This document shows, one piece after another, positions 1-64,000 of a stretch of DNA of 64,000 nt; the first letter of the stretch is position 1, and every line of letters starts with the position of its first letter. The DNA is from a virus. A program made the translations under genes and the position numbers. The notes under the pieces were generated by a model. It saw nothing but the letters and a program-made list of their open reading frames with translations. It did no database searches and was not told the origin of the DNA. The stretch is from positions 1 to 64,000 of IMG/VR virus record IMGVR_UViG_3300044716_000844; one strand, 5' to 3'.

Positions 1-2
1 AG

Positions 3-3000
3 GTGTTTAAGAAAAACGATCCTATCGGCCACTTCTTTACTGTTGACAGTTATCCAGTCGATGATACATCCACTACACTTCCATCAAATGCTATTCGCAC
101 AGAAAATATTCCTTCTTACACCGCAGCGGATGGAAATAAGTACTACTTAAGAGATGTTATTGATCTTCGTCCATACGCTTCAAACACTGCAGCGTATTCT
201 GAAACTGCATCAAGCGCCACATCTAACCCTAGCGCTACTGAAACGTTTGATAATCTCGAATTCCCGGCTCCAAGACAAAAGATCAATACTAAGTATTCTT
301 ATTACTTAAGCAGAAAAGATCTTCTTGTCATTGATCAGAATGGTGACTTTGAATTAGTAAAGGGTCGGCCAGCTGAGAACTCTTCATATCCGCCAGAGCC
401 AACAAAGGGCATGTTACTGGCGCGTTTAGATATTCCGCCGTTCCCAACTCTTGATACTAATAGCGCAAATAGAATTGGTAAACCTGAATATGGTATAACC
501 ATCTCGTCGAATCAAACCCGTCGCTATACCATGAAAGATATTGGTGATATTGATAAACGTATTTCGAATCTTGAATATTACACATCGCTGTCGCTTCTTG
601 AGAACAACGCAAAAGACTTCCTCGTTACTGACGCCTCTGGTGCTGATCGTTTTAAGAACGGTATCTTTGTAGATAATTTTAAGAATTTGATATTAGCTGA
701 TGTCAACGGGGGAGAGTTCGCCGCCGCTATTGACAGAACTCTCGATAATATAACTCCAAAGATTCGCCAGTATAATCTTAATCTAAAATATTCTACTGGA
801 ACAAATGTTACAAGATTTGGAACTAAAGCTGTAACGCTTAACAAGACTGATTACGTTCTCGAATCAGCTTCTCAGCCATATGGTACTGCGCTGAAAAACT
901 GCACAACCAGTTTCTATAACTATGTTGGTAAGATGCAAATCAACCCTGCATACGATACTGGACCTGACACCGTGCGTGCGCCAGCTGTTAATTTCGAAAC
1001 TGATTTAGCTACTCCATTCATTGAATTTACTCAAGCACTAAATCAATTTATACCTCTCACGACAACTCAGCGTACTCAGCTCACTAGAAGAGTTACTGAG
1101 ATCACCACAAGAGAACTTGAAGTTGGAGCAGGCGAAGCGACTACTGAAAATCTTGGCGATTTTGTTACTGATGTAAACTTCCTTCCTTATATGAGAAGCC
1201 GTGATATTCAGATCCGTGTTGTCAGCTTACGACCAAATACTCGATTCTACTTTTACTTTGATGGTGTTGACGTTAACAATAGTGTAGTAAACGGAGCTGA
1301 TGCTGATGCTGCCCAACTCGCAGCAGGTGTAGTTGTAGAACGCACACAAGCGTTTGACGGAAGTGCTAGAGTAATTCAATCTGATTCAGACGGTGTTCTA
1401 CGAGCAGTATTTAGACTTCCAGCAAATAGATTCTTTGTTGGTGACAGAAAGTTAGAGATCCTTGATGTTCCAGATATTGCTGATAAGGATGCTGCTACTT
1501 CCTATGCATCTACGAACTACAGCGCTTTCAACTTTGCCGTAACTAAGACGAGCTTGTCAACAACGACTATACCTCCTCAGTTTAGTATTGATACGACGGT
1601 CACCACAGAAACTCGTGCGAGAGGTTCTGATCCTCTTGCCCAAACCTTTATCATTGATCCAGATGCTTCGTCAGACACTAATGTCTATATTACTAAGCTC
1701 GATCTATACTTTGCAAAAAAGAGTAGAGCTGGTAAAGGTGTCGGTATTCAGATTCGTGAAGTACAAAATGGATTCCCAACAGGACCAGCTTTACCATTCG
1801 CATCTGTTTATCTGAATGCAAGCCAAGTAAATGCTCCGACCACCACTCCTGCTTCAAACGCGTTAACCGCAACTACGATAACATTTGAAGCGCCGGTTGC
1901 TCTGCGCACTGATATTGAATATGCGATTGTCATTGCGCCAGATGGTAACGATCCAGATTACTTAATGTGGATATCACGAACTGGTGAAAGAGACGTAGAC
2001 ACAAACGTTGCAGTTACTGCAGACTCAAATGCCGGTGTTCTATTTACTTCAACTAACGCTAGAACATGGACACCTTATCAAAATGAGAACTTAAAGTTTA
2101 CTCTTTATGCAGCAAGATTTAGTACTGCATCAGGCAGCGCTACATTAACAAATGATAATCATGAGTTCTTTACAATCTCTAATCTGACCGGTACATTTGC
2201 CGATGCAGAAGATGTGTTCATCCAGAAAGGTTCTTTCCTTACAGGTACGGTAACGCTTGTAGAAGGAAGCAGCATTGTATCTGGCACTGGTACAGCGTTT
2301 AGTACTGAGTACTTTGGTCGTAGCCATATTATTACGTTTAATGGTTCTACGTATCAAACGCTTAAGATTAAGACGATTAACAGTGATACACAAATTACGC
2401 TATTTGAGCCATCTCGTTACTCTGTTTCTGCTCTTGCTGCACACTACACATCACCAGTTGGAAAGCTTAGTTACTTCGATGCAAATGAACCTGCAAAAAT
2501 GATTCTCGAAGGATCTACTGCAGTGCCTTCAAACATTTTTGCCGCCGGAAATACTGTTCGTGGAGAAACCTCGGGCGCTACAGTCAGTGTGGTAAGTGTA
2601 GATGATTTAAATATTAGCTACATGCAGCCAATGATTAACAGAGCAAACTTCTCGAAGACTCGTACAACTCTTACTGCGAGTAAGTTGTACGATGGTGCTA
2701 CAACCGCATCACGTGACATATCCTTTAACGCTATTAACTACTTGACAAATGACTCGTATGTTATTCAAAGTAGAAGTAATAACACCGGTGTCGCCTCCTT
2801 TACTCTTACCGTAGATATGTTAAATACTTCTACTACAACAAGAGATACTTCTCCTCTCGTCAATCTAGATGCATCATCGGTTATGATTGGCGAATATATG
2901 GTGAACAACACTGCGACAGATAGTCTAGAAAGAATTGGCCTCGGTGATGCAGATTCTAAATATGTTTCAAGAATGATTCAACTCGCAGATGGTATGGACG

Positions 3001-3380
3001 CCGAAGATATTCGTGTTCTACTTGGTGCGTATAGACCAACTGGTACAGACATTCGTGTTTATGCAAAGTTCTTGTCTTCTACCGATTCGCGTAACTTTAA
3101 AGAAGTTGAATGGACGAGATTATACATCAAGCCTGAAACAGATTCAACTTCATCCTCTGTTAACCGCGAAGATTATCGTGAGTTTGAATATCAGCTTGGT
3201 ACTACTACACTTGGAAATGGTCTAGGCGCCTATCTGAATGGTGATACTATTAACTACAAAGATCCATCTGGCGCACTTTACACTAACTACAAATACTTTG
3301 CAGTTAAGATTGTACTTCTCGCGAACTCTTACAGCCTTGTACCTCGTCTGAAAGATCTCAGAGTATTGGCGTTGTCATAA
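3..3380 (+). CDS. Large virion structural protein, VrlC/DUF4815-like (5' truncated by the window)
   Basis: Frame is open from the window edge. Motifs RRYTMKDIGDIDKRISNLEYYTSLSLLE, DRFKNGIFVDNF, DPLAQTF and the terminal KYFAVKIVL...PRLKDLRVLAL are typical of this family in T4-like cyanophages/pelagiphages. Confidence 0.75.
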   Translation: MFKKNDPIGHFFTVDSYPVDDTSTTLPSNAIRTENIPSYTAADGNKYYLRDVIDLRPYASNTAAYSETASSATSNPSATETFDNLEFPAPRQKINTKYSYYLSRKDLLVIDQNGDFELVKGRPAENSSYPPEPTKGMLLARLDIPPFPTLDTNSANRIGKPEYGITISSNQTRRYTMKDIGDIDKRISNLEYYTSLSLLENNAKDFLVTDASGADRFKNGIFVDNFKNLILADVNGGEFAAAIDRTLDNITPKIRQYNLNLKYSTGTNVTRFGTKAVTLNKTDYVLESASQPYGTALKNCTTSFYNYVGKMQINPAYDTGPDTVRAPAVNFETDLATPFIEFTQALNQFIPLTTTQRTQLTRRVTEITTRELEVGAGEATTENLGDFVTDVNFLPYMRSRDIQIRVVSLRPNTRFYFYFDGVDVNNSVVNGADADAAQLAAGVVVERTQAFDGSARVIQSDSDGVLRAVFRLPANRFFVGDRKLEILDVPDIADKDAATSYASTNYSAFNFAVTKTSLSTTTIPPQFSIDTTVTTETRARGSDPLAQTFIIDPDASSDTNVYITKLDLYFAKKSRAGKGVGIQIREVQNGFPTGPALPFASVYLNASQVNAPTTTPASNALTATTITFEAPVALRTDIEYAIVIAPDGNDPDYLMWISRTGERDVDTNVAVTADSNAGVLFTSTNARTWTPYQNENLKFTLYAARFSTASGSATLTNDNHEFFTISNLTGTFADAEDVFIQKGSFLTGTVTLVEGSSIVSGTGTAFSTEYFGRSHIITFNGSTYQTLKIKTINSDTQITLFEPSRYSVSALAAHYTSPVGKLSYFDANEPAKMILEGSTAVPSNIFAAGNTVRGETSGATVSVVSVDDLNISYMQPMINRANFSKTRTTLTASKLYDGATTASRDISFNAINYLTNDSYVIQSRSNNTGVASFTLTVDMLNTSTTTRDTSPLVNLDASSVMIGEYMVNNTATDSLERIGLGDADSKYVSRMIQLADGMDAEDIRVLLGAYRPTGTDIRVYAKFLSSTDSRNFKEVEWTRLYIKPETDSTSSSVNREDYREFEYQLGTTTLGNGLGAYLNGDTINYKDPSGALYTNYKYFAVKIVLLANSYSLVPRLKDLRVLALS

Positions 3381-3595
3381 TGCAAGAACACATTCAAACT
3401 GAAGAAAAAGACTATTCTCGCGACATTACTACGAGAGCTCTAATAAATACAAATAGAAGAGCTCTCGCAGAGCACAAACGAAAGAAAGAAGATACATTGC
3501 GTCTGGATAAACTTGAGCGTAATGTGCAGGACATAATGGCGATGATGTTAGACATTCGTCAAGCAGTACTAGAATTAGGAGCGAGTAAGCAGTAA
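3380..3595 (+). CDS. Small hypothetical protein with coiled-coil C-terminus
   Basis: 71 aa; TAATG coupling to both neighbours; RDITTRALINTN resembles the small gene that follows VrlC-like genes in T4-like phages. Confidence 0.65.
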   Translation: MQEHIQTEEKDYSRDITTRALINTNRRALAEHKRKKEDTLRLDKLERNVQDIMAMMLDIRQAVLELGASKQ

Positions 3596-6500
3596 TGGCA
3601 AAGGCACACATCTATTTGGCTGCAGGCGCAAACGTTGAGGCAACGGACACTTTCGCCTCATGGATTGACACCACAAACGCTCTTGTGTTTGATATGGGTA
3701 CGGTCGTACTTACGTCAGTAAGTCAACCTCAGCCGAACGTAACAGTTGGTGGATACACTACTGGTAATGCTCATCTTCAGGGCATCCTTTCTGCAAATAC
3801 GTTAGTTGCTTCGAATAACTTACGAGGCGGATCTGTAAGTATTCCGGGTGATCTAACTGTCGTTTCGAATACAATCTTCTCTGAATCGCCACTCGTTCGT
3901 ATCTCGGCTAACACCGATAACTTTACTGTGAACTCGAACAATACTACATTCACAAGTAACGTTGCGATTAACTCGTCTAAGACTGTTCTCATCTCTGCAG
4001 CAAATACCACGATTAACGCTGGTCAGTTGTTTGTACGCACAAACTCAGAATTTACAGGAACTCGTGTAGATATCGATGGCACTACCTTTGATGTTACATC
4101 AAACACTATTTTCACGTCAGCAACATTTAACGCAAACGCTGATGTAATTACTCTTGGCTTCAATGGAAGCGATGCGCTTACGGTTAACGCTGTATCAGAC
4201 TTCAATGCTAACGTAAACATTGATGGCGTACTATTCACTGTAACATCTACTAATACTACGATCGGTGATTCCGGCACCGATAAGTTCAACGTAATTGCTG
4301 AATCAATCTTCTCTGCAAATGCGACCTTTAACGGCGCTCTTGTTAACATTACGAGTGCTAACACTACCATCGGTGATGCTCCTGCAGATAGATTGAATGT
4401 GAATGCTGTATCAGACTTCAATGCTAACGTAAACATTGACGGCATTCTAACTCAGACTGCTAACGCAATATTCTCTGGTGCTCTTGTCAATATTACTTCA
4501 GCTAATACTACGATTGGTGATGCACCTACCGACGTATTAAACGTGAACGCGACGTCAGACTTCAATGCTAACGTAAACATTGATGGTATCCTCACCCAGA
4601 CAGCGAATGCCATCTTTAGTGGTGCTCTTGTCAATATTACTTCAGCTAATACTACGATTGGTGATGCACCTACTGATGCACTCAACGTTAACGCGGTATC
4701 TGACTTTAATGCAAACGTGAATGTCGACGGTATCTTTACTGTGGCAAACTCTGCTACCGTTTCAAATACCCTTACTGTTAACGTTCAAGCAAATACTGCA
4801 TCTCTTATGGTCAGAGATCTTACTGCCACGAGAATCCCGTACGTTGGAGTTGCTGGAGAAATCGTCGATAGCGCGAACGTAACGTTCTCTGGAACTAACC
4901 TAAACATCATTGGTACTGCGAATGTCACCTCAAATGCGAACGTTGGCGGAACATTCGGTGTAACCGGGGCTGCTACTCTGGCTAGCACACTTGCTGTCAC
5001 TGGAGTCGCTACATTTAGTTCAAACGCAGTATTTTCTGATAATGACTATATCGTTGTTGGTACAGGTGCTGATCTACAAATCTATCATGATGGATCACAT
5101 AGCTATATCACTGATGCAGGAACTGGCAATCTTAAGATCGATGCTTCTCAATTAGACATTCAAACATCTAACTCAACTGCCACTGAGACAATGGCAACGT
5201 TTGTTCGCGATGGCGCAGTAACACTGTTCCACGATAACACTGCAAGATTAGCTACAAGCGGTACTGGTGTTTCGGTTACAGGTACGCTCGGAGTGTCGAC
5301 GAACGCGACTGTTTCAGGTACCCTTAACGTCGCGGGTGTTACCACTCTAGCAAACACTACAGTGGGCGCAGCACCGACAGATGTATTCAACGTAAATGCT
5401 GTATCAGATTTTAATGCGAACGTAAACGTTGATGGTATCCTTACAGTAGTAAACTCAGCTACTATTTCGAATACTCTTACTGTTAACACTCAGGCGAACA
5501 CTGCGTCACTTATGGTTCGCGACCTTACTGCTACAAGAATTCCTTATGTTGGAGTAGGCGGCGAGATTGTCGACAGCGCTAACGTCACTTTCTCTGGAAC
5601 TAATCTAAACGTTATCGGTACGGCTAACGTTACGTCGAATGCAAATGTCGGCGGAACATTTGGTGTCACTGGTGCTGCTACTCTTGCAAGTACGTTAAGT
5701 GTTACCGGTACAACTTCTACCACAGCAATCAATGCGAGTGGTTTAGTGGATGTCACGAATGCGACAGATGCGACTTCAACCACAGCCGCTGCGCTTAAAA
5801 CCGCAGGTGGCCTTGCAGTAGCGAAAAAGTTATATGTTGGCGGTATAGTTGAAGCTTCTGCTAACGTAAATATTACGGGAACCGGAAATCGTATTTCTGC
5901 TCCTGATGCTGCAATTACAAATAACATGACTGTTGGCGGTACGGCTACTATTAATAACCTCACTGTGACTGGTACAACAATACTTAACACCGGCGATGCT
6001 CAGCTATCTCTTAACAACGCGACAACAGCTCACTCTACAGTCACAGATGACCTAACTCTTACAAATGCTACTATTATTGGTAGTGTTGTACCTGACGTAA
6101 ACAACTCATATGATATCGGTACTGGTTCTCTCAATTGGAAAACTGTTTACGCGAATAACGTAGTAGCTAACGTTGCATGGTCAAGTATTACAGACAAACC
6201 GGATCCGGTTGTAACTGTCACACTAACCGGCGACGTCCAAGGTACTGCTAGCGCTACGCTCACAGATCTTTCTAGCAATACGATAAGCATTTCAACCACC
6301 ATTCAACCTAACTCAGTTGCTCTTGGCACTGATACTACCGGTAACTATGTCGGCACTCTTTCTGTGACAACTCCTGGTGTTGCTAACGGATCAAGCGGAC
6401 TTACCTTCACAGGTGTTGCTGGTGAAGGTACTATTGCTGCAATCGCTCACGCGAATACTTCAACAGTTACGAACCTATCAGTAGATAACTCTGCTGGTAA

Positions 6501-9054
6501 TGTGCTACAAGACATATCACTTACCTTTGACGCGTTTGGCCACGTAACCGGTCGTACTATTACGTCAACCGATCTAGATCTGAGATACCCACAAACATCA
6601 TTCACAAACATTGCAGTAGCTGGTCAAAGTACAGTTATCTCTGATAGTTTGACAGATACCCTTACTCTTGTTGGTGCTGGAATTACGACTATCACCACAA
6701 ATGCTACGACCGATACTATCACTATCACTGCGACTGAAGCTGATACTCTTGCTTCAGTAACATCAAGAGGCAATACGACTACAAATAGCATTACTGTGAA
6801 TGATATAAACGCTAATAACGCTGTTATCTCAGGTGGTCTTACAGTATCAGGTGGTCTTACAGTATCAGGCGATCTTACCGTATCAGGTACTACGACATAT
6901 ATTAATACTCAAACTCTAAATGTTGGAGATAATATTGTTACGCTTAATGCTGATGTAACCGGTGCTCCTAACCAAAATGCTGGCGTTGAAATCGAGCGGG
7001 GCGATGCGAATAACGCCGTAGTACTTTGGAATGAAAGTACTGATCGTTGGACGTTCACTAACAATGGCGTCAACTACTTCAATATTCCAGTATCAAGCGA
7101 ATACGATAACTATACTTCTTGGACTATTCAAGACGGTGGCGCTAACACATACACTATCACTTCTGGCGATACTCTGCAGATTGCATCTGGTACGTATATC
7201 ACATCTCTCTTAGCAGCAGACGACATACTTACCATTAGCCACAACAACACGACTCGGTCAGATACTACATCTACAGCTTCGTCAACCTATGCTGGTACTT
7301 TCACAGCGGTTGATGGTGTTACAACGAACGCGACAGGCCATATCACCGCAGTTAACGTTAAGACTGTAACTCTTCCAGCTGGTACAAGCCTTACTACAAC
7401 TGCAGGTACCACAGCAGGTCCAGTTATTAACTCTTCGACCGGTACTGGAGTTACTATTCCTTCTGCTTCGAATACTGCGTCTGGTATCATCACAACCGCC
7501 GCGCAAAATATCGCAGGAGCAAAAACTTTTGAATCAACCATTATTGGTTCGATCAATGGCAATGCGAACACAGCAACAGCGCTTCAAACACCAAGATTTA
7601 TTAACGCTGTAAGTTTCAATGGTACTGCAAACGTTGAGATTAATACACTTCGCACCACAAGTGGTGCGAATATTATTGACGGCACAGCACAATCTCTGCC
7701 TGTTAACCATCTACAAGTTCGAGCCGCGAATACTGCACAAGATGTTCTTATCACAACTGCCGGATCTGACACAAACGTTAACCTTAGTGTTCAGACAAAG
7801 GGTACTGGTTCAATTGCTCTTGATACCGGCGTCGGAGCTGGTAACATCGATATAAAACCTGGTACCGGTACACTTCGTGTTTGGGATAATACTGCCACGA
7901 ACTGGCATTCAGTTGTAGTCGGCGAACTTGCTGCAAACAGAACCATTACACTTCCAGATGGCAACGTAACACTTCAAACCGGTACAATGGCAATCACTGG
8001 TGGTACTCTAGCTCAGTTTGCAGCTACTACCTCATCTGCGCTTGCTGGTGTTATTTCAGATGAAACTGGTACTGGATCATTAGTATTCAGCGCGTCACCA
8101 ACATTTACTGGAACACCTCTAGCTCCAACTGCAGCTGTAGGCACGAACACTACTCAGATCGCTACAACTGCCTTTGTGAACGCAGAGATTGCTAATGATA
8201 TTGTAACTAAGGCTAATATCGCGTCACCGACATTTACTGGAACACCTCTAGCTCCAACCGCAGCAGTCGGGACAAATACCACACAGATTGCTACTACTGC
8301 CTTTGTGAACGCAGAGATTGCTGCTGACATTGTAGTTAAGGCTGATGTTGCTTCTCCAACCTTTACCGGTGTAGTAACTGCTCCAAGATTAAGCCTAACT
8401 TCTACGACTGAGGCAAACACTACTTCAACTGGCCACGCTTTGCAAATTGGCCTTTTCGATAATATTCATCTCGTTATGGATAATAATGAGATTCAAGCAC
8501 GTTTAGACGACACTGCATCAACACTTAACTTAAATGTTGATGGTGGAAATGTTACAATTGGAGCCTCGACTTCTAATATCGATCTAAGAGGAACTACTCA
8601 AGCTCTCGATATTATCCCATCTGTTAACAATACTTACGATCTTGGTTCGCCTTTATCGCGTTGGGCAGTTATGTATGGTACTGCTACATCTGCACGTTAC
8701 GCCGACCTTGCAGAAAAGTATCTTGCTGATGATGAATACCCAGTAGGTACAGTAATGAGCGTTGGTGGAGAAGCCGAAGTAACAGCAGCTACACCTGAAA
8801 CTGCTCATTCAGTCATCGGTGTTGTTTCGGAAAACCCAGCTTATCTTATGAACGATGGCTTAGAAGGCGGCACCGCAATTGCACTTAAGGGTAGAGTTCC
8901 AGTCAAGATTATTGGAACCGTGAAAAAGGGAGACAGATTGACTCCATCCTCTGAGAAAGGTTTTGCAGAAGTTAATAATTCATCTGCTGCATGGACCTTT
9001 GCAATCGCGCTAGCAGATAGCGACAACGGCTTGGTGGAAGCGATTATTTTATGA
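3595..9054 (+). CDS. Long tail-fibre/spike-like protein with C-terminal intramolecular chaperone (Peptidase_G2-like)
   Basis: 1819 aa, T/A/N/G/S-rich with internal repeats. The C-terminal YADLAEKY...GVVSENPAYLMN...IALKGRVPVK matches the autocleaving chaperone of trimeric fibres. Confidence 0.75.
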   Translation: MAKAHIYLAAGANVEATDTFASWIDTTNALVFDMGTVVLTSVSQPQPNVTVGGYTTGNAHLQGILSANTLVASNNLRGGSVSIPGDLTVVSNTIFSESPLVRISANTDNFTVNSNNTTFTSNVAINSSKTVLISAANTTINAGQLFVRTNSEFTGTRVDIDGTTFDVTSNTIFTSATFNANADVITLGFNGSDALTVNAVSDFNANVNIDGVLFTVTSTNTTIGDSGTDKFNVIAESIFSANATFNGALVNITSANTTIGDAPADRLNVNAVSDFNANVNIDGILTQTANAIFSGALVNITSANTTIGDAPTDVLNVNATSDFNANVNIDGILTQTANAIFSGALVNITSANTTIGDAPTDALNVNAVSDFNANVNVDGIFTVANSATVSNTLTVNVQANTASLMVRDLTATRIPYVGVAGEIVDSANVTFSGTNLNIIGTANVTSNANVGGTFGVTGAATLASTLAVTGVATFSSNAVFSDNDYIVVGTGADLQIYHDGSHSYITDAGTGNLKIDASQLDIQTSNSTATETMATFVRDGAVTLFHDNTARLATSGTGVSVTGTLGVSTNATVSGTLNVAGVTTLANTTVGAAPTDVFNVNAVSDFNANVNVDGILTVVNSATISNTLTVNTQANTASLMVRDLTATRIPYVGVGGEIVDSANVTFSGTNLNVIGTANVTSNANVGGTFGVTGAATLASTLSVTGTTSTTAINASGLVDVTNATDATSTTAAALKTAGGLAVAKKLYVGGIVEASANVNITGTGNRISAPDAAITNNMTVGGTATINNLTVTGTTILNTGDAQLSLNNATTAHSTVTDDLTLTNATIIGSVVPDVNNSYDIGTGSLNWKTVYANNVVANVAWSSITDKPDPVVTVTLTGDVQGTASATLTDLSSNTISISTTIQPNSVALGTDTTGNYVGTLSVTTPGVANGSSGLTFTGVAGEGTIAAIAHANTSTVTNLSVDNSAGNVLQDISLTFDAFGHVTGRTITSTDLDLRYPQTSFTNIAVAGQSTVISDSLTDTLTLVGAGITTITTNATTDTITITATEADTLASVTSRGNTTTNSITVNDINANNAVISGGLTVSGGLTVSGDLTVSGTTTYINTQTLNVGDNIVTLNADVTGAPNQNAGVEIERGDANNAVVLWNESTDRWTFTNNGVNYFNIPVSSEYDNYTSWTIQDGGANTYTITSGDTLQIASGTYITSLLAADDILTISHNNTTRSDTTSTASSTYAGTFTAVDGVTTNATGHITAVNVKTVTLPAGTSLTTTAGTTAGPVINSSTGTGVTIPSASNTASGIITTAAQNIAGAKTFESTIIGSINGNANTATALQTPRFINAVSFNGTANVEINTLRTTSGANIIDGTAQSLPVNHLQVRAANTAQDVLITTAGSDTNVNLSVQTKGTGSIALDTGVGAGNIDIKPGTGTLRVWDNTATNWHSVVVGELAANRTITLPDGNVTLQTGTMAITGGTLAQFAATTSSALAGVISDETGTGSLVFSASPTFTGTPLAPTAAVGTNTTQIATTAFVNAEIANDIVTKANIASPTFTGTPLAPTAAVGTNTTQIATTAFVNAEIAADIVVKADVASPTFTGVVTAPRLSLTSTTEANTTSTGHALQIGLFDNIHLVMDNNEIQARLDDTASTLNLNVDGGNVTIGASTSNIDLRGTTQALDIIPSVNNTYDLGSPLSRWAVMYGTATSARYADLAEKYLADDEYPVGTVMSVGGEAEVTAATPETAHSVIGVVSENPAYLMNDGLEGGTAIALKGRVPVKIIGTVKKGDRLTPSSEKGFAEVNNSSAAWTFAIALADSDNGLVEAIIL
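4140..4740 (+). repeat. Intragenic tandem repeats (~48 aa / 144 bp)
   Basis: TTIGD.P.D.LNVNAVSDFNANVNIDG recurs; an identical ~53-bp stretch begins at 4477 and at 4621. Confidence 0.85.
4684..5703 (+). repeat. Duplicated ~100-aa module in the fibre gene
   Basis: QANTASLMVRDLTATRIPYVGV.GEIVDSANVTFSGTNLN.IGTANVTSNANVGGTFGVTGAATLASTL occurs twice (~4684-4998 and ~5389-5703). Confidence 0.85.
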
Positions 9055-9551
9055 TAACAACTGATCAAGCGTATGGGTTCCTTTCCCATACGCTTCTATA
9101 TGAACAAAAGCTTGTAAAAGCTATTGATGCACAACACTTACAACATGATGTATTTAACTTCGGCGATCTTATTCGTCACAGAGCAAATGGCAGTTCAATC
9201 AAAGTTGAAGGTATGGAAAGATTCTCAACTGAGATCTTTAACCAAGGCCGATTATACGCCAAGTCTTACTTACATGACGGACCAGTCACGTGCCACATGT
9301 TCATTTCTCCTGCTGGATCACCATCCTTTCCAATGCATACCGACCCAGACCACGTCGTGATTCATTGCTGTGAAGGTATTAAGAGGATGCAGATAGTAGA
9401 TAGTACTATTGATATTCATCCTGGGTCGTACGTATATATACCATATAATACTCCGCACATAGCACTAAATGAATATGATGCTCTTACACTGAGTTTTGGA
9501 TTAGAGCGATTTTTGAAGGATAAGATGAATGAACTGGATGTTCTATCTTAA
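9051..9551 (+). CDS. JmjC/cupin-type Fe(II)/2OG oxygenase (ROXA/YcfD-like)
   Basis: FPMHTDPDHV (HxD), EGIKR and YIPYNTPHIA (distal His); ATGA overlap with the fibre gene stop. Confidence 0.7.
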   Translation: MITTDQAYGFLSHTLLYEQKLVKAIDAQHLQHDVFNFGDLIRHRANGSSIKVEGMERFSTEIFNQGRLYAKSYLHDGPVTCHMFISPAGSPSFPMHTDPDHVVIHCCEGIKRMQIVDSTIDIHPGSYVYIPYNTPHIALNEYDALTLSFGLERFLKDKMNELDVLS

Positions 9552-10548
9552 AACTACCGAAACATGTAATCTGAATTGCAGTCATTGTTTCACGAATGGT
9601 ATTAATGGTGCTAAGGTGTATTTTGATCCGGTCAAAGTATCTAACTGGATTCATGCATTCCATAAAGAAAAATTTAAACCAGATGATACTGCACACTATG
9701 AGTTCCATGGTGGCGAACCGTTTTTAGTACCAGTATCACAGATGAAATATGTCGTTGACTCTTGTAAGCATCTGTCACCGAATCAATCTTTTGGCGCAAC
9801 AACGAATCTTGTCTATAAGTTAAAACAAGAGCACATCGATTTTATCAAAAACGATCTTGGTGGTAGACTAGGTACGTCATGGGATCCTAAAATTAGATTC
9901 GCAAATTCTAAGCAATACAGGCTGTGGTACGATAACCTGAAAACTTTGCAGCGTGAAGGTATACATATCAAGCTGTTTATTAGTGTCACGAAACAGACGA
10001 TTGCTTACAAGCCTATCGTATTGCTGAGATGGATTCGCAGATTAGGTGTACAAGAAGTGTCATTCGAAAGGCTTACAAGCAACGGATCGGCAAAGCTATT
10101 TCCAGAGATATTTCCAACGAACATTGAACTCGACAACTGGTTCCTTGAGATGCACAATGATACAGTTAAATACGATGCTCGAGGCTGGTTCGACAACGAA
10201 AACCTAGAAAATGTATATGCAAAATTTGAAAACGGTTATAACTCATGCGGTACCTTTTGTCGTGATTGTGAAGAAAAGATTTTTACACTTAACGCAGACG
10301 GTACTATCTCAGGATGTCCAAATGCTGCACCCGAGTTTAACTTTGGATCGATAAACGATTCTATCACGAGTATTATAAATAGTCCAAGAAGGATTCTCAA
10401 TATCGTTGAAGAACGAAGTAGAAATCCTAAGTGCTATTCTTGTCCGGTGTTTAAATACTGTAACGGTGATTGTCACCAGCTTGAATGGCAAGGAGATGTT
10501 TGTGGAGCTCCGAAGAGTTTAATGAAGCTATTGGCTAAGGTAGGATAA
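9529..10548 (+). CDS. Radical SAM/SPASM protein
   Basis: CNLNCSHC; HGGEPF; C-terminal CGTFCRDC...GTISGC...CYSCPVFKYCNGDC...C. Confidence 0.92.
   Translation: MNWMFYLKTTETCNLNCSHCFTNGINGAKVYFDPVKVSNWIHAFHKEKFKPDDTAHYEFHGGEPFLVPVSQMKYVVDSCKHLSPNQSFGATTNLVYKLKQEHIDFIKNDLGGRLGTSWDPKIRFANSKQYRLWYDNLKTLQREGIHIKLFISVTKQTIAYKPIVLLRWIRRLGVQEVSFERLTSNGSAKLFPEIFPTNIELDNWFLEMHNDTVKYDARGWFDNENLENVYAKFENGYNSCGTFCRDCEEKIFTLNADGTISGCPNAAPEFNFGSINDSITSIINSPRRILNIVEERSRNPKCYSCPVFKYCNGDCHQLEWQGDVCGAPKSLMKLLAKVG
10374..10381 (+). promoter_or_regulatory. Possible T4-type late promoter inside the rSAM gene, ~170 bp upstream of the Cys-His tail protein
   Basis: Exact TATAAATA, but intragenic in AT-rich DNA, so it could be chance. 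Confidence 0.4.
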
Positions 10549-10550
10549 GT

Positions 10551-20464: not shown

Positions 20465-20841
20465 AGCAAGAGATATATCACAGACTTAACAATGAATATC
20501 GAGATGATTTAAATAACGTTGATATCGTTATAAGTAATGAGTACAACAATATCATTCGTCACTTCCACGAAAAAGTCGATCAGTGGATATATCCGGCAAA
20601 GAGTTATTTTGTAGCTGTATGTTATGCCAGTTGGATAGCAGAAGATTATAACGAAGATCTCATTGAACTTCTTAGAGATCCCATGTTACTTGCAGGTAAT
20701 GATCCATACTTTAAAACATACGATGAAGATCCTGAGACTTATGATAAGATATTAAGAGATATTGAGTTGCCATTAAAAATGAATGGCATGGTGCCAGATG
20801 TAAAGGAATATTATGATGAAGAGATTGCCTTTCGGATTTAA
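20446..20841 (+). CDS. Hypothetical protein in rSAM cluster
   Basis: 131-aa acidic ORF overlapping both neighbours. Confidence 0.6.
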   Translation: MQEWKIKQEIYHRLNNEYRDDLNNVDIVISNEYNNIIRHFHEKVDQWIYPAKSYFVAVCYASWIAEDYNEDLIELLRDPMLLAGNDPYFKTYDEDPETYDKILRDIELPLKMNGMVPDVKEYYDEEIAFRI

Positions 20842-21385
20842 CGATCTTTACCCGACTTCTGTGTATCTTTCGAAGATTAGTAAAGAAGACTGTGATACTA
20901 TATTAACTGGTGTGATGTCGAATGAAGTTGTTACATCGCCAAGTGATGATGACGCGTCACTTATCATACATAAGATTCCGAGACTGAAAGAACTTGCTGA
21001 AGAAAAGTTTGCTGAGTATCTTGATAAGGTATATGGTATAAGCATATACGACTATAACTTTAAATTTAAGTCATGGTTAACTGGTAACGGCGATGGGTAT
21101 AGTATGGATACACATAACCACGCAGGTGCACCGTTCGTTTCAGTCTTTTACATTATGGCGGAACATACTGATAAGGGTGGAGAAATTGTTTTCAACGATC
21201 CTCGAGTAAATGCAAACCGCGGATATACACTTGAGTTTCAACCACAGTTTAAGCCAACTGTTCATATGCCACAGACTGGTGATGTTGTAATTTTTCCAGG
21301 GTTTCTTTATCATCAAGTGAGAAAATATAATGCAAACCTTCGTATCGCTCTTCCAGTAGATCTATTCTTATACCATCAAGACTAA
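20813..21385 (+). CDS. 2OG-Fe(II) oxygenase-like protein (HxH type)
   Basis: THNHAG...SVFYI...GGEIVFNDPR...GDVVIFPGFLYHQV...RIAL. Confidence 0.85.
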   Translation: MMKRLPFGFNDLYPTSVYLSKISKEDCDTILTGVMSNEVVTSPSDDDASLIIHKIPRLKELAEEKFAEYLDKVYGISIYDYNFKFKSWLTGNGDGYSMDTHNHAGAPFVSVFYIMAEHTDKGGEIVFNDPRVNANRGYTLEFQPQFKPTVHMPQTGDVVIFPGFLYHQVRKYNANLRIALPVDLFLYHQD

Positions 21386-21414
21386 CGTACGATCTTTCAT
21401 ATACGGCGATAAAT

Positions 21415-21422
21415 TATAAATA
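21415..21422 (+). promoter_or_regulatory. T4-type late promoter
   Basis: Intergenic TATAAATA followed by a GAGGAG RBS and ATG at 21447. Confidence 0.85.
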
Positions 21423-21446
21423 GTCATAAGATTTGAGGAGATTTTC

Positions 21447-21779
21447 ATGGCTATTAAAGCAAACTTAGTTGTCGATCAAGGTACGACATTTACTGCTACT
21501 ATAGATCTAACAGATCCTAGTGGTGTAGTGTTTAATCTTACAAACTATACTGTAGCTGCGCAGATGAGAAAGAATTATACATCTTCAACTGCTACAACGT
21601 TCGTAGCAAACCATACTGGCGCTGGTGGTGAAATTAACTTATTGTTATCTGCTAATACGACGAGCGTATTAGCTCCAGGTAGATACCTCTACGACGTAGA
21701 AATTACTTCACCTGGTGGAGCCGTTACTCGTGTGGTAGAAGGTATTGTTACAGTAACTCCTGGAATAACGAGAGCTTAA
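21447..21779 (+). CDS. Virion structural protein (fibre/baseplate attachment-type, Ig-like)
   Basis: LVVDQGTTF...GRYLYDVEI...TRVVEGIVTVTP, a gene type common before fibres in T4-like phages. Confidence 0.65.
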   Translation: MAIKANLVVDQGTTFTATIDLTDPSGVVFNLTNYTVAAQMRKNYTSSTATTFVANHTGAGGEINLLLSANTTSVLAPGRYLYDVEITSPGGAVTRVVEGIVTVTPGITRA

Positions 21780-21780
21780 C

Positions 21781-22026
21781 ATGACAATTAAAGCAGTTGT
21801 TAGACAAGGAACTACGACTACAGCTAAGGTGACTCCTCAGCAGAATATTCTAGTCACTAATTACCAAGTAAGTACAAGCAATATTACACTTGATGATCTT
21901 TCTGATGTCGTCGTCGGCAATTTGCAAGACGGCGCGCTTTTGACTTACGATCAAACGTCACAATCTTGGAGAGCTCAGACCGTGATCGAGAATCCAAATA
22001 CAGAAATTAATGGAGGATTCTTCTAA
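21781..22026 (+). CDS. Small structural hypothetical protein
   Basis: 81 aa; LDDLSDV...DGALLTYD...W...INGGFF fibre-type motif. Confidence 0.6.
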   Translation: MTIKAVVRQGTTTTAKVTPQQNILVTNYQVSTSNITLDDLSDVVVGNLQDGALLTYDQTSQSWRAQTVIENPNTEINGGFF

Positions 22027-25000
22027 TGTCACTCATCAGAATCAAACGATCAGGATCTGGCGGCTCACCTGGTGCGCTTGCACAAGGTGAAATGGCATAT
22101 TCATTCCTCGGTGGAACACAATCAAACGGTGGTGATCGCCTTTACATCGGTACCGGAACTGAAACGTCAGGTGTTGCAGCAAATATTGAAGTGATTGGTG
22201 GTAAGTACTTTACTGCCATGCTTGATCATGTGCCAGGTACTCTAACCGCTACCTCTGCACTTATTGTCGATTCAAACAGCAAAATCGATATTTTAAATGT
22301 CGACAATATTACGATTAATGGCAATGCTATTACATCAACCGATACCAATGGTAACATTACTCTTGATCCAAATGGCACAGGAAATGTAGACGTTAACAGC
22401 CACAAGATCATTAACCTTGCTACTCCAACCACGAATACCGATGCTGCTACTAAGAAGTATGTCGATGACCAATTCGCAGGTGTTGCTGTTGCAGTTCGTA
22501 TTGCTGCAGATAGTGGTACTACTGATTCAGTTTTCACAAATGAAATTATTACATTTACTGGCGGAACTGCATTAACTTCAGCCGTATCAAATAACAATAT
22601 CACCATCAACCTCGACAACACCGCTGTGACTGCAGGCTCATATGGTAGCTCAAGTGCAATCCCTACGTTTACGGTTGACGCTCAAGGTAGATTGACTGCA
22701 GCAGGAACAGCAAGCCTTGAAACTAACCTTTCGATTGCCGGTGATTCTGGCACTGACACTGTTGCTCTTCTTACTGATACTCTTACGTTTACCGGTGGAA
22801 CAGCATTAACATCAGCTGTAACGAATAACACTGTTACTATCAACCTTGATAATACGGCTGTTACTGCTGGATCCTACGGCAGCTCAAGTGCAATCCCAAC
22901 ATTTACCGTAGATGCTCAAGGCCGACTCACAGCTGCTGGTACTGCAAGCCTTGCGACCAACCTTTCGATCGCCGGCGATTCCGGAACAGATACGGTTGCT
23001 CTTCTTACCGACACACTTACAGTTACTGGCGGAACTGGACTCACTTCAGCTGTAACAAATAACAATATCACCATCAATCTTGATAATACAGCCGTCACCG
23101 CTAGTTCTTATGGTAATGCAAACACTGTATCTACATTTACTGTTGACGCACAAGGTAGATTGACCGCGGCTGGAACAGCCACAATTGCGATTCCTTCGAC
23201 TCAAGTCACCGATTTTGTTGAAGCTGCTCAGGACGCTGTCGCGACAGCGTTTACAAATGGTACACAATCCGGTATCACTGTAACATATAACGATGTTGCT
23301 CATTCATTTAGTCTTAATGTTAACGACCCAACGATAACACTTTCAGGTGATGTTGCTGGTTCGGCTACAATGACTGACCTTGGCAACGTAACTATTACTA
23401 CCACCATTCAGGCAAACTCAGTCGCTCTTGGTACTGACACTACAGGTAACTATGTTGCCGGTGCGACGGGCGGTACAGGTGTTACAATTTCAGGTACTGC
23501 TGGTGAAGGCTGGTCACCAACTATTGCAATTGGACAAGACGTTGCAACAACTGCTAACGTAACTTTCCGTAACGTTACTTCAACAGGCGATGTTACTATT
23601 GATGGTAACTTGACTGTCTCTGGTAACACAATTACTATTGCTGCACAAACTCTTGCTATTCAAGACAACCTGATTTATTTAAATGAATCAGAAGCAGAAA
23701 CAATTAGTACCGTTACAGGTAACGGCACGACTGTAGTGTATACCGTTTCTGGTACAAACACATTTGACGTTGGCATGAGTGCTACTATCACAGGTGTTAA
23801 CCCAACTGCGTATAACTTATCTAATCAAACTATTACTGCTTCTAATAGTTCAACATTCAGTATTACAAATGCTGCTACTGGTTCTTATGTTTCTGGTGGT
23901 ACTGCTACTGCTAAAACTGCTGCTAACCCAGATCTGGGATTTGTCGGTAACTATAATGACGGCACATACGCTCACGCTGGTTTCTTCCGTGATGCTACAG
24001 ATGGTCGGTTTAAGGTCTTTAAAGGTTACGTACCAGAGCCGAGTGTATTCATTGATACCGCCAATAACACTTTCCAATATGCTGACTTCCAAGCAAATAC
24101 AGTATATGCAAACCTTTCTGGTACTGCAACAAGTGTATCAACTGATTTAACATTTAACGACGGTGGATCTGGTGCAGCATCAGGTACAACATTTAACGGC
24201 GGTACTGCTCGTACAGTTTCATATAACACGATTGGCGCGTCTCCTCTTGCTGGTTCTACCTCTCTTACCACATTAGGCACAATCGCAACTGGTACGTGGA
24301 ATGGATCATTAATTGCTGGTCAATATGGTGGCACTGGTGTCAATAATACCGGTCGTACGATTACGCTCGGAGGTAACATTTCTACTGCGAATAGTTTTAC
24401 AACGTCTGGTAACTTTGCTCTTACACTCACCTCTACTGCAGCGACTAACGTAACGTTACCAACAACTGGTACTCTTGCGACTCTTGCTGGAACAGAAACA
24501 TTTACTAACAAGACTCTGACTCTGCCAACCATTGGTGGAACCGGCGCAAGATTTAGTGGTTCTACTTCTGGTACAACTACATTGGTGGCATCTGCTGCAG
24601 CTGGCACAACTACGGTTACTCTTCCAGCTACGACTGGTACAGTGATCACAACTGGTGATACTGGTACAGTAACATCGACAATGATACTAGACGGTACGAT
24701 TGTTAACGCCGATATCAGCGCAAGTGCTGCTATTGTCGACACTAAACTAGCAACCATCTCGACCGCAGGTAAAGTATCTAACTCAGCAACAACTGCTACA
24801 AATCTCTCTACTGCATCAGCGATTGTAGCTCGTGATGCATCGAGCAACTTCTCTGCAAATACTATTACTGCAGCTCTTTCTGGAAATGCTACTACAGCTA
24901 CAACACTTCAAACCGGACGTACTATTACACTCTCGGGTGATGTTGCAGGTTCGGTATCATTCAATGGTAGTGCTGACGTCACAATCAACACGACAATTCA

Positions 25001-25235
25001 GTCTAACTCTGTTGCTCTTGGAACAGATACAACTGGCAACTATGCCGCAGATGTAAGTGTAGGAGCTGGTACTGGTCTGTCTATTACAGGCGCGGCCGGA
25101 GAAGGTATATCATATGTACTCTCTGGTGTTGATGCAACTACTACAACTAAGGGTGTAGCAAGCTTCAGCTCAACAAACTTTACTGTAACATCTGGAGCAG
25201 TGACAGTATCTACAATAGACGGTGGAACTTACTAA
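22026..25235 (+). CDS. Tail fibre protein
   Basis: 1069 aa; N-terminal IRIKRS...LAQGEMAYS; DAATKKYVD; internal repeats; ends IDGGTY. Confidence 0.75.
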   Translation: MSLIRIKRSGSGGSPGALAQGEMAYSFLGGTQSNGGDRLYIGTGTETSGVAANIEVIGGKYFTAMLDHVPGTLTATSALIVDSNSKIDILNVDNITINGNAITSTDTNGNITLDPNGTGNVDVNSHKIINLATPTTNTDAATKKYVDDQFAGVAVAVRIAADSGTTDSVFTNEIITFTGGTALTSAVSNNNITINLDNTAVTAGSYGSSSAIPTFTVDAQGRLTAAGTASLETNLSIAGDSGTDTVALLTDTLTFTGGTALTSAVTNNTVTINLDNTAVTAGSYGSSSAIPTFTVDAQGRLTAAGTASLATNLSIAGDSGTDTVALLTDTLTVTGGTGLTSAVTNNNITINLDNTAVTASSYGNANTVSTFTVDAQGRLTAAGTATIAIPSTQVTDFVEAAQDAVATAFTNGTQSGITVTYNDVAHSFSLNVNDPTITLSGDVAGSATMTDLGNVTITTTIQANSVALGTDTTGNYVAGATGGTGVTISGTAGEGWSPTIAIGQDVATTANVTFRNVTSTGDVTIDGNLTVSGNTITIAAQTLAIQDNLIYLNESEAETISTVTGNGTTVVYTVSGTNTFDVGMSATITGVNPTAYNLSNQTITASNSSTFSITNAATGSYVSGGTATAKTAANPDLGFVGNYNDGTYAHAGFFRDATDGRFKVFKGYVPEPSVFIDTANNTFQYADFQANTVYANLSGTATSVSTDLTFNDGGSGAASGTTFNGGTARTVSYNTIGASPLAGSTSLTTLGTIATGTWNGSLIAGQYGGTGVNNTGRTITLGGNISTANSFTTSGNFALTLTSTAATNVTLPTTGTLATLAGTETFTNKTLTLPTIGGTGARFSGSTSGTTTLVASAAAGTTTVTLPATTGTVITTGDTGTVTSTMILDGTIVNADISASAAIVDTKLATISTAGKVSNSATTATNLSTASAIVARDASSNFSANTITAALSGNATTATTLQTGRTITLSGDVAGSVSFNGSADVTINTTIQSNSVALGTDTTGNYAADVSVGAGTGLSITGAAGEGISYVLSGVDATTTTKGVASFSSTNFTVTSGAVTVSTIDGGTY
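22540..23190 (+). repeat. Three 78-aa (234-bp) tandem repeats
   Basis: ITINLDNTAVTAGSYG...TFTVDAQGRLTAAGT begins at 22599, ~22833 and 23067. Confidence 0.9.
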
Positions 25236-25285
25236 TACTATATACTCTCATAGGCTATATAGCCATTATACACAGATGAGGACAT

Positions 25286-26725
25286 ATGTCAACAATTATT
25301 AAAGCAAAAAGAAGTTCTGTTCAGGGTAAAGTCCCTCTTACGACTGACCTAGAACTTGGCGAGTTTGCTATCAACACATTCGACGGCAAGCTCTATATTA
25401 AGAAAAACGTTAACGGCACTGAAAGCATTGTTGACATCACAAGCGGTGGTGGAGCTAGCGCGTCATACGTAACTGACCAAGTAGTACTATCTACGACAAC
25501 TGCTAATCAAGTTGTAGATAGCTTCGCGCTCACAGCAGTACGAACTGTTAAATATTACGTAGAAGCAGCAACTTCAAGCTCATACCATGCTACAGAAATC
25601 CTGTTAACACATGATGGAACTGATTGCTACGTAACAGAATACGCAACCATTTTCTCGGGATCAAGCCTCATTTCGTTTAACGCTAATATTAGTAGCGGAA
25701 ACGTTAGATTATTAGCAACACCAGTAAATGCAAATACCACTGTAACTTTTGCAAGAATTGACGTACTTGAAGGTGGTGCAGTGGGTGGCGGTGGAAGCAC
25801 TTACACTCTTCCGACAGCAAATACAACTGTTCTTGGTGGTGTTAAAGTAGATGGGACGACCATTACGGTAGCCAATGGTGTTATTAGTTCTGCTGGCGGG
25901 GGCATAACGGCTGGTGACTATGTCGTAAGAGCTGTTAAGAACGGAACAGGACAAACTATTACAAACGGTACTGATACGGTTGTTACACTTGTTGATGATT
26001 TTGATCCTCAAAATTGGTTTGCGTCTAACAGATTCCAACCAACTATTGCAGGATATTATTCATTAACTGCGCAAATTTGGTGGGGCGCTGGTACTATAAA
26101 CAATAACCAAACCAATTTGCAATTAAGAAAAAATGGTAGTACTCAACTTGCGATTACACAAACTCCCGTTAACAATTCAACAGTTGGGGAATTTTTAAAC
26201 TTATCTACTATCGCATATTTTAACGGTACAACAGATTATGTTGAAGTTACAGCATATACTGCTAACCCAACTTCACAAGAGATCAACGGATCGCCAAACG
26301 GAACTTGGTTTACTGCAGCGTTGTACGCGTATGGATCAGCGGCAGGGTCAAGCAGTTTTTCCAACGAATATGTGCTTACCGGTACTACAACTGCTAATAC
26401 CGAAACCGAAATACTTGTCGGTGGTTCAACTCGAATTCCTGTACCAACAAATAAATCTGTAAACTATATTGTGAATATCGCAGCTAGAAGAACAGATACT
26501 CCCGGTGATTATGCTATGTTCGAACTTCAGGGTATAGCAGCAAACAGTAACGGAGCCGTAACTGATATCGGATCTGTTTATGAAGTCATTGTAGCAAGAA
26601 CAAATACTGGATATCTAGTTGACGCTCGAGCCGATGATACGAATAACACCATAAATATTTACGTGACAGGAGTGACTGGTCATACGATTAGTTGGAAAGC
26701 TTCGGCTCAGATAATAGAGGTTTAA
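25286..26725 (+). CDS. Tail fibre/adhesin-like protein
   Basis: N-terminal KRSSVQGKVP...LELGEFAINTFDGKLYIK; LPTANTTVLGGVKV; C1q/TNF-like FQPTIAGYYSL...LRKNG...NGTTDYVEV segment. Confidence 0.65.
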   Translation: MSTIIKAKRSSVQGKVPLTTDLELGEFAINTFDGKLYIKKNVNGTESIVDITSGGGASASYVTDQVVLSTTTANQVVDSFALTAVRTVKYYVEAATSSSYHATEILLTHDGTDCYVTEYATIFSGSSLISFNANISSGNVRLLATPVNANTTVTFARIDVLEGGAVGGGGSTYTLPTANTTVLGGVKVDGTTITVANGVISSAGGGITAGDYVVRAVKNGTGQTITNGTDTVVTLVDDFDPQNWFASNRFQPTIAGYYSLTAQIWWGAGTINNNQTNLQLRKNGSTQLAITQTPVNNSTVGEFLNLSTIAYFNGTTDYVEVTAYTANPTSQEINGSPNGTWFTAALYAYGSAAGSSSFSNEYVLTGTTTANTETEILVGGSTRIPVPTNKSVNYIVNIAARRTDTPGDYAMFELQGIAANSNGAVTDIGSVYEVIVARTNTGYLVDARADDTNNTINIYVTGVTGHTISWKASAQIIEV

Positions 26726-26727
26726 CA

Positions 26728-27210
26728 ATGGCTAGAAGAACTCGTAAATTTCTTTTTGATAACACCACTGGAACAGCTTATACTAACATTAACAATGTTA
26801 TAGGCGCGCCCCTTTCAAGCGTTGCAGCTGGACTTAGACCTAGAACATCTAGAGTTGCTATATCTGCAGCTGGTAGACCGGTTGTAAAACTTTTAGGAAA
26901 TAAGGCTGTATTCACTCGAGCGGCGTTATTAATATCGTCGGTATATCTAGAAGTCACTGATGCGAAAGGCGCTAGAACCGCGATCGCTGCACCTGCAGGC
27001 GGGCCTATTGATATTAAATTAAGAAAAGTTGATTCACTAAATGCTCCATCGATTTTAGGAACATATTCAATTACAAGTGGAAATACTTCTAATACATATT
27101 CTACATCTCTCAATGTATTAAGCACCGATACCGTGTTTATTGATGTTACTGAGGTAGGAACCATACGTCCTGGCACAGGACTAAACGTTGTAATAACATT
27201 TTACGGATAA
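26728..27210 (+). CDS. Hypothetical structural protein
   Basis: Start MARRTRK after GAGG; beta-rich C-terminus. Confidence 0.55.
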   Translation: MARRTRKFLFDNTTGTAYTNINNVIGAPLSSVAAGLRPRTSRVAISAAGRPVVKLLGNKAVFTRAALLISSVYLEVTDAKGARTAIAAPAGGPIDIKLRKVDSLNAPSILGTYSITSGNTSNTYSTSLNVLSTDTVFIDVTEVGTIRPGTGLNVVITFYG

Positions 27211-27215
27211 AGAAA

Positions 27216-27416
27216 ATGACAAGAGAAGAAATAATAGCCCAGTTTCAAGGAAGAAGTGAAACAGTACCAACCGTGTATATTTTTAATGGAAGTTTAAGCG
27301 ATCTAGAACAAGTAGCTGCAACAAGTATTAAAACATTTGGTGTACAAGATACTTTATACTTTATGCCGTTTGATCCCGAATACGTTCCGACAGATTCAAG
27401 AATGGAGATTTTGTAA
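27216..27416 (+). CDS. Hypothetical protein
   Basis: 66 aa, fits the operon spacing. Confidence 0.5.
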   Translation: MTREEIIAQFQGRSETVPTVYIFNGSLSDLEQVAATSIKTFGVQDTLYFMPFDPEYVPTDSRMEIL

Positions 27417-27417
27417 T

Positions 27418-28509
27418 ATGTATGCAAAGTTAGTAACAGGCGGTTCTGGAGTCTTACCTTCACTCTTAATTAGAGATATTATAGCTCTGTGTACATCCGC
27501 AACTCCATCAACCAGTAATTTAAGCGGAACTGGATTTAGCACTACATCAAGTGTTGTGGTTGATAATACTCCAGCAGGATGGACATATGTTCATAGCAGC
27601 TTAGATGGAGCAACACTAGGAAGTGCTTCGACTCCTGCCGCATCTTTAAACGATTGGTGGGCAATGAAATCTCCGTGTCTTGCTCCAGCTGGAAAAGAAA
27701 AGTTTGCGGTTATAAGCATAATTTGGAATGATAGCACTACGCACGGAGGCTTTTGGTTATCTGGGGCTTCAAACGTAGTAACTACTACTCTTACAAACAG
27801 AGGAGCGTATGGATATGCAACCGGCACCGCGGGGGCCTCGACAATAACAGGTGACGCGTACAACGGTTTTAGTACTCTTGCAAACCAGACTTTTCATCTG
27901 ATTGCAAGTCCAAGATTTGTATTAATAATAAAAGAAGGTGTAAAGTATCACGGTGTATTTGAACATAGCGTCACAGAATTAAACGAGTTTTATAATACGG
28001 CACCTTTTTGCCAACTTAATATTGGATCAGCTACTAGCGCCGTCGGAACTTCTGGACCTGGTGTGCTCGGTGGGGCTCAAGCGACTTCGGTGCTTGGCTC
28101 AGGTAATGGCCACAATTTGGAAATATTTAATTATACTGATCCCAATACGAATATAAATTACGGTGTTTTAAGTTTTGGTGGCCCAGGTGAAAGTAACATT
28201 GCTGCGGCTGCTTCATTAGCACAACAGCCATTCATATGGTCATCTAGGATGTCTGCAACATTATCAACAACCGGAGCCTCAAGAAATATTGTTAAACCAA
28301 TGATTTTCCACGGATTTAGTTATGGACTGCCAACTTGTTGGATCACTGGCATCAGCGATGTTTGGATGACCCGAGGCAGTGCTGGTACAACTGGAGACAC
28401 TATGATTATTAATGGTGAAACCTATACATATTTTAACGCAATTTCTTCCGCACAGGTTTCCGGAAATAAAACTGCCGGGTTTGTGGTGAATACAGGACAG
28501 ACGGCGTAA
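27418..28509 (+). CDS. Hypothetical structural protein
   Basis: Start MYAKLVTGG one base after the upstream stop; G/S/T-rich. Confidence 0.6.
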   Translation: MYAKLVTGGSGVLPSLLIRDIIALCTSATPSTSNLSGTGFSTTSSVVVDNTPAGWTYVHSSLDGATLGSASTPAASLNDWWAMKSPCLAPAGKEKFAVISIIWNDSTTHGGFWLSGASNVVTTTLTNRGAYGYATGTAGASTITGDAYNGFSTLANQTFHLIASPRFVLIIKEGVKYHGVFEHSVTELNEFYNTAPFCQLNIGSATSAVGTSGPGVLGGAQATSVLGSGNGHNLEIFNYTDPNTNINYGVLSFGGPGESNIAAAASLAQQPFIWSSRMSATLSTTGASRNIVKPMIFHGFSYGLPTCWITGISDVWMTRGSAGTTGDTMIINGETYTYFNAISSAQVSGNKTAGFVVNTGQTA

Positions 28510-28513
28510 AGAA

Positions 28514-28678
28514 ATGGCAGCAATAGCAGAAACTCCTATACAATCCGAATTAGACTTTTTTGCAGATCTAATAGAATATGATAGATTTGCTCCCATGACC
28601 CTTGGGTTTGTATATGATGGGCTTATTGATTTTAATGTCATTAGGCCAGAAAACGGCGTTCAAATCGTCGAAAGCTAA
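28514..28678 (+). CDS. Small 54-aa hypothetical protein (not in ORF track)
   Basis: MAAIAETPIQSELDFF...GVQIVES*; fills the gap before the next late promoter. Confidence 0.5.
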   Translation: MAAIAETPIQSELDFFADLIEYDRFAPMTLGFVYDGLIDFNVIRPENGVQIVES

Positions 28679-28691
28679 AATATTAAGTAGT

Positions 28692-28699
28692 TATAAATA
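28692..28699 (+). promoter_or_regulatory. T4-type late promoter
   Basis: Intergenic TATAAATA upstream of GGGGAG and the GTG at 28731. Confidence 0.8.
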
Positions 28700-28730
28700 C
28701 TACAAGAAGCACCACAGGGGAGAGTGATCC

Positions 28731-31700
28731 GTGGCGGATAGAGATTTTCTAGTCAAAAATGGCTTAGTTGTAGCCAATGGCGATTTAACTATTGCCGATA
28801 AGATCGTACATTCTGGCGACACAAACACCTCCATTCGCTTCCCTGCTGCTGATACTGTGACTGTGGAAACTGCCGGAACGGAACGTATGCGTATTACCTC
28901 TGCCGGCAACGTGGGGATTGGAACAAATAATCCTACAACAACCCTAAGTGTCTATAACGCAACAACATCAATAATCTCGGTTTCAGGAGATAGTGGAACA
29001 GCCTTTATTGCCGCAAGAGCATCAAATGATACAACCGCACCGGGTGTAAACTTTAGAAAATACAGAGGTACTACTGCTACACCATTAACTGTAGCAACTG
29101 GAGACAATCTAGGTAATTCAAATTACATCGGTTATGATGGTTCGAGTTTAATAACCGCTGCACAGATAACTGGTATAGCAGAAGCAGTAGCCGGAACAGG
29201 GGATATAAGCGGTGCTCTTACGTTCTCTACTCGTCCAGCTGGAACTGGTACCACATCAACAGAACGCGTGAGGATTACTTCTGCTGGTAACGTGGGGATT
29301 GGGACAAATAACCCATCAACTAGATTAGATGTGAGTGGTACTGTTACAGCAACTGCTTTTGCTGGACCTCTTACAGGTGCAGTTACTGGTAATGCTTCTA
29401 CTGCTACTGCGTTGCAAACAGCTAGAACCATTTCTCTTGGCGGTGATCTTTCAGGTTCTGCCACATTTGACGGATCAGCTAACGTAACTATTACTGCTAC
29501 TATCGGCTCCAATTCAGTCGCTCTAGGTACTGATACCACTGGTAACTACGTCGCCTCTATCACGAACGGATCATATATTACTGGTGGTAATGGCGGTTCA
29601 GAAGGTGCAGCCCTCACTCTTGCAGTTGATGCCGCTACTGCTGCTACTGCATCAAAGGTAGTTGCTCGTGATGCAAGTGGTAACTTTTCTGCGAATACTA
29701 TTACTGCAGCTCTTTCTGGTAATGCTACTACAGCTACTACGTTGCAGAATGCTAGAACCATTGGTGGAGTTTCGTTTGACGGTTCGGCTAACATTAACCT
29801 TCCAGGGGTTAACGCCGTCGGCAACCAGAATACAACCGGAAGTGCAGCTACATTAACCACCGCAAGAACAATTGCGATTAGCGGAGACGTAACTGGTACT
29901 GCTACGTCGTTTAACGGCAGTGCTAATATTACAATCTCTGCAGATATCACTGCAAATACTATCGTAAATGCCGATATTAACTCTGCTGCAGCCATTGCTG
30001 ATACCAAACTTGCTACTATCTCAACTGCTGGTAAAGTGCTAAATTCTGCCACAACAGCCACAAGCGCAAATACCGCAAGTGCTATCGTAGCTAGAGATGC
30101 ATCAGGAAACTTTAGCGCTGGAACTATTACTGCTGCTCTTACTGGTAATGCTACAACTGCTACTGCGCTACAAACTTCTAGAACAATTGGTGGTGTTTCA
30201 TTTGACGGCTCAGCCAACATTAACTTGCCAGGCGTTAATACTACCGGTAACCAGAACACCACAGGGAGCGCTGCGACTCTTACTACCGCAAGAACTATTT
30301 CACTCGGCGGAGACGTAACCGGATCAGCATCGTTTAATGGCGGCTCGGATATAACTATAACAACTGAAATTTCGCCTACATCAGATATTGAATTCCGTAA
30401 CCTAGTTCTTTCGGGTAACCTTACCATTAATGGTACAACGACTACTGTTAGCGCAACTGAACTCGCGATTGAAGATAACCTTATCTATCTTAACGCTAAT
30501 AGCACTGTTACTAACCCAGATATTGGTATTGTTGGTAATTACAATGACGGCACATATGCCCATACTGGTGTATTCAGAGATGCAACCGATGGTCGTTGGA
30601 AATTCTTTAAAGGTTATGTTCCAGAACCAGGTCAGACAATTGATACTGCGAACAACACATTCCAATATGCAGATGTGCAGGCGAATACAGTTTATGCAGC
30701 TCTCAGTGGTAATGCTTCAACTGCTACTACGCTACAAACGGCAAGAACAATTGCAATTAGTGGGGATGTAACAGGAACGGCAACGTCGTTCAATGGTTCA
30801 GCTGACATTACCATCTCTGCCGGCATTACTGCAAATACTATTGTTAACGCTGATATTAATACTGCAGCTGCCATTGCTGACACTAAACTAGCAACTATAT
30901 CTACAGCAGGTAAGGTATCCAATTCGGCTACTACCGCAACAAACGCTTCGACCGCTAGCGCCATCGTGGCACGAGACGCTTCGAGTAACTTCTCGGCGAA
31001 TACTATCACCGCTGCATTAAGTGGTAATGCTACAACTGCAACTACGCTACAGACCGCAAGAACTATCGGCGGTGTATCATTCGATGGTTCAGCTAACATT
31101 AACCTTCCAGGTGTTAACGCTGTTGGTAACCAGAATACTACCGGCTCTGCTGCAACGCTTACTACTGCAAGAACCATCGCGATTGCTGGAGACGTATCTG
31201 GTACGGCTACATCATTTAACGGAAGCGCAGACATAACAATCTCTGCTGTAATTACTGCAGATTCAATCGTAAATGCTGATATCAATTCGGCTGCAGCGAT
31301 CGCTGATACGAAACTCGCTACAATTTCAACTGCTGGCAAAGTATCTAATTCAGCCACTACAGCAACCAATTTAAATACTGCTAGTGCTATTGTGGCTCGT
31401 GATGCAAGTGGCAACTTTACTGCAAATACCATCACTGCTGCATTAACTGGTGCTGCTTCAAGTAACGTGTTAAAAGCCGGTGATACGATGACCGGTAAAT
31501 TGAATCTTGCCGGTAATGATAGTGCTAGATTAATCGAAAGTCTAAACACCAGTGCTAGTAGTGCAGTACAGTTTTATGTCGAACATAACCTTGGCGCGAC
31601 AAATGTAGGAAACGCGAGGGGTGTACTCAATCTTGTAAGTACCGGCGCTCTAACAATTGGTGGAAGTGTTGCTCTTACTGCAAGCAACTTTAACACTTAT

Positions 31701-33863
31701 GCTCCAACGCTAACAGGTACAGGTGCTTCTGGTAACTGGGGCATCAATATTACTGGTAACGCCGCGACTGTTACCAACGGTGCTCTTACTACTGGAACAT
31801 TAGCTCAATTTGCCGCAACCACTTCTTCTCAACTTGCAGGCGTTATATCAGATGAAACAGGTAGTGGCGCATTAGTATTTGGTACCGCTCCAACATTTAC
31901 AACCACAATCGACGGTGGTGCGACATTCGGTGCATTTGCAAGTTCAACTGCGTTAACATTAGGTTATACTGGCACTGCAGCTTCTACAATTAATATTAGT
32001 ACAGGTGCAACAGCTACAGCCACAACAAAAACTGTTAACCTAGGTACTGGTGGTGCGGCAGGTTCCACCACAAACATCAATATTGGTTCAAATATTGCCG
32101 GCACCACAGCTATTTCATCGCCTACAATTACAATGGCAGGCGTAGTCGATACCGCTACAACGGCAACACACTACTATGTTGAAACATCTGGCGGTAATAT
32201 TGCACCAAAAACACTTGCGAATGCAAGAACTGAAATCGTTAATACTGCTGCGGTTAATGCCGCTGGAGCAACAACACTTGGTACGGTATCAGTTGGTACT
32301 TGGAACGGTAGTGTTATTAATGGCCAATATGGCGGCACCGGAGTTAACAATACTGGCCGCACAATCACGCTCGGCGGAAATATTTCAACTGCTAACTCGG
32401 TCACAACATCCGGCAACTTCGCTCTTACCCTAACAACAACTGCGGCTACGAACGTAACTCTGCCAACTACCGGCACTCTTGCGACTACTGACAACTTATC
32501 TCAATTTGCAGCCACCACTTCTGCTCAATTAGCTGGCGTTATCTCAGATGAAACTGGCACTGGTGTATTAGTATTTGGCACCTCCCCAACATTTACTACC
32601 GGCATCAATGCTGCTAGTACGACAATGGCGTTATTTGACACAACTGCAACTACTGTCAACTTTGCCGGTGCCGCTACTACAGGTAACTTCGGCTATGACG
32701 GCACAGCGGCTAGCACCACCAGACTTTCAACAGGAGCAACTGTTTCTGGTTCTACCAAAACTGTCAATATTGGTACTGGAGGAGCATCTGGTTCTACAAC
32801 AAATATTAATATTGGTTCAAGCACTCTCGGTGCATTAGGCACCACATACATTGACACTCCTATTGTACTGTTGTCGACCTCGACCGCGTTACCCGCGGCA
32901 AGACCCAAGGTAGGAGTTGGGGCGTACGCGCCGGCGACAATAGTCGGCGGAACCGACACCAGCGCCGTGCTTTCTATCGGCGGGACCGACTTGAGTCTAG
33001 GGGTCGGTGATAGCACTGGATCGCTTAGCTTCATCACCGAGAGTGCTTCTTACTTTGCGACGTATGCTGATGCTGTTACTGGTGAAATTGCTTCCATTTC
33101 GGAATCCGCTACAGGTGCTGCCTTTGGTCTTGCTTTCTATACCGGCACAACTACCGGTAGCAATCGCGGTGAACGGGTAAGGATCAGCGCCAATGGCAAC
33201 GTAGGCATTGGAACGACGAGTCCAGCCTCAAGATTAGATGTAAACGGTACAGCTAGAGCAACTTCCATAGTAATAAACGGTGGCACGCTTACAGCCAACT
33301 CTTCTGTAGGTACTGCTGGTCAAGTTCTAACATCGAATGGCACTGCAGTATATTGGTCAACGACAGGCGGCGCAGCTGTTTCTGATACTGCTCCAAGTAC
33401 TCCAACAAGCGGTCAACTCTGGTTTGATTCTTCTGATAACACAATAAACGTCTTCTATAATGATGGAACAAGTTCACAGTGGGTAAGCGCTGTGAGCAGT
33501 CAAGCAGACGCAGCATTTAGAATCAAGACTTCAAACTACACCGCATCAAACCGTGATAACATTATTGCAGACACCAGCGCTGGTGGCTTTACCGTTACTC
33601 TTCCGGCTTCTCCCACTGCAGGTCAATACGTTACGATTTACGATAATGCGAGTTGGGGAATTAACAATCTGACGATCGGAAGAAACGGCAGCACTATCGA
33701 AAGCCTTGCAGATGATTTTGTTATAGACGTCTCATCGATCAAAGTAGAGTTTATATATAATGGTAGCACTTGGCAAATCTATTCGTCTGTCGCACAGACC
33801 GGACCCGGAACAGCTGTTCCATCTCTCGATGAAGTCGCAGCAATAGCAATCGCACTAGGATAA
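28731..33863 (+). CDS. Long tail fibre protein
   Basis: 1710 aa; ERMRITSAGNVGIGT.NP repeats; ATTATTLQTARTIGGVSFDGSANI repeats; ends AIAIALG. Confidence 0.8.
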   Translation: MADRDFLVKNGLVVANGDLTIADKIVHSGDTNTSIRFPAADTVTVETAGTERMRITSAGNVGIGTNNPTTTLSVYNATTSIISVSGDSGTAFIAARASNDTTAPGVNFRKYRGTTATPLTVATGDNLGNSNYIGYDGSSLITAAQITGIAEAVAGTGDISGALTFSTRPAGTGTTSTERVRITSAGNVGIGTNNPSTRLDVSGTVTATAFAGPLTGAVTGNASTATALQTARTISLGGDLSGSATFDGSANVTITATIGSNSVALGTDTTGNYVASITNGSYITGGNGGSEGAALTLAVDAATAATASKVVARDASGNFSANTITAALSGNATTATTLQNARTIGGVSFDGSANINLPGVNAVGNQNTTGSAATLTTARTIAISGDVTGTATSFNGSANITISADITANTIVNADINSAAAIADTKLATISTAGKVLNSATTATSANTASAIVARDASGNFSAGTITAALTGNATTATALQTSRTIGGVSFDGSANINLPGVNTTGNQNTTGSAATLTTARTISLGGDVTGSASFNGGSDITITTEISPTSDIEFRNLVLSGNLTINGTTTTVSATELAIEDNLIYLNANSTVTNPDIGIVGNYNDGTYAHTGVFRDATDGRWKFFKGYVPEPGQTIDTANNTFQYADVQANTVYAALSGNASTATTLQTARTIAISGDVTGTATSFNGSADITISAGITANTIVNADINTAAAIADTKLATISTAGKVSNSATTATNASTASAIVARDASSNFSANTITAALSGNATTATTLQTARTIGGVSFDGSANINLPGVNAVGNQNTTGSAATLTTARTIAIAGDVSGTATSFNGSADITISAVITADSIVNADINSAAAIADTKLATISTAGKVSNSATTATNLNTASAIVARDASGNFTANTITAALTGAASSNVLKAGDTMTGKLNLAGNDSARLIESLNTSASSAVQFYVEHNLGATNVGNARGVLNLVSTGALTIGGSVALTASNFNTYAPTLTGTGASGNWGINITGNAATVTNGALTTGTLAQFAATTSSQLAGVISDETGSGALVFGTAPTFTTTIDGGATFGAFASSTALTLGYTGTAASTINISTGATATATTKTVNLGTGGAAGSTTNINIGSNIAGTTAISSPTITMAGVVDTATTATHYYVETSGGNIAPKTLANARTEIVNTAAVNAAGATTLGTVSVGTWNGSVINGQYGGTGVNNTGRTITLGGNISTANSVTTSGNFALTLTTTAATNVTLPTTGTLATTDNLSQFAATTSAQLAGVISDETGTGVLVFGTSPTFTTGINAASTTMALFDTTATTVNFAGAATTGNFGYDGTAASTTRLSTGATVSGSTKTVNIGTGGASGSTTNINIGSSTLGALGTTYIDTPIVLLSTSTALPAARPKVGVGAYAPATIVGGTDTSAVLSIGGTDLSLGVGDSTGSLSFITESASYFATYADAVTGEIASISESATGAAFGLAFYTGTTTGSNRGERVRISANGNVGIGTTSPASRLDVNGTARATSIVINGGTLTANSSVGTAGQVLTSNGTAVYWSTTGGAAVSDTAPSTPTSGQLWFDSSDNTINVFYNDGTSSQWVSAVSSQADAAFRIKTSNYTASNRDNIIADTSAGGFTVTLPASPTAGQYVTIYDNASWGINNLTIGRNGSTIESLADDFVIDVSSIKVEFIYNGSTWQIYSSVAQTGPGTAVPSLDEVAAIAIALG
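29380..31460 (+). repeat. Intragenic repeat array of fibre modules
   Basis: IVNADIN.AAAIADTKLATISTAGKV.NSATTAT x3; ARTIGGVSFDGSANINLPGVN..GNQNTTGSAATLTTARTI x3. Confidence 0.9.
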
Positions 33864-33873
33864 TGAGGAAATA

Positions 33874-36786
33874 ATGGGAAAGAAGCTTATTACAGATTAT
33901 GTGTTTACTCCAGGTTCAGCTGGAGTTGGTACTATCAGAATTCCTGGTAGATTCACACTTGAGAAATTTCTCGTAATCACTAACGTTACTCGCAACAAAG
34001 TTATTTACAACTTCGCGAGTACAGAATACTTTGGCACAGCCACTTCGTTCGTTACTGGAAACGATTCAGTTAACTTTCCAGTGATAACTGACAGACACGA
34101 CGGGTATACAGTCCTTACTCTTGCAGTCAGCACTTCGACACATAATGCTGCTGACCGACTACAGATCTTCATTGAAGATACCGAAAAGCACGTACAGATT
34201 AAACCATGGGACTTCGGTACTGACGCGATTGAAAGAATGCGAGTATCAAATCCAGAGTCACTCATCGACGCTGACTTTGAATACGGCCTTCAGCCAACGA
34301 AATGGGCTGGATACGGTACTGTTCGTGGTTATCCATCTGCGTATGAATTGCCAGGCGTGGATTTGATTACAACTGCAGTTACTACAGACTTTCAAACTAC
34401 AAGTACAACGAACAGCTTAATTACCGTATCTACATCTACAGCTCATGGTATTTCTGCCGGTCAAGTAATCAACATTTCAGCTCTCAACTCTGGAATTGCA
34501 GGATTTAGTAGAGCTGACGGTACATTCATTGTTAACTCTGCTCCATCTGGAAATACCGTCACGTATTTCGCGAGAGGTGTTGTTGGCGCATCAAGTGGTC
34601 AGTCGTTGCTTACAGATGCGACTGTGATGAAGCGAGGCGCGCTCTATTCAGGAGCATCGATACCAGTCGCTTCTGCAGCGAGTAACGGTGCTAACCCATC
34701 AGTAATTACCTTGACATTTACTAATCCACACGGATTAATTCCAGGTACAGCTATTCATGCTATCGTTGCATCTGGCACTAACGCTGCCCTTGCTTCCGGG
34801 CCGTTTGTTGTCACAAGCGTCCCGAGCTTAACCACGCTGACATATACGGCAAGAGCCGGTGGTGTTGTCGCAACCCCAGCGACTGTTACGTTGTACGCAT
34901 TTACAAATTCTACTATTATACATAGATCACAAGACGGTGGCGTTATTCTTTCAACTAAAACTCCAACTTACGGCGCGACTGTTGCGCGTCAGAGTAAAAG
35001 ATACTTCCGTTATCAATCCGGTAAAGGTTTCCTTTGGTCAACTGGAACTTTATTCAGACCAAACTATGATATTCGAAGTATGACTGCTTCTGGAACAACT
35101 GTCGGTTCCACAATTACCGTCACAACTGATGATATCGATCATGGTTTACAAATCGGTGCAGTTATACAAATAGCTGGATCAACCACTTCCGGTTATAACG
35201 GCACGTATACAGTAGCGTCTATTGTAAGTGACTACCAATTTACTGTAACGGCGACAAGTGTGCTTGGCGCAACTACTGCAGTACTAAACATTACCCCAAA
35301 GGTGTATGTAATAACGTGGGACGGCGCGGCGGTAAGAGCTGGATTATTTGACGAACAGAACGGGCTGTTCTGGGAATATGACGGTAGCATTCTATCGGTT
35401 GTAAAAAGAAACGCTACTGCTCAATTAAGTGGAACGCTTACGATTACACAAAACTCAAATGCTGTAACTGGCGCAAATACAAGATTTACTCAACAATTAC
35501 GAGCAGGTGATAGAATCGTCATTCGCGGTATGACTCATCACGTCATACAAGTAGTAAGTGATACGTCCATGTTCGTGTCGCCTGATTACAGAGGTGTTAA
35601 CGCTGCTGGTGTAAAGGGTAATTTAATTCAAGAAACACGAATTAGACAAGAACAATTTAACATTGATACGATTGACGGCACTGGACCAAGCGGATTCAAT
35701 ATTAATCTAAGCAAGATGCACATGGTAGGTCTACAGTATTCATGGTACGGTGCAGGCTTTGTTGATTTTATGGTCCGCGGTAGTGATGGTAATTGGATTT
35801 TTGTGCATCGCATGAAAAACAATAACGTCAATGACGAAGCTTACATGAGATCTGGTAACCTTCCAGTCCGGTATTCTATCGAAAACGACACGCCGGTAAC
35901 ATCTCTCACCTCTACCATTAACAGCTCAGTTACATCAATACCAGTTGCAGAACTAGCACACTTCCCAACGGCAGGAACGTTATACATTGATAACGAAATC
36001 ATTCGCTATAGCGGTAAATCTGCAGCGACTGGTGCTGGTAACTTGACTGGAGCTACTCGGGCAGCAACGCTGACCCAATGGCAAGCTGGTACTTCGTCCA
36101 ACTTTACTGCTGCAGCTGCAGCGAGCCATACCGCAGGCACGGGTGTAATTCTGATCAGTAACACATGTTCTCCAACATTGAGTCACTGGGGTTCTGCGTT
36201 GATCATGGACGGTGGATTCACAAAGGACCGCGGTTACATCTTTAACTATCAGCGGATCGGCTTGAGTCTTACGACTGCGAACCAAACAGCGTTCCTCATT
36301 CGCCTTGCGCCATCTGTGTCAAACAGCCAGGTTGGTGGTCTTGGGGTAAGAGATCTATTGAATCGTTCTCAGCTTCTTCTACAAGCGGTTGGTGTATCTG
36401 TTTCCGGTGGTACAAACCCTGGTGCTTGTGTTGTTGAAGGTGTGTTGAATCCTAAGAATTTCGCTAACGCGACATGGCTTCCATTAAACGTAGAATCTGC
36501 GGGTGGACAACCAAGTCTTGCACAAGTCGCGACTGCTGTGACTTATAGTGCGGGCACTGTTGCAGTACCTGGAGAACAGGTCTTCGCTTTTGCTGCTCCT
36601 TCTACCGCGTCCGGAGCCGTGAACGACAGATTAGAACTTACAGAATTGAAGGAATTGACCGGTGCTCCACTCGGTGGTGACTTCCAGTATCCAGACGGAT
36701 CTGATATTCTTGCGATCAATATTCGTTTAACCGCTGGTACTGGTCAAGGTCACGTTCTTCTTCGTTGGTCAGAAGCTCAAGCATAA
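33874..36786 (+). CDS. Large virion structural protein
   Basis: 970 aa; repeated HG(L/I)..G..I modules; SKRYFRYQSGKG and YSWYGAG motifs seen in T4-like structural proteins. Confidence 0.65.
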   Translation: MGKKLITDYVFTPGSAGVGTIRIPGRFTLEKFLVITNVTRNKVIYNFASTEYFGTATSFVTGNDSVNFPVITDRHDGYTVLTLAVSTSTHNAADRLQIFIEDTEKHVQIKPWDFGTDAIERMRVSNPESLIDADFEYGLQPTKWAGYGTVRGYPSAYELPGVDLITTAVTTDFQTTSTTNSLITVSTSTAHGISAGQVINISALNSGIAGFSRADGTFIVNSAPSGNTVTYFARGVVGASSGQSLLTDATVMKRGALYSGASIPVASAASNGANPSVITLTFTNPHGLIPGTAIHAIVASGTNAALASGPFVVTSVPSLTTLTYTARAGGVVATPATVTLYAFTNSTIIHRSQDGGVILSTKTPTYGATVARQSKRYFRYQSGKGFLWSTGTLFRPNYDIRSMTASGTTVGSTITVTTDDIDHGLQIGAVIQIAGSTTSGYNGTYTVASIVSDYQFTVTATSVLGATTAVLNITPKVYVITWDGAAVRAGLFDEQNGLFWEYDGSILSVVKRNATAQLSGTLTITQNSNAVTGANTRFTQQLRAGDRIVIRGMTHHVIQVVSDTSMFVSPDYRGVNAAGVKGNLIQETRIRQEQFNIDTIDGTGPSGFNINLSKMHMVGLQYSWYGAGFVDFMVRGSDGNWIFVHRMKNNNVNDEAYMRSGNLPVRYSIENDTPVTSLTSTINSSVTSIPVAELAHFPTAGTLYIDNEIIRYSGKSAATGAGNLTGATRAATLTQWQAGTSSNFTAAAAASHTAGTGVILISNTCSPTLSHWGSALIMDGGFTKDRGYIFNYQRIGLSLTTANQTAFLIRLAPSVSNSQVGGLGVRDLLNRSQLLLQAVGVSVSGGTNPGACVVEGVLNPKNFANATWLPLNVESAGGQPSLAQVATAVTYSAGTVAVPGEQVFAFAAPSTASGAVNDRLELTELKELTGAPLGGDFQYPDGSDILAINIRLTAGTGQGHVLLRWSEAQA

Positions 36787-36795
36787 GGAAATACT

Positions 36796-37011
36796 ATGCC
36801 AACTAGACTTAGTACGTTTATCACTGCAACGTCTCCAATCGGTGGAGCGACCGGAGGAGACGGCGATCGGGTATTTTTTGAGAACGACCAAACTGTTACT
36901 TCAAACTATACTTTAGGTACGAACAAAAACGCTCTTACAGCTGGTCCAGTAACTGTTGCAAATAGTGTAGTAGTAACTGTACCAACCGGTTCTTCTTGGA
37001 CGATTGTGTGA
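36796..37011 (+). CDS. Small fibre-associated protein
   Basis: FFENDQTVTSNYT...NALTAGPVTV...VTVPTGSSWTIV motif. Confidence 0.6.
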   Translation: MPTRLSTFITATSPIGGATGGDGDRVFFENDQTVTSNYTLGTNKNALTAGPVTVANSVVVTVPTGSSWTIV

Positions 37012-37019
37012 GGTGACAT

Positions 37020-37709
37020 ATGCCAATTAAAATCGAATCTCATCCATCTGCTTCTGGCATTTTTACGATTACAAATCCTAATAGTTCAACGCCAAGAGGT
37101 ATTACACTTCCTGATGCTACAACTACTTTGGTTGGTACTGATACAACTCAGACCCTGACTAACAAGACGCTTTCCGGTGGGACTGTGACAGGGGCGACGA
37201 TCTCTGGTAGCACTATCCAAGGCGGTGGGCTTACGCTTGGAACGGCTGTAGCTTCCACCTCTGGCACCTTTATAGACTTTACGGGTGTTCCTTCGTGGGC
37301 AAAGCGTGTGACTGTCATGTTTAACGAAGTTTCGACTAATGGAACAAGTCCCATAATAGTGCAGCTTGGGGATTCTGGAGGCGTTGAAACGACCGGATAT
37401 CTGTCAATGGTTGGGGCAAGAGACCCATCAGGCGGGGTTCTTGGCGCGCTTACCAGCACAGCAGGTTTTGCGACCCAGTATATTGGAGCAGCCACATCGG
37501 TCTTTAATGGAACCCTTCAACTTTCAAACCTGACCTCAAACACATGGGTTGGCTCCGGTGTTGGTAACAACAATACCACCACAGCATATGTGTACTTCTA
37601 CTCTGGCTCAAAGACGCTTTCAGCGACTCTCGACCGCGTCCGCATTACTATGTCAAACGGCACCGACACCTTCGATGCTGGCCTTATCAACGTCATGTGG
37701 GAGGGCTGA
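37020..37709 (+). CDS. Fibre-associated structural protein
   Basis: TLPDATTTLVGTDTTQTLTNKTL; IDFTGVPSWAKRV; LDRVRIT..NGTDTFDAG. Confidence 0.6.
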   Translation: MPIKIESHPSASGIFTITNPNSSTPRGITLPDATTTLVGTDTTQTLTNKTLSGGTVTGATISGSTIQGGGLTLGTAVASTSGTFIDFTGVPSWAKRVTVMFNEVSTNGTSPIIVQLGDSGGVETTGYLSMVGARDPSGGVLGALTSTAGFATQYIGAATSVFNGTLQLSNLTSNTWVGSGVGNNNTTTAYVYFYSGSKTLSATLDRVRITMSNGTDTFDAGLINVMWEG

Positions 37710-37711
37710 GA

Positions 37712-38119
37712 ATGTCTACGCTAAGAGCTGATCAAATAACTAATTCTGCTGGTACCGGTGCTCCGTTATTTCCAAATGGTGCGAACCTTTCAGGCGGTGT
37801 ATCTATCGGTTATAGAAACATTCCTCCAGTTGGAACAAAAACATCTAGTTATACTCTAGCAGTAGGTGATGTAGGAAAGTATGTCCAAGTTGGAACTAGT
37901 GGTAGCATAACAATACCAAACGCTACTTTTAGCGAAGGTGACGCAATCACTATTTTTAATAACACTACAGGGAATATTACTGTTACATGTACCATTACAA
38001 CAGCTTATATAGCTGGAACAGATACAGATAAAAACTCTGTCACATTAGCAACCCGCGGAATAGCGAATATCTTTTTCATCAGTGGCACAGTATGTGTGAT
38101 TACAGGAAACGTTACATAA
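37712..38119 (+). CDS. Fibre-associated structural protein
   Basis: Start MSTLRADQI; GYRNIP...SYTLAVGDVGK motif. Confidence 0.6.
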   Translation: MSTLRADQITNSAGTGAPLFPNGANLSGGVSIGYRNIPPVGTKTSSYTLAVGDVGKYVQVGTSGSITIPNATFSEGDAITIFNNTTGNITVTCTITTAYIAGTDTDKNSVTLATRGIANIFFISGTVCVITGNVT

Positions 38120-38898
38120 TGTCAGGTATTATACAAATGATGTTAGGTGCGCCATTTGCCTCTGCAGCATTTTTGGCGACAATCTCTTCTAACCAAACAG
38201 ATCTCAATTTACGAACATGGGCTCTTGCAAATGGTTGGAATGGAACCGCACAAGCTACTATCACTGTCGGCTCAGGTGTTATTATATCTGGAAGTGTTCA
38301 GGGCAACAGCACTGCAGCATTGACGATTGATGGATCTTGGCCAGGCGGGATTACTCTTATCAATAGTGGAGTAATCGCTGGTAGAGGTGGAACAGGAGGC
38401 GCCGGCGGCAGTGCCTCTAGTACTAACGGTGTAAATGGAAATATTGGTGGCACCGCTTTGACTGTTAGTGTCTCTGCATCTGTAAACAACGCTGGGACAA
38501 TTGCTGGAGGAGGCGGAGGCGGGGGTGGTGGGGGCCTATCGCTTGGCGGAGCACCTGGCGGTGATGATAGTGTTATCTCGTATTATGGTGGTTGTGGTGG
38601 TGGCGGGGGTGCTTCTAGCAATACAACTGCTGCCGGAGGCGCTGCAGGTAGCAATGATGGCCTTCCAGGTGCCAGTGGCAATGCTGGTGGATCAGGAACA
38701 TATAATTCTGCGGGACTTGGTGGGACCAAGACACTACATGCTTCTGGAGGAAACGGTGGGTCTTGGGGTGCAACAGGGTCGAATGGCGGCGCTGGTAATT
38801 ATACAGCAGGTCTAGGCGGTGCGGGTGGTAGAGCTGTTAATGGTAATGCTAGCATAACTTGGATTGCGACTGGAACAAGATTAGGTTCTATAGTATAA
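38119..38898 (+). CDS. Glycine-rich adhesin, T-even gp38-like
   Basis: LINSGVIAGRGGTGG, NNAGTIAGGGGGGGGGG and GGAGGRAVNGNASITW..TGTRLG resemble the polyglycine motifs of gp38. Confidence 0.65.
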   Translation: MSGIIQMMLGAPFASAAFLATISSNQTDLNLRTWALANGWNGTAQATITVGSGVIISGSVQGNSTAALTIDGSWPGGITLINSGVIAGRGGTGGAGGSASSTNGVNGNIGGTALTVSVSASVNNAGTIAGGGGGGGGGGLSLGGAPGGDDSVISYYGGCGGGGGASSNTTAAGGAAGSNDGLPGASGNAGGSGTYNSAGLGGTKTLHASGGNGGSWGATGSNGGAGNYTAGLGGAGGRAVNGNASITWIATGTRLGSIV

Positions 38899-38908
38899 GG
38901 ATAAAAAA

Positions 38909-39157
38909 ATGGATTTGCAATACAATTATAAAATAATCAAAGTAGATGAAGAAAATAAAGTGATGGAGATAGTATATACTCCCCAAGAACCTTCACATCT
39001 AGGAGAATATACTGTCGGCGCAAGGCTGCCGTATGTAGGTGAGAGTTTAGAGTCTGTAGTACAGATGTATGCACCCCTAGGGTTGTGGCATCAACAAATA
39101 TACGAATTTGATACAGTAATTGAAGGATCTGAAGGATCTCTTATCTGCACTGTTTAA
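38909..39157 (+). CDS. Hypothetical protein
   Basis: 82 aa with AAGGA RBS. Confidence 0.55.
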   Translation: MDLQYNYKIIKVDEENKVMEIVYTPQEPSHLGEYTVGARLPYVGESLESVVQMYAPLGLWHQQIYEFDTVIEGSEGSLICTV

Positions 39158-39161
39158 AATT

Positions 39162-39785
39162 ATGAATATACATTTATTGAACCATCCGTTTCCTCACGTT
39201 GTGATATATGACTTTTACACTGAAAAAGAGTTAGAAGATATTAAGCACGAATTGAAGTTCTTGACTAAGCCCGATAAGTTGATGCCCCCGGGTATTATGC
39301 ATGGCGGAGGAGGACCGACTAATCATCACGCTCTATTGTTAGAGGATGCTTACACAAACAGAAAAATTTCAGACATACTTACTATATTCAAAAGAAAGTA
39401 TGATAAAAATCTTGTAGATTTAATAGTTGATAAGTTTCCTGAGTTTATGAAAATCAAACACATAAACAGTAGAATAACAAAAGTCAGATATTACTACAAT
39501 GATGATGCTTATCCTCCACATATTGATATTACTAGAGACTTTCTAGCATTTTCATATTTCCATTCTCACCCACGCAAATTTAGCGGCGGTGAATTACATT
39601 GCACTGATTACAATTATACTTTAGATTGTTCTGATAACGTATTTGTGCTACTACCGTCATATGTAAAACACGAAGTTTTGAAAGTACAAATAGAAGATGA
39701 CGCATATTTTAATGGTAATGGGCGATACTGCGTATCGCAATTCCTCGACGTGATCCCGCACCAAATTGATAAAAAAATTGCATGA
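39162..39785 (+). CDS. 2OG-Fe(II) oxygenase
   Basis: YPPHID; FSGGEL; LLPSYVKHEV; GRYCVSQF; probable start MNIHLL. Confidence 0.8.
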   Translation: MNIHLLNHPFPHVVIYDFYTEKELEDIKHELKFLTKPDKLMPPGIMHGGGGPTNHHALLLEDAYTNRKISDILTIFKRKYDKNLVDLIVDKFPEFMKIKHINSRITKVRYYYNDDAYPPHIDITRDFLAFSYFHSHPRKFSGGELHCTDYNYTLDCSDNVFVLLPSYVKHEVLKVQIEDDAYFNGNGRYCVSQFLDVIPHQIDKKIA

Positions 39786-40485
39786 GATTAAGCAAATATA
39801 TCACGTAGCAAGATGCGGATCCACTCTCATGGGTTCGCTTCTTTCAACAGTTTCTAAGACCTATCTCGAGCCTGAACATGGTATTGAGATGGCTAATACT
39901 GGAAAGATATACGATCAATACGAAGGTTCTGTAGTAAAATTTCAAAGCTTGTCTTTAATGAAACCTATACTGTTAAATGGACCAAAAGTATTTCTGTATC
40001 GGCCACTCGCTCAACACTTACACAAAATATCCAACGTACAGTCATATTGGTTAACCTTTCGGGCTGAATACTTAAGGACAAACTACAAGGAATATGACGT
40101 ATGGACTCCAACTTCTGATATAGAAATGATAGCTTATCACTGGATTCGATCAGTTCATGAGATGTCTCAACATACCAATGTGTTATGGATTGAATCGAAC
40201 AATTTGTTTATGCAACCAAAAATGACTATGGATTCTGTTTGTGACCATTTTAATTTTCCTAAGATTAGTGATTTTTCATTATCGCAAGTTGATGTTAAGA
40301 AAATGATGATCAACGGTAGATCTAGTGCGTGTGAGATAAATATAGCAGAAGCAACTCGTGTTTCAGTTGATCATGGCGTCATTCATACAAATGAAGCATC
40401 TACTGAAATTTTTAGTTTATGTAATATGATCGGAGAAACGTATAAGGTTTCTAATTCACTATTATACGGCAACAACGAATATTAG
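39766..40485 (+). CDS. Sulfotransferase-like protein
   Basis: N-terminal HVARCGSTLMGSLL (5'-PSB-like RxGST); FLYRP (3'-PB-like). Confidence 0.55.
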   Translation: MIKKLHEIKQIYHVARCGSTLMGSLLSTVSKTYLEPEHGIEMANTGKIYDQYEGSVVKFQSLSLMKPILLNGPKVFLYRPLAQHLHKISNVQSYWLTFRAEYLRTNYKEYDVWTPTSDIEMIAYHWIRSVHEMSQHTNVLWIESNNLFMQPKMTMDSVCDHFNFPKISDFSLSQVDVKKMMINGRSSACEINIAEATRVSVDHGVIHTNEASTEIFSLCNMIGETYKVSNSLLYGNNEY

Positions 40486-40496
40486 GAATGTATTAA

Positions 40497-41462
40497 ATGC
40501 CAGTTACAATCAATGGAACAACAGGTATTGCTGGAGCAAACGGCTCTGCTACCACTCCAGCCGTGCAGGGCGGGGACAATAACACTGGTATCTTCTTCCC
40601 AGCAGCTGACACAATTGCTTTTGCTGAGGGTGGGTCCGAGGTCGCGCGGTTTGACAGTAGCGGGAACCTTGTTATTGGTACGACTACCGCACTCAAAAGA
40701 TTGACTACTGCTAGTAGTACTGATGGCGAAGGTATTGCCATTTGGAATCCAAGTACAGGTGCCACCACCGCCAAAAACACAAACCTCGCATTCTATTCAA
40801 CAGACACTGTTGGTACAACAAAAGAAACTGCTAGTATTATTACGGTTCTTGCTGATAGTAACGCTGTCAACAGTGCCCTTTCTTTTAGAACAAGAGGGTC
40901 TGACTCTAATACAGAACGCATGAGGATCGCCTCTACTGGTGATATAACTCAACTTAACGCTACATCTGGGGCTGGTGCTATTGTAGGCGAACAGACGTTC
41001 CGCCGGACGGCTGATGGAACTGCAATTGGACCTGCTATCGCTGACTTCTTTGGTGCTACTTCGGCGATATCATTAGAAGCATTGTCAGTTTACGAGATCA
41101 TAGCTTATCTAGTGTTTACGAAAACTACTGCCGGCACGATTACCCTTACTATGGCTGCATCATCTGCGCAGAATCGTATGGCAGGAATTTATATAGGATC
41201 GCCTCTAACTGGTATTGGTGCAGGCAGCCCACAGTGGGGCTCTGCAGGATCACAAGGAGCCACTACAGCCCCGTTTGTCACAACTGGTTCTCTTACTACT
41301 GGAGTTAACCATGTATTCCAATTAAATATGCAAGTACAAACGATACTTACATCAAGCTGGAGATTACAAATTACTAGCTCTGCTGGTACTGTAACACCTT
41401 TAGCTGGTTCATATTACACCGTGAAGAAGATTAGCGCCACAACCGGCACGTTTGTATCATAA
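40497..41462 (+). CDS. Short tail-fibre-like protein
   Basis: NTGIFFPAADTIAF...EVARFDSSGNLVIGTT; TERMRI. Confidence 0.65.
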   Translation: MPVTINGTTGIAGANGSATTPAVQGGDNNTGIFFPAADTIAFAEGGSEVARFDSSGNLVIGTTTALKRLTTASSTDGEGIAIWNPSTGATTAKNTNLAFYSTDTVGTTKETASIITVLADSNAVNSALSFRTRGSDSNTERMRIASTGDITQLNATSGAGAIVGEQTFRRTADGTAIGPAIADFFGATSAISLEALSVYEIIAYLVFTKTTAGTITLTMAASSAQNRMAGIYIGSPLTGIGAGSPQWGSAGSQGATTAPFVTTGSLTTGVNHVFQLNMQVQTILTSSWRLQITSSAGTVTPLAGSYYTVKKISATTGTFVS

Positions 41463-41471
41463 GGAATAATC

Positions 41472-43145
41472 ATGCCAATCAATTTTCCAAATACACCAGC
41501 AACAAATGACGTGTATCTCGCTCCAAACGGGATCGAATACATTTACACAGGTGCTAAGTGGACGCCCTTTAAACCGGTTGAGCCAACAATTGGTGTAATC
41601 ACTGCTTCGAGCCAACTAGACCTGTCTGCAGGTGGTACAAACCAAAACGTCGTGATCTCTCCATCTGGTTCTGGCAATATTCAACTTGCTGGAAATGTTG
41701 GCATCGGCACCATCACTCCAGCGACCAAGATGGAAGTTTCAGGCGATACGTCTCTCGCCTGCGTCTTTACGGCCACGGTCACGGACACAACCCTTGACGT
41801 AACCGCAGTCTCCAGCGGCGCTTTGGCTGTCGGTCAGTATCTGGGTTCTGCAAACGGTCGCGTCCGCATCACTGCGCTCGGCACGGGTACGGGTGGTGTC
41901 GGTACCTACACCATCGACACCAACCAGAATGGTCTTACGTTCAACAGAAGCTACGTTGCTGACCCCACGACAACGCGCTTGGGGAACTCGCAGGCATCCA
42001 TTTTCTCTAACATGCCACACGGGACGCTCGAGTTTGCTTCGGGTGTATCTACCGCCGGGCCGCGGGCCTACATTCAGGCTCAGGTGGGGCCAAGTACCCT
42101 CCCGACCCAGCTGGCAACTATGCTTTTCGGCGTCGGGGCCAATAACGGGGCTGCTCCTCCAAGAACTGCACTGAGCCTTGCTGCAACAGGCAGCTTGTTC
42201 CCAAGCGGCATATCCCTCGGTCAACCGTCTCTATCTCCACGCAATCTGAACATCGCCCCGGCTACGATTGTATTTGGCGGTCGTTCCCAGTCCATCTACA
42301 CGTCAGGTGCCAGCCTTTCCAGCCTCAACTTCAGCACCAGCTACATCGACGCCAGCGTGGAGACCACTGCCGCCTACGGCCAGATCGGCTACGTCGTAGA
42401 CAGCTCGATCACCTCGGGCCAGCTCCCGGCGAACTTCTACATCCAGACTCGCAACTCTGGTGGCGTACTAGCTGAACGCTTCCGTATCACTGCCACCGGC
42501 GATGTAGGTATTGGCACAACATTACCGACTGAAAAACTGGAAGTAGCTGGTAATATCCAAGCAATCGTCAATGGAGGAGCCTCATCTGTCCTCGCAGTGT
42601 CTGGAACATCAACAGACTACTCTTTTCTTCGTCTTCGTCAGACGGCTACAGAAAGTCGCATCGAGAGTGCTGCTGTCGGAACTGGTACGGCCTCTCCTAT
42701 TACATTTTTTGCTGGTGCCAGTGAACGATTACGTATCGCCTTGGCCGGGCAGCTAGGCATCGGCGGGGAGAACTATGGTACGTCGGGCCAAGTGCTGACA
42801 TCTGGTGGACCAAGCGCAGCACCGAGTTGGACTACATTGTCATCAGCAGCTCCAACAACTGCTCAAGTTGGTACTGCCACGGCGGGTTTAGCGGTTGGTG
42901 ATGTTGGTTCTTATGCACTCCTTTGGCATAATACTACTGCCGCAGAAACTCCAGGGACCACCGTTGCAGGATCAACCCTGCGCTATGCTAGTACTACCAC
43001 AGATGCAACAAACCCACTCGTCGGCTATGGCCCAACAGCTCCCGCTGGTACTTGGAGATGTATGGGCCATACCGCGGTGCAAGGCGGGGGCACCGCTTAT
43101 GCATTCACCATATCAAACGTAACAGTCTGGTTAAGGATATCTTAA
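41472..43145 (+). CDS. Tail fibre protein (receptor-binding candidate)
   Basis: INFPNTP N-terminus; GNVGIGT motifs; C-terminal VGSYA...GTWRCMG...VWLRIS; followed by a chaperone gene. Confidence 0.7.
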   Translation: MPINFPNTPATNDVYLAPNGIEYIYTGAKWTPFKPVEPTIGVITASSQLDLSAGGTNQNVVISPSGSGNIQLAGNVGIGTITPATKMEVSGDTSLACVFTATVTDTTLDVTAVSSGALAVGQYLGSANGRVRITALGTGTGGVGTYTIDTNQNGLTFNRSYVADPTTTRLGNSQASIFSNMPHGTLEFASGVSTAGPRAYIQAQVGPSTLPTQLATMLFGVGANNGAAPPRTALSLAATGSLFPSGISLGQPSLSPRNLNIAPATIVFGGRSQSIYTSGASLSSLNFSTSYIDASVETTAAYGQIGYVVDSSITSGQLPANFYIQTRNSGGVLAERFRITATGDVGIGTTLPTEKLEVAGNIQAIVNGGASSVLAVSGTSTDYSFLRLRQTATESRIESAAVGTGTASPITFFAGASERLRIALAGQLGIGGENYGTSGQVLTSGGPSAAPSWTTLSSAAPTTAQVGTATAGLAVGDVGSYALLWHNTTAAETPGTTVAGSTLRYASTTTDATNPLVGYGPTAPAGTWRCMGHTAVQGGGTAYAFTISNVTVWLRIS

Positions 43146-43146
43146 T

Positions 43147-43548
43147 ATGAATTATAGAAACGCAAAAAAATTAGCAAATAATCGCATAGACTGTGAGATC
43201 GAACATGAGAAATTCGGGTGGATACCGTTCACCTGCGATCCTAACGACACTGGGGCCTTGTTTGATGCTGCTGCGCTTCACGCTACGATGGATGCAGACC
43301 CTGCGACCGAAGCTTATGTTCCGCCAACGCAAGCAGAGCTTGATGCGGCAGCAGGCGCTGCAGTGAGGGTGCAACGGGACTACCTGCTGTCAGCAGAGGT
43401 TGACCCTATCGTCAGCAACCCTCTCCGTTGGGCCGATCTAAGCGCAGAGAAGCAGGCCGAGTGGACCGCATATCGCCGCGCGCTGCTCGACATCACAGTG
43501 CAGTCGGGCTTCCCGCACTCAGTAATCTGGCCCATCAAACCAGAGTAA
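43147..43548 (+). CDS. Tail fibre assembly chaperone (Tfa-like)
   Basis: IDCEIEH..FGWIPFT...RDYLL...WTAYRRALLDITVQSGFP..VIWPIKP. Confidence 0.8.
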   Translation: MNYRNAKKLANNRIDCEIEHEKFGWIPFTCDPNDTGALFDAAALHATMDADPATEAYVPPTQAELDAAAGAAVRVQRDYLLSAEVDPIVSNPLRWADLSAEKQAEWTAYRRALLDITVQSGFPHSVIWPIKPE

Positions 43549-43557
43549 AACTATTGT

Positions 43558-43565
43558 TATAAATA
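43558..43565 (+). promoter_or_regulatory. T4-type late promoter
   Basis: Intergenic TATAAATA upstream of gp13. Confidence 0.85.
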
Positions 43566-43596
43566 TCTAATAGATATTCATCAAAGGATCTGTCCC

Positions 43597-44337
43597 ATGG
43601 CACAACCAACGACTAGAGCAGAATTTAAAGAGTGGTGCCTACGTAAGTTAGGTAAGCCTGTTATTGAAATCAACGTTGATGACGATCAGATCGATGATCG
43701 TATCGACGAAGCGCTCACGTATTACTGGGACTATCACTTCGATGGTACCGAAAAGATGTATGTCAAGCGCCAGGTCACTCAACAAGATAAAGATAACGGA
43801 TATGTTCCAGTCGCAGATAATATCATTGGTGTTGTAAACTTGTTCCCGATTCAAGGTAATTTGACCGGGTCCGGTATTTTTAGCGCGACATATCAATTTG
43901 TTCTGAACAACCTCCATGACTTTGTTAACTATGATCTAATCAACTATTATATGTCTTTCCAGTATCTTGCGTTCATGCAAGAGATTCTAACTGGGCGTCA
44001 ACCTATTCGCTATAATCGTCATATGAACAAATTATACATCGATATGAATAAAGACAAGATTGAAGTGGGAGACTTTATTGTATACGAATGCTATCAGGTT
44101 GTAGACCCTGCGGTGTATACAGATGTTTGGAAAGATCGTTGGTTGCAGAACTATGCAACAGCAAAGATCAAGTATCAGTGGGGTTCAAACCTCACGAAAT
44201 TCATCGGAATGAATTTACCAGGAAACGTTCAATTCAACGGCGAGAGAATTCTTCAAGACGCTCAAGAAGAAATCCAGAGAATGGAACAAGAGATGATTAG
44301 CTCATACTCACTTCCTGTCCATGACCTTGTAGGATAA
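43597..44337 (+). CDS. gp13: Neck protein gp13
   Basis: LRKLGKPVIEINVDDDQIDDRIDEAL; WLQNYATAKIKYQWGSNLTKF; T4 synteny. Confidence 0.92.
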   Translation: MAQPTTRAEFKEWCLRKLGKPVIEINVDDDQIDDRIDEALTYYWDYHFDGTEKMYVKRQVTQQDKDNGYVPVADNIIGVVNLFPIQGNLTGSGIFSATYQFVLNNLHDFVNYDLINYYMSFQYLAFMQEILTGRQPIRYNRHMNKLYIDMNKDKIEVGDFIVYECYQVVDPAVYTDVWKDRWLQNYATAKIKYQWGSNLTKFIGMNLPGNVQFNGERILQDAQEEIQRMEQEMISSYSLPVHDLVG

Positions 44338-44341
44338 TGAA

Positions 44342-45001
44342 GTGGCTACAAATTTTTACTTCAACAACTTTACGAACTCGGGTGAGCAACGTCTTATTGA
44401 AGACTTGATCATTGAAAGCATTCGTATCCATGGTATTGATGTATGGTACATCCCGCATAAGTTCGGAGCTCTTGATGATCTCTTAAACGAAGATGATCTT
44501 CCTTACTACGATGATGCTTATATGGTTGAAATGTACATCAAGAATGTCGAAGGATTCCAGGGTGACGGCGACTTCTTGAGCAAGTTTGGTCTACAGATCA
44601 ATGACTCAATGACTCTTACAATCTCGATGAGAAAGTTTCTTGAAGATGTTGCGTTGTTTAACGAAAAGGTTAGACCAAACGAAGGCGATCTGATCTACTT
44701 CCCGCTCAACAATAAGATCTTTGAGATTAAACACGTTGAGCATGAAGCGATCTTCTATCAAATGGGTTCGCTTCAGACGTATGATCTTCGTGTTGAACTC
44801 TTTGAATACTCAAACGAAAGATTCAATACTGGTATTCTAGAGATTGATACTTGGGCGAATCAGTTCAAGACGACTTCGAATACTTCGATTCAGGCAATTG
44901 ATCTGTTTGATCCTCTTGCAGATAACTTTACGATTGAGACTGAGGCAAACACTATTCTAGATTTTACCGAGGCAAATCCATTCGGGGATGATATCTACTA
45001 A
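44342..45001 (+). CDS. gp14: Neck/head completion protein gp14
   Basis: EQRLIEDLIIESI; LSKFGLQ; RPNEGDLIYFP; NPFG. Confidence 0.92.
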   Translation: MATNFYFNNFTNSGEQRLIEDLIIESIRIHGIDVWYIPHKFGALDDLLNEDDLPYYDDAYMVEMYIKNVEGFQGDGDFLSKFGLQINDSMTLTISMRKFLEDVALFNEKVRPNEGDLIYFPLNNKIFEIKHVEHEAIFYQMGSLQTYDLRVELFEYSNERFNTGILEIDTWANQFKTTSNTSIQAIDLFDPLADNFTIETEANTILDFTEANPFGDDIY

Positions 45002-45804
45002 TGTTCGGTACTCAATTTTACAATCAAACAACTCGTCGGTACGTAGCAATATTTGGTACGCTCTTCAATGATATTACAATTGATAGAAGAGACTCGAATG
45101 GTGCAGTCGTTCAAGCAATGAAGGTGCCATTAAACTACGGGCCAATGGAACGATTCCTTGCTCGGATTCAGCAAGATCCTGACCTTACTGCTCCAGCGAT
45201 TCGACTCCCTCGTATGTCATTTGAAATGGTATCGATGTCTTACGATCCAGAACGTAAGCTAACTCCTACGACGTACTCTGTAAAGGGTATAGCGAATAAC
45301 GATAGCGCAGTAAAGACTCAATATACTCCTGCTCCGTACGACCTCGAATTTCAACTGAATATTATGGTCAAGTATGCAGAAGATGGCACAAAGATCATCG
45401 AACAGATCCTTCCATTCTTTAAACCGGAGTTTACTGTTACTGCGAGATTAGTTGATGGAATGGATGTTCTTGTGGATATTCCCATTGTACTTAATTCAAT
45501 AAACGTTGAGGACACGTATGAGGGGTCTTATGAAGAAAGACGTGCTATCATATGGACACTTAACTTTACGCTAAAGGGCTATTACTATGGACCAGTCACT
45601 CAGCGCAAGATTATTAAGTTTGCGAATACTGACATTTACTCTACAATGGCTGCGACTGATCCTATTTCGAGAGTCATAGTTCGACCGGGCTTAACCGCAA
45701 ATGGCCAGCCTACAACAGATATTAATCAAACTGTAGCTTATTCTGCTATTAACATAGATGATGATTGGGACTACATAGTGCAAATAGTGGATCCAAATGA
45801 CTAA
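45001..45804 (+). CDS. gp15: Tail sheath stabiliser/terminator gp15
   Basis: FGTLFNDI; LPRMSFE; IIEQILPFFKP; WTLNFTLKGY. Confidence 0.92.
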   Translation: MFGTQFYNQTTRRYVAIFGTLFNDITIDRRDSNGAVVQAMKVPLNYGPMERFLARIQQDPDLTAPAIRLPRMSFEMVSMSYDPERKLTPTTYSVKGIANNDSAVKTQYTPAPYDLEFQLNIMVKYAEDGTKIIEQILPFFKPEFTVTARLVDGMDVLVDIPIVLNSINVEDTYEGSYEERRAIIWTLNFTLKGYYYGPVTQRKIIKFANTDIYSTMAATDPISRVIVRPGLTANGQPTTDINQTVAYSAINIDDDWDYIVQIVDPND

Positions 45805-46309
45805 AGATGTGCTTGGAAAGTATCTCGGATTGCCTCCTATTGGCGCAGTTGAAGATGCCGAAATTGTTGAAGATAAACCTATCGTGAAAAAGATGTCACC
45901 TGATGCTTCTCACCTTTCAAAGAAGCTATCATCGAATCTTCCAAAGGAACCAGAGAAACCTTTGACACGCAGTGAACAGGCTGAGAATGATTACGACTAT
46001 GCTCGTGAGAACATGTACAACGTAATTGAAAAGGGAACTAGCGCGCTTGAAGATCTACTTGGTGTAGCTACTCAATCACAGCACCCTCGTGCTTACGAGG
46101 TATTAGCTACGACGATGAAAACTCTTGTTGATGCTAATAAAGAACTTGTTCAACTATCAAAGAAAAAAGTTGAAGAAGAAAAGAATAATGATGAACCTCA
46201 GAGTGGATCTGGTGGTAACGTGACAAATAACAATCTATTCGTCGGTACTACGCATGATCTGCTGAAGGTTTTAGCGGACATGAGGAAAAATGGACAACCA
46301 AACTCCTAA
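45797..46309 (+). CDS. gp16: Terminase small subunit gp16
   Basis: DYDYARENM; HPRAYEV; NNNLFVGTT. Confidence 0.88.
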   Translation: MTKDVLGKYLGLPPIGAVEDAEIVEDKPIVKKMSPDASHLSKKLSSNLPKEPEKPLTRSEQAENDYDYARENMYNVIEKGTSALEDLLGVATQSQHPRAYEVLATTMKTLVDANKELVQLSKKKVEEEKNNDEPQSGSGGNVTNNNLFVGTTHDLLKVLADMRKNGQPNS

Positions 46310-47927
46310 ATCAGAGAAGGGTTACTTAGGTAATAACCTTCTTAAACGCATTGGTCAAGAACAAAATTGGACTTCTGAGCAACTAGCTGAAATGGCTAAG
46401 TGTATGATGGATCCTATTTACTTTGCTGAGAATTACATTAAAATTGTACATGTTGACCGTGGTTTGATTCCTCTTCAGATGTATGATTACCAGAAAGATA
46501 TCGCTACGAAGATCTTCAACAGTCGTCGTGTCGCTGTACTTACTGCACGTCAGGCTGGTAAGACTACTACTGCAGTCGCTATCATTCTACACTATATCAT
46601 CTTTAATGAACACAAAAATGTTGGTATTCTTTCAAATAAAGGCGAAGGTTCAAAGGAAGTTCTTGAGCGTATTAAGTTAGCATACGAAAATTTACCGAAG
46701 TGGATGCAGCACGGAATCCTTGAATGGAATAAGAACTCAATTGAACTTGAGAACGGATGTAAGATCTACGCAGGTACAACCACATCAAGCTCAATTCGTG
46801 GTAAGTCAATTGCTTTCCTTTACATTGACGAATGTGCTTTCGTAGAAGGATACGATGAATTCTTCGCTTCAGTTTATCCTACTATCTCATCTGGTACTGA
46901 AACTAAGCTACTCATGACTTCTACACCAAATGGTCTCAATCACTTCTTCAAGATCTGTGAAGGTGCAAAGCAAGGTACAAATGGTTATCAATACACCGAA
47001 GTTACATGGGATCTTGTACCTGGTCGTGGTGAGGCATGGAAGCAAGAGACTCTTGAAGCACTGAACTTCGACCAAGAGAAGTTCGCGCAAGAATATGAGT
47101 GTCAGTTCCTTGGTTCATCTGGTACTCTTATCGACGGTGCAACGCTCAAGTATCTTCAGTCAGCATATCGAGAACCATTACACGAGTCACAAGGCCTTGC
47201 GCTTTACGAGAGACCTGAAAAAGGAAAGACTTATGTATGTATTGCTGACGTCTCTCGTGGAAAGGGATTAGACTATTCAGCATTCCATATTATTGATGTA
47301 TCGAGTATGCCGTATAAACAAGTAGCAAGATACCGCAATAATTACGTAACACCTGTTGATTATGCAGATGTTATTTTTAGAACAACTAAATCATATAATG
47401 ATGCCTACGTACTTATCGAAATCAACGACATTGGTGGTCAAGTTTCTGATACTCTGCACTTTGACTTCGAGGTTGAAACACTGTTATATACTGAATCTGC
47501 TGGTAGATCGGGTAAACGAATCTCAGGCGGTTTTGGATCAAACGTAGATAAAGGTATTCGTACGACCAAACAAGTAAAAGCGATGGGTTGTTCTGTTTTA
47601 AAACTGTTGTGCGAACAGAAACAACTCCAGGTTGTAGACTTCAATACGATCAACGAACTATCGACGTTCTCACGTAGAGGAGTTTCTTATGAAGCAGAAG
47701 CAGGATGCCATGACGATCTGGTCATGGGCTTAGTTCTGTTTTCATGGTTAACTACACAAACATTCTTTAAAGAGATTACCGATATTAATACTATGATGAG
47801 GCTTCGAGAAAAAACTGATGAACAAATTATGGATGAGTTGCTGCCATTTGGTTTAACCTATGACGATATTGAGCATGTAGAAGAAGTAAGGATGCCGTCG
47901 AGAGACGCGTGGCTAAGTGATTGGTAA
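46290..47927 (+). CDS. gp17: Terminase large subunit gp17
   Basis: ARQAGKTT (Walker A); LYIDECAF; STPNGLNHF; DVSRGKGLDYS; HDDLVM. Confidence 0.96.
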   Translation: MDNQTPKSEKGYLGNNLLKRIGQEQNWTSEQLAEMAKCMMDPIYFAENYIKIVHVDRGLIPLQMYDYQKDIATKIFNSRRVAVLTARQAGKTTTAVAIILHYIIFNEHKNVGILSNKGEGSKEVLERIKLAYENLPKWMQHGILEWNKNSIELENGCKIYAGTTTSSSIRGKSIAFLYIDECAFVEGYDEFFASVYPTISSGTETKLLMTSTPNGLNHFFKICEGAKQGTNGYQYTEVTWDLVPGRGEAWKQETLEALNFDQEKFAQEYECQFLGSSGTLIDGATLKYLQSAYREPLHESQGLALYERPEKGKTYVCIADVSRGKGLDYSAFHIIDVSSMPYKQVARYRNNYVTPVDYADVIFRTTKSYNDAYVLIEINDIGGQVSDTLHFDFEVETLLYTESAGRSGKRISGGFGSNVDKGIRTTKQVKAMGCSVLKLLCEQKQLQVVDFNTINELSTFSRRGVSYEAEAGCHDDLVMGLVLFSWLTTQTFFKEITDINTMMRLREKTDEQIMDELLPFGLTYDDIEHVEEVRMPSRDAWLSDW

Positions 47928-47937
47928 TTACTATTCT

Positions 47938-47945
47938 TATAAATA
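47938..47945 (+). promoter_or_regulatory. T4-type late promoter
   Basis: Intergenic TATAAATA upstream of gp18. Confidence 0.85.
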
Positions 47946-47991
47946 GAAAGAACAATTCTCTAAAATAATGCTCACAAAAGGAGATAACAAT

Positions 47992-49569
47992 ATGGCATTT
48001 CAACTAAGTCCAGGAATCAATGTATCTGAAATTGATTTAACAACAGTTGTGCCTGCGGTGTCGTCTACAACCGGCGCAATTGCTGGTGTTTTCACATGGG
48101 GTCCAACTGATGTTGCAACATTGGTTACGTCAGAGACTGATCTAGTAAATCGTTTTGGTAAGCCAGTAATCGGCTTTAACGAAGAAACATTTTTTACTGC
48201 TGCAGACTTTCTAGCATATGGTAATTCATTATACGTTGTACGTATATCAAGCGGTAATACCGCAACAACCGCTGTTGGATCTCCGGTTGGTGCTGGAGTA
48301 ACAGCAAAGCACAAAGGAACTTACGGTAATAGTCTAGCAATTGCAGTAGTTGGTTCATCTGGTGCTGCACTGTCAAACGCAGGCGCGGCTGCTGCTGCAG
48401 CTAAGCTACGTACACCAGCTACTGGTACCTATAACGTAATCGTTATGGATACTACTGCTAACGTTGCACTAGAAGCGTATGAGTCACTTTCTACAACGAG
48501 TACTGCGAAAAACGCTGATGGCTCCACTAACTATATTACAGAAGTAATTAGTCAAAAGTCTAAGTACATTGTTGCTCCTGCTGACGTCTCAGTCGCTATT
48601 GCTGGTGTTGGAGCATCTGCATCCATATACGCAGCTCTTTCTGGTGGAACAAACGGTTTAGACGAGAGTTCTTTATCTGTAGGCGCACTACAAGCTGGAT
48701 ATGCCCTATTCGCTTCTCCAGAAGATATTGATGTTTCACTTATTCTTGCCGGAGAAGCTAGAGGTACTGGAAACGGTACAGAGCTTGCAAACTGGATTGC
48801 TGACAACGTTGTTAGCGTAAGAAAAGATTGTGTACTCTTCGTTTCTCCAGAAAAAGCAGACGTAGTAAACAATGCTGGCAACGAAGTTACAGCAGTGAAA
48901 GCTTTCTCAGATGCACTACGCGATTCCTCATATATCGTTCTTGACTCTGGTTACAAGTACCGTTATGACCGTTACAACGACGTTTACATTCACACACCTT
49001 TGAATGGTGATGTCGCTGGTCTTTGCGCAAGAACTGATACCACACGTGATCCATGGTTCTCCCCTGCTGGATATAGCAGAGGTAACATCAAGAACATCAT
49101 TAAGCTAGCTTTCAATCCAAATAAGGCTCAGCGCGATGAACTTTACAAAAACTCGATCAACCCGATTATTACTCAACCGGGTCAAGGTACGATCTTGTTT
49201 GGAGATAAGACTCACTTGAATCAATCTTCAGCGTTTGACCGTATTAATGTACGTCGTCTATTCATTGTGCTTGAGAAAGCAATCTCTCGTGCATCACGCT
49301 CAACTCTCTTTGAATTCAACGACGAATTTACTCGCGCACAATTCAGAAACCTAATCGAGCCATTCCTTCGCGACGTACAGGGCCGCAGAGGTATCTTCGA
49401 CTTTAAAGTAGTTTGCGACGAAACAAATAACACATCAGAGGTTATCGATCGCAATGAATTTATCGGCGATATCTATATTAAGCCAGCACGTTCAATCAAC
49501 TTCATTCAACTTAACTTTATCGCTGTTAGAAGCGGTGTTGAGTTTGAAGAAATCATTGGTCAGCGCTAA
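47992..49569 (+). CDS. gp18: Tail sheath protein gp18
   Basis: Start MAFQLSPGINVSEID after AGGAG; PWFSPAG; FDRINVRRLF; KPARSINFIQLNF. Confidence 0.96.
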   Translation: MAFQLSPGINVSEIDLTTVVPAVSSTTGAIAGVFTWGPTDVATLVTSETDLVNRFGKPVIGFNEETFFTAADFLAYGNSLYVVRISSGNTATTAVGSPVGAGVTAKHKGTYGNSLAIAVVGSSGAALSNAGAAAAAAKLRTPATGTYNVIVMDTTANVALEAYESLSTTSTAKNADGSTNYITEVISQKSKYIVAPADVSVAIAGVGASASIYAALSGGTNGLDESSLSVGALQAGYALFASPEDIDVSLILAGEARGTGNGTELANWIADNVVSVRKDCVLFVSPEKADVVNNAGNEVTAVKAFSDALRDSSYIVLDSGYKYRYDRYNDVYIHTPLNGDVAGLCARTDTTRDPWFSPAGYSRGNIKNIIKLAFNPNKAQRDELYKNSINPIITQPGQGTILFGDKTHLNQSSAFDRINVRRLFIVLEKAISRASRSTLFEFNDEFTRAQFRNLIEPFLRDVQGRRGIFDFKVVCDETNNTSEVIDRNEFIGDIYIKPARSINFIQLNFIAVRSGVEFEEIIGQR

Positions 49570-49571
49570 GG

Positions 49572-49579
49572 TATAAATA
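49572..49579 (+). promoter_or_regulatory. T4-type late promoter
   Basis: TATAAATA between gp18 and gp19. Confidence 0.85.
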
Positions 49580-49600
49580 TCAGAAAGAAGGAGATAAAAA

Positions 49601-50155
49601 ATGGCTTTCAATATTAATGACCTTAGATCACAACTAACATTTGGAGGAGCGAAGACTACGCTCTTCCAAGTGCAGATCACGAACCCGATCAACGGTATCG
49701 CTGATATTAAAGTTCCGTTCATGGTTAAAGCAGCTCAGCTTCCAGGTTCTACTCTTGGTAACATCGAAGTTCCATACTTTGGCCGTAAGATTAAGATTGC
49801 TGGAGACAGAACGTTTGAACCATGGACTGTTACTGTAATCAATGACGAAGACTTCCTTGTCAGAAATGCTATGGAGTCTTGGATGTCGGCGATTAACTCA
49901 CACCAAGGTAACTTAACTGCACTTGGTAGCGCATCGCCACTTCAGTATAAGACTCAAGCACAAATCACACAGTTCTCTAAGACTGGTGTTCCACTTCGTG
50001 TATACAACTTTAACGGCCTATTCCCAACTGAAGTATCACCTATCGATATGTCATGGGAAGACACTGACCGTATTGAAGAATTCAGCGTAACGTTCCAGTA
50101 CGATTGGTGGGATATTAATGGTGGAATTACTGGGGATGCTGGCACTCGTGCTTAA
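49601..50155 (+). CDS. gp19: Tail tube protein gp19
   Basis: GRKIKIAGDRTFEPWTVTVINDEDF; IEEFSVTFQYDWW. Confidence 0.95.
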   Translation: MAFNINDLRSQLTFGGAKTTLFQVQITNPINGIADIKVPFMVKAAQLPGSTLGNIEVPYFGRKIKIAGDRTFEPWTVTVINDEDFLVRNAMESWMSAINSHQGNLTALGSASPLQYKTQAQITQFSKTGVPLRVYNFNGLFPTEVSPIDMSWEDTDRIEEFSVTFQYDWWDINGGITGDAGTRA

Positions 50156-50191
50156 TAGCTAAGCCAGTAACCACAGGAAAAGGAATTTATA

Positions 50192-51769
50192 ATGCAGCTA
50201 TTTGGCTTTGAGATCAAACGTAAAGAAGAAGCAAAGGATACAGTGCGATCCTTTGCTGAACCTATTAATGACGACGGTGCAGTATCTATTGCTTCCGGCG
50301 GTTCTCAGAGTACTTTCGTTGATCTTGATGGAACTGCAAAAACTGAAGCAGAACTTGTTAACAGATATCGTTCAATGTTGCAACAACCAGAGGTTCAAGC
50401 AGCCGTAGACGATATCGTTAACGAAGCGATTACGATTGCCGACGACAAACCTCCGGTCGAGTGTGTAACTGACGACTTAGAGATGCCAGACTCAATCAAG
50501 AAAAAGATTCGTGAAGAGTTTGATAACGTATTAAAGCTCCTTGACTTTAGTAATCAGGGATATGAGATCTTTACTCGTTGGTATGTTGACGGTAGACTCC
50601 ATTATCATGTGATGATCGATGAGTCTTCTCCTCGTCGTGGTATTGTTGAACTTCGTTCTATAGACCCTCGTAAATTGAGAAAAGTGCGTGAGTACGAAAA
50701 AGAGAAGGTAACACCTGGCTCTCAATTCGCGTTCAGAAAGTTAAAGAACGAGTACTACATGTACTCAGAACGTGGGTATGACGCGGCGTCAGTAACGAAT
50801 AGTATTGGTACTATTGACTCTATTCAGGGTCTTAAGATCGCAAAAGATTCCATCATTAGCTGTAACTCTGGTGTGCTGAATGAAAGGAATACAATCGTTC
50901 TTTCTCATTTGCACAAAGCGTATAAACCACTTAACCAACTTCGTATGATGGAAGACGCAGTCGTTATCTATCGTATCTCTCGTGCTCCTGAACGTCGTAT
51001 CTTTTATATCGATGTTGGTAACCTTCCGAAGGTAAAGGCAGAACAGTATCTTCGTGAGATGATGGTTAACCATAAGAACAAACTTGTATACGATGCATCA
51101 ACTGGCGAGATGAGAGATGATCGTAAGTTTATGACGATCACTGATGACTTCTGGCTTCCACGCCGTGAAGGCAACCGCGGCACTGAGATCACGTCTCTTC
51201 CAGGTGGCCAGAACCTTGGTGAGATGGATGACGTTGTTTACTTTCAACGTAAACTATATAAGTCTTTAAACGTTCCTATCTCTCGTCTCGAACCTGAAAC
51301 CGGGTTCTCACTCGGAAGATCATCTGAAATTTCTCGTGATGAAGTAAAGTTCGCTAAGTTTATTCGTAGATTGCGTTCGCGGTTCTCAAACATCTTTGAC
51401 AAAGCTCTAGAAAAGCAACTCATTCTAAAAGGTATCATCAAGCCAGAAGAGTGGGATATAATTAAGGATAAGCTTCGTTATAACTTCCAACTCGATAACC
51501 ATTTCGAAGAGTTGAAGCAAGCAGAAATTGTTCGCGACAGATTGAGTGTTCTTGCTGATATTAATAATTATGCTGGAGACTACTACTCAAAAGCGTGGAT
51601 TCGTAAGAACGTACTACATATGTCTGAAGATGAAATCGAAGACATCAAGAAACAAATTGATCAAGAAGCAAAAGATGAACCGCCTGAAGATAATCAACAA
51701 GATGGTCCTGGCGTAGTTCCACAACAAATTGATTCAAATCCTCAGAATGAACCAAATAAAGGAGACTAA
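50192..51769 (+). CDS. gp20: Portal protein gp20
   Basis: YRISRAPERRIFYIDVGNLPK.KAEQY; DFWLPRREG.RGTEITSLPGGQNLG. Confidence 0.97.
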   Translation: MQLFGFEIKRKEEAKDTVRSFAEPINDDGAVSIASGGSQSTFVDLDGTAKTEAELVNRYRSMLQQPEVQAAVDDIVNEAITIADDKPPVECVTDDLEMPDSIKKKIREEFDNVLKLLDFSNQGYEIFTRWYVDGRLHYHVMIDESSPRRGIVELRSIDPRKLRKVREYEKEKVTPGSQFAFRKLKNEYYMYSERGYDAASVTNSIGTIDSIQGLKIAKDSIISCNSGVLNERNTIVLSHLHKAYKPLNQLRMMEDAVVIYRISRAPERRIFYIDVGNLPKVKAEQYLREMMVNHKNKLVYDASTGEMRDDRKFMTITDDFWLPRREGNRGTEITSLPGGQNLGEMDDVVYFQRKLYKSLNVPISRLEPETGFSLGRSSEISRDEVKFAKFIRRLRSRFSNIFDKALEKQLILKGIIKPEEWDIIKDKLRYNFQLDNHFEELKQAEIVRDRLSVLADINNYAGDYYSKAWIRKNVLHMSEDEIEDIKKQIDQEAKDEPPEDNQQDGPGVVPQQIDSNPQNEPNKGD

Positions 51770-51771
51770 AT

Positions 51772-52239
51772 ATGTCAATTAAAGATCTTATTTCAGCAGC
51801 TATCTATAAAGATGCGTCTGCCTTTGAATCCACTTTTGCTGATATCATGCAAGCAAAAGTGTCTGCAGCTATTGAAGCTCGCTTCTCACCTGTCGCAGAA
51901 GAGCTCGACCTCGAAGAATCAAAAGATGAAGATGAAGACGAGGAAGACGAAGAAGAAGAAGATGATGAAGACGAGGATGAAGATGAAGACGAGGATGAAG
52001 ATGAAGATGAAGATATGAAAGAAGAAGCCGATCAAATCGACGAAATTTCAGACGACAAGCTTCGTAGCTACCACGCAGCAGCTGGTGCTGACCGCAAGAA
52101 AGCAAAGGCTGAAGTCGAAAAAGGTATGGCTGCGAAAAAGTTCACTCCTGCAAGTGTTCAAAAAACTTCAGACTCGTACAAGCGTTTTGTTAAGCGTGGC
52201 AAAGGTATGACCACTGCTGCAAACAAGATGTCAGAATAA
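51772..52239 (+). CDS. Prohead core protein, gp67-like, with acidic tract
   Basis: Position after the portal gene; ~30-residue D/E run. Confidence 0.55.
   Translation: MSIKDLISAAIYKDASAFESTFADIMQAKVSAAIEARFSPVAEELDLEESKDEDEDEEDEEEEDDEDEDEDEDEDEDEDEDMKEEADQIDEISDDKLRSYHAAAGADRKKAKAEVEKGMAAKKFTPASVQKTSDSYKRFVKRGKGMTTAANKMSE
51925..52015 (+). repeat. GAW/GAC/GAG low-complexity tract encoding poly-D/E
   Basis: gatgaagatgaagacgag... repeats. Confidence 0.85.
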
Positions 52240-52250
52240 TAGGTACTAAA

Positions 52251-53402
52251 ATGAAATCATTTAAAAAAATCCTAGAAACTGTTTACCGCCCAAAAGGCGG
52301 AGATGAACAGGCTTTTCTTGACAAACATGTCATTAATGTTCTAGCTCATCCAACTGCTACTGAGTTTCAGTTCAAAGGTGCTAAGCCGCCAAAGGCTAAG
52401 CGCAAAGCTGACTATGATGAAAAAGAAGATCAAAAGGTTTATGAAGCAGCTGAGGTACACACCAAGCGCGCTGACAAAGAACCAGTCATTGTTCGTGCAG
52501 TAGATCCTAAGACGGGTGCTAGCAAGACAAAGGCCGTCATGCGTCGTGCTGGAGAGATTAAAATTGGTGAAGAAGTCGAGCTTGACGAATCTATCACAAA
52601 GATGTCCGATGCACGTCTAAAGTTTCATGCTACAAAAAACGTACCACACGGCAGCTATACTCGTAAAGAAGTAGAAGATGAACATAAACGCCGGATGAAA
52701 ACTGGTGGTATTTCATATACTTCTGTTAAGCCTTCATTGAACGAAGATGCCGATCTTGACGAGAAAGTAGATAATCCATACGCAGTCGGCATGGCTGCTG
52801 CTATGAAGTCAACTGGTGATACACCTCCTTTGAAGAAATCAACTATCGTTAAAGGTCATGAGATCGCAAAGAGCATCAAGAAAGAAGCAATGGATCCAGT
52901 CGGTAAGCACGATGCTGATATCGACAACGACGGTGACACTGACAAGTCTGACAAGTACTTAATCGCTCGTCGTAAGGCGATTGGCAAAGCACTTCGTAAA
53001 GAAGAAGCAGATCTTGAAGAAGCTACAGACTGGATTGTACATGTTCATAAGCCAGTGAATAAACTAAAGGCTGGTCAGTTTGTAAAAGTAAAAGCGCGTA
53101 ACCAAGCAGAAGCAATTCGCAAAGGTGCTGCGAAGCATGGTGACGATTCAGCAAGACATGGTGACTTTCTTCGTGCAAAGAAGATGAACGAAGAAACCGA
53201 AGAACTTGATGAAGCTTTCAAGATTGGTGCGATGAAACTCAAAGATGGTTCTTCTGTAACACTTACTCGTGAAGATGTTGATGCGTTAAACAGTTTGTCT
53301 AAACTTCTTAATAGCGCTAATCAATCCAAAATGCAGGATCAAGTGACATCTAGTAAAAAAGAATTTAATCAAATCCTAGCATTTGCAAAGGAAGCAGTGT
53401 AA
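52251..53402 (+). CDS. Prohead core/internal head protein (gp68 position)
   Basis: 383 aa, K/E-rich; repeated (E/D)L(D/E)E linkers; DADIDNDGDTDKSD motif. Confidence 0.55.
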   Translation: MKSFKKILETVYRPKGGDEQAFLDKHVINVLAHPTATEFQFKGAKPPKAKRKADYDEKEDQKVYEAAEVHTKRADKEPVIVRAVDPKTGASKTKAVMRRAGEIKIGEEVELDESITKMSDARLKFHATKNVPHGSYTRKEVEDEHKRRMKTGGISYTSVKPSLNEDADLDEKVDNPYAVGMAAAMKSTGDTPPLKKSTIVKGHEIAKSIKKEAMDPVGKHDADIDNDGDTDKSDKYLIARRKAIGKALRKEEADLEEATDWIVHVHKPVNKLKAGQFVKVKARNQAEAIRKGAAKHGDDSARHGDFLRAKKMNEETEELDEAFKIGAMKLKDGSSVTLTREDVDALNSLSKLLNSANQSKMQDQVTSSKKEFNQILAFAKEAV

Positions 53403-53650
53403 TGGTTGATATTATTCTTAAGCCAACTGGTACTCAGGTAAATATTTCTACCGCGAATACCGTTCATAACTCAACGTTGGTGCGGGTTTACGCACCAACT
53501 GAAGCCCTTGTTACATACTCTGATTCTACTAATGCTACAATTGGTACTATCACGATTCCTGCTGGATTTGTTGAAATTATGGAGAAACTCCGTACGGATA
53601 AACTCTCGGCGAACACGACAGTCTGGGCTACTCCATTGGCTTATAAATAA
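53402..53650 (+). CDS. Hypothetical protein
   Basis: 82 aa, TAATG-coupled. Confidence 0.6.
   Translation: MVDIILKPTGTQVNISTANTVHNSTLVRVYAPTEALVTYSDSTNATIGTITIPAGFVEIMEKLRTDKLSANTTVWATPLAYK
53642..53649 (+). promoter_or_regulatory. T4-type late promoter
   Basis: TATAAATA just upstream of the gp21 RBS. Confidence 0.75.
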
Positions 53651-53667
53651 AGAAAAAGGAGATTAAT

Positions 53668-54327
53668 ATGGCCTTACTTATTAAAGATATCGTCGAAGAG
53701 GTTCAGTATATTACTGAAGCTACCGAAAAGGGTGAAAAGAACTATTACATCGAAGGTATCATCATGCAAGGTGATATTAAGAATCGTAATGGCCGTATTT
53801 ACCCGTCAAACGTTTTAATGCGCGAAATGAATCGTTATAACGAGAACTATGTGTCAAAGAATCGTGCATTTGGCGAACTTGGCCACCCACAGGGGCCAAC
53901 CATTAATCTTGATAGAGTTTCACACCTATTTACAGAATTAAGAGCCGATGGTTCAAACGTTGTAGGTAAAGCTAAAATTACTAAAACTCCTATGGGTGAT
54001 GTTGTTAAAGGACTCATCGATAGCGGTGCTCAATTAGGAATTTCTTCCCGTGGAATGGGATCTGTGAAGCCAAATGAAAAGGGCATCATGGAAGTACAAA
54101 ATGACTTTATGCTTGCTACGGCAGGTGATATTGTCGCAGACCCATCAGCTCCAGATGCTTTTGTAAAAGGTATTATGGAAGGTGTTGAATGGATCTACGA
54201 CGTTGCGGCTTCTTCATGGACAGTGGCAAACACTTTTGATCAAATTGAAGAAGAAGTAAAAAAATCGAAGCAGATCGATGAAGCCGCTGCTTTAAAGATG
54301 TTCGAAAAGTTCTTAAAGAGCATGTAA
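53668..54327 (+). CDS. gp21: Prohead protease gp21
   Basis: NRNGRIYP; GELGHP; GISSRGMGS; DIVADPSAPDAFV. Confidence 0.96.
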   Translation: MALLIKDIVEEVQYITEATEKGEKNYYIEGIIMQGDIKNRNGRIYPSNVLMREMNRYNENYVSKNRAFGELGHPQGPTINLDRVSHLFTELRADGSNVVGKAKITKTPMGDVVKGLIDSGAQLGISSRGMGSVKPNEKGIMEVQNDFMLATAGDIVADPSAPDAFVKGIMEGVEWIYDVAASSWTVANTFDQIEEEVKKSKQIDEAAALKMFEKFLKSM

Positions 54328-54346
54328 TTAACAAAATTTGAAATAT

Positions 54347-54354
54347 TATAAATA
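54347..54354 (+). promoter_or_regulatory. T4-type late promoter
   Basis: Intergenic TATAAATA upstream of gp22. Confidence 0.85.
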
Positions 54355-54392
54355 ATATTGATTATTTGAATCATCACAAAGGAGAACCTTAA

Positions 54393-55310
54393 ATGGATGT
54401 AAATCTAGAAAAAGGGTTAGAGGAAGCAAAAGCAACTGGCGAAGACTCAATGTCAACCGATCCAGTTACACCAGCTGGCGGCGCAGTAAAGAAGCGCAAA
54501 GCAGATGCTTTCAAATCTGACTCGACTGCGCAAGCAGACAACGTTGAAAAGAACGTTAAGACCCCACAGGGCAGCAACAATGCTGGTCTACATGAAATGA
54601 TCGAAGCTATCTTTGGTGATGCAGATCTTTCAGAGGACTTCAAGAGCAAAACCACAACATTGTTTGAAGCAGCTCTCCATGAGAAAGCTGAAGCAATTCG
54701 TGCAGAGCTTGAAGAGCAGTTTGAAGCTGATCTTAATGAGCAAGTTGAAGCTATTGTAGAAGACCTTACCGACAAAGTTGATTCATACCTTGACTACGTC
54801 GTTGAGAACTGGATGAAAGAAAACGAAGTCGCTCTTGAGTCTGGTTTCAAAGTTGAAGTTGCTGAGTCAATCATCGCTGGCCTTAAGTCACTTGTCGAAG
54901 ATCATAAGATTGATATCGAAGACGAAGAGCTCGAAGCACTTGCAGCAATGGAAGAAGAAGTTGCTCAGTCTACTGCTAAGTACAATGCTCTATTCGAAGA
55001 GCTTCTTGCAGAGCGTGCAGAGAAGGAAGAGCTTCAGAAGAATGCAGCGCTTTCACACTTCACTGAAGGCATGGTAGCAACTGATGCAGAGCGCTTCAAG
55101 GTTCTTGCAGAAGGCGTTTCTTATGAGTCAGTTGATGACTTTGCTAAGAAGCTTGAGACCATCAAAGAGTCATACTTCACTGAGCAAGTTGTTCGTGCAG
55201 AAGATCAAGCAGAAGTCCTCGAGGAAGAAGTAGAAGAAGTAAAGGCTCCTGTACTTGAACCTTCGGTTTCGGCTTACGTCGCATCACTAAACAAATTTAG
55301 TAAATCTTAA
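54393..55310 (+). CDS. gp22: Prohead scaffolding protein gp22
   Basis: LSEDFKSKTTTLFEAA; VDSYLDYVVENWMKENEVA; KLETIKESYF. Confidence 0.92.
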   Translation: MDVNLEKGLEEAKATGEDSMSTDPVTPAGGAVKKRKADAFKSDSTAQADNVEKNVKTPQGSNNAGLHEMIEAIFGDADLSEDFKSKTTTLFEAALHEKAEAIRAELEEQFEADLNEQVEAIVEDLTDKVDSYLDYVVENWMKENEVALESGFKVEVAESIIAGLKSLVEDHKIDIEDEELEALAAMEEEVAQSTAKYNALFEELLAERAEKEELQKNAALSHFTEGMVATDAERFKVLAEGVSYESVDDFAKKLETIKESYFTEQVVRAEDQAEVLEEEVEEVKAPVLEPSVSAYVASLNKFSKS

Positions 55311-55314
55311 TTTA

Positions 55315-55322
55315 TATAAATA
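55315..55322 (+). promoter_or_regulatory. T4-type late promoter
   Basis: Intergenic TATAAATA upstream of gp23. Confidence 0.88.
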
Positions 55323-55357
55323 TACTAGATTAAATCCATCAAAGGAGATCATAAAAA

Positions 55358-56641
55358 ATGAGAAACGAAGAACTATTGAAGAAGTGGGGCCCAGTGCTTG
55401 AGCACACCGCTCTTCCATCGATCAAGGATGCACATCGTAAAGCTGTCACCGCTCAGCTTCTCGAGAACACCGAAGTCGCTATCCGGGAAGGTCAGACATA
55501 CGGTTCTGGTTCTTTCCTTACAGAAACCCCAGTGAACAACACTGGCGTTGCTGCAAACTACGATCCAGTGCTTATTAGCCTTGTTCGTCGTGCAATGCCT
55601 AACTTGATCGCATACGACATTGCTGGCGTTCAGCCAATGACTGGCCCAACCGGCTTGATCTTCGCAATGCGTTCAAACTACGCAAACACCACCGCCGCAA
55701 CAGCAGAAGCTTTCTACGGCGAAGCTGACACTGACTTCTCAGGCACCGGCACAATGGCTGGTTCAACCGGTAACGTTGCTACTGCAAACACTGGTACTGG
55801 TATGTCAACAGCAGCTGCTGAAGCTCTTGGTGACGGTGCTGGAACTGACTTCGCACAAATGTCATTCGACATTTCGAAGGTTACAGTTTCTGCTAAGAGC
55901 CGTGCGCTTAAAGCAGAATACACCAGTGAACTTGCACAGGACTTGAAAGCAATTCACGGCCTTGACGCTGAGACTGAGCTTGCAAACATGCTTCAGGCTG
56001 AGCTTCTTGCAGAAATCAACCGTGAAGTTGTTCGTACAGTCTACAACACTGCAGTCACCGGTGCACAAACTGGTACAGCAACCGCTGGTATCTTCGACCT
56101 TGACGTTGACGCAAATGGCCGTTGGTCAGTTGAGAAGTTCAAGGGTCTTATGTTCCAGATCGAGCGCGAAGCTAACCAGCTCGCAAAAGACACCCGTCGT
56201 GGTAAGGGTAACATCATCATCTGCTCGTCAGATGTTGCATCTGCTCTTCAAATGGCTGGTATCCTTGACTACACCCCAGCGCTTAACAGCAATGCTCTTA
56301 ACGTAGACGACACCGGCAACACCTTCGCAGGTGTTCTCAATGGTCGCTTCCGCGTATACATTGACCCATATGCTGGCGCAAACTACATGGTTGTCGGCTA
56401 CAAAGGTTCTTCACCTTTCGACGCTGGTATGTTCTACTGCCCATACGTTCCACTACAGATGGTACGTGCAGTTGGTGAGAACAGCTTCCAGGCTAAAATC
56501 GGCTTCAAAACCCGTTACGGCATGGTTGCTAACCCATTCGCAAAAGGCGCGACCAGATGGGTTGACGGCGATAACGATTCGGGTCTTACCAATAACTCGA
56601 ACAGATACTACCGTCGCGTTCGCGTCACCAACATCCTCTAA
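55358..56641 (+). CDS. gp23: Major capsid protein gp23
   Basis: GVQPMTGPTGLIFAMR; ELAQDLKAIHGLDAE.EL; FYCPYVPL; GFKTRYG. Confidence 0.98.
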   Translation: MRNEELLKKWGPVLEHTALPSIKDAHRKAVTAQLLENTEVAIREGQTYGSGSFLTETPVNNTGVAANYDPVLISLVRRAMPNLIAYDIAGVQPMTGPTGLIFAMRSNYANTTAATAEAFYGEADTDFSGTGTMAGSTGNVATANTGTGMSTAAAEALGDGAGTDFAQMSFDISKVTVSAKSRALKAEYTSELAQDLKAIHGLDAETELANMLQAELLAEINREVVRTVYNTAVTGAQTGTATAGIFDLDVDANGRWSVEKFKGLMFQIEREANQLAKDTRRGKGNIIICSSDVASALQMAGILDYTPALNSNALNVDDTGNTFAGVLNGRFRVYIDPYAGANYMVVGYKGSSPFDAGMFYCPYVPLQMVRAVGENSFQAKIGFKTRYGMVANPFAKGATRWVDGDNDSGLTNNSNRYYRRVRVTNIL

Positions 56642-56670
56642 TAAAAAGAGTAGGGATAACCTACCAGAAC

Positions 56671-56694
56671 TGGGAGCCTTCGGGCTCCCATTTT
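56671..56694 (+). terminator. Rho-independent terminator with cUUCGg tetraloop
   Basis: TGGGAGCC-TTCG-GGCTCCCA-TTTT after gp23. Confidence 0.9.
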
Positions 56695-56703
56695 CGTTGG
56701 TGC

Positions 56704-56711
56704 TATAAATA
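56704..56711 (+). promoter_or_regulatory. T4-type late promoter
   Basis: TATAAATA after the terminator, upstream of gp3. Confidence 0.85.
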
Positions 56712-56736
56712 TAGTAGGTATCAACTGAGGTAATTC

Positions 56737-57228
56737 ATGCAACAGAATTTTCTTTCTCCTACTGGATTTAGATTCATAGTCAAAAGGCTACCAAACGTTT
56801 CGTTCTACGTACAGTCAGCAAGTATTCCAGGCATTAACATGGGATTTACACCAAACGCTACGCCGTTTAGAACCCTCAAATATGCTGGTGACAAATTAAA
56901 CCACGAGTCGTTTACTATCACCATGCGTGTAGATGAATACATGGAATCTTATAATGAGATATATAACTGGATGGTTGCGCTTACAAAGAATGAATCATAT
57001 TCGCAGTTTGCAGATCTAAAGGCGAGTGAATACGGTTTGTACTCAGATGCTTCTCTCGTTGTTCTAAACAGCCGTCAAAATCCTTCGCTCGAAGTTACTC
57101 TCAAAGATGTATTTCCGGTATCGCTTAGTGAAATTCGATTTGATACAACTCAATCAAGTATCAACTACGTTACCTGTGATGTCACGTTCGAACACAACGG
57201 ACATACAGTGAACCGAATAAACGGTTGA
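56737..57228 (+). CDS. gp3: Tail completion/tube terminator protein gp3
   Basis: NFLSPTGF; VQSASIPGI; YNEIYNWM; FPVSLS. Confidence 0.85.
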   Translation: MQQNFLSPTGFRFIVKRLPNVSFYVQSASIPGINMGFTPNATPFRTLKYAGDKLNHESFTITMRVDEYMESYNEIYNWMVALTKNESYSQFADLKASEYGLYSDASLVVLNSRQNPSLEVTLKDVFPVSLSEIRFDTTQSSINYVTCDVTFEHNGHTVNRING

Positions 57229-57253
57229 CATTTCCCTTCATCTGTAATATTAT
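57225..57253 (+). promoter_or_regulatory. Sigma70-type promoter upstream of uvsY
   Basis: TTGACA (57225-30), 17-bp spacer, TATTAT (57248-53). Confidence 0.75.
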
Positions 57254-57279
57254 AGTATGAAAACGTGAAGGAGATGATG

Positions 57280-57714
57280 ATGGATATTGAAACACTTTAT
57301 AACGAATGGGCTAAGGACGGAGAAATTGATCAATCAAACATCTCCAAGTCAACCACAGACATCCCGAAGCTTCACAATAAATACTTCAGATGGTATGTCG
57401 AAGAAGGCTTGAAACTCAAGAAGCTGAAAGCCGAATACAAAGTTCTCTACAAGCGCAAAGGCGAATGGTACCGTGGAGAACTTGACGACGAGGAATTAAA
57501 GGAACACGGTTGGAAACCACAGCCCCTCAAAATTCTTCGAGCTGACGTGCCGTCATATCTTGAAGCCGATGCCGACGTTATTAGGTTGTCGCTGAAGATT
57601 GGACTTCAAGAAGAGATTGTAGCATATCTCGAATCAATCATTAAACATATTAGTAATAGAAACTTTCTGCTTAAAACAATCGTAGATTGGGAGAAGTTCA
57701 GAACAGGGGCATAA
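57280..57714 (+). CDS. uvsY: Recombination mediator UvsY
   Basis: W.KD..ID; IPKLHNKY; YLEAD; RNFLLKTIVDWEKF; start chosen from AGGAG spacing. Confidence 0.88.
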   Translation: MDIETLYNEWAKDGEIDQSNISKSTTDIPKLHNKYFRWYVEEGLKLKKLKAEYKVLYKRKGEWYRGELDDEELKEHGWKPQPLKILRADVPSYLEADADVIRLSLKIGLQEEIVAYLESIIKHISNRNFLLKTIVDWEKFRTGA

Positions 57715-59171
57715 TGGATTTAGTAACTGTTGAAAAAGTGAATGAGGTGTTTGTTCGTGTTCTAGCAGAACCTTCGTTGAAGATGGAAATGTCTGAGCAC
57801 TTTACTTTTGAAGTGCCAGGAGCTAAGTTTATGCCTGCAGTCCGAAATAAAGTTTGGGACGGCAAAGTGCGTTTGTTAAATACCATGACTGGATATATCT
57901 ATGCGGGCTTGGTTCCATACATCAAAAAATTCTGTGACCAGCGCGGTTATGAATGTTCCGTATCAAAAGAGCTTGGTGAAACAGAAGCTGTACCAGATGA
58001 TTACGGCTATGACTTAGCGCAACAAGTAGATGCTGCATTCGAAGTTCGTGATTACCAGAACGATGCTATTGTACATGCCATTCGTCAAAACCGTGCCTTG
58101 TTCTTATCACCAACAGCATCCGGTAAGTCATTCATCATCTACCTGATTATGGCTCACCATCTTATGCTTGATCGTAAAATTCTTATTGTCGTCCCTACTA
58201 CTTCACTAGTAGATCAAATGGCTTCAGATTTTGTTGAGTATAACAAAGGAAAGAAGCTAGACATCCATAAGATCCGTGGCGGTATGGAAAAGAACGTTGA
58301 TGCAGAGATTACTATTACTACTTGGCAATCTGTCTATAAGATGCCTAAAACTTTCTTTGAAAAATTTGACGTAGTCTTTGGTGATGAAGCCCACAACTTT
58401 AAAGCAAAGTCTCTTACATCCATCCTTGAGAAGATGCCGCATGTGAAGTATCGTTACGGTCTCACTGGTACGCTCGATGGTACACAGACACACAAGCTTG
58501 TTCTTGAAGGTTTGTTTGGAACGGTGTTTACAGTAACGAAGACAAAGAAACTTATCGACGATAATGTTCTCTCTAGCTTTAAAATTAAAGCGCTAGTACT
58601 TAAATATCCAGATGATATTAAGAAAGCAAATAAGGGTAAGTCATATCAAGAAGAAATCGATTGGATAGTTCGAAATCAATCACGAAACATGTTCATTCGA
58701 AATCTAGCTTGGAATCTTCCTGGTAACACACTTATTCTTTTCCAATATGTTGACAAACATGGCCAAGCTTTGTTCGATATGCTCAATAAGTCTGAAGAGC
58801 ATAGCGTGTACTTTGTTCACGGCGGCGTGAAAACCGATGAACGAGAAACCATACGCCATGATGTAAGAAAGACAAAAGGTAACATCATTTGTGCTTCTTA
58901 CGGTACGTTTTCTACAGGTATAAATATTCCAGAGTTGGACAACCTTATCTTTGCTTCTCCTTCTAAAGGTCGTATTCGAAATCTTCAGTCTATCGGACGA
59001 GTACTTCGTAAAGGCAAAGACAAATCATCTGCAGTACTATATGATGTAGTTGACGACTTACAGTGGAAGAATACTCAGAACTTTGCAGTTAAGCACTTCA
59101 TGGAAAGAGTCAAGATCTATAGTGAAGAAGGTTTTGAATTTAAGATCTATAATGTAGATGTGAAAGGATAA
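57714..59171 (+). CDS. uvsW: DNA helicase UvsW
   Basis: SPTASGKS; GDEAH; GLTGT; LQSIGRVLR. Confidence 0.95.
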   Translation: MDLVTVEKVNEVFVRVLAEPSLKMEMSEHFTFEVPGAKFMPAVRNKVWDGKVRLLNTMTGYIYAGLVPYIKKFCDQRGYECSVSKELGETEAVPDDYGYDLAQQVDAAFEVRDYQNDAIVHAIRQNRALFLSPTASGKSFIIYLIMAHHLMLDRKILIVVPTTSLVDQMASDFVEYNKGKKLDIHKIRGGMEKNVDAEITITTWQSVYKMPKTFFEKFDVVFGDEAHNFKAKSLTSILEKMPHVKYRYGLTGTLDGTQTHKLVLEGLFGTVFTVTKTKKLIDDNVLSSFKIKALVLKYPDDIKKANKGKSYQEEIDWIVRNQSRNMFIRNLAWNLPGNTLILFQYVDKHGQALFDMLNKSEEHSVYFVHGGVKTDERETIRHDVRKTKGNIICASYGTFSTGINIPELDNLIFASPSKGRIRNLQSIGRVLRKGKDKSSAVLYDVVDDLQWKNTQNFAVKHFMERVKIYSEEGFEFKIYNVDVKG

Positions 59172-59173
59172 AC

Positions 59174-59539
59174 ATGAAAGATCAAGTTTTACACCACGTC
59201 AAGTTAAAGAACGGAGAAGATCTTCTTTCGTTTGTAAACTACAATGACAACCAAGTAGAGTTGCATGCTCCCATCTCAGTACAGATCGATCCATCTCTTG
59301 GCATCTTCGCGAAGAGTTGGTTGTTACTTACCGAAGGGAACAGCGTAGTGATAGCTACAGACTTTGTAGTCTTTGCAAGCAAAGCTTCGAATAAAGCGGT
59401 TAACTACTACGAAGAATTCATGCACCGCATTAACGAAAGATCACAGATCAAACAGATGGAAGAAGACTCAGAATTTACTTCTGAGCTGGAAGAGCTCTTT
59501 GCAGCCTTAGTAGAATCCAAAACAGCTACTAAGAACTAA
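59174..59539 (+). CDS. Conserved T4-like hypothetical protein between uvsW and gp55
   Basis: VKLKNGEDL N-terminus; conserved position. Confidence 0.6.
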   Translation: MKDQVLHHVKLKNGEDLLSFVNYNDNQVELHAPISVQIDPSLGIFAKSWLLLTEGNSVVIATDFVVFASKASNKAVNYYEEFMHRINERSQIKQMEEDSEFTSELEELFAALVESKTATKN

Positions 59540-59559
59540 TATTTCAATACCATAAATTC

Positions 59560-59587
59560 ATTATACCCACTTCTACGCAGATGTCAA
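59560..59587 (-). promoter_or_regulatory. Antisense sigma70-type promoter
   Basis: Minus strand: TTGACA (59587-82), 16-bp spacer, TATAAT (59565-60). Confidence 0.6.
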
Positions 59588-59613
59588 CCAAAAAGTTGAA
59601 CTGAAAAGACTTG

Positions 59614-59642
59614 TTGACATTTTTGTACAGATATGATATACT
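59614..59642 (+). promoter_or_regulatory. Sigma70-type promoter upstream of gp55
   Basis: TTGACA (59614-19), 17-bp spacer, TATACT (59637-42) with extended -10 TG. Confidence 0.8.
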
Positions 59643-59671
59643 TAGTCAATAACACATGAAAAGGAGGGAGA

Positions 59672-64000: not shown

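What the first reader, a model, noticed from the sequence alone, without database searches (positions are those of the whole stretch)
9051..21385. Phage-encoded RiPP-like modification cluster (6 radical SAM + 4 Fe/2OG oxygenases) inside the virion module
Seen: 15 contiguous genes that overlap or sit a few bases apart, the first overlapping the fibre gene stop. They encode five CxxxCxxC enzymes with SPASM-like Cys tails, one B12-type rSAM, one JmjC-like and three other 2OG oxygenases, four unknowns, and one protein ending in (CHxx)3. Established: rSAM/SPASM enzymes, class B methylases and 2OG hydroxylases are typical RiPP maturases (ranthipeptides, sactipeptides, triceptides). Seen: no recognisable transporter, leader peptidase or immunity gene, and the cluster lies between fibre genes. 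Inference: a dedicated late-expressed pathway that heavily modifies a virion protein or a lysis-released peptide, rather than a host-metabolism gene set. I know of no characterised phage system like this.
Basis: partly seen in the sequence, partly recalled or inferred. Interest (0 to 1): 0.95.

Follow-up and report, generated by a model that had tools for sequence, protein, structure and literature searches.

The report
Radical-SAM cassette maturing a virion protein
A freshwater T4-like phage carries, among its tail-fibre genes, 15 genes rich in radical-SAM and iron oxygenase enzymes built around one protein with a near-invariant Cys-His repeat end, a widespread and unstudied system also found in giant phages and predatory bacteria that probably finishes a virus-particle protein chemically.

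Summary
Window 9051-21385 holds 15 tightly packed + strand genes: six radical-SAM enzymes (one B12-type), a JmjC-like cupin, three 2OG oxygenases, four unknowns, and a 216-aa protein (g3) ending (Cys-His-x-x)x3-R-G-R-R.

The tail and the enzymes go together. All 58 IMG/VR loci with at least 9 kb upstream of a homologue of rSAM g12 encode such a tail. Of 82 tail-bearing loci with enough flank, 80 hold a CxxxCxxC enzyme. Of 267 g3 homologues, 252 keep the exact tail while their bodies diverge.

The core set (g2, g3, g4, g6, g12, g13, g14) recurs in Ralstonia, Burkholderia, Agrobacterium, Sinorhizobium and Pseudomonas jumbo phages, and in Bdellovibrionota chromosomes. In Agrobacterium phage Atu_ph07 the g3 homologue gp170 is in the published virion proteome and the adjacent enzymes are not.

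Best reading (0.6): a dedicated maturation system for the C-terminal tail of a particle protein. The chemistry and the role are not shown.

No held paper describes it. The nearest published system is the bacterial HXS antiphage system, and this cluster is not a member of it. Earlier follow-ups in this scan reported the same system on other genomes. I re-tested their main claims here. New here: in Bdellovibrionota the cluster sits next to fibre-chaperone (Peptidase_S74) genes.

The parts
9051..9551 (+). g1: small cupin / JmjC-like Fe(II) oxygenase (166 aa)
   Evidence: Pfam Cupin_2 30.5 bits and JmjC_2 26.3 bits, both above cut-off. HxD...H is visible in the translation. Homologues head the cluster in RSF1 (ORF069) and Atu_ph07 (gp172).
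9529..10548 (+). g2: radical SAM/SPASM enzyme (339 aa), directly upstream of the substrate gene
   Evidence: CxxxCxxC at residue 13, with no N-terminal extension. Nine C-terminal Cys. TIGR04085 SPASM 38.3 bits, above cut-off. Best partial matches are PapB, DynA and the anaerobic sulfatase maturase, all far below their cut-offs. 47-50% identical in RSF1 and Atu_ph07.
10551..11201 (+). g3: 216-aa candidate substrate and virion protein; globular alpha/beta body plus conserved tail
   Evidence: No Pfam or NCBIfam match. 612 clusters of relatives at 50% identity, all unnamed. AlphaFold2 pLDDT 82 and pTM 0.77; no solved fold matched. The Atu_ph07 homologue gp170 is in the virion proteome.
11151..11198 (+). 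Tail core: (Cys-His-x-x)x3-Arg-Gly-Arg-Arg, the last 16 codons of g3
   Evidence: C, H and R positions are invariant in 47 homologues. The exact tail is kept in 252 of 267 homologues found by homology. It is the only such motif in the 95.6-kb record.
11212..11940 (+). g4: conserved unknown (242 aa, pI 4.5), follows the substrate gene in every lineage that has the g3-type body
   Evidence: phrog_20767 E 2e-56. Homologues in RSF1, Atu_ph07 and 14 of 15 Bdellovibrionota loci. AlphaFold2 pLDDT 91; no fold match (best Z 4.5 over 51 residues).
11928..13085 (+). g5: unknown (385 aa), weakly conserved
   Evidence: No family match. 23-34% identical relatives at the same position in many loci, including Bdellovibrionota.
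13085..14137 (+). g6: radical SAM/SPASM-like enzyme (350 aa), core
   Evidence: CxxxCxxC at residue 24 and 8 C-terminal Cys. Pfam Radical_SAM 26.7 bits. 33-34% identical in RSF1 and Atu_ph07; present in 13 of 15 Bdellovibrionota loci.
14097..14648 (+). g7: unknown (about 183 aa), accessory
   Evidence: No family match. Relatives at 35-50% identity in a subset of loci.
14632..15684 (+). g8: divergent radical SAM enzyme with a 5-Cys C-terminal region
   Evidence: CxxxCxxC present. Weak Radical_SAM match, E 9e-3. Relatives in RSF1 (ORF074) and in 11 of 15 Bdellovibrionota loci.
15678..16274 (+). g9: 2OG-Fe(II) oxygenase, accessory
   Evidence: 2OG-FeII_Oxy_5 27.6 bits against a cut-off of 27. Rarely matched in other loci.
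16276..17940 (+). g10: B12-binding radical SAM enzyme (554 aa), probable C-methyltransferase, accessory
   Evidence: Radical_SAM 41.5 bits; B12-binding 30.1 bits, just under its cut-off. Partial KedN5-family match, 167.6 bits against 700. Only 24-47% identical relatives in other loci.
17930..18526 (+). g11: 2OG-Fe(II) oxygenase, accessory
   Evidence: 2OG-FeII_Oxy_3 37.1 bits.
18528..19565 (+). g12: radical SAM/SPASM enzyme (345 aa), the best-conserved core gene
   Evidence: Radical_SAM 43.3 bits. 54-62% identical in 15 cultured jumbo-phage records. 52-62% identical in Bdellovibrionota. 271 IMG/VR loci encode a relative.
19553..20464 (+). g13: short radical SAM enzyme (303 aa), core, always after g12
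   Evidence: CxxxCxxC at residue 12 and 5 C-terminal Cys. 44-56% identical in RSF1 and Atu_ph07.
20446..20841 (+). g14: small acidic unknown (131 aa), core, follows g13
   Evidence: phrog_20737 E 5.9e-40. Relatives in RSF1, Atu_ph07 and 14 of 15 Bdellovibrionota loci. No solved relative.
20813..21385 (+). g15: 2OG-Fe(II) oxygenase, common in the phage versions
   Evidence: 2OG-FeII_Oxy_5 40.5 bits. Relatives in RSF1 (ORF080) and in many IMG/VR loci.
10374..10381 (+). TATAAATA, a possible T4-type late promoter inside g2, 177 bases before g3 (uncertain)
   Evidence: There are 11 copies in the window, all on the + strand, against 4.1 expected on both strands. Most lie 25-45 bases before structural genes; this one does not.
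21447..21779 (+). g16: 110-aa tail-fibre-assembly-like protein, a frequent neighbour of the cassette (context)
   Evidence: phrog_1084 and phrog_3304 (L-shaped tail fibre assembly), E 6.5e-29 and 3.6e-25. A TATAAATA lies at 21415. Relatives flank the cassette in many loci.

Best explanation
The cluster is a self-contained protein-maturation system.

Proposed steps (all inferred):
- g3 is made as a folded protein of about 200 residues with a 16-residue unstructured C-terminal tail, (Cys-His-x-Ser/Asn)x3-Arg-x-Arg-Arg.
- Five mutually very divergent radical-SAM/SPASM-type enzymes (g2, g6, g8, g12, g13) each carry out a different radical reaction on that tail. g4 and g14 probably act as non-catalytic helpers.
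- The most likely reactions are Cys-sulfur-to-carbon thioether links and His-to-C-beta (residue +2) cyclophane links.
- In this phage an accessory set adds further changes: the B12 enzyme g10 (C-methylation), the JmjC-like g1 and the 2OG oxygenases g9, g11 and g15 (hydroxylation).
- The finished protein, now carrying a rigid, cross-linked, cationic end, is built into the virion, probably near the fibre and baseplate apparatus. The enzymes stay behind in the cell.

Shown here: the gene content, the tight two-way co-occurrence, the invariance of the tail, and virion presence of the homologue in one cultured phage.

Inferred: that the tail is the substrate, the type of chemistry, the place in the particle, and the biological role (host contact or genome entry).
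For: 1. Enzyme-side co-occurrence: 58 of 58 IMG/VR loci with at least 9 kb upstream of a g12 homologue encode a CHxxCHxxCH-tailed ORF. Among the genome-contig loci, all 17 that hold at least 9 kb upstream of the g12 homologue, and 19 of the 24 with a real homologue, do so too; L152 is a 32% partial match with no other cluster gene.
2. Tail-side co-occurrence: 80 of 82 tail-bearing loci with at least 5 kb of flank hold one or more long CxxxCxxC ORFs, up to 8.
3. The tail is the conserved unit. 252 of 267 homologues keep it exactly, and at least 10 BLAST-separable body families carry the same tail.
4. The position after His+1 is Ser, Asn or Ala and never Gly, whereas the position before it tolerates Gly. 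This fits a need for a beta-carbon.
5. The non-B12 rSAMs start at the cluster-binding motif (residues 11-30) with no leader-recognition domain, and they have SPASM-type Cys tails. Their best partial HMM matches are peptide or protein maturases such as PapB, DynA, the sulfatase maturase, HxsB and HxsC.
6. Each rSAM is an ancient, separate orthologue. They are at most 27% alike to each other, yet g12 is 52-62% identical between phages and Bdellovibrionota.
7. Atu_ph07 gp170 (31.89 kDa, identical to my computed mass) gave 8 peptides and 35% coverage in purified virions. gp165, 168, 169, 171 and 172 are not listed.
8. Published precedents: His-C2 to C-beta links on H-x-x motifs (PMC11499958) and rSAM maturation of a protein with HxS repeats (PMC13128918).
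Against: - No modification has been observed on any family member.
- The virion evidence comes from one distant phage (28% identity over the C-terminal part), from a PEG-purified stock in which 131 proteins were called.
- The tail could work simply as a metal-binding or disulfide motif.
- No enzyme passes the cut-off of any characterised maturase family.
- Late expression is not shown. RNA-library contigs cover parts of the enzyme genes only, and they may be DNA carry-over.
- Five or six enzymes for a 16-residue tail is unusually many, so some may act on other targets such as the neighbouring fibre proteins.
Confidence: 0.6

Rival explanations
1. The tail is a plain metal-binding or disulfide-forming motif that holds an oligomer or a virion joint together. 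The radical-SAM and oxygenase enzymes act on something else, such as the neighbouring fibre proteins or a small molecule, and merely travel with it.
For: Three Cys and three His at i, i+4, i+8 spacing would line one face of a helix, and the model draws residues 204-215 as a low-confidence helix. Atu_ph07 gp170 is most abundant in the top gel fragment although it is 31.9 kDa, and the listed loading buffer names no reductant. The cluster sits among fibre genes here and next to Peptidase_S74 fibre-like genes in Bdellovibrionota.
Against: A simple ligand motif would not need to be invariant at the Ser and Arg positions, or at its distance to the stop codon. The enzymes keep company with the tail across at least 10 different bodies and in hosts without fibre-gene neighbours.
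Confidence: 0.13
2. It is a true RiPP. The 200-residue body is an oversized leader, the 16-residue tail is the core, and the tail is cut off and released at lysis as a toxin, signal or metal chelator.
For: Leader-then-core order, with the core at the C-terminus and rSAM/SPASM enzymes adjacent, is the standard RiPP layout. The best HMM matches are RiPP maturases. Tandem pairs of short (about 127 aa) tail-bearing genes occur in many loci.
Against: No protease, transporter or immunity gene is conserved in any lineage. The body is a confidently folded, conserved domain and is found in virions. No RRE domain is present.
Confidence: 0.1
3. g3 is a scaffold on which the radical-SAM enzymes build a metal cluster or a protein-derived cofactor, with the Cys-His repeats as ligands, as in nitrogenase or hydrogenase cofactor assembly or in quinoprotein gamma subunits.
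For: There are several non-redundant rSAM/SPASM enzymes plus small helper proteins. The ligand residues are invariant. Weak partial matches to the quinohemoprotein amine dehydrogenase maturase and to MoaA are among the NCBIfam rows.
Against: No redox partner or catalytic subunit is conserved nearby. A cofactor scaffold has no obvious use in a virus particle. The matches are far below cut-off.
Confidence: 0.07
4. The enzymes modify phage DNA or nucleotides, or boost host metabolism, as genome papers on jumbo phages have guessed.
For: Annotation notes in phage genome papers say so (PMC8541153). RSF1 has two dihydrofolate-reductase-like genes inside its cluster.
Against: No nucleotide-binding, glycosylase, transferase or DNA-binding domain is found in any of the 15 proteins. 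The DHFR genes are absent from every other lineage. The obligate partner is a protein tail.
Confidence: 0.03

Closest known systems
HXS antiphage system (HxsA/B/C/D; Li et al., Nat Commun 2026, PMC13128918)
   Same: A full-size protein, not a short peptide, carries His-x-Ser repeats. Two radical-SAM enzymes with a small helper protein mature it covalently (+8 Da on an S-H-R-S-S motif). The repeats are rich in basic residues.
   Different: [quoted passage not shown] Here each repeat starts with Cys, the tail is strictly C-terminal, there are 5-6 rSAMs plus oxygenases, and the carriers are phages and predatory bacteria. None of the proteins reaches the Hxs models.
Triceptide (three-residue cyclophane) synthases acting on His motifs, HaaB and HtkB (PMC11499958)
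   Same: Three aromatic-x-x motifs with His first (H-A-S, H-A-N, H-S-S). The third residue always has a beta-carbon. rSAM/SPASM enzymes lie adjacent.
   Different: Those systems use short precursors with leaders and one enzyme per motif type. The matches of g2, g12 and g13 to the cyclophane-synthase models are 16-28 bits against cut-offs of 310-445.
Ranthipeptide / SCIFF thioether maturases (PapB, CteB type) and sactisynthases
   Same: Regularly spaced Cys in a C-terminal core. The best single NCBIfam match of g2 is PapB (E 6.8e-15).
   Different: 55 bits against a cut-off of 340. There is no RRE domain. The acceptor would be Ser or Asn at +3 rather than Asp or Glu at +4. The substrate is a folded protein.
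Anaerobic sulfatase-maturing enzyme (anSME)
   Same: Minimal rSAM+SPASM architecture of about 340-370 aa with no leader-binding domain, acting on a protein. g2 aligns end to end with TIGR03942. The last repeat, C-H-x-S-R, has Arg at +4 as in the sulfatase motif.
   Different: 51.5 bits against a cut-off of 349. The sulfatase motif needs Pro or Ala at +2. No sulfatase is present.
2OG-Fe(II) oxygenase genes scattered among fibre genes of T4-like cyanophages (own knowledge of the comparative-genomics literature)
   Same: The same Pfam families (2OG-FeII_Oxy_5/_3, TIGR02466-like) in the same genome region of a related phage type.
   Different: Those genes have not been tied to a defined substrate. 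Here they are accessories of a radical-SAM core with a candidate substrate.

Membership tests
HXS system | HxsB-type radical SAM maturase (TIGR03978, cut-off 370 bits) | tested here: not met
   The best match is g2, at 33.6 bits over the N-terminal half only.
HXS system | HxsC-type radical SAM maturase (TIGR03977, cut-off 267.9 bits) | tested here: not met
   g12 scores 27.4 bits and g13 22.3 bits, both on the N-terminal 80-90 residues only.
HXS system | HxsA effector and HxsD helper recognised by their NCBIfam models | tested here: not met
   g3, g4, g5, g7 and g14 gave no NCBIfam match at E <= 0.01.
HXS system | His-x-Ser repeats in the matured protein | tested here: met
   g3 has three H-x-S/N units, each preceded by Cys.
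Radical SAM superfamily (PF04055) | CxxxCxxC cluster motif and a Pfam score above 29.5 bits | tested here: met
   The motif is present in all six proteins. g10 (41.5 bits) and g12 (43.3 bits) pass. g2, g6, g8 and g13 score 16.6-27.0 bits, below the cut-off.
SPASM subfamily (TIGR04085) | C-terminal 7-8 Cys domain for two auxiliary clusters; cut-off 27 bits | tested here: inconclusive
   g2 passes at 38.3 bits. g12 (22.7) and g6 (16.6) are below the cut-off but have 8 Cys in the right spacing. g8 and g13 have 5 Cys.
Class B (cobalamin) radical SAM methylases | N-terminal B12-binding domain plus a radical SAM domain; family models such as KedN5 (cut-off 700 bits) | tested here: inconclusive
   For g10, PF02310 scores 30.1 against 32.1 and Radical_SAM 41.5. 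KedN5 scores 167.6 against 700, over residues 44-361.
Ranthipeptide maturases (PapB family, NF047865) | Score of 340 bits or more; N-terminal RRE domain; Cys-x3-Asp/Glu core | tested here: not met
   g2 scores 55.1 bits. The cluster motif starts at residue 13, so there is no room for an RRE. The core has Ser or Asn at +3.
Triceptide synthases (3-CyFE: YhhB, AmcB, GrrM/OscB models) | Enzyme passes a cyclophane-synthase model; precursor has aromatic-x-x motifs | tested here: not met
   The enzymes score 16-28 bits against cut-offs of 310-445. The substrate motif is present.
RiPP (general definition) | Leader removed by a protease, and the core released as the product | not testable with these tools
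   No protease or exporter is conserved in the cluster. The fate of the tail is unknown.
2OG-Fe(II) oxygenases / JmjC cupins | Pfam score above cut-off | tested here: met
   g1 Cupin_2 30.5 and JmjC_2 26.3; g9 27.6; g11 37.1; g15 40.5.

The most novel reading that the evidence does not exclude
The matured tail is a new kind of radical-SAM-forged 'warhead' on cell-entry machinery: a rigid, cationic, possibly metal-holding knot at the end of a particle protein. It would act in the host envelope during adsorption or genome entry. Predatory Bdellovibrionota would use it with their fibre or pilus-like proteins during prey invasion. It would then be the attacker-side counterpart of the bacterial HXS system, which uses rSAM-matured HxS repeats in the periplasm to stop incoming phage DNA.
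Probability: 0.22. Interest if true: 0.92.

Novelty: new variant of a known kind. Interest (0 to 1): 0.8.

Why it matters
If the reading holds, large phages of several unrelated lineages spend 8-12 kb on a private enzymatic workshop that chemically finishes one particle protein. No such step is in the textbook picture of phage assembly.

It would add several uncharacterised radical-SAM families, each probably with its own reaction, to known enzyme chemistry. It would also define a portable 16-residue tag that directs them.

The shared use by phages and by bacteria that invade other bacteria points to a role in getting through a cell envelope. The likeness to the HXS defence effector raises the question of whether attack and defence draw on the same chemistry.

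Cultured carriers exist (Atu_ph07, RSF1/RSL2, FLC6/FLC8, S13, pPa_SNUABM_DT01, Phosso), so the idea can be tested directly.

Tried and rejected
- Near-identity DNA search of the cluster against cultured phages found no match.
- Protein search with the B12 enzyme g10 found only one weak hit, so g10 is not part of the shared core.
- Fold searches of the g3 model found no match: Foldseek PDB had nothing at E <= 0.001, VIA-align wide gave a best Z of 4.2, and BFVD returned only unnamed family members.
- Fold searches of the g4 model gave a best Z of 4.5, over a 51-residue beta-alpha-beta piece only.
- Profile and sequence searches against PDB sequences for g1, g2, g12 and the alignments of g3, g4 and g14 found nothing meaningful.
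- The ESM Atlas had no usable hit for g4.
- The complex prediction of g3 with g4 gave no verdict (score 0.00, controls not run) and counts neither way.
- An apparent 245-base insertion in g12 homologues of L153-L155 was only the tool joining the N-terminus of the next paralogue. There is no intron.
- A metatranscriptome run (X20) holds short contigs on parts of g2, g4/g5, g5, g7/g8, g9/g10, g10 and g11 but none on g3. Being contigs from an RNA library that may hold DNA, they do not show transcription.
- The virion proteome papers for RP31, FLC6, S13 and pPa_SNUABM_DT01 gave no data on the g3 homologue.
- DNA-modification and host-metabolism readings were rejected for lack of any supporting domain.

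Full report
**What is in the window.** The window is the first 64 kb of a 95.6-kb IMG/VR virus record, estimated 55% complete. It has the T4-type late-gene order: terminase, sheath, portal, major head protein, UvsW-type helicase and a gp46-like nuclease. Its portal is 61% identical to those of the Sinorhizobium phiM12 group and 52% identical to those of cyanomyoviruses. Near-identical DNA occurs in lake-water metagenomes of many studies. One independent run holds the whole cluster with about 21 base differences. This is therefore a freshwater T4-like myovirus of unknown host.

**The observation.**
- Positions 9051-21385 hold 15 + strand ORFs that overlap or lie within 10 bases of each other. 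The first overlaps the stop of an 1819-aa fibre-like gene.
- Six ORFs carry CxxxCxxC. All six match Pfam Radical_SAM, two of them above the gathering score.
- g2, g6 and g12 have 8-9 C-terminal Cys in SPASM spacing. g8 and g13 have five.
- g10 has a B12-binding N-domain and a partial KedN5-type match.
- g1 is a small cupin/JmjC protein. g9, g11 and g15 are 2OG-Fe(II) oxygenases, and all four are above their cut-offs.
- g4, g5, g7 and g14 match nothing with a named function.
- g3 is a Thr/Gly/Ala/Ser-rich protein of 216 aa. All three of its Cys and three of its four His lie in the last 16 residues, (C-H-x-x)x3-R-G-R-R.

Three start codons are probably later than the longest ORFs suggest.

**The cluster is a conserved unit, not a local accident.**
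- g12 is 54-62% identical to proteins of 15 cultured jumbo-phage records: Ralstonia RSF1/RSL2 and relatives, Burkholderia FLC6/FLC8/S13, Agrobacterium Atu_ph07, Sinorhizobium Phosso and Pseudomonas pPa_SNUABM_DT01.
- In RSF1 and Atu_ph07 the homologues of g1, g2, g4, g6, g12, g13 and g14 are present, mostly in the same order.
- The gene after the g2 homologue encodes a protein with a very different body whose last 16 residues follow the same C-H-x-S x3, R-x-R-R pattern.

**Test from the tail side.**
- A degenerate 51-base DNA pattern for the tail found at least 119 IMG/VR loci with 142 tail-bearing ORFs.
- Their lengths cluster near 127 aa (often as tandem pairs), 180-200 aa and 257 aa.
- Of the 82 loci with at least 5 kb on one side of the tail, 80 hold at least one long CxxxCxxC ORF, and 45 hold three or more.

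**Test from the enzyme side.**
- 271 IMG/VR loci encode a g12 relative. Of the 80 fetched, all 58 with at least 9 kb upstream contain a CHxxCHxxCH-tailed ORF.
- In species-representative genomes, all 17 loci that hold at least 9 kb upstream of the g12 homologue contain one, and 19 of the 24 with a real homologue do.
- The rSAMs therefore do not commonly occur without the Cys-His protein.

**The tail is the conserved element.**
- g3 has 513 relatives in one search and 612 clusters at 50% identity in another. All are unnamed and without Pfam domains.
- In an alignment of 47 relatives at 50-78% identity, the invariant columns include every Cys and His of the tail, one Ser and the three Arg.
- Of 267 homologues collected by homology, 252 end with the exact pattern. 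The rest are fragments or one-residue variants.
- With the tail removed, the tail-bearing proteins fall into at least 10 BLAST-separable body groups.
- In the 164 complete ORFs, the residue two places after each His is Ser, Asn or Ala (rarely Gln, Lys or Arg) and never Gly. The residue directly after His tolerates Gly, in 72 of 164 at the third repeat. The C, H and R positions of the pattern-derived loci are fixed by the search itself, but these x positions are not.

**Core and accessories.**
- Across T4-like phages, jumbo phages and Bdellovibrionota, the recurring set is g2, g3, g4, g6, g8 (or a g8-like enzyme), g12, g13 and g14.
- The cupin g1 and a g15-type oxygenase are common in phages and rare in Bdellovibrionota.
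- g7, g9, g10 and g11 are variable. The nearest relatives of this phage (87-94% identity in g12) lack g7, g8, g9 and g11, and their B12 enzyme is only about 25% identical to g10.
- This window therefore holds one of the richer versions.
- The rSAM paralogues are at most 27% alike to each other over parts of their length, while each is well conserved across lineages. This argues for separate, non-redundant reactions.

**It is not only a phage system.**
- Fifteen of the genome-contig loci come from Bdellovibrionota assemblies on contigs of up to 300 kb.
- One cluster is flanked by genes for NrdR, serine hydroxymethyltransferase and a beta-ketoacyl synthase.
- Another homologue lies 2.2 Mb into a contig.
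- In a sample of 301 species genomes of that phylum, 10 have a g12 homologue at E <= 1e-100.
- In 9 of the 15 loci, two or three paralogous proteins of about 350 aa lie near the cluster, at varying places and orientations. They have a C-terminal Peptidase_S74 (endosialidase chaperone) domain and sit with a conserved 205-aa unknown. Housekeeping neighbours are not conserved.
- One of these proteins also has a prepilin-type N-terminal methylation motif.
- The Bdellovibrionota tail proteins show no obvious signal peptide.

**What the parts look like.**
- The g3 body folds with good confidence (pLDDT 82, pTM 0.77) into a compact alpha/beta domain. The tail has low confidence.
- No solved structure matches the g3 model, and in the viral model library only unnamed family members match.
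- g4 folds with pLDDT 91 and also has no recognisable fold.
- The five non-B12 rSAMs begin at or near the cluster-binding motif (residues 11-30), leaving no room for the N-terminal leader-recognition domain usual in RiPP maturases. In this they resemble the anaerobic sulfatase maturase, which acts on proteins.
- Their best NCBIfam rows are peptide or protein maturases (PapB, DynA, sulfatase maturase, DarE, HxsB/HxsC, cyclophane synthases), all far below the curated cut-offs.
- They are thus new families within the peptide/protein-modifying branch, not members of a characterised one.

**Virion evidence.**
- Supplementary Table S5 of the Atu_ph07 paper (PMC6102473) lists gp170, 31.89 kDa, with 8 unique peptides and 35% coverage in purified particles.
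- The translation of the tail-bearing gene in the RefSeq record gives exactly 31.89 kDa.
- The adjacent enzymes and helpers (gp165, 168, 169, 171, 172) are not in the table.
- gp170 was found in gel fragments 1-9 and was most abundant in fragment 1, where proteins of 87-127 kDa run. Other 29-32 kDa proteins peak in fragments 7-8.
- The described loading buffer names no reducing agent. The high apparent size may therefore reflect disulfides, metal bridges or covalent links, and I cannot tell which.
- This is one phage, a PEG-purified stock, and a distant homologue.

**Expression.**
- The T4 late-promoter word TATAAATA occurs 11 times, all on the + strand, mostly 25-45 bases before structural genes.
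- The copy at 10374 lies 177 bases before g3, inside g2, and could be chance.
- The cluster has no late motif before g1 and is probably read through from the fibre gene.
- Late expression is plausible but not shown.

**Most likely mechanism.**
- The rSAM set acts on the tail of g3.
- Two published chemistries fit the motif. One is the His-C2 to C-beta link on His-x-x units (HaaB, HtkB; PMC11499958), which fits the absence of Gly two places after His. The other is a Cys-sulfur-to-carbon thioether of the PapB or sactisynthase kind (best match of g2).
- The B12 enzyme would add methyl groups and the oxygenases hydroxyl groups. The JmjC-like g1 may act on the Arg or His residues.
- The product would be a compact, cross-linked, basic end on a particle protein.
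- Its role is open. The gene context (fibre genes here, baseplate and fibre regions in jumbo phages, S74 fibre-like genes in predatory bacteria) points to cell-envelope contact or entry.

**Comparison with what is known.**
- The nearest published system is HXS (PMC13128918). There, two rSAMs and a helper mature a full-size protein with five HxS repeats, adding +8 Da on S-H-R-S-S, and the product blocks phage DNA entry in the periplasm.
- The logic is alike. Membership fails on every model tested, and the composition, substrate and carriers all differ.
- Genome papers on the cultured carriers only list the genes.
- The full-text searches run here turned up no paper that assigns this cluster a function.

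**Earlier work in this scan.** A look-up by sequence showed that follow-up agents had already reported the same system on at least four other genomes. They reached the same broad conclusions and cited the HXS paper. I had reached the tail invariance, the jumbo-phage synteny and the Bdellovibrionota loci before that look-up. From the notes I took the lead to the HXS paper and the hint that a virion proteome existed, and I checked both at source.

**Verdict.** This is a real, widespread and undescribed maturation system. The chemistry, the timing and the role remain to be shown.

Noticed in passing
L134-L151 (Bdellovibrionota loci), e.g. L136:18211-19254 (-), L148:17001-20688, L143:4342-5388 (-): In 9 of 15 Bdellovibrionota loci the cluster lies near 2-3 paralogous proteins of about 350 aa with a C-terminal Peptidase_S74 (endosialidase chaperone) domain, plus a conserved 205-aa unknown. 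Their position and orientation vary. One S74 protein also has a prepilin N-methylation motif.
   Followed up: partly
window 38092-40485: A second small tailoring set: a gp38-like tail-fibre adhesin (Pfam GP38, 26.7 bits), then a 2OG-Fe(II) oxygenase-like gene (39120-39785) and an overlapping unknown (39766-40485).
   Followed up: no
window 11974-12001: A perfect sigma-70 consensus (TTGACA, 16 bases, TATAAT; 12 of 12) lies on the + strand just inside the start of g5. It could give earlier transcription of the downstream enzymes, or it could be chance.
   Followed up: no
L142:160-360 (Dysosmobacter segnis BX15, 4.3-kb contig): A Firmicutes isolate contig encodes a protein whose end holds three blocks of C-H-x-S repeats separated by short linkers before the final A-R-G-R-R. 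It is followed by g4, g6 and g12 homologues. This is an expanded-tail variant outside Proteobacteria and their phages.
   Followed up: no
e.g. L009, L034, L042, L075, L230: Many IMG/VR contigs carry two tandem genes of about 127 aa with the same tail but a different body. They sit with g1, g2, g6, g8-like, g12, g13 and g14 homologues but no g4, which suggests that g4 serves the g3-type body rather than the tail.
   Followed up: partly
window 9051-21385 versus the rest: The cluster has 38.2% G+C against 43.2% for the rest of the window. g3 alone has 45.9%, like the structural genes, while g4 and g14 have about 33.5%.
   Followed up: no
window 13702-14048 and 15020-15521: Contigs of one lake metagenome (X3) skip or replace about 345 and 500 bases at the g6/g7 junction and inside g8. 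Related strains therefore differ in these accessory parts.
   Followed up: no
window 15678-16274 and 20813-21385: g9 and g15 show H-N-H where the usual H-x-D/E of the 2OG oxygenase iron site is expected. g11 has H-D-D. This was read from the translations only.
   Followed up: no
L007 (RSF1 record 80329-81618): The RSF1-type cluster is interrupted by an HNH endonuclease gene and two dihydrofolate-reductase-like genes, which are absent from all other lineages examined.
   Followed up: no
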